From: a virus
Lineage: Duplodnaviria; Heunggongvirae; Uroviricota; Caudoviricetes
Direction: 5' to 3' (one strand)
Virus record (IMG/VR): IMGVR_UViG_2630968500_000005
Length of the DNA: 10,132 bases
Shown: piece after piece, positions 1 through 10,132 of the stretch
How positions within the stretch are numbered: position 1 is the first letter of the stretch
Layout: each line of letters begins with the position of its first letter
Notes under the pieces: model-generated
Databases searched by the model: none
Seen by the model: only the letters and a program-made list of their open reading frames with translations
Told to the model about the DNA's origin: nothing
Position numbers and translations under genes: made by a program

Positions 1-536
1 GAGGCGGTGCAATTTGCGCTATCGCGGTGATGATTACCATCGTGATGGGTAATGGCAATGTGCGAACCAACCAGGCGGGGCTTGAGCTTATCGGAAGCGC
101 TGAAGGTTGCCGACGTGATCCATACATGTGCCCGGCAGGGGTATGGACTGACGGGATCGGTAATACACACGGGGTAACGCCGGGTGTGCGAAAAACAGAC
201 CAGCAAATCGCCGCTGATTGGGAAAAGAATATCCTGATCGCTGAACGCTGTATTAACCAGCACTTCCGGGGCAAAGACATGCCCGATAATGCCTTCAGTG
301 CAATGACAAGCGCGGTATTCAATATGGGATGCAATAGCTTACGGACCTACTACAGCAAAGCGCGAGGCATGCGAGTAGAAACGTCCATCCACAAGTGGGC
401 GCAGAAAGGGGAATGGGTGAATATGTGTAACCATCTCCCTGATTTCGTGAACAGTAACGGCGTGCCCCTGCGAGGCTTAAAGATTCGCCGTGAAAAAGAA
501 CGCCAGCTTTGCCTGACGGGACTGGTCAATGAATAA
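1..536 (+). CDS. lyz: SAR endolysin (P1 Lyz-type lysozyme), 5'-partial; true start about 20 nt upstream of the window
   Basis: The frame is open from nt 3 and reads GGAICAIAVMITIVMGNGNVRTNQAGLELIGSAEGCRRDPYMCPAGVWTDGIGNTHG..., a Gly/Ala-rich weakly hydrophobic N-terminus (SAR domain) followed by a T4-lysozyme-like E-x8-C/D...T-D-G-I-G motif. Cys codons sit at 15-17, 108-110 and 129-131 and a Glu codon at 102-104, the spacing recalled for P1 Lyz Cys13/Glu42/Cys44/Cys51. Stop TAA at 534-536. The GTG at 27 used by the ORF track is an internal Val codon, not the start. Confidence 0.9.
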   Translation, partial: GGAICAIAVMITIVMGNGNVRTNQAGLELIGSAEGCRRDPYMCPAGVWTDGIGNTHGVTPGVRKTDQQIAADWEKNILIAERCINQHFRGKDMPDNAFSAMTSAVFNMGCNSLRTYYSKARGMRVETSIHKWAQKGEWVNMCNHLPDFVNSNGVPLRGLKIRREKERQLCLTGLVNE

Positions 537-783
537 ACTCCGGCAGCTCCGCCGACTTTCGACAATGAAGTTATCGCTGGCGGCGATAGTTTTCGACTCG
601 ATTTTCATGGCGGTATATGTGCTCAATGAGTCGTGGCCACTGGAACCGCTATTATATGCCGGGCTTCGGCTGTGCCTGACATTTTTGAGCATGGCTGCAA
701 GATTGATGCAGCAGAAAGAAACCGCTTCAGATTGTCCACGCCGCGCGGTGCGCAAATATATGGCACGCAGGCGAAAGCGATAA
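529..783 (+). CDS. hypothetical small membrane protein (84 aa, two predicted TM segments, strongly basic C-terminal tail); holin/pinholin-like topology, function unproven
   Basis: ATG at 529 overlaps the lyz stop (ATGAATAA), suggesting translational coupling. Hydrophobic stretches LSLAAIVFDSIFMAVYVL (about nt 574-628) and LLYAGLRLCLTFLSMAARLM (about nt 649-708), then tail RRAVRKYMARRRKR. Stop TAA at 781-783 sits 14 nt before an intrinsic terminator. Several rare Arg codons and no clear SD keep confidence low. Confidence 0.4.
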   Translation: MNKLRQLRRLSTMKLSLAAIVFDSIFMAVYVLNESWPLEPLLYAGLRLCLTFLSMAARLMQQKETASDCPRRAVRKYMARRRKR

Positions 784-796
784 TAGTTAACGATAC

Positions 797-822
797 CCCC
801 GGCAGCCGCCGGGGTTATTTTT
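797..822 (+). terminator. rho-independent terminator between convergent lysis and head genes
   Basis: Perfect 7-bp GC stem CCCCGGC (797-803) / GCCGGGG (808-814) with 4-nt loop AGCC, followed immediately by TTATTTTT (815-822). It lies 14 nt after the 529..783 stop and just past the pro stop (828-830) on the other strand, so it may act in both directions, with a weaker U-tract on the minus strand. Confidence 0.65.
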
Positions 823-827
823 GGTGG

Positions 828-3624
<2,797 letters not shown>

Positions 3625-6600
3625 ATGAACAAGCTATCTATGGGGGTGTTTCGCTGTTCAAGTGTCAGCGAAATATTGAAATACATTAGGGCAATAACAT
3701 CTCACCGAGCGCCGATTAGATACGGCGTGGAAAAGGTGGAAGGCAAAAGCTATGACCGACTACGCCGGGAGGCGAATCAGAAGGCGATAGATTTGCTTAA
3801 TTCGCTGGTGGACGGCGCGACACTGACAGATGAACAGCGCCAGATCCTGGCTGGGTACACCGGTGAAGGCGGCATTGGCGGGTCCGTCTCCGAATATTAC
3901 ACACCAAAGCCGATCGCTGAAGGTGTCTGGGAGATCATGAAGCTCTACGGCGCGGACGTAGGTAACACTCTGGAACCATCGGCGGGAACCGGCGTTTTTA
4001 ATGAGACAAAACCGGTTGGTACGGTGATGACCGCGACTGAGATCAGCAGTGTTTCCGGTCGTATAAACCAGTTGTTACACCCGGAAGACAGCGTACAGAT
4101 TTCCCCGTTCGAACAGCTGGCTATAAGCACGCCTAACGATTCATTCGACCATGTTGTGGGTAACGTTCCGTTCGGCGGTCGTGATAACACACGCAACATC
4201 GATAAGCCTTACGCAGAAGAAACGGACATGGGTTCTTACTTCATGCTCCGCATGCTGGACAAGATAAAGCCAGGCGGATTCATGTGCGTGATTGTGCCGC
4301 CGTCCATTGTTTCAGGTTCAAACATGAAGCGGTTACGCCTGCGCCTATCACGGAAAGCTGAATTTCTTGGTGCCCACCGCTTGCCTACCGGTACTTTTGA
4401 CGCAAACGGGACCAGTACGGTCGTTGACGTGGTGCTGATGCGCAAACATCCGGCGGAGATGGCTGAGAAAATCCCCCTGGTGGATGAAGGCACTCTTGAA
4501 TCGGCAAATGTGCTTTGGCCAACGTTTATTTCTGGCAAGTGGTTTGAAAAGGATGGCCGCCGGTTTGTTCATGGCACTCAGGAGAAGGGATTCCAGGGGC
4601 GTATTGAGGTTCGTGCCGACGGTCAGATTGATAACCAGGCTCTTAAAGCGAAGCTGATTCATCGTTTCGAAAGCCGTATCGACTGGTCTTTGCTCGATAT
4701 GGCTGAACCGTCACCGACCGCAGACGTTGTTGGTGAAGGGGAAATGCGCCTGATTAATGGTGTATGGCAAAAATATGCTGGTGGTCGCTGGATTGAAGCT
4801 GATGCCGGGAAGGAACTTAAGATCGATGCTGCCAGTTATGGCGCGGATAGCTGGGAGGCTCTTCAGCGTAACCTGACTACAACAGAAGGCCGTCTCGGCA
4901 TGACATTTACCCAGATGGCAAATGTCCGCGATAAGTACACCACATCAATCAGCGACGATATGGTGCAGCTGGTGGACTGGATTAACAGCCAGCCTGAAAA
5001 ATACCGTGAACGCTTGTATCGTGGGGCGATGATTGGCCGGATGTTAATTGAATATCAGGATATGAAGGCCGCCGGGCATAGTGCTGAACAAATCGAACAG
5101 CAGCGCCTTTCTCTGGTATCCCGTTTGCAGGCAGAGATTGACCGTTTTGGTAACCCCGGTCGCGGTCCGATAGCGAAATTATCGGGGAGCGGTGCGCGCG
5201 CCTGGTTTGCTTTCCGTGGTGCAATTAAGCTGGATGGCACTATTTCTGACGAGCTGACAGGAAAACTGGTTACGCATGATTCCAGCGCCAGTTATGACTC
5301 CACCAGCTATCAGGACACCCTGCGTTATCTCTACAGTGATCTCACTCGCGATCCAATCCAGCTCGATGATTTCCGCCTTGCGTTTACCGGCGAACTGCCA
5401 GCCAGTGATGACGAGTTGCTTAATTTATTGGCCAGCACCCCTGGTATTGCGGTTTCACCGTATGGCGGGATTGTTCCGTTCGCCCGCGCCACCAGCGGCG
5501 ACATTAACGAGATAGTAGCTCCAAAACAGGAATTCCTTGCCACACTCCCCGACGGTCCAGTAAAGAACAACGTCCTTAATCAGCTGGCAGCGATCGAAGA
5601 GAAGCGCATCAAGACGCCAGCAGAGAATATCCGGTTTAAGCTCAATAGCCGTTGGTTCGACCGTTCCGTCATTCTGGAATTTTTGCAGGAAAACGGCTAT
5701 CCGGATCTGCGCTATGTGCAGTCAGTGCAGCTGGAAGGCGACGAAATGGTTTCTGACACCTATCACGGTGGTGATGGTCTGTTCGTCGGGCACCGATACG
5801 GTGTCGTCCAGCGCAAGGATAAAGAAACAGGCGAGATCCGCTACGAGTGGGACCGTAAATCAGGTGAAAACGCGACCGGGTTCCCGGCACAACTGGAAAA
5901 GTATCTCAATGGTGCACGTATTGGTGGCAAAGATAGCGCGACGGCGAACGGCTACCGCGAGCAGATGGCACTGCTTGAGGACCAGTTCAATAAGTGGATC
6001 AAGACGCACGATCGCTACGATGAGCTGGTTGCCAAATACAACGATGTTTTCAATAGCAATATTCCGTATGAACATTCTGGCGATCCGCTTGGGTTGAAGG
6101 GATTAAGCGGTAAGCGCCAGCCATTTGATTACCAGAATAGCGAGGTGCGCCGACTGTCCGAAGATGGGCGCGGCATCCTGGGCTTCGGCACCGGGCTGGG
6201 TAAAACCACGACCGCGCTGGCGCTTGAGGCGTTCAACTATGAGAACGGTCGCTCCACCCGTACTGCGTATGTAGTGCCTAAATCAGTGCTGGAAAACTGG
6301 TATTACGAAGCAAAAGAATTCCTGAGTGAAGAGGCATTCAGTAACTACCTGTTCGTCGGTCTTGATGTGCTGATGGATGGCGATCAGATTCGCCAGGTGC
6401 CGGTGCTCGATGAGAACGGTAAACCTGTTCTTGGTACTGATGGCACTCCAGTTATGCGCGATGCCCTTAAACTGGCAGATGAAGCCACTATCACGGCGCG
6501 TATGAACGCGATCCCGCACTCAAATTACCGTGCAGTCGTGTTTACCAAAGAACAATACGCCCGCATTCCGCTACGTGATGACACCGTAGATGAGCATGCA

Positions 6601-9600
6601 CAGGATATGCTTTATGACTTCGTTGCTGCCGGGCGCGTAGCCAGCGCAATGAACTCCGACTCCCACCGCAAAGAGGCCGCGCGTCGCCGGGTATTGTCGG
6701 AGTATTCAGATACCGGTACCGAAAAAGCAGAGAAGTATCCGTACTTTGAGGATATGGGCTTCGACAGCGTGATTGCTGACGAAGGCCACAACTACCGCAA
6801 TAGCTATAAAAATGGTCGCGAAGCGTCACAGCTGGCCTATCTGCCCACCAGCGCGGTGGCGCAATCGGCGCGAGATATGGCAATCAAAAACGCGTACCTG
6901 ATGAAAAAGAATGGCGGGCGCGGGCCGGTTCTCCTGACTGCAACGCCAGTCGTTAACACTCCGATCGATGCATACAACATGCTTTCTCATGTTCTGCCGA
7001 AGGAATACTGGCAGAAGATGGGGATCTACGGTCCTGATGACTTCGTTAAATTCTTCGGCAAGACCAGGCTGGAAACGGTACAGAAAATCAGCGGTGAAGT
7101 TGAAGAAAAAATGGCGCTGGTGGGCTTTGAAAACCTTGATGCGCTGCGCGGCATATTCCATCGCTGGACAACGCTTAAAACGGCGGAAGACGTTAAGGAT
7201 ACCGTGGAGATCCCGGAGCTGGACGAACACCAGCAGGATGCACCACTTACTGAAGAACAACTGGCGGCGTATGAAGAATTACGCCAGCAGGCGGAAGCGG
7301 CGGCCAAAGCCAACAATGGCGTAACGACCTCGGTCGATGAAGACGGAGTGATTGAGCACGAGAAAGCCCGTCCGATCTTCTCAATAATCAGGGATATGGA
7401 CCGCGTATGTACTGACATGGACCTGTACTATCGCCGGATCACCTATCGTTTCCTGCCGGAGTACGCCGATGCAGTGCAGCAACTGGCGGACAGTTTGCCT
7501 AAACAAGCCACCAGCGAAGACGACGACAGTGATGATTCAATCACGCAGCAATCGCAATACTCCCTGATAGATAAGGGCGAGTTTATTCAGTTGCAGGTTC
7601 CGGAAGCGTTTGAGCAGGAAGTGAATAAGCGCCTGGCCAGGTTTGGCATTGACGAACAGACCGTAACTCACCCCGTTACACCCAAATACGCGAAGCTGAT
7701 CGCCACGCTGAAGGAGTTTTTCCCGGAAGGTAAGCAAATCATCTTCACGGACGAAAAAACGCAGCACCAGAAGCTCAAGCGCATTATCTGCAATGCTCTT
7801 AACCTTGAACCTTCAAAGGTGGGGATCCTGAATGCTCAGACGGTTGCCGAGGCAGGTAAAACCGGTAAGAAACTGAAAGCGGTTAAACCGCCGAAAGAGT
7901 TACCGGATGAACCAACAGATGCACAGATAGCGAAATACAACGAGCAAATGGCTCTGTATGACGCCTATATCGCGCAGCAAAATGAAATGTCGTTGGGCGG
8001 TCTGGAAAAGATTGCAGCCGACTTCCAGGAGGGCCGGACTCCGATCATCATCTGCAACAAAAAGGCAGAGGTGGGTATCAACCTGCATCGAGGAACGACG
8101 GATATCCACCACCTGACGTTGCCGTGGACTCCAGCCAGTATCGCACAACGTAACGGTCGCGGTGCCCGAGTTGGCTCCAACCGTGCAAGCGTTCGCGTTC
8201 ATTACTACTGCGGCAAGGGGTCTTTCGATGAATACCGACTGAAGACGCTGAAGCGTAAAGCAGGCTGGATCTCCGATATCCTCCGTTCAGATAAGTCAGA
8301 AATGGAGAACGCCGATGCCAACGATATGATCGAAATGCAGATGTATACCGCTAAGGATGATGGCGAACGTCTGGCAATGATGCAGGTTCAAATGGATAAG
8401 GCGAAAGCCGCGCAACGCGCTCGCCAGAAAGAACAGGCTACTATCGACCTTCAGAACTACATCAAGGCGCAGCACGCAGCTGGCGAGGATGTGGAGGTAC
8501 TTACCGCTGAATTAGAGCGAAACAAAGCGGAACTTGAAAAGACCACCGCCGAGGTAGCTAAATTCAAACAGGCGGCAATGGCCAAAGCAGCTGATAACGC
8601 AGACTGGAAGACCCGCTGGGGTAGCGTCCATCACACAGACCGTACGTTGTTAGCACAGTATCGCGCGTCGTTGAAAAGCGCCATTCAGCGCAAGGCTAAT
8701 ATCTCTCAAGCCATCTCCCGCTATGAGAAATTATTGAACCGTACTCAGAAGGCCGCGACGGATATCAAACGCCTGCGCCCGCTGGTGGAGGATGCAATAA
8801 ATAAAGGCATTCTGGATGTTGATCCTGATCTGGTTAACCATGCGAGTGAGTTCCTTGTTATCGGCGATCGCTCATGGCGTGTAGGCCAATACTACGATTG
8901 TGCCGGTGATATCGTTCGCATTAAGTCGCTGGACTTCGACAGCCAGCGCGCAGACGTGGAGATCATCTTTACCTTCAAAGGCACCAAATCGGGTAACTGG
9001 GATGTGAAGACGCTGGATAAACAGGTAGATGTGACTCCCGATGAAGATGCTGTTATGCAGAAAATCAGTGGTGGCGTCTCCATCGCCGGGATTAACGGCA
9101 TCATTTCCTGTGACGATTTCTACCGTTTCCAGCAGCGCGGCATGATCAAAATCACTGACTCATACGGCGTTCAGACTACAGAGTCAGGCTATAGCATTGA
9201 TTTTGTTGGTACCTATACGGACCCACTGAAGCATGCGGTTTACCCGGATCGCCGTGACGGCGCGCTGAAGTCGTCAATTGCTAAATGGGTGCTTGGTATG
9301 ATGTCGGAAGGGAATAACCGCCAGGTCCGTTTGGCAGAAGTATTCCTGACTGAACTGTTTGGCTCCAATTATAGCGATGTAATCGCGTCATACGGAGATA
9401 CGTTATCCCCTGAAGCAATTCAGGAGAAAATAGCGGATGCGATCGCCAGAATGCCGGAGAAAACAAGCCAGGGGGCTACTCGTAACGGGGATTCTGAACT
9501 TGAGATCACCAATGCCATTTTCGGTACCAATGAGTTCCGGGCGTCAGATTTTGAGGTCACCACAGCACAGTTTGGCCCCATTGGCATTTACAGCAATAAA

Positions 9601-10098
9601 GACGAGATCAAGCAGGCAATGGACGCAGCAAGCGCGCGCATTGCAGCAGAACGGAAAGCCAATCTGAATCATGCAGTCGCCGCGCTGACTCAATCGTGGG
9701 TAACAGCAATCAGGGAGGCCGCCACCACAGGGAAAATCACACCGGCAATTGCGGATGTCGTAAACAACGGCTCTAAATTTATGGATGCCTATCAAATGGA
9801 TGCGGTGCAGTTGCCATCAGCCTATGGCCAACTCAGCTATCGCATGACCTACAACCTGGTATCAATGTTTATCATTGACGTCATGTTTCCGGGCCAGTGC
9901 GGCAATACTGCCTTCTTCTTCAAGAGCCAGCCTGACCAGTTCCATTTTGAATTCAGGGGAATAGTGTTTCCGGGGAAGTCTTTCTTTAGCGCGCATGAGG
10001 TGTCCACCTGCAAAATAAGTGGGTGCTTAAGTTACAGGATCCTGGATTCGGGACCAGACGGTACTCAGACGACGCTTACCTGTGTTGTTCTAAGGTGA
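3625..10098 (+). CDS. darB: DarB-like antirestriction protein: N-terminal N6-adenine DNA methyltransferase-like domain plus SF2 helicase core; 3' end appears IS-disrupted (native coding probably ends near 9870)
   Basis: ATG at 3625 with SD AAGGA 6 nt upstream. MTase motifs: TPKP (3901-3912), motif I LEPSAGTGVF (3970-3999), motif IV-like NVPF (4162-4173). Helicase motifs: Walker A GLGKTT (6196-6213), DEGH (6778-6789), TATP (6937-6948), motif VI QRNGRGAR (8146-8169). Acidic cluster SEDDDSDDS (about 7513-7539) and a coiled-coil region (about 8370-8620). A giant MTase-helicase fusion next to prt/pro/lyz matches P1 DarB. The last ~75 codons (about 9874-10098) are the antisense of an IS3-family OrfA fragment and are unlikely to be native. 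Confidence 0.85.
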   Translation: MNKLSMGVFRCSSVSEILKYIRAITSHRAPIRYGVEKVEGKSYDRLRREANQKAIDLLNSLVDGATLTDEQRQILAGYTGEGGIGGSVSEYYTPKPIAEGVWEIMKLYGADVGNTLEPSAGTGVFNETKPVGTVMTATEISSVSGRINQLLHPEDSVQISPFEQLAISTPNDSFDHVVGNVPFGGRDNTRNIDKPYAEETDMGSYFMLRMLDKIKPGGFMCVIVPPSIVSGSNMKRLRLRLSRKAEFLGAHRLPTGTFDANGTSTVVDVVLMRKHPAEMAEKIPLVDEGTLESANVLWPTFISGKWFEKDGRRFVHGTQEKGFQGRIEVRADGQIDNQALKAKLIHRFESRIDWSLLDMAEPSPTADVVGEGEMRLINGVWQKYAGGRWIEADAGKELKIDAASYGADSWEALQRNLTTTEGRLGMTFTQMANVRDKYTTSISDDMVQLVDWINSQPEKYRERLYRGAMIGRMLIEYQDMKAAGHSAEQIEQQRLSLVSRLQAEIDRFGNPGRGPIAKLSGSGARAWFAFRGAIKLDGTISDELTGKLVTHDSSASYDSTSYQDTLRYLYSDLTRDPIQLDDFRLAFTGELPASDDELLNLLASTPGIAVSPYGGIVPFARATSGDINEIVAPKQEFLATLPDGPVKNNVLNQLAAIEEKRIKTPAENIRFKLNSRWFDRSVILEFLQENGYPDLRYVQSVQLEGDEMVSDTYHGGDGLFVGHRYGVVQRKDKETGEIRYEWDRKSGENATGFPAQLEKYLNGARIGGKDSATANGYREQMALLEDQFNKWIKTHDRYDELVAKYNDVFNSNIPYEHSGDPLGLKGLSGKRQPFDYQNSEVRRLSEDGRGILGFGTGLGKTTTALALEAFNYENGRSTRTAYVVPKSVLENWYYEAKEFLSEEAFSNYLFVGLDVLMDGDQIRQVPVLDENGKPVLGTDGTPVMRDALKLADEATITARMNAIPHSNYRAVVFTKEQYARIPLRDDTVDEHAQDMLYDFVAAGRVASAMNSDSHRKEAARRRVLSEYSDTGTEKAEKYPYFEDMGFDSVIADEGHNYRNSYKNGREASQLAYLPTSAVAQSARDMAIKNAYLMKKNGGRGPVLLTATPVVNTPIDAYNMLSHVLPKEYWQKMGIYGPDDFVKFFGKTRLETVQKISGEVEEKMALVGFENLDALRGIFHRWTTLKTAEDVKDTVEIPELDEHQQDAPLTEEQLAAYEELRQQAEAAAKANNGVTTSVDEDGVIEHEKARPIFSIIRDMDRVCTDMDLYYRRITYRFLPEYADAVQQLADSLPKQATSEDDDSDDSITQQSQYSLIDKGEFIQLQVPEAFEQEVNKRLARFGIDEQTVTHPVTPKYAKLIATLKEFFPEGKQIIFTDEKTQHQKLKRIICNALNLEPSKVGILNAQTVAEAGKTGKKLKAVKPPKELPDEPTDAQIAKYNEQMALYDAYIAQQNEMSLGGLEKIAADFQEGRTPIIICNKKAEVGINLHRGTTDIHHLTLPWTPASIAQRNGRGARVGSNRASVRVHYYCGKGSFDEYRLKTLKRKAGWISDILRSDKSEMENADANDMIEMQMYTAKDDGERLAMMQVQMDKAKAAQRARQKEQATIDLQNYIKAQHAAGEDVEVLTAELERNKAELEKTTAEVAKFKQAAMAKAADNADWKTRWGSVHHTDRTLLAQYRASLKSAIQRKANISQAISRYEKLLNRTQKAATDIKRLRPLVEDAINKGILDVDPDLVNHASEFLVIGDRSWRVGQYYDCAGDIVRIKSLDFDSQRADVEIIFTFKGTKSGNWDVKTLDKQVDVTPDEDAVMQKISGGVSIAGINGIISCDDFYRFQQRGMIKITDSYGVQTTESGYSIDFVGTYTDPLKHAVYPDRRDGALKSSIAKWVLGMMSEGNNRQVRLAEVFLTELFGSNYSDVIASYGDTLSPEAIQEKIADAIARMPEKTSQGATRNGDSELEITNAIFGTNEFRASDFEVTTAQFGPIGIYSNKDEIKQAMDAASARIAAERKANLNHAVAALTQSWVTAIREAATTGKITPAIADVVNNGSKFMDAYQMDAVQLPSAYGQLSYRMTYNLVSMFIIDVMFPGQCGNTAFFFKSQPDQFHFEFRGIVFPGKSFFSAHEVSTCKISGCLSYRILDSGPDGTQTTLTCVVLR
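9862..9996 (-). pseudogene. truncated IS3-family transposase OrfA (N-terminal HTH fragment, 44 codons)
   Basis: Direct translation of the reverse complement of 9862-9996 gives 44 residues with the IS3-family OrfA HTH signature, then a premature stop where homology to darB resumes. Too short to be functional. Confidence 0.45.
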
Positions 10099-10132
10099 GC
10101 ATATCACCTCTGTTCAGGTGGCCAAATTCAGT
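9874..10132 (-). mobile_element. IS3-family insertion sequence remnant (left end plus 5' part of transposase OrfA), abutting or truncating darB
   Basis: The minus strand encodes MRAKERLPRKHYSPEFKMELVRLALEEEGSIAALARKHDVN from ATG at 9996-9994, a close match to the helix-turn-helix pattern of IS3/IS911-type OrfA (..R.YS.EFK.E.V.L....G.S...AR...V.). The match stops abruptly near 9874, after which the frame hits TGA (9864-9862) and the sequence is darB-like. The outer terminus is probably near 10112-10116 (RC TGAAC...) or beyond the window. Boundaries are approximate. Confidence 0.5.

Follow-up and report, generated by a model that had tools for sequence, protein, structure and literature searches.

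The late lyz-lydD lysis operon of a P1-like phage-plasmid: a caged SAR endolysin and its probable cognate pinholin

Introduction

The lysozyme Lyz of phage P1 is the founding member and prototype of the SAR (signal-arrest-release) endolysins, and its pairing with LydD is close to textbook material. LydD itself was reportedly named in 2004. Sec export delivers P1 Lyz to the inner membrane, where its N-terminal SAR segment keeps the enzyme inactive (work cited in PMC9025707), and it is caged there by a disulfide that locks the active-site Cys51 to Cys44 (P1 Lyz structures; literature cited in PMC9025707). On depolarisation of the membrane, the SAR segment exits the bilayer, after which Cys13 swaps into the disulfide, leaving Cys51 free, so that the enzyme refolds and murein is degraded (literature cited in PMC9025707).

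LydD was classed as a pinholin by Bednarek et al. (2022, PMC9025707), who reported that E. coli is lysed more quickly and to a greater extent by cloned lyz-lydD than by lyz on its own, that lysis is delayed in lydD mutants, that plaques are formed by a lydA lydC double mutant but not by a lydA lydD double mutant, and that LydD alone with Lyz suffices for plaque formation. In E. coli liquid culture the main lysis trigger is LydA and not LydD (PMC9025707), so the role of LydD depends on conditions, and LydA, LydB and LydC, whose genes all lie elsewhere, influence which of the triggers prevails in a given host and under given growth conditions (PMC9025707). By CRISPRi, lyz is essential, while lydD and lydE are non-essential (PMC10695390).

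The S21 68/R21 pair of phage 21 resembles LydD/Lyz in that a small protein with two transmembrane (TM) segments is encoded beside a SAR endolysin. In phage 21, S21 precedes R21, and the gene order therefore differs from that of lydD, which follows and overlaps its endolysin gene. Functionally, S21 68 is like LydD in depolarising the membrane, freeing the tethered enzyme and being unable to serve a cytoplasmic endolysin (PMC9025707). The class II holins of P1 itself, LydA and LydC, share with LydD two predicted TM helices, a charged C-terminus and cooperation with Lyz (PMC9025707), whereas they are unrelated to it in sequence, belong to an unlinked operon and, unlike LydD, support endolysin R.

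Results

The locus compared with P1, P7 and more distant relatives

The window analysed here is a 10,132-nucleotide stretch of a Caudoviricetes record (IMG/VR IMGVR_UViG_2630968500_000005), of which positions 1-1000 match P1, P7 and other Punavirus genomes over their full length at 97-98% nucleotide identity. Over the same 1,000 positions, identity is 100% with the 148-kb plasmid unnamed1 (NZ_CP060066.1) from E. coli strain G5, itself among the approximately 500 P1-like plasmids with this segment in PLSDB. Gene names were transferred from the P1 annotation (AF234172) via alignment (Table 1), and the same transfer places the late promoter LPlyz upstream of the window. Compared with the late operon lyz-lydD(-lydE) of P1 and P7 (AF234172, AF503408), the window has its genes in the same order, with the same overlap and a terminator at the same place, and its differences from P1 are only allelic, amounting to two residues in Lyz (N40S, A113V) and two in LydD (T35S, R83K). 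The element is a variant of P1/P7, a 148-kb E. coli plasmid-prophage, and NZ_CP060066.1 carries an ompC-type porin gene about 0.9 kb upstream of lyz that is comparable to nmpC upstream of ssb in P7. On the other side, the 3' end of the convergent gene pro adjoins the terminator and delimits the lysis cassette. We consider it very probable that these genes form the late lyz-lydD operon found in a P1-like phage-plasmid, a bicistronic unit that would encode a caged Lyz and, coupled to it, the cognate pinholin LydD.

Table 1. Positions of the features of the lysis region within the window.
Feature	Position	Strand	Remarks
lyz	3..536	+	SAR endolysin, 5'-truncated at window edge, residues 9-185 + TAA; 99% identical to P1 Lyz
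SAR membrane segment of Lyz, residues 9-28	3..62	+	GGAICAIAVMITIVMGNGNV; KD19 maximum
Cys13 codon	15-17	+	within SAR segment
Glu42 codon of lyz	102-104	+	
Cys44 codon (108-110) to Cys51 codon (129-131)	108..131	+	caging disulfide pair; active-site Cys
lydD start over lyz stop, ATGAATAA	529..536	+	ATG 529-531, TAA 534-536
lydD	529..783	+	84-aa pinholin (by identity to P1/P7 LydD); annotated in P1 and P7; phrog_21930; dN/dS; PMC9025707
Predicted TM helix 1, LydD residues 14-32	568..624	+	invariant Asp23; KD19 1.89; AF2 helix 3-32
lydE ORF	633..848	+	71 codons, GTG start; P1 annotation 'putative antiholin'
Predicted TM helix 2, LydD residues 41-59	649..705	+	invariant Arg47; KD19 1.42; AF2 helix 40-83
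Basic tail, predicted cytoplasmic, LydD residues 60-84	706..780	+	10 K/R, 2 D/E; clade-invariant SDCPRR motif
Intrinsic-terminator-like element	797..822	+	7-bp GC stem 797-803 / 808-814, 4-nt loop, then TTATTTTT
pro	828..1847	-	head-processing protein, convergent neighbour; P1 annotation by alignment

Beyond the P1 clade, a protein search recovered LydD homologues from Salmonella, Klebsiella and other Enterobacteriaceae, with amino-acid identities of 74-82%. The relatives bearing them (L003-L011) are P1-like elements of about 90 kb at 68-73% nucleotide identity, in which ssb (minus strand), lyz and lydD follow one another in the same order and pro is separated from lydD by the insertion of a ProQ-like and a RepL-like gene.

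Lyz and the translational start of lydD

The window begins 22 nt inside lyz, so that codons 1-8 are absent; residues 1-8 were taken from P1, and the cysteine positions (13, 44, 51, 91, 118, 150 and 178) are valid only as P1 numbering. Searches placed the translated product in Pfam PF00959 Phage_lysozyme, a T4-lysozyme-like muramidase domain (1.8e-22; 80 bits, cut-off 22.3), in the endolysin family phrog_7 (2e-66) and next to the P1 Lyz structures 1XJT (E 4e-122) and 1XJU (1e-108) in the PDB. Hydropathy, measured as the Kyte-Doolittle mean over 19 residues (KD19), reaches the maximum of the protein (2.07) at residues 6-24, and residues 9-28 form an N-terminal, Gly/Ala-rich and weakly hydrophobic segment of the SAR type. 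Cys13, Glu42, Cys44, Cys51 and Thr57 are all present in the window Lyz and invariant in the alignment among relatives down to 72% identity. An earlier note on this DNA, made from the sequence alone, had proposed a SAR lysozyme with the Cys13/Cys44/Cys51 arrangement, and translation, domain match, structures and hydropathy together bear this out. Sec export, membrane tethering and release upon depolarisation are known for the 99% identical P1 Lyz and would by that likeness extend to the enzyme encoded here.

The 84-codon ORF that the same note saw overlapping the lyz stop is present, and the overlap spans 8 nt at the ATGAATAA junction. All divergent relatives retain an overlap, either as ATGAATAA or, in the Salmonella clade, as ATGA, and it sets lydD immediately beside a SAR endolysin gene, the position looked for in a pinholin gene. 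Because the Shine-Dalgarno match of the lydD ATG itself is weak (-3 to -6 kcal/mol), we propose reinitiation, whereby ribosomes ending at the lyz UAA would restart at the overlapping AUG and LydD would be made; from these features of the junction we infer translational coupling of lydD to lyz.

Where LydD begins is annotated differently in the source record, NZ_CP060066.1, in which RefSeq/PGAP starts the gene at Met13 to give 72 aa. Variable columns in codons 4-12 are distributed 2/2/7 over codon positions 1/2/3, and since this stretch varies mostly at third positions, the extension ahead of Met13 is evidently also coding, with the start at ATG1. The 72-aa call is thus probably too short, and the comparative data favour ATG1 (84 aa) as the predicted N-terminus. 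Both starts might conceivably be used, with the 84-aa LydD acting as an antipinholin and the 72-aa Met13 form as the active pinholin, in analogy to S21 71/68 and lambda S107/S105. Such a dual start would fit the invariance of Met13 within the P1 clade, the PGAP call itself and the finding that added N-terminal positive charge turns S21 68 into an inhibitor (PMC9025707), yet ATG13 shows no upstream Shine-Dalgarno complementarity in any relative (0 kcal/mol), position 13 is V, I, L or M across the wider family, every family member has a conserved basic segment homologous to residues 1-12, and no second lydD product is reported in PMC9025707. We therefore regard a dual start as improbable and favour a single start at ATG1.

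Selection on the lydD frame

Seeing that P1 and P7 are too little diverged to judge whether lydD is coding, we used distant relatives at 68-73% nucleotide identity and compared Nei-Gojobori dN/dS in the lydD frame with that in the two other frames. The lydD frame is intact in all relatives compared and gave dN/dS values of 0.06-0.13 with dS of 0.5-2.3 overall and 1.3-2.3 at 68-73% nucleotide identity; synonymous sites are near saturation. The +1 frame gave about 1.0-1.3 and the +2 frame, which is that of lydE, 2.0-2.8; over all pairs the other two frames ranged from about 1 to 3, except in one very close pair (0.83). Variable alignment columns in codons 13-84 were likewise distributed 25/14/56 over codon positions 1/2/3. 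The gene lydD is under strong purifying selection.

This outcome, which answers the call of the earlier note for frame conservation and dN/dS across P1-like genomes, also separates the roles that it had left side by side for the ORF: the pinholin-like partner stands, with the P1 annotation and PMC9025707 behind it, and a mere 3' UTR falls to purifying selection. An untranslated stretch between lyz and the terminator might have been suspected from the non-essentiality of lydD by CRISPRi and from the lack of a Pfam match above threshold for LydD, but the probability of this is negligible given an intact frame with dN/dS of 0.06-0.13 near synonymous saturation and neutral or worse values in the other frames, as well as the delayed lysis of lydD mutants and their loss of plaques in a lydA background (PMC9025707). 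We thus take the 3' UTR option as excluded, already refuted by the dN/dS values and PMC9025707 together, because the lydD frame is under strong purifying selection. Two antisense ORFs across this region (477..755 and 623..766) were rejected, with stops in the divergent relatives.

The lydE frame and the end of the transcript

A second annotated ORF, lydE, overlaps lydD in the window and was missing from the earlier note. It is intact here and in P1, and reading it as a real antipinholin gene completing a three-gene cassette would accord with its annotation in P1 and with reported RNA-seq reads over the ORF (PMC8201110). Against such a gene, in every divergent relative (L003-L011) the frame is interrupted by stops at codons 33-44 and in P7 it ends 8 codons early, its product differs from that of P1 at 5 of 71 residues (LydD at 2), and the product has no match in Pfam or PHROG. 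The ORF also reads through the terminator hairpin to a stop codon at 846-848, past the T-tract, so that terminated transcripts would lack the lydE stop. Deleting lydE from the cloned operon leaves lysis unchanged (PMC9025707), in line with its CRISPRi non-essentiality (PMC10695390), and natural plasmids carry IS605-type TnpB insertions at about 831 that alter its end (see also PMC6906374). A functional lydE is accordingly rated very unlikely, and on the comparative evidence the ORF is probably an artefact and not a gene.

The terminator that had been noticed directly behind the small ORF is there as a stem-loop followed by TTATTTTT, beginning 14 nt past the lydD stop, and it thus has the sequence features of an intrinsic terminator, a GC hairpin then a U-tract past the last gene. 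The hairpin alone folds at -14.9 kcal/mol, and the folding energy of the region compared with shuffles is not extreme (z = -1.9). L003, L006 and L008 also possess a GC-rich hairpin (about -15 kcal/mol) with a T-tract 10-12 nt past the lydD stop, and the sequences of their hairpins are unrelated to that of P1 and the window; that the position is kept while the sequence is not speaks for a real transcript end after lydD. The transcript would accordingly appear to end at the hairpin and T-tract, which would make the cassette bicistronic, so that it presumably comprises two genes and not three. A bidirectional terminator was considered and rejected, as GTATCGTTAAC, and no T-tract, comes after the hairpin on the minus strand, and the element looks unidirectional.

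LydD compared with pinholins and class II holins

The genome records of P1 (AF234172) and P7 annotate LydD as 'putative holin', and it matches phrog_21930 'holin' over positions 1-84 of 84 (E 1.1e-57). Two hydrophobic stretches and a tail with 10 K/R uphold the earlier description of the product as having two TM helices and a highly basic tail, and as such it has the build of a pinholin, a small TM protein with a charged C-terminus; its second helix is marginal, with a KD19 of 1.42 that lies under the usual threshold of 1.6 over a segment that includes Arg47. The N-terminal 12 residues contain 4 K/R, Lys14 is an additional one, and an acidic loop (NESWPLEP) joins the hydrophobic stretches. By the positive-inside rule, the basic N-terminus, acidic loop and very basic tail lead us to predict a helical hairpin oriented N-in/C-in, the topology of class II holins. 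AlphaFold2, run on a shallow alignment, gave helices at residues 3-32 and 40-83 at low confidence (pLDDT 65), and a PDB sequence search with LydD returned chance matches only (E > 0.8).

This predicted architecture, typical of class II holins, could equally suit a canonical large-hole holin like LydA, as could the database label 'holin' and the fact that LydD possesses neither the glycine zipper nor the low-charge N-terminus of S21 68 (sequence; PMC9025707). We rate this as highly unlikely in view of the genetics: with lambda R in place of lyz, LydD supports no lysis, whether in a P1 lyz::lambda R phage with LydD only or from cloned lydD plus R (PMC9025707), and cell-shape changes of the SAR-endolysin/pinholin type during lysis depend on LydD (PMC9025707). 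LydD is therefore better read as a pinholin, a function demonstrated for the P1/P7 LydD to which the window protein is 98% identical, and in the window it would act from the inner membrane, triggering depolarisation upon which Lyz would be freed and activated and murein degraded. The pairing of a SAR endolysin with a class II holin- or pinholin-like partner was rightly anticipated in the earlier note, as the P1 annotation and the genetics of PMC9025707 indicate, and so was the location of lydA and lydB elsewhere, which agrees with the P1 annotation. Its treatment of the ORF as possibly unrecognised does not hold, the gene being lydD already in AF234172 and experimentally characterised in 2022.

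Despite the functional parallel to S21 68, no sequence similarity was detected between the two proteins, and matches to LydD are limited to phrog_21930, phrog_1356 and DUF7940. LydD differs from S21 68 in carrying 4-5 positive charges ahead of TM1 and in having no glycine zipper in TM2 (also PMC9025707), where LLYAGLRLCLTFLSMAARL holds a single Gly and no GxxxG-type zipper, which sets it outside the S21 68-type family, and in the invariant Asp23 and Arg47 that lie inside its helices. Because of the N-terminal charges, the missing zipper and the two intrahelical charges, a mechanism by TM1 exit seems unlikely for LydD.

A wider family around LydD

The score of the window LydD with Pfam DUF7940 is 22.7 bits (E 1.5e-4), below the gathering threshold of 27 bits. 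An exhaustive search with a profile built from the LydD clade recovered small proteins of about 54-82 aa (E 1e-17 to 3e-4), most of which score above the DUF7940 threshold and also match PHROG 1356 and 21930 'holin', and the intermediates among them (LydD profile E 1e-17 to 1e-7) reach 36-50 bits with DUF7940. Because these profile-found intermediates pass the DUF7940 threshold, the searches point to LydD as a divergent relative of that family.

Scanning viral contigs for LydD/DUF7940 relatives with single-protein queries, we found one intermediate (P0009) in a 94-kb P1-like viral contig (L026), where it directly follows a SAR lysozyme of the Cys13/44/51 type with an 8-nt overlap; P0009 is without the basic tail. 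Core DUF7940 members (MKLIPNWK..., 68 aa) adjoin endolysins (Phage_lysozyme, PF11860 muramidase, DUF5675) and lie upstream of nested spanin-like ORFs. DUF7940/PHROG 1356 proteins thus resemble LydD in core motif, two-helix layout and location in lysis cassettes beside endolysins, while they differ in that their neighbours include various endolysin types and not only SAR lysozymes, and in that the tail of P1-clade LydD (SDCPRRAxRKYxxRR) is absent from the more distant DUF7940-type relatives. Family-wide, A19, D23, E34, Y43, R47, T51, A57 and R58 are invariant and P40 nearly so (LydD numbering), and with D23 and R47 among the invariant residues each predicted helix would carry a conserved buried charge.

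Discussion

The lyz-lydD system was already known, and our analysis confirms that the observation which drew attention to it was correct. It has little weight as a discovery, and its useful by-products concern annotation. First, the comparative evidence makes lydE, which P1 records still list as 'putative antiholin', a likely spurious ORF. Second, a lydD start at ATG1, with an 84-aa product, is favoured over the 72-aa PGAP call.

The third concerns DUF7940, for which our literature search found no paper mentioning the family by this name. It is possible, although we lean somewhat against it, that LydD and DUF7940/PHROG 1356 constitute a mechanistically distinct family of pinholins, forming pores through the invariant Asp (TM1)/Arg (TM2) pair within the membrane and a conserved basic N-terminal helix and not through TM1 externalisation and a glycine zipper. 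Were this true, a Pfam family of 'unknown function' would gain, through LydD, a function grounded in experiment. As it stands, DUF7940 is tentatively tied to a characterised pinholin, which is a modest, annotation-level addition and not a new system.

The lydD start codon and the lydE frame

Evaluating the two candidate starts of lydD, we found that the RefSeq/PGAP holin call in the source plasmid NZ_CP060066.1 begins at Met13 and yields 72 aa, rather than the 84 aa read from Met1. We favour the 84-aa start on sequence grounds, because variation in lydD codons 4-12 is biased to third positions and the N-terminal basic segment of LydD is homologous throughout the wider family.

The lydE ORF is probably a spurious annotation, judging from comparison of its frame, which carries stop codons in all divergent P1-like relatives compared, ends 8 codons early in P7 and contains the lyz-lydD terminator. 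Rare single-contig protein clusters (P0005, P0006, P0008) possess the N-terminal part of LydD fused by frameshift to a lydE-frame C-terminus; these could represent occasional lydD decay in resident plasmid-prophages, or assembly errors.

Table. Positions of annotated features in the window and in the compared loci
Feature	Sequence	Position	Strand	Remark
72-aa holin call	window; NZ_CP060066.1	565..783; 2767-2985	+	RefSeq/PGAP
lydE ORF	window	633..848	+	'putative antiholin' in P1 records
darB-like ORF, 2157 aa	window	3625..10098	+	
ompC-type porin gene	L012 (NZ_CP060066.1)	7986-9083		upstream of window
ProQ-family and P1 RepL-like genes	L003-L011	~3233-4790	-	
Insertion sites	L027 (NZ_AP027698.1); L028 (NZ_AP018809.1)	~3262; ~3331-4650		natural plasmids
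DUF7940 matches	most of L013-L016, L025, L026; L020	~2501-2750; 1859-2050		

Gene content and insertions around the lysis genes

The interval between lydD and pro holds two inserted genes, ProQ-family and P1 RepL-like, in the divergent ~90-kb P1-like elements of Salmonella, Klebsiella and Enterobacteriaceae (L003-L011). There the 3' end of the ProQ-like gene encloses the lydD terminator hairpin and reaches into lydD itself, overlapping its final 23 nt. Natural plasmids also carry mobile-element insertions at two points, equivalent to window positions ~762 and ~831: at the first, an IS3-family element in one plasmid (L027) cuts off the last ~7 lydD codons (the basic tail), and at the second, other plasmids (L028) have an IS200/IS605-type TnpB element in the terminator-pro interval, for comparison with which there is IS609 in pJIE250-3 (PMC6906374).

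At the far end of the window, P1 homology (98%) in the darB-like ORF ends at ~9870, by coordinate estimate ~0.5 kb short of the P1 darB end, and the C-terminal ~76 codons therefore differ from P1 (region of note, 9871..10132); this point in the 148-kb plasmid may mark a junction left by recombination or by an insertion. Some 0.9 kb upstream of lyz, the source plasmid carries an ompC-type porin gene, which itself follows transposase genes of the IS3 and IS6 families; this is similar to P7, with nmpC upstream of ssb, and unlike P1, which has isaA upstream of ssb.

DUF7940 relatives in phage lysis cassettes

Proteins of Pfam DUF7940 ('unknown function') were found within phage lysis cassettes at seven loci (L013, L014, L015, L016, L020, L025 and the P1-like viral contig L026), adjoining endolysins that differ in enzymatic class; spanin-like ORFs follow downstream in L013-L016, L020 and L025. 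These proteins are distant relatives of LydD, a pinholin characterised by experiment, and the DUF7940/LydD relatives share two invariant charged residues, Asp in TM1 and Arg in TM2.

Follow-up and report, generated by a model that had tools for sequence, protein, structure and literature searches.

The giant open reading frame (ORF) in the 10,132-nucleotide stretch of DNA analyzed here (the window) is, in our reading, a truncated and chimeric copy of phage P1 darB carried on a plasmid of Escherichia coli G5, and with a probability of roughly 0.87 it is a decaying remnant that provides no virion-delivered antirestriction. The window is 100% identical to plasmid NZ_CP060066.1 of this strain. An earlier note had taken the ORF as an intact gene, but its last 228 nucleotides (9871-10098) are foreign and do not belong to the methyltransferase-helicase gene.

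P1 DarB is a ~250-kDa protein in which a capsid-targeting signal is followed, in order, by LPD36, a gamma-class N6-adenine methyltransferase (MTase), a linker, an SNF2-type translocase, and a C-terminal region, the first and last of these three being specific to the DarB family. Residues 1-30 are enough to send a reporter into P1 capsids, and ~40 copies of DarB enter the P1 procapsid (PMC9024508). Packaging follows that of Hdf/DarA, DdrA, and DdrB and is helped by Ulx (PMC12810830), and DarB is then ejected with the DNA, which it shields in cis from EcoB and EcoK type I restriction (PMC12707154). In the most likely mechanism, the SNF2 motor would drive DarB down the incoming double-stranded DNA as the MTase module modifies that DNA or blocks access to it, which would leave type I complexes unable to finish translocation-dependent cleavage.

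Identity and neighborhood of the ORF

The ORF occupies positions 3625-10098 on the plus strand, with an ATG start and 2,157 sense codons (2157 aa; ORF listing), a stop-free run whose chance probability is ~(61/64)^2157, or ~1e-45, by simple arithmetic. In a DNA alignment, nucleotides 1-9870 of the window are 98.2% identical to phage P1. Residues 1-2082 align without gaps to P1 DarB (AAQ13985.1; Punavirus P1, with P7, RCS47, SJ46, and JL22), with 2054 of 2082 positions identical (98.7%). All catalytic motifs are untouched by the 28 substitutions, and the 6.2-kb frame contains no internal stop or frameshift. The ORF also matches PHROG_1685 with 3761 bits over profile positions 1-2099 of 2278. 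Judged by these alignments, the ORF is orthologous to P1 darB, belongs to a P1-derived element, and is not just a DarB-like gene; the proposal that it fuses an MTase to an SF2 helicase in the manner of P1 DarB was, if anything, understated. Searches against P1 DarB and against MTase and helicase profiles gave matches, rather than the lack of similarity that would have spoken against that proposal.

The features of P1 origin, in window coordinates, are as follows:

1-536, plus strand: lyz, 3' part (P1 annotation)
529-783, plus strand: lydD, lysis gene (P1 annotation)
633-848, plus strand: lydE, lysis gene (P1 annotation)
828-1847, minus strand: pro, head-processing/prohead protease gene (P1 annotation; PHROG_1801 match)
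1840-3549, minus strand: prt, portal protein (P1 annotation; PHROG_1497 portal, E = 1e-260)
3539-3544 (-35) and 3564-3569 (-10), plus strand: predicted sigma-70 promoter PdarB, transferred from the P1 annotation
3592-3610, minus strand: late promoter LPpro, transferred from the P1 annotation
3625-9870, plus strand: darB codons 1-2082 of 2255, the 5' 92% of the gene (P1 DarB alignment, PHROG_1685)
3625-3714, plus strand: N-terminal capsid-targeting sequence, residues 1-30, identical to those of P1 DarB

The genes prt, pro, lyz, lydD, and lydE stand in P1 order, with PHROG endolysin and holin matches among the lysis genes, and the divergent promoter region (3539-3610) differs from P1 at 1 of 101 nucleotides, outside the hexamers. 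The profile matched by pro, PHROG_1801, bears the label 'tail fiber'; the P1 virion proteome paper terms the pro product prohead protease (PMC9024508). The ORF is indeed divergent from the portal and protease genes, as had been described. However, the link to head morphogenesis drawn from that arrangement was already in the P1 literature (PMC9024508; Piya 2017, cited by PMC12810830) and is not new, and the phage context is largely gone here.

Domain architecture

The domains and motifs of the ORF, all on the plus strand, are as follows:

3880-4494: gamma-class N6-adenine DNA MTase module, residues ~86-290 (TP motif, motif I, motif IV NVPF)
3901-3912: TPKP, residues 93-96
3970-3999: LEPSAGTGVF, residues 116-125
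4162-4173: NVPF, residues 180-183
4495-6114: DarB-family linker, residues 291-830, mainly helices plus two small beta modules (AF2)
6121-8304: SNF2-type SF2 ATPase/translocase, residues 833-1560, with a large inter-lobe insert that includes an acidic run (Pfam; alignments to SsoRad54, SMARCAD1, and INO80)
6193-6210: GLGKTT, residues 857-862
6778-6789: DEGH, residues 1052-1055
6937-6948: TATP, residues 1105-1108
8146-8169: QRNGRGAR, residues 1508-1515
8305-9870: DarB-family-specific C-terminal region, residues 1561-2082, helix-rich at ~1565-1727 and ending early at 2082

The expectation of a single ORF of about 2,100 codons with a full set of MTase and helicase motifs is thus borne out, with every motif located, and the motifs also align with catalytic positions. 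In the MTase module, TPKP, LEPSAGTGVF, and NVPF pair with TPRP, DPAAGTAGF, and NPPF of the EcoKI M subunit, giving the order TP (X), FxGxG (I), (N/D)PP(Y/F) (IV) on a Rossmann-type core that defines gamma-class N6-adenine MTases. In the motor, GLGKT, LLTATPV, and QRNGRGARVG correspond to motifs I, III, and VI of SsoRad54- and SMARCAD1-type SNF2 ATPases, and Pfam and these alignments together give motifs I, II, III, and VI and two RecA-like lobes. The helicase motifs are invariant or nearly so across 21 DarB-family members, including 20 distant full-length homologues. Counting only matches above the family gathering scores, Pfam finds N6_Mtase, Eco57I, SNF2-rel_dom, ResIII, and Helicase_C. Upstream of the MTase, AF2 predicts helices at residues 14-25, 43-60, and 69-76, and residues 80-87 read GEGGIGGS, in which G80 never varies and G82 and G83 hardly vary across a 21-sequence alignment. 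A helical N-terminal domain with GxG(G/A/S) of LPD36 type therefore precedes the MTase, an assignment made from the motif and the predicted helices.

Two regions fall outside these domains. The ~500 unassigned residues described between MTase and helicase correspond to a linker of ~540 residues with no match in the Pfam scan. Among 20 distant full-length homologues it is kept at 23-37% identity with ~97% occupancy, and its AF2 pLDDT is mostly 80-93, as for a folded region; a structure search gave no fold match except for the MTase core. The C-terminal region (residues 1561-2082) likewise has no match in the Pfam scan. It has only 59 matches among 1.84 billion cluster representatives; the full-length ones, in proteins 2,024-2,316 aa long, all place it at the corresponding point of the chain. 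An AF2 pLDDT of 40.6 makes its model unusable. Both regions are conserved within the DarB family, with relatives outside it not detected in these searches. They need not carry capsid targeting, as had been suggested, because the N-terminal 30 residues suffice in P1 (PMC9024508) and are identical here. Of the acidic and coiled-coil segments placed 3' of the helicase, the helix-rich part lies there (residues ~1565-1727), but the acidic run SEDDDSDDS (residues 1297-1305) separates the two lobes of the helicase itself.

This domain order is that of the LPD36-adenine MTase-SWI2/SNF2 dyad described for polyvalent proteins, which shares the TP and N(P/V)P(F/Y) motifs and the SNF2-type ATPase and of which DarB is the archetype (Iyer et al, 2017; PMC5512222). 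The DarB family does not differ from the dyad in kind, but adds a ~540-aa linker and a ~700-aa C-terminal region that are limited to ~20 clusters of ~2,250-aa proteins. Type ISP (LlaBIII/LlaGI) and type I (EcoKI HsdM) restriction-modification enzymes differ from the ORF, in which the order is MTase then motor. Structurally only the MTase core gave a match, neither a nuclease domain nor a recognition family of HsdS/TRD type was detected in the Pfam and NCBIfam scans, and the known role of DarB is counter-defense, not defense.

Break in darB at an IS66-family element

Homology to P1 stops at nucleotide 9870 and the DarB alignment at residue 2082. P1 DarB has 2255 residues, and in the ORF its last 173 are replaced by 75 unrelated codons. 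In P1 these 173 residues match PHROG_1685 positions 2100-2278, which find no match in the ORF, and the darB ORF is 2253-2258 aa long in 73 of 79 natural P1-like loci. The features at the break are as follows:

9869-9870: recombination breakpoint, a TT microhomology common to darB and IS66 tnpA
9871-10098, plus strand: foreign tail, 75 codons (2083-2157) and stop, an antisense IS66 read-through with no P1 DarB counterpart
9871-10081, minus strand: IS66-family left-end fragment, with a terminal GTAAGCG repeat at ~10073-10079 and tnpA codons 1-42 (running from 9996 to 9871)
10078-10132: end piece of the IS911-like (IS3-family) element hosting the IS66, a 98% match to IS911-annotated sequence in Shigella phages Sf6 and SfII

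Over 213 bp the IS66 fragment is 100% identical to an IS66 copy annotated in CP035634. Translated on the minus strand (MRAKERLPRKHYSPEFKMELV...), it matches NCBIfam models of IS66 TnpA, and where the sequence recurs in other genomes RefSeq names it tnpA. The GTAAGCG repeat is followed by tnpA, as in an IS66 end, and the remaining 2,228 bp of the element, with tnpB and tnpC, lie at a reciprocal junction. The chimeric ORF ends at a TGA codon (10096-10098) just beyond the IS end.

The parental sequences read ..ATCAATGTTTTCCGACC.. in P1 and ..GCAGGTTATCATTGACG... in intact IS66. The window reads ..ATCAATGTTTATCATTGACG.. at its junction, and the reciprocal junction, at plasmid position 72789/72790, reads ..GCAGGTTTCCGACC... 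The two are exactly reciprocal in the one public assembly, with zero bases gained or lost, and place the exchange between darB codons 2082/2083 and IS66-family tnpA codons 42/43. The 3' end of darB (its last 173 codons), together with ulx and lxc, is found at 72789-71547 of NZ_CP060066.1, 69 kb away, where RefSeq flags the remnant as a pseudogene ('darB domain protein, missing N-terminus'). Within the P1 order lxc-ulx-darB/prt-pro, the prt-pro side is thus as in P1, while the ulx-lxc side has been displaced with the darB remnant. A conservative reciprocal exchange at the TT dinucleotide has split darB in this way, with the 5' piece now running 75 codons into antisense IS66 and the 3' piece carried off with ulx and lxc. 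Read from its sequence, the ORF is a truncated, chimeric darB allele with an IS-derived tail. In common with P1 DarB it has the capsid-targeting signal and both sets of motifs (MTase and SNF2), and its promoter region and its divergent neighbors prt and pro are likewise shared with P1; it lacks residues 2083-2255, however, and falls short of the full ~2,255 aa.

A P1-derived plasmid

The G5 plasmid retains 38.9% of P1 and has lost 61%, with the three retained segments arranged in non-P1 order. In the plasmid search darA, hdf, ddrA, and ddrB had 0% coverage, leaving ulx as the only Dar partner found, and S, R, bplA, sit, tub, and gp5, 6, 7, 24, 25, and 26 were missing, as was every tail and baseplate gene. 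In contrast to P1, the plasmid thus lacks most virion genes. At 148 kb it is far larger than the ~94-kb P1 genome, and it carries cargo and many repeated IS copies (IS26, IS1, ISKpn26, IS903B, IS3, and IS66). One further G5 plasmid of 35.9 kb was seen and appears unrelated. P1-like phage-plasmids become plasmids through gene loss, and the 38 P1-like plasmids of one survey, like the G5 plasmid, keep some structural genes along with those for P1 replication and lysogeny, are unable to complete a phage cycle, and bear a load of IS and cargo (Pfeifer and Rocha, 2024; PMC10879196). The G5 plasmid is probably another case of a P1-like phage-plasmid decaying to a cargo plasmid.

Fate of the truncated gene

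Because the plasmid holds 39% of P1 and lacks darA, hdf, ddrA, ddrB, and the tail genes, this darB copy is most likely an inert remnant, and we infer that it is unable to act as a virion-delivered antirestriction protein. Against inertness, the promoter, start codon, and capsid-targeting signal are undamaged, as is every catalytic motif, and conservation in the DarB family is lowest in the lost 173-residue tail (17% identity, 85% occupancy). A truncated protein of ~240 kDa could therefore still be produced, perhaps with enzymatic activity. In a rival reading the truncated DarB is useful to the plasmid or host within the cell, for example by methylating or translocating as an orphan enzyme or by modulating type I restriction in trans, and is kept by selection. 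The unbroken 6.2-kb frame, substitutions that miss all motifs, and the conserved promoter region agree with such a role, as do the 9 of 11 P1 Chi sites retained in the darB DNA, since Chi-rich darB DNA on plasmids can provoke restriction alleviation (PMC11109961). However, an intact frame is also expected for a recent break, and the darB/IS66 junction is present in 1 of 5,426 E. coli genomes. The known action of DarB is in cis, from the virion (PMC12707154), and the window contains 0 EcoKI sites. The effect of cloned darB did not need the protein either: plasmid-borne darB DNA relieves EcoKI restriction through Chi and EcoKI sites (PMC11109961), which complicates any functional claim. We therefore consider selection for a useful protein improbable, and the specific proposal that residues 1-2082 with the 75-aa IS-derived tail have been exapted to modulate type I restriction independently of virions, by methylating or translocating on DNA, highly improbable.

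The junction could instead be an artifact of assembling an IS-rich plasmid, the real molecule having an intact darB. Repeated IS copies can fool assemblers, and the non-P1 order of the segments would fit such an error, but both reciprocal junctions were found with all bases conserved, they join unique darB sequence to the interior of an IS whereas misjoins occur at repeat boundaries, and RefSeq independently annotates the 3' remnant as a partial gene. We give this explanation very little credence. Were the ORF instead an intact DarB variant, functional in a viable P1-like phage and ending in an alternative C terminus, that would account for one long ORF with the N-terminal signal and all motifs, yet this reading is effectively refuted: the alternative C terminus is antisense IS66, and the authentic tail persists elsewhere on the same plasmid. 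The element has also lost 61% of P1, with every tail gene and the Dar partners darA, hdf, ddrA, and ddrB, and at 148 kb is far larger than the ~94-kb phage genome.

Implications

The darB gene, its architecture, virion packaging, and the link to head morphogenesis are already known for P1, and the gene in the window is an ordinary one, with little significance beyond its correct annotation, as a disrupted darB (pseudogene) and not an intact 'N-6 DNA methylase'. The questions raised by the linker and the C-terminal region concern P1 DarB generally and are no discovery of this window. The allele is nevertheless a natural C-terminal deletion, which could be used to probe the need for the last 173 residues of DarB.

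The open reading frame is a P1 darB gene

A single open reading frame (ORF) of 2,157 codons, starting with ATG, occupies nt 3625..10098 (+) of the window. A stop-free run of this length would occur by chance with a probability of (61/64)^2157, or ~1e-45 by simple arithmetic, so the length of the ORF is not accidental. In a megablast search of phage records with the full window as query, nt 1-9870 are 98.2% identical to phage P1, in which this stretch is annotated with lyz, lydD, lydE, pro, prt, and darB. The ORF protein aligns with P1 DarB without gaps, matching at 2054 of 2082 positions. The region of the divergent promoters (a predicted PdarB and the late promoter LPpro) differs from P1 at one of 101 nt, outside the hexamers, and PHROG profiles bear out a portal, head-processing protein, holin, and endolysin near the ORF. 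The earlier note proposed a methyltransferase (MTase)-helicase fusion with the architecture of DarB, and this interpretation is supported by the P1 identity, the gap-free protein alignment, the promoter region, and the shared gene neighbors. Together, these comparisons indicate more than a DarB-like architecture: judged by sequence, the ORF is darB itself.

Among the neighboring genes, lydD (529-783, +) and lydE (633-848, +) share sequence in different frames, as in the P1 annotation, where they are a putative holin and antiholin, and the start of lydD shares 8 nt with the end of lyz. The pro gene (window 828-1847, -) is called a "tail fiber protein" by PHROG_1801 and several RefSeq phage records, while it is described as a head-processing protein or prohead protease in the annotation of P1 and in the paper on the virion proteome; the "tail fiber" label is likely a propagated misannotation.

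Both enzymatic modules carry their catalytic motifs

Five Pfam profiles match the ORF protein above their gathering scores.

Pfam matches in the ORF protein
aa 145-290, N6_Mtase
Eco57I
aa 833-904, ResIII
aa 849-911, SNF2-rel_dom
aa 1455-1517, Helicase_C

All of the motifs listed in the earlier note were found in the ORF, and they fall at catalytic positions. In an alignment with the EcoKI M subunit, the MTase motifs YYTPKP, LEPSAGTGVF, and NVPF lie opposite YFTPRP, QDPAAGTAGF, and NPPF, and GLGKT, LLTATPV, and QRNGRGARVG match SsoRad54 and SMARCAD1 at helicase motifs I, III, and VI. The acidic and coiled-coil segments said to follow the helicase were only partly borne out, with a helix-rich stretch at aa ~1565-1727 but the acidic run SEDDDSDDS (aa 1297-1305) lying between the helicase lobes. 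Of 21 divergent proteins of the DarB family, 17 have NVPF as motif IV of the MTase (P1 aa 180-183, window 4162-4173), three have NPP(Y/F), and one has NAPF; NVPF is a family-typical deviation from the canonical (N/D)PP(Y/F). All catalytic motifs are kept in ~20 distant family members, collinear proteins of 2,024-2,316 aa, which argues that both the MTase and SNF2 activities are under selection in the DarB family.

Neither the linker between the MTase and SNF2 parts (aa 291-830) nor the C-terminal region matched Pfam. At E <= 1, searches with the N-terminal 100 aa, the linker, the C-terminal region, and the last 173 aa of P1 DarB returned only noise under the cut-off (Lipase_chap and Par3_HAL_N_term). 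Homologue searches with the linker and the C-terminal region retrieved almost exclusively near-identical or fragmentary products of P1-like darB genes, too shallow a set for modeling, and an AF2 prediction of the last 462 aa of DarB from 12 sequences had a pLDDT of 40.6 and was unusable. When 1.84 billion cluster representatives were scanned exhaustively by HMMER with aa 1541-2082 as query, only 59 proteins matched. Because the full-length proteins among them are all DarB-sized and match at the same relative position, the C-terminal region is specific to the DarB family.

darB was split by an exchange with an IS66 element

The P1 homology of the window ends at nt 9870, while P1 DarB continues to residue 2255. 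PHROG_1685, the 2,278-position profile of the DarB family, is matched by the ORF only up to position 2099; positions 2100-2278 are matched by the last 173 residues of P1 DarB. ORF codons 2083-2157 (nt 9871-10098) have no counterpart in DarB. The minus strand carries at nt 9996-9871 the opening 42 codons of an IS66-family TnpA (MRAKERLPRKHYSPEFKMELV...), and a GTAAGCG terminal repeat precedes them. The IS66 fragment spans 213 bp with 100% identity to an annotated IS66 copy, and the ORF's stop codon lies just past its end, within a short IS911-like piece. Given the antisense tnpA fragment and a stop beyond the IS end, the ORF is a chimera in which 75 meaningless codons follow 2,082 from DarB. 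The earlier note took it for one gene, which holds for codons 1-2082 but missed the IS66 read-through that follows.

The window is 100% identical to plasmid NZ_CP060066.1 (148,192 bp) of E. coli strain G5, where it spans the record's origin. The rest of darB (codons 2083-2255), together with ulx and lxc after it, lies 69 kb away at NZ_CP060066.1 72789-71547 in the same orientation as the 5′ piece. It adjoins the other 2,228 bp of this IS66 element, which include tnpB and tnpC. Comparison of P1 darB, an intact IS66 copy, and both junctions mapped the exchange to a TT dinucleotide (window 9869-9870) and showed it to be exactly reciprocal and conservative, with no base lost or gained. Among 5,426 complete E. 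coli genomes, that of G5 alone has the darB/IS66 junction, and the exchange therefore looks recent.

Several routes to this split were weighed. Inversion was rejected because the two darB pieces share one orientation, and simple IS insertion because the junction lies inside tnpA rather than at an IS end. A simple cointegrate would need further rearrangements, as the three P1 segments retained on the plasmid are in a non-P1 cyclic order. Since these segments are out of P1 order, the sequence indicates that more than one rearrangement must have shaped the plasmid. The 69 kb between the darB halves are a mosaic of IS3, IS26, ISKpn26, IS903B, and Tn3-family elements, IncA/C backbone fragments (mobI, beside mobH), chromosomal cargo (dcuB/dcuR and others), and some P1 segments.

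In RefSeq, the 3′ piece carries a pseudogene tag ("darB domain protein, missing N-terminus"), and the 5′ piece is left unflagged. Its "N-6 DNA methylase" CDS begins at codon 38 (GTG), omitting window 3625-3735 (NZ_CP060066.1 148117-148006) and with it the experimentally defined capsid-targeting residues 1-30.

Breaks in darB and Chi sites among P1-like elements

A darB ORF of 2,253-2,258 aa is present in 73 of 79 P1-like viral contigs. In the other six, one ORF runs off the contig and five are shortened, possibly by sequencing errors.

Shortened darB ORFs in IMG/VR contigs (sequencing errors possible)
L033, 162 aa, nonsense substitution
L056, 1628 aa, single-base indel
L062, 17 aa, single-base indel
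L069, 1902 aa, single-base indel; P1 homology also lost beyond nt 5,677
L077, 1498 aa, nonsense substitution

Breaks of the rearrangement type, such as the one in the window, are rarer. Fragments of darB also make up many clusters in the protein database, one of them a 683-aa product found on 84 contigs.

The window contains 12 Chi sites (GCTGGTGG) in 10.1 kb, compared with ~0.4 expected from base composition.

Chi sites in the window
1413, 3804, 4777, 4968, 7116, 8781, + strand
1468, 3336, 5300, 5489, 6845, 7508, - strand

P1 darB has 11 Chi sites (PMC11109961), nine of which are retained in the truncated copy; the same paper describes an alleviation of restriction mediated by DNA. The 10.1-kb window has no EcoKI sites and three EcoBI sites.

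The truncated allele is probably inert

P1 DarB is a head-internal protein of 2,255 aa (~250 kDa) present at ~40 copies per virion, and its N-terminal 30 residues suffice to direct a reporter into the capsid (PMC9024508). It is loaded after Hdf/DarA, DdrA, and DdrB (PMC12810830), with Ulx helping to localize it (PMC12810830; PMC9024508), and shields only the DNA packaged with it from EcoB and EcoK (PMC12707154). Its biochemical mechanism has been described as not defined (PMC11109961). The best-supported model was inferred from the MTase-SNF2 domain pair (Iyer et al, 2017, PMC5512222): the SNF2 motor would move along the entering DNA and take an EcoKI/TaqI-like adenine MTase with it, and this passage would either modify the DNA or block type I complexes.

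The G5 plasmid represents 34.3 of the 88.4 kb of a P1 genome (38.9%), including lxc, ulx, darB, prt, pro, lyz, ssb, 21-23, pmgS, phd/doc, lpa, pacAB, c1, cre, and ref. Comparison with the P1 genome found none of darA, hdf, ddrA, or ddrB on it, nor any tail fiber, baseplate, tube, or tape-measure genes, gp5/6/7/24/25/26, repL, ban, or dmt. The second plasmid of the strain (35.9 kb) looks unrelated.

PLSDB types the G5 plasmid as IncHI1B and non-mobilizable. It is strewn with more than 20 IS copies, and its chromosomal-type cargo (stretches L003 and L004, 4-70 kb, and L002) includes ompC, lacIZY, the fecIRABCDE operon, dcuB/dcuR, torD, uspF, agp, and an 11-kb gene for an Ig-like-domain protein with a TolC/HlyD-type export set. 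Beside phd/doc, at L004 37078-41039 (plasmid 87078-91039), are a type I restriction-modification hsdM and a short hsdS with an ISKpn26 copy between them; the gene table lists no hsdR. The plasmid with this hsdM/hsdS pair also bears a gene for defense against type I restriction.

The capsid-targeting signal, promoter, and motifs of the window allele are intact. It has lost its tail and its linkage to ulx, the plasmid lacks the packaging partners, and we infer from the retained genes that no virion can be built. These losses suggest that the allele is inert for antirestriction, to which we assign a probability of roughly 80%. Co-option of the truncated protein for a virion-independent role would be the main residual novelty, and we consider it very improbable. 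The object is thus an already known P1 gene, disrupted on a degraded phage-plasmid, of the same kind as the P1-like plasmids that derive from phage-plasmids by gene loss (Pfeifer and Rocha, PMC10879196).

Follow-up and report, generated by a model that had tools for sequence, protein, structure and literature searches.

The darB locus and the architecture of its product

The window, by which we mean the whole stretch of 10,132 nucleotides that was analysed, carries lyz, pro, prt and darB in the same gene order as phage P1, P7 and their relatives (98% identity over 9870 nt), and its positions 1-9870 share 98.2% DNA identity with the P1 genome (NC_005856). Its large-scale features around darB are the following:

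3625-10098, plus strand: darB open reading frame of 2157 codons, with residues 1-2082 corresponding to P1 DarB and the last ~75 codons representing read-through into foreign DNA
6121-8175, plus strand: SNF2-type helicase/translocase module (aa ~833-1517), fused to the methylase
9871-10086, minus strand: fragment of an IS66-family element, standing in place of the 3' end of darB, with ~173 terminal codons of the P1 gene missing

A first-pass annotation of this DNA had described the product as DarB-like; the homology identifies it as the phage P1 anti-restriction protein DarB itself, a 2255-residue protein packaged in the virions of P1 and P7 (YP_006479.1), and a match to phrog_1685 spans residues 1-2082 of the reading frame. 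Over residues 1-2080 the window protein and P1 DarB differ at 28 amino acids and 96 synonymous codons, with only three of the 28 replacements falling in the methylase domain. P1 DarB travels inside the phage capsid and shields DNA in cis against EcoK and EcoB (PMC9024508, PMC12810830). The window itself contains no EcoKI site where 1.5 would be expected, a difference that is not significant and is not counted as evidence.

The N-terminal part of the protein matches the Pfam families N6_Mtase (PF02384, E 4.6e-8) and Eco57I (PF07669, E 1.7e-7), both above the gathering score; the domain is genuine rather than a fortuitous match. C-terminal of the N6_Mtase match, residues 833-1517 match SNF2-rel_dom (E 1.4e-10), ResIII (1.1e-5) and Helicase_C (3.2e-6) as well as phrog_62 (DNA helicase), and the protein is thus a methylase-SNF2 fusion.

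The window copy lacks the complete 2255-residue reading frame. Homology to P1 ends at position 9870, the protein departs from P1 DarB at about residues 2077-2082, and an unrelated tail of ~75 residues follows the cut made by the IS66-family fragment. More than 2600 plasmid records match the segment 9869-10086 at 95-100% identity, and in one of them the match covers part of the first transposase gene of an IS66-family element and the DNA just upstream of that gene. The record in which the window darB resides is plasmid-like, from E. coli and 148 kb long (E. coli G5 plasmid NZ_CP060066.1), rather than a clean P1 genome; the IS66-family fragment matches this plasmid at 100%, with an IS3 coming next in it. 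Lacking the C-terminal ~173 residues, this copy of DarB may be non-functional as a whole.

The methylase domain and its motif IV

The motifs of the methylase domain were placed by alignment to type I modification subunits, by conservation among family members and by an AlphaFold model (pLDDT 85.5 overall and 96 over the beta-4 block):

3895-3912, plus strand: YYTPKP (aa 91-96), whose 'TP' caps the helix that precedes the methylase core, aligning to YFTPRP of the EcoKI and StySJI M subunits
3970-3999, plus strand: LEPSAGTGVF (aa 116-125), motif I, the SAM-binding loop after beta-1, aligning to DPAAGTAGF of EcoKI M
4039-4041, plus strand: Glu139, acid closing beta-2 (E73-78 in the model), motif II position
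4108-4113, plus strand: Phe162-Glu163, motif III position after beta-3, placed by conservation in representatives
4162-4173, plus strand: NVPF (aa 180-183), motif IV, the catalytic loop directly after beta-4, placed by alignments and model
4381-4398, plus strand: LPTGTF (aa 253-258), motif VIII position, whose aromatic residue is conserved; in EcoKI and StySJI M it is aligned with RLPTGIF

Position 3895, where the stretch singled out by the first-pass annotation starts, coincides with the first base of YYTPKP, the TP motif having been described as contacting the motif IV asparagine (PMC5512222). Its reading of motif I as canonical is likewise upheld, as LEPSAGTGVF conforms to the (D/E)PxxGxGxF pattern and comes after strand E53-57 in the numbering of the model. 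By analogy with the gamma-class fold, Glu139 would be a ligand of the SAM ribose, and the aromatic residue of LPTGTF is predicted to stack on the flipped adenine.

The same annotation had placed the catalytic tetrapeptide about 60 residues downstream of motif I, within HVVGNVPFGG (aa 176-185, nt 4150-4179), and Asn180 indeed lies 64 residues past Leu116. Searches against PDB with phmmer and with profiles set NVPF column for column on NPPF of EcoKI HsdM and StySJI M and on NPPY of EcoR124 M. In the AlphaFold model beta-4 comprises residues 114-120 of the model's own numbering and stops exactly at the motif IV asparagine. The model has a class I Rossmann-like fold of alternating beta-strands and alpha-helices with motif I preceding motif IV, which is the gamma order, and its top Foldseek matches are type I M subunits, M.BseCI, CamA and M.TaqI (E 1e-8 to 1e-11), with PacII and BsaXI also among the best. 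Together, the alignments and the model identify nt 4162-4173 as the genuine motif IV of a predicted gamma-class (EcoKI HsdM/TaqI-like) N6-adenine DNA methyltransferase domain. As had been pointed out, the tetrapeptide departs from the textbook (D/N/S)PP(Y/F/W) at position 2, where it has valine; it agrees at positions 1, 3 and 4, and under the relaxed form N-x-P-(F/Y) the whole tetrapeptide conforms.

That the true motif IV lies elsewhere, or that NVPF is a sequencing or assembly artefact of the window, was tested and rejected, and we regard either as having almost no chance of being correct. A second look-alike, NIPY, exists at residues 812-815, and apart from this the idea is an a priori possibility only. 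NIPY lies outside the methylase Rossmann fold, its asparagine is not conserved in homologues, and it was discarded as an alternative. A regular-expression scan of all 2157 residues returned no (D/N/S)PP(Y/F/W/H), and three independent alignments as well as the model set NVPF at the motif IV position. As for an artefact, the NVPF codons are identical in the reference P1 DarB (YP_006479.1).

Conservation of the motif across the DarB family

The conservation of the domain was assessed in an alignment of 152 stretches from 150 family representatives (50%-identity clusters; 39-99% identity), these being the representatives listed among ~7900 matches of a representative search. This search supplied the full-length family, whereas another homologue search gave only partial proteins of less than 470 aa. 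Among the matches listed, motif IV reads NVPF in 128 stretches, NIPF in 12, NLPF in one, NAPF in two, NPP[FY] in six and SVP[FI] in three. The first-pass annotation had regarded the substitution at position 2 as unusual; in this clade it is the consensus, with valine, isoleucine or leucine present in 141 of the 152 stretches (V 86%, I/L 9%, P 4% and A 1% at position 181, among the matches listed). The flanking positions of the motif are nearly invariant in the same set, namely N180 (98%), P182 (100%) and F183 (98%).

The rest of the putative active site is comparably conserved among the matches listed, at 85-99% for the remaining SAM-pocket and adenine-pocket positions and at 85-100% for the TP motif together with motifs I, II, III and VIII. 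In the 152 listed stretches T93 and P94 of the TP motif are retained in 98% and 95% (95-98% across the pair), and P118, G121, G123 and F125 of motif I in 95-99%. Position 139 is always acidic among the listed representatives (E in 125 and D in 22 of 147). For motif III, F162 is found in 142 and E163 in 146 of the 147 (F162, E163 and D175 at 97-99%), and for motif VIII, P254 in 145 and F258 in 146 (F258 at 96-99%). The TP-capped N-terminal helix and the LPxGxF aromatic, which can be aligned to EcoKI and StySJI M, are 95-99% conserved.

Members with NPP(F/Y) occur in at least three separate subgroups among the matches listed, where they have NVPF neighbours and the same MTase-SNF2 architecture. 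A similar mixture is seen in distant phage DarB-like proteins recovered by tblastn against phage records, which have NVPF (D6, a Streptococcus phage), NIPF (Listeria) or NAPF (PHB04) on the one hand, and NPPY (LE1) or NPPF (Bcep22, LASTA, PBC5, Atu_ph08 and Pavtok) on the other. Valine and proline at position 2 are freely interchangeable within the DarB family.

On the whole, comparison of the family sequences indicates that NVPF is the clade-typical, strongly conserved motif IV of the DarB clade and not a degenerate one, and that in hundreds of diverged giant MTase-helicase proteins purifying selection acts strongly on the active site. Conservation of this kind demonstrates selection for the binding of SAM and of the base, and turnover is not strictly implied by it.

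Probable catalytic competence and alternative explanations

The form of motif IV seen in DarB has clear functional precedents. Active N6-adenine methylases of the Erm/KsgA type follow the pattern (A/S/N)(L/I/V)P(Y/F) in their motif IV; among them PikR1 and PikR2 have exactly NVPF, and ErmC' has NIPY as its catalytic core (PMC6787224). The catalytic core of DIMT1 is NLPY, and at position 2 of the motif it is the backbone carbonyl rather than the side chain that hydrogen-bonds the target amino group (PMC10915109). NLPY variants are also present among the REBASE gold-standard DNA MTases (bioRxiv 10.1101/2023.12.13.571470). [quoted passage not shown]

Because NVPF is conserved in the clade and known from active N6-adenine methylases, the domain is most likely catalytically competent, the more so as Asn180 and Phe183 are kept and valine would supply the position-2 carbonyl as well as proline does. 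We therefore favour, with a probability of roughly 70%, the reading that the domain is a competent SAM-dependent adenine-N6 methylase with a clade-typical NVPF, acting on motor-tracked DNA. According to this reading, which draws on sequence, model and analogy, the target amino group would be contacted at position 2 by the backbone carbonyl only, much as the flipped adenine is contacted by Pro106 in M.TaqI, making valine equivalent to proline. About 40 copies of DarB would be ejected from the capsid together with the genome, the fused SNF2 motor would track along the DNA with the methylase domain acting on it, and the genome would thereby be protected in cis from restriction of the EcoK/EcoB type. 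Both methyl transfer itself and its role as the cause of anti-restriction are presumed here.

The first-pass annotation had suggested altered or lost methyl transfer. A domain of the latter kind would bind SAM and flip or grip adenines without transferring a methyl group, and protection would come from occlusion or from the SNF2 motor stripping or blocking type I enzymes. Our literature search returned no report, and thus no published demonstration, of methylation carried out by DarB or another member of its clade. Reviews give the mechanism of Dar as undefined ('not defined'; PMC11109961) or as possible occlusion, a hypothesis that stems from its action in cis only, on packaged DNA (PMC12707154), and position 2 deviates from NPP(Y/F), the form reported for the family at large (PMC5512222). 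Against this, in known dead methylase paralogues neither the polar first residue nor the aromatic one survives, as in the EPPL of METTL14 (PMC10915109), while DarB keeps both along with every SAM-pocket position among the matches listed. The exact tetrapeptide works in PikR1 and PikR2, and valine and proline interchange in close relatives. Loss of activity consequently appears unlikely. Skutel et al. mention that darB on a plasmid still alleviated EcoKI when its predicted catalytic residues were mutated, but they showed that the plasmid DNA itself, through its Chi and EcoKI sites, caused this alleviation rather than the protein (PMC11109961), and the result is therefore uninformative either way.

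A changed rather than a lost reaction, in which a roomier pocket as in Erm/KsgA would yield N6,N6-dimethyladenine or a preference for unpaired substrates such as ssDNA or motor-distorted DNA, we hold to be highly improbable. A study of ErmE ties (A/S/N)(L/I/V)P(Y/F) to dimethylating and (N/D)PP(Y/F/W) to monomethylating N6 enzymes (PMC6787224), and the strong preference for valine in the P1 clade (among the matches listed) suggests that the position is not purely neutral. PikR1, however, is a monomethylase with NVPF, so that the motif does not dictate the outcome (PMC6787224), the fold and the best sequence matches are those of DNA type I M subunits with no RrnaAD/Erm match in Pfam at E<=0.1, and the NPP(F/Y) relatives with the same architecture argue for the same job. 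The proposal that the near-fixed aliphatic residue in the P1-DarB clade, a form of motif IV otherwise characteristic of Erm/KsgA dimethylases, reflects a distinct chemistry or substrate, for instance sequence-independent methylation of DNA transiently unpaired by the motor or N6,N6-dimethylation, is likewise highly improbable; were it true, DNA would be hidden from type I enzymes in a hitherto undescribed manner.

The question of how DarB overcomes type I restriction has stood for nearly 40 years. The NVPF motif does not decide between methylation, occlusion and motor activity. It provides no evidence for a dead methylase, and the methylation model stays fully alive. The protein is well known and the motif variant is documented, so the observation on its sequence opens no new question alone.

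Comparison with known systems

The gamma-class DNA MTases, such as HsdM of EcoKI, StySJI and EcoR124, M.TaqI, CamA and M.BseCI, share with DarB the fold and the order of motifs I to IV, and their TP-capped N-terminal helix, motif I and motif VIII LPxGxF can be aligned to those of DarB residue by residue. They have N-P-P-F/Y where DarB has N-V-P-F, the identity is just 15-22%, and DarB, in which the methylase is joined to an SNF2 motor, lacks both an S subunit and any obvious target-recognition domain.

The Erm/KsgA/Dim1 rRNA MTases, whose N6-adenine transfer has been demonstrated (PMC6787224, PMC10915109), have in common with DarB the N-(aliphatic)-P-(aromatic) form of motif IV and the class I Rossmann fold. 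They form a separate family (PF00398) with an RNA substrate, and most of them are dimethylases. As the likeness is in the motif only, they serve as a functional precedent that is silent on membership.

An architectural parallel is offered by the DarB-like MTase-SNF2 'polyvalent proteins' of Bcep22-, PBC5- and N4-like phages and conjugative elements, which have the same methylase-helicase dyad and enter with the invading DNA (PMC5512222, Iyer et al. 2017). Their methylase domain is homologous to that of DarB at 27-35% identity, although it mostly has the canonical NPPF, and HYTS where DarB has YYTP. At 4000-5000 aa these proteins are much larger than DarB and contain extra lytic or peptidase domains.

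The darB gene and its genomic setting

Nucleotides 1-9870 of the window share 98% identity with phages P1, P7, RCS47 and their relatives. Judged by sequence comparison, the window is a segment of a P1-like phage whose long ORF encodes an already known protein, P1 DarB. The relevant features are:

lyz, lydD, pro, prt, then darB, + strand: gene order as in P1, P7, RCS47 and relatives
3625-10098, + strand: darB, the long ORF for DarB itself
3970-3999, + strand (aa 116-125): motif I, LEPSAGTGVF
4150-4179, + strand (aa 176-185): HVVGNVPFGG
4162-4173, + strand (aa 180-183): NVPF
9869-10086, - strand: fragment of an IS66-family element, with matches in more than 2600 plasmid records

Across aa 1-2080 the protein shows 28 residue differences from reference P1 DarB (YP_006479.1, 2255 aa), alongside 96 synonymous codon differences, with only 3 amino-acid changes in the methylase domain. 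Pfam models of the N6_Mtase and Eco57I methylase families (aa 145-290) are followed by SNF2-rel_dom, ResIII and Helicase_C (aa 833-1517), and a full-length PHROGs match spans aa 1-2082, in addition to a match to the 'DarB-like antirestriction' family. The homology to P1 ends at nt 9870 (aa ~2082 of 2255), and the ORF continues for ~75 unrelated codons past the 9870/9871 junction. As the IS66-family fragment replaces the 3' end at this junction, this copy of darB is without ~173 C-terminal residues. The junction is 100% identical to the E. coli G5 plasmid NZ_CP060066.1 (148 kb), in which it is followed by IS3 and a mobI(A/C) gene; the source of the window is probably a rearranged P1-like phage-plasmid. 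An antisense ORF (3945-4199, - strand, 84 codons) overlapping the motif IV region is ORF-finder output alone, without evidence for a gene.

Identification of motif IV

The first-pass annotation had accurately reported LEPSAGTGVF and HVVGNVPFGG, in a region starting at nt 3895, the first base of YYTPKP, and had taken NVPF for motif IV. Four independent lines of evidence, drawn from sequence comparison and structure prediction, agree with this assignment. A phmmer comparison of aa 1-400 with PDB sequences pairs h-v-v-g-N-V-P-F-G with i-v-a-t-N-P-P-F-G of EcoKI HsdM. In a 19-homologue profile, the NVPF columns fall on NPPF of the StySJI and EcoKI M subunits and NPPY of EcoR124 M, with the TP motif, motif I and the LPTGxF motif VIII all in register. 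The TP motif caps the helix ahead of the EcoKI/TaqI-like methylase core (Iyer et al., PMC5512222). In the AlphaFold model of aa 61-330 (pLDDT 85.5, pTM 0.85; pLDDT 96 across the relevant block), a strand at model residues 114-120 stops exactly at the Asn of NVPF, and the top Foldseek matches are type I M subunits, M.BseCI, CamA, PacII, BsaXI and M.TaqI (E 1e-8 to 2e-11). Finally, a regular-expression search over the full 2157-residue protein found no (D/N/S)PP(Y/F/W/H).

The sole other look-alike in the protein is NIPY at aa 812-815 (window 6058-6069), situated beyond the methylase fold and immediately upstream of the SNF2 domain. Homologues have Y, F, D or R at its first position, and with the Asn not conserved we dismissed it as a second catalytic motif and regard it as a chance resemblance. 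A canonical motif at another place in the protein, which the first-pass annotation had named as grounds against its assignment, is therefore absent.

Variation of motif IV within the DarB family

Searching 1.84 billion cluster representatives with HMMER recovered 7874 matches, of which 300 were below 1e-30. The best 150 of these 7874, nearly all 2000-2600 aa long and mostly only 39-60% identical to the query, were aligned to it, and the motif IV columns were scored in 152 aligned stretches.

Motif IV in 152 aligned stretches from the best 150 of 7874 matches
NVPF: 128
NIPF: 12
NLPF: 1
NAPF: 2
NPPF/NPPY: 6
SVPF/SVPI: 3, all from one multi-domain protein

N(V/I/L)PF thus accounts for 93% of the stretches in the P1 clade. 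Among the same best 150 of 7874 matches, conservation is high in motif IV (N180 98%, P182 100%, F183 98%), the TP motif (T93 98%, P94 95%), motif I (P118, G121, G123 and F125, 95-99%), the motif III position and beta-4 (F162, E163 and D175, 97-99%) and motif VIII (F258, 96-99%), and position 139 of motif II is acidic in 147 of 147. This sequence pattern is that of an active site under purifying selection, not of one in decay. The 6 NPP(F/Y) representatives in this set are spread over at least 3 separate subgroups and have the same methylase-SNF2 architecture as NVPF members; one of them, P0171, is 66% identical to P0143, a DarB-family representative bearing NVPF.

Two family members have further domains or domain copies. 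P0171 (2438 aa, NPPF) contains LAGLIDADG/Hom_end and HINT/intein-splicing domains within its SNF2 region (aa ~866-1560), and by its domain content looks like an intein-interrupted DarB homologue. P0135 (2040 aa) has several tandem methylase-domain copies (2-119, 279-476, 692-861 and ~1089-1212), in which motif IV is SVPF/SVPI, and a ResIII/DEAD helicase after them, an unusual arrangement.

The motif does depart from the canonical form, as the first-pass annotation held, but it is not unusual, being the norm for the P1 clade and already described for other N6-adenine methylases that are active. The sole, small addition made here is quantitative: the published family description NPP(Y/F) (PMC5512222) fails for the P1 clade.

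Probable catalytic competence and proposed mechanism of DarB

The best-supported reading, to which we assign a probability of about 0.7, is that the N-terminal domain of DarB would be competent for SAM-dependent methylation of adenine N6 and be coupled to the SNF2 translocase. Altered or lost activity, earlier suggested from the Val at position 2, is not borne out by the prevalence of NVPF (128 of 152 stretches, best 150 of 7874) with a conserved pocket, by the interchange of Val and Pro among relatives, or by the presence of NVPF in active PikR1 and PikR2 (PMC6787224). Two groups hydrogen-bond the target N6 amino group, namely the first residue's side chain and the main-chain carbonyl between positions 2 and 3, with the aromatic residue stacked against the base (PMC10915109). 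Since at position 2 it is the backbone carbonyl that bonds the amino group, the change from Pro to Val removes no catalytic group. A domain that binds SAM and the base yet transfers no methyl group is unlikely; the dead paralogue METTL14 reads EPPL (PMC10915109). It is very improbable that the reaction has changed, for example to dimethylation or to unpaired substrates; NVPF in exactly this form is shared by the monomethylase PikR1 and the dimethylase PikR2 (PMC6787224).

A competent methylase accords with the methylase and translocase model proposed by Iyer et al. (PMC5512222). About 40-45 DarB copies are packaged per virion via an N-terminal capsid-targeting signal (PMC9024508, PMC12810830), and the methylase-SNF2 unit would act on the genome co-ejected with DarB. 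We infer both methyl transfer by DarB and its role as the basis of protection; the literature searched yielded no experimental account of methylation by DarB, and in recent papers the mechanism is either described as undefined or discussed in terms of occlusion (PMC11109961, PMC12707154). Skutel et al. remarked that plasmid-borne darB with catalytic-residue mutations still alleviated EcoKI restriction, and traced the alleviation to Chi sites and EcoKI sites carried on the plasmid (PMC11109961); because these sites rather than the protein caused the effect, the result is uninformative about DarB activity. P1 and darB are Chi-rich, and when carried on plasmids this DNA is by itself enough to alleviate EcoKI restriction (PMC11109961). 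The window fits this known property of P1 with a striking excess of Chi, 12 sequences (GCTGGTGG; 1413-8788, e.g. 3804-3811, 4777-4784, 4968-4975) against 0.29 expected from shuffles, 9 of the 12 within darB. The window has 0 EcoKI sites (AACN6GTGC) where 1.5 would be expected, a difference not statistically meaningful at 10 kb.

Comparison with known methylases and DarB-like proteins

Aliphatic residues at position 2 have several precedents. Erm-type N6-adenine methyltransferases have the motif IV consensus (A/S/N)(L/I/V)P(Y/F), according to the ErmE structure paper, with NIPY in ErmC' (PMC6787224); the core of human DIMT1 is NLPY (PMC10915109); and rare NLPY variants occur among otherwise NPPY class A enzymes of the REBASE gold-standard DNA methyltransferases (bioRxiv 10.1101/2023.12.13.571470). 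NVPF is thus a form of the motif known to work in other enzymes. The best PDB sequence match to the DarB methylase, the Vibrio vulnificus YJ016 type I methyltransferase crystallised with Ocr (7eew, chain 7eew_A), reads S-G-V-P-F-G at residues ~255-262, aligned to DarB aa 176-185; it shares the Val at position 2 but has Gly where DarB has the catalytic Asn. Among more distant phage proteins annotated as DarB-like, those of E. coli phage D6 and a Streptococcus phage have the NVPF of P1 DarB; NIPF is seen in a Listeria phage, NAPF in Bordetella phage PHB04, NPPY in Leptospira phage LE1, and NPPF in Bcep22, LASTA, PBC5, Atu_ph08 and Pavtok. Given these variants and the conservation elsewhere, Pro, Val, Ile and Ala replace one another at position 2 of motif IV, in a pocket that is otherwise constant.

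What the first reader, a model, noticed from the sequence alone, without database searches (positions are those of the whole stretch)
9862..10132. darB 3' end is replaced by antisense IS3-family transposase sequence (chimeric, probably truncated DarB)
The last ~75 codons of the long ORF (...MFPGQCGNTAFFFKSQPDQFHFEF...CVVLR*) are Cys/Phe-rich and unlike the rest of the protein. The reverse complement of the same DNA encodes a clean IS3-family OrfA HTH N-terminus (MRAKERLPRKHYSPEFKMELVRLALEEEGSIAALARKHDVN) that stops abruptly near 9874. This is the signature of an IS insertion followed by deletion, or an IS-mediated rearrangement, that removed the native DarB C-terminus. If P1 DarB is about 2,255 aa as recalled, roughly 170 residues would be missing. 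This may inactivate antirestriction or DarB packaging and marks a rearrangement hotspot.
Basis: partly seen in the sequence, partly recalled or inferred. Interest (0 to 1): 0.7.

Follow-up and report, generated by a model that had tools for sequence, protein, structure and literature searches.

The report
darB split by an inversion breakpoint
The phage P1 anti-restriction gene darB is cut after codon 2082 and joined to a fragment of an IS66-family insertion sequence, because a DNA segment was flipped in a plasmid that is a decayed remnant of a P1-like phage; this is an ordinary rearrangement scar, not a new biological system.

Summary
P1 darB homology stops at window 9870 (codon 2082 of 2255). 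The last 75 codons of the 2157-aa ORF are antisense read-through of mobile-element DNA.

The element is misnamed. Window 9871-10079 is the left end of an IS66-family element, not IS3. It holds the inverted repeat (IR) GTAAGCG... and the first 42 codons of tnpA. An IS911-like (IS3-family) left-end stub follows at 10080-10132.

The window is identical to E. coli G5 plasmid NZ_CP060066.1. There the missing darB 3' end, with ulx and lxc, sits 69 kb away, fused to the rest of the same IS66 element. The two junctions are exactly reciprocal: a 2-nt AA overlap and no base gained or lost.

Undoing a later IS26-mediated 72.5-kb inversion puts the junctions 10.8 kb apart in inverted orientation. That inversion is supported by inverted 8-bp target duplications and by an unsplit site in an E. 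marmotae relative. Flipping the 10.8-kb segment restores intact darB and intact IS66.

The junction occurs in 19 contigs, so it is not an assembly artefact.

The plasmid keeps only about 39% of P1. It lacks darA, hdf, ddrA/B and the tail genes, so the truncation has little consequence. The enzyme behind the exchange is unknown.

The parts
3625..9870 (+). darB-derived part of the chimeric ORF: codons 1-2082 of P1-type DarB. The methyltransferase and helicase domains are all retained.
   Evidence: 98.7% amino-acid identity to P1 DarB residues 1-2082. DNA identity to P1 is 98% and ends at 9870/9871. Pfam N6_Mtase 145-290, SNF2/ResIII 833-911 and Helicase_C 1455-1517 match as in P1 DarB.
9871..10098 (+). 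Chimeric tail: 75 codons plus the stop, read from the antisense strand of IS66-family and IS911-like DNA. It is not DarB sequence.
   Evidence: Translation. No match to P1 DarB beyond residue 2082. The DNA is 100% identical to IS66-family left ends in many records.
9869..9870 (.). Crossover core: 2 nt (TT on +, AA on -) shared by both parents. This is junction J1.
   Evidence: Parents: darB-rc GGTCGGA[AA]ACATTG and IS66 AATGAT[AA]CCTGCTC. Products: J1 AATGAT[AA]ACATTG and J2 GGTCGGA[AA]CCTGCTC. The BLAST segments overlap by exactly 2 nt on both parents.
9871..10079 (-). Left-end fragment (nt 1-209, or 1-211 with the core) of a 2437-bp IS66-family element. The terminal inverted repeat tip GTAAGCG is at 10079.
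   Evidence: 100% identical to the left end of an intact copy (L003; L002). Reconstructed element: 2437 bp, tnpA 127 aa, tnpB 115 aa, tnpC 511 aa, imperfect terminal IRs. Pfam TnpB_IS66 and DDE_Tnp_IS66 match.
9862..9996 (-). Remnant tnpA ORF: 42 native codons of IS66-family TnpA, then K, H and a stop supplied by antisense darB.
   Evidence: Translation. PF01527 34.7 bits. NF047595 and NF038385 match the fragment; the full-length copy passes the NF047595 cutoff, 75.7 against 74.
10080..10132 (-). IS911-like (IS3-family) left inverted-repeat remnant, nt ~12-64. The outer 11 nt lie just beyond the window end, which is also the contig end.
   Evidence: 98% identical to the IS911 left end in phage Sf6. 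The alignment shows TGAAGTGGTTTACTGAATTTGGCC...ACACAG, then the IS66 IRL. The window equals the whole contig JPKK01000101.1 of 10132 bp.

Best explanation
Window 9869-10132 is one of the two breakpoints (J1) of a DNA inversion in a decayed P1-derived plasmid.

In an ancestor, darB was intact. An intact IS66-family element, nested in IS911-like and IS30 debris, lay about 10.8 kb away. A single reciprocal break-and-rejoin took place between darB codon 2082/2083 and nt 209-211 of the IS66 element (tnpA codon 42/43). It flipped the segment in between.

The flip fused darB codons 1-2082 head-on to the first ~210 nt of the IS. That is junction J1, seen in the window. It also fused the darB 3' end, with ulx and lxc, to the remaining 2.2 kb of the IS. 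That is junction J2.

A later intramolecular replicative transposition of IS26 inverted a 72.5-kb interval that contains J2. In the complete plasmid the two junctions therefore now lie 69 kb apart in the same orientation.

The resulting darB ORF reads through antisense IS DNA for 75 codons to the first stop.

Shown: the breakpoint position, the exact reciprocity, the IS family, the IS26 signature, and the in-silico restoration of both parents.

Inferred: the exchange was a conservative, homology-independent event. Candidate agents are a topoisomerase or gyrase subunit exchange, or a promiscuous recombinase. It was not transposition by the IS66 element. The agent is not identified.

The functional consequence is probably nil, because the plasmid can no longer build virions or the Dar packaging machinery.
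For: - The window is 100% identical to the reverse strand of NZ_CP060066.1 141610..148192+1..3549.
- P1 DNA 2051-8371 of locus L004 maps to plasmid 148192-141872, and 8370-9612 maps to plasmid 72789-71547. IS66 query 18-229 maps to 141662-141873, and 228-2460 maps to 72788-75021. Each parent is therefore split with a 2-nt overlap and no loss (sequences).
- RefSeq itself annotates 72266..72790 as a partial 'darB domain protein' missing its N-terminus.
- IS26a (64449-65268) and IS26b (137808-138627) are exact reverse complements of each other. They are flanked by TTTTTGCG and CGCAAAAA.
- The related E. marmotae plasmid has one uninterrupted CGCAAAAA at 47497-47504. The two G5 flanks diverge from it in opposite directions. 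This is the published signature of IS26 intramolecular inversion (PMC4471558).
- After that inversion is undone, J1 and J2 are inverted and 10,763 bp apart. Flipping the 10,765-bp segment yields an intact 2437-bp IS66 element and an ORF ending ...HNVADVLAVIQQYA, like P1 DarB.
- The exact 2157-aa protein is encoded on 19 contigs. The six loci examined come from five NCBI assemblies and one ENA metagenome. All six carry an identical J1 and are 99.98-100% identical to the G5 plasmid.
- Only G5 carries J1 or J2 among 72,556 PLSDB plasmids.
Against: - The inversion model rests on one complete assembly plus one relative.
- The ancestor it implies already differs from the E. marmotae plasmid in how the SIR2'-lxc-ulx-darB block is linked, so at least one earlier rearrangement is unreconstructed.
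- An alternative route gives the same junctions: excision of a circle by the same exchange, followed by IS-mediated re-integration.
- No enzyme is identified.
- Whether J2 exists in the draft assemblies that carry J1 could not be checked.
Confidence: 0.85

Rival explanations
1. One reading: an IS3-family element inserted into darB, and a later deletion removed part of the IS together with the darB 3' end.
For: The antisense ORF belongs to PF01527, the family that includes IS3 OrfA. An IS911-like IRL stub lies at 10080-10132. A complete IS3 lies about 0.8 kb further on.
Against: The ORF and its flanks are IS66-family. The darB 3' end is not deleted; it is present at plasmid 72269-72789, joined to the rest of the same IS66 element. 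The darB/IS junction lies 209-211 nt inside the IS, not at an IS terminus.
Confidence: 0.03
2. Same reciprocal exchange but a different topology. The two sites were in direct orientation. The exchange excised a ~35-kb circle (IS66 right part, pmgM'...pacAB, c1, cre, mat, lxc, ulx, darB 3'). That circle was recaptured elsewhere by recombination between IS copies. Alternatively, two circles fused.
For: In the E. marmotae relative, IS911L' and the P1 block pmgN...mat-SIR2-lxc-ulx-darB' are colinear, so IS66 and darB would lie in direct orientation. J1 and J2 are in direct orientation in today's plasmid.
Against: It needs a non-replicating circle to survive and re-integrate. The IS26 inversion is independently demonstrated, and once it is undone a single 10.8-kb inversion suffices. 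The two would-be circles carry complementary rather than overlapping P1 gene sets, which argues against fusion of two separate P1-like plasmids.
Confidence: 0.1
3. The exchange was catalysed by a serine invertase acting on quasi-sites, such as P1 Cin or a host Pin/Hin-type enzyme. These enzymes cut with a 2-bp stagger and invert DNA.
For: The exchange is exactly conservative with a 2-nt core. The core AA/TT is the same dinucleotide as in the P1 cix sites found (..AAACC[TT]GG.. and ..AAACC[AA]GG..). The topology is an inversion.
Against: The four half-sites match the cix half-site consensus TTNTCNNAAACC at only 0, 1, 3 and 4 of 9 specified positions (my count on the sequences). cin is absent from the plasmid at protein level. 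A 2-nt overlap is expected by chance fairly often. The IS66 position is not a recurrent break: 337 of 342 PLSDB copies are intact across it.
Confidence: 0.05
4. Assembly artefact: a chimeric contig joining darB to a repeated IS.
For: The window ends inside a repeat, the IS911-like IRL. It is a complete short-read contig of 10132 bp.
Against: The junction lies 260 nt inside the contig. The two parents share only 2 nt at the join, so there is no repeat for an assembler to collapse. The junction is identical in six examined loci, from five NCBI assemblies and one metagenome, and in a closed plasmid that also holds the reciprocal junction.
Confidence: 0.01

Closest known systems
Phage P1 DarB (defence against restriction; 2255 aa methyltransferase-helicase packaged in the virion)
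   Same: Residues 1-2082 are 98.7% identical. The methyltransferase and helicase domains are the same, the N-terminal capsid-targeting residues are retained, and the synteny prt-pro upstream of darB is the same (PMC9024508).
   Different: It lacks the last 173 residues and carries 75 unrelated residues instead. Its partners Hdf, DarA, DdrA and DdrB are absent from the plasmid. Ulx is now encoded 69 kb away.
IS66-family insertion sequences (tnpA-tnpB-tnpC, GTAAGCG terminal repeats)
   Same: The fragment is 100% identical to the left end of intact copies that are widespread in enterobacterial plasmids and chromosomes. The reconstructed element has the canonical three-gene layout and domains.
   Different: Here the element is split in two at nt 209-211 by a non-transpositional exchange. 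The reconstructed copy has no 8-bp target duplication.
IS26 intramolecular replicative transposition producing inversions in resistance plasmids (He et al. 2015, PMC4471558)
   Same: There are two inverted IS26 copies with the 8-bp target sequence in inverted configuration, and a relative carries the unsplit target.
   Different: This event did not create the darB junction. It only moved the reciprocal junction away from it.
[quoted passage not shown]
   Same: The plasmid has a P1 backbone remnant (34.5 of 88 kb), loss of virion genes, and gain of IS elements, metabolic cargo and an IncA/C mobI fragment.
   Different: None in kind. This is one more example, with a particularly clean reciprocal breakpoint pair.

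Membership tests
   The parent element has GTAAGCG termini and tnpA, tnpB (PF05717) and tnpC (PF03050), with no rve domain. NCBIfam transpos_IS3 scores 23.6 bits against a cutoff of 160.
   34.7 bits for the 44-aa remnant and 50.3 bits for the full TnpA. This domain is shared with IS66 TnpA, so it does not discriminate between the two families.
IS66 family | TnpA accessory protein of the IS66 type | tested here: met
   The full-length copy scores 75.7 bits on NF047595 against a cutoff of 74. The remnant's best hits are NF038385 and NF047595. RefSeq annotates identical copies as 'IS66-like element accessory protein TnpA'.
IS66 family | TnpB (IS66 Orf2) and the DDE transposase TnpC downstream in the same element | tested here: met
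   PF05717 scores 131 bits. PF03050 scores 352 bits, and the zf-IS66, LZ_Tnp_IS66 and DDE_Tnp_IS66_C domains also match. Both genes lie on the other half of the split element at plasmid 73042-74974.
IS66 family | Imperfect terminal inverted repeats starting GTAAGCG (recalled from ISfinder descriptions) | tested here: met
   The left end GTAAGCGTCGTCTGAGTACCGT and the reverse-complemented right end GTAAGCGTGCAGTGAGAACCGT share their first 8 nt exactly and 18 of the first 27.
IS66 family | 8-bp target-site duplication flanking the element | tested here: not met
   The left flank is CAACACAG and the right flank is GTTCAAAA. This copy sits between different IS911-like and IS30 fragments, so earlier rearrangements are likely.
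IS911 (IS3 family), for the stub at 10080-10132 | Sequence identity to the IS911 left inverted repeat | tested here: met
   98.2% over 55 nt to the annotated IS911 of phage Sf6. Only about 64-66 nt remain, so it is a remnant and not an element.
P1 DarB (full-length, functional Dar component) | A complete 2255-aa protein | tested here: not met
   Homology ends at residue 2082.
P1 DarB (full-length, functional Dar component) | Co-encoded Hdf, DarA, DdrA, DdrB and Ulx, needed for incorporation into capsids (PMC9024508 Table 1, citing Piya et al.) | tested here: not met
   tblastn finds Ulx only. There are no hits for hdf, darA, ddrA or ddrB.
IS26 intramolecular replicative transposition (inversion) | Two IS26 copies in opposite orientation, flanked by the same 8 bp in inverted configuration, with the target unsplit in a relative | tested here: met
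   The criterion is taken from PMC4471558.
Cin/cix-type serine-invertase crossover site | Central dinucleotide identical in both partners and equal to the cix core | tested here: met
   AA in both parents. The P1 cix cores are TT and AA. This is weak evidence, because a 2-nt match is common by chance.
Cin/cix-type serine-invertase crossover site | 12-bp half-sites resembling TTNTCNNAAACC | tested here: not met
   0, 1, 3 and 4 of 9 specified positions match in the four half-sites. This is a manual comparison of the sequences with the cix sites.
Cin/cix-type serine-invertase crossover site | Invertase gene present | tested here: not met
   There is no Cin homologue on the plasmid. A host or ancestral copy cannot be excluded.

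The most novel reading that the evidence does not exclude
The exactly reciprocal, homology-free, 2-nt-core inversion between darB and IS66 tnpA may be the footprint of a site-specific recombinase acting far off-target on two unrelated sequences. Candidates are a serine invertase or another programmable or promiscuous enzyme carried by this IS-rich plasmid or its host. A second possibility is that the truncated DarB, with methyltransferase and helicase intact, is kept as a working plasmid-borne enzyme after loss of the phage lifestyle.
Probability: 0.07. Interest if true: 0.4.

Novelty: already known. Interest (0 to 1): 0.15.

Why it matters
- **Annotation.** RefSeq lists the chimeric 2157-aa ORF as an intact 'N-6 DNA methylase' (WP_244449222.1 / WP_435052121.1). 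It should be flagged as a truncated DarB fusion. The 44-codon antisense ORF should not be called an IS3 transposase.
- **Biology.** This is a clean, fully reconstructible example of how a P1-like phage-plasmid decays into a plain plasmid. It shows a homology-independent inversion followed by an IS26 inversion. darB was destroyed independently in a sister plasmid.
- **Limits.** It does not reveal a new system. It does not bear on Dar function, because the rest of the Dar and virion machinery is gone.

Tried and rejected
- **Crossover at the shared hexamer.** IS66 and darB(+) share TCAATG near the break. A crossover there predicts junctions ...GACGTCAATGTTTTCC... and ...GGTATCAATGATAACC..., which are not observed. 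The quasi-palindromes at J1 (TCAATG-ATAAA-CATTGA) and J2 (AGGT-CGGAA-ACCT) are probably chance.
- **Cin quasi-cix sites.** The core matches but the half-sites do not, and there is no cin gene.
- **Cre at a pseudo-lox site, or Xer at a dif-like site.** I compared the sequences by eye with loxP and dif recalled from memory. I found no convincing arms, and the crossover is not in a plausible spacer. This was not formally tested.
- **IS66 transposition or one-ended transposition.** The junction is internal, 209-211 nt from the IRL, and there is no target duplication.
- **IS26 at the junction.** No IS26 lies at J1 or J2.
- **Fusion of two P1-like plasmids, or unequal exchange in a dimer.** The P1 segments on the two halves are complementary. 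Dimer models leave intact parental copies, which are absent.
- **Recombination hot spot in IS66.** 337 of 342 PLSDB copies are intact across the site.
- **Naming the IS.** No ISfinder copy is available. RefSeq gives only 'IS66 family transposase'. My recollection that ISEc8 is of similar length is unverified.
Full report
**1. What is in the window**

The window is a whole 10,132-bp draft contig, JPKK01000101.1 of GCA_000768485.1. It is 100% identical to the reverse strand of the closed E. coli G5 plasmid NZ_CP060066.1, positions 141610..148192 and on to 1..3549. It carries part of P1-type lyz, a holin gene, pro and prt. It also carries one long ORF, 3625..10098, of 2157 aa.

DNA identity of that ORF to darB of P1, P7, RCS47, SJ46 and thousands of P1-like plasmids runs at 96-99% and stops at window 9870/9871. 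On P1 (NC_005856) darB is 6768 nt, or 2255 codons. The match ends at codon 2082. BLASTP agrees: 95% identity up to ...YNLVSMF and nothing after.

The remaining 75 codons read IIDVMFPGQCGNTAFFFKSQ...CVVLR*. The opposite strand reads MRAKERLPRKHYSPEFKMELVRLALEEEGSIAALARKHDVND, then KH and a stop.

**2. What the foreign DNA is**

The minus-strand ORF hits Pfam PF01527 (HTH_Tnp_1), the family that contains IS3 OrfA. Even so, it is the N-terminus of an IS66-family TnpA. Four results support this:

- Identical DNA is annotated 'IS66-like element accessory protein TnpA' across E. coli genomes.
- A full-length copy passes NCBIfam NF047595, 75.7 bits against a cutoff of 74. It scores only 23.6 bits on the IS3 model, whose cutoff is 160.
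- The sequence starts with the terminal repeat GTAAGCGTCG... at window 10079.
- The rest of the element encodes TnpB_IS66 (131 bits) and a DDE_Tnp_IS66 transposase (352 bits).

Window 10080-10132, plus 11 nt beyond the contig end, is a 64-66-nt stub of the left inverted repeat of an IS911-like element. That element is a true IS3-family member. The contig ends inside this repeat.

**3. The missing piece is not missing**

On the closed plasmid, P1 DNA corresponding to darB codons 2083-2255, ulx and lxc lies at 72789-71547. It abuts the remainder of the same IS66 element at 72788-75021. RefSeq already labels 72266..72790 a partial 'darB domain protein'.

The four sequences can be written out:

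- Parent, darB reverse strand: GGTCGGA[AA]ACATTG
- Parent, IS66: AATGAT[AA]CCTGCTC
- Product J1: AATGAT[AA]ACATTG
- Product J2: GGTCGGA[AA]CCTGCTC

No nucleotide is gained or lost. The only shared sequence is the AA dinucleotide (window 9869-9870). The event was therefore a conservative reciprocal exchange. It was not an insertion followed by a deletion. It was not transposition of the IS either, because the break lies 209-211 nt inside the element.

**4. Topology**

Today J1 and J2 lie 69 kb apart in direct orientation. A single intramolecular event cannot produce that arrangement.

The E. marmotae IncY plasmid NZ_CP099352.1 resolves this. It carries the neighbouring DNA in an unrearranged form: ppp-pmgP-pmgN ... 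IS911 left end, a hypothetical gene, mobI, WP_016236903 and WP_015063000.

G5 65269-67809 matches Em 47504-44964 on the minus strand. G5 138628-140021 matches Em 47497-48891 on the plus strand. Both segments share the 8 bp at Em 47497-47504.

In G5 those 8 bp (CGCAAAAA / TTTTTGCG) flank two IS26 copies that are exact reverse complements of each other. This is the published signature of IS26 intramolecular replicative transposition with inversion (PMC4471558).

I removed that 72.5-kb inversion in silico. J1 and J2 then sit in inverted orientation, 10,763 bp apart. Flipping the 10,765-bp segment between the cores regenerates an intact 2437-bp IS66 element. It also regenerates a darB ORF that ends exactly like P1 DarB.

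The simplest history is therefore:

1. A 10.8-kb inversion between darB and IS66 tnpA.
2. The IS26-mediated inversion.

An excision-and-recapture route cannot be excluded. It needs more steps and a non-replicating intermediate.

**5. Reality and spread**

The exact 2157-aa chimeric protein is encoded on 19 contigs. The six loci retrieved come from five NCBI assemblies and one ENA metagenome. All six carry an identical J1 and are 99.98-100% identical to the G5 plasmid. Two of them also have an extra IS3 inside pro.

Among 72,556 PLSDB plasmids, only G5 has J1 or J2. The junction is thus real and belongs to one plasmid lineage. It is not a recurrent hot spot: 337 of 342 PLSDB copies of this IS66 region are intact across the break.

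**6. Mechanism of the exchange**

The reciprocity and the lack of homology are shown. The agent is inferred and remains unknown.

A serine invertase is attractive because it makes a 2-bp stagger and inverts DNA. The P1 cix cores are TT and AA. Against this, the four half-sites match the cix half-site consensus at only 0-4 of 9 positions, and no cin gene is present.

A crossover at the nearby shared hexamer TCAATG predicts junctions that are not seen. A topoisomerase or gyrase subunit exchange fits a conservative, homology-independent, reciprocal event, but I cannot test it here.

**7. Consequences**

All recognised DarB domains lie upstream of the break: N6_Mtase 145-290, SNF2/ResIII 833-911 and Helicase_C 1455-1517. 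The lost 173 residues match no Pfam or NCBIfam model.

The capsid-targeting signal is the N-terminal 30 residues (PMC9024508), so the break itself would not prevent packaging.

The plasmid, however, keeps only 34.5 of 88.4 kb of P1. At protein level it lacks Hdf, DarA, DdrA, DdrB, Cin, the tail fibre S, BplA, Sit, Tub, RepL, Ban, Dmt, gp6 and gp25. It cannot make virions or load DarB.

It is one of the plasmids that arise from P1-like phage-plasmids by gene loss and cargo gain (PMC10879196). The E. marmotae relative lost nearly all of darB independently, through an IS1-associated truncation.

**8. Verdict**

The feature is real and the coordinates are accurate. It is wrong on the IS family and on the mechanism: reciprocal inversion, not insertion plus deletion. 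Its functional concern is moot.

This is an ordinary rearrangement scar in a decaying mobile element. The one mildly unusual aspect is the base-perfect reciprocity with only 2 nt of overlap.

Noticed in passing
L013 and L016 (sibling contigs), equivalent to window ~1211: In two other assemblies of the same plasmid lineage, an extra IS3 copy interrupts pro, and the contigs end in IS3 at both ends. This is further decay of the P1 remnant.
   Followed up: partly
NZ_CP099352.1 80114-81050 (L022 ~23841-24777): The E. marmotae IncY relative keeps lxc, ulx and only the last ~220 nt of darB next to an IS1. darB was therefore destroyed independently in a sister P1-derived plasmid.
   Followed up: partly
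NZ_CP060066.1 64449-65268 and 137808-138627 (outside the window): Two inverted IS26 copies are flanked by TTTTTGCG and CGCAAAAA, and the unsplit target is present in the E. marmotae plasmid. This is a textbook 72.5-kb IS26 intramolecular inversion, and it relocated the reciprocal darB junction.
   Followed up: yes
Window 10072-10087 and NZ_CP060066.1 75009-75060: The IS66-family copy has no 8-bp target duplication (CAACACAG on the left, GTTCAAAA on the right). On its left is IS911 nt ~1-64. On its right is a ~45-bp IS30 end remnant, followed by IS911 sequence from about nt 390. This points to older nested insertions and deletions.
   Followed up: partly
Window 3625-10098: RefSeq and PLSDB annotate the chimeric ORF as an intact 'N-6 DNA methylase' (WP_244449222.1; later WP_435052121.1 with a different start). 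The same record marks the displaced 3' fragment as a partial darB pseudogene.
   Followed up: yes
Window 9858-9882 (J1) and NZ_CP060066.1 72778-72795 (J2): Both recombinant junctions are short quasi-palindromes with 5-nt spacers: TCAATG-ATAAA-CATTGA and AGGT-CGGAA-ACCT. IS66 and darB(+) both read TCAATG...ACCT. This is probably coincidence, but I did not test it statistically.
   Followed up: no
NZ_CP060066.1 8674-13043: The plasmid's RepA is only 42% identical to P1 RepA, and its ParA only 58% identical to P1 ParA. PLSDB types the replicon as IncHI1B rather than IncY. The maintenance module is therefore not P1's own.
   Followed up: no
Window 1-536: The contig starts 22 nt inside the lyz gene. 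The left contig end is not at an obvious repeat in the G5 plasmid, so the JPKK strain may differ there.
   Followed up: no
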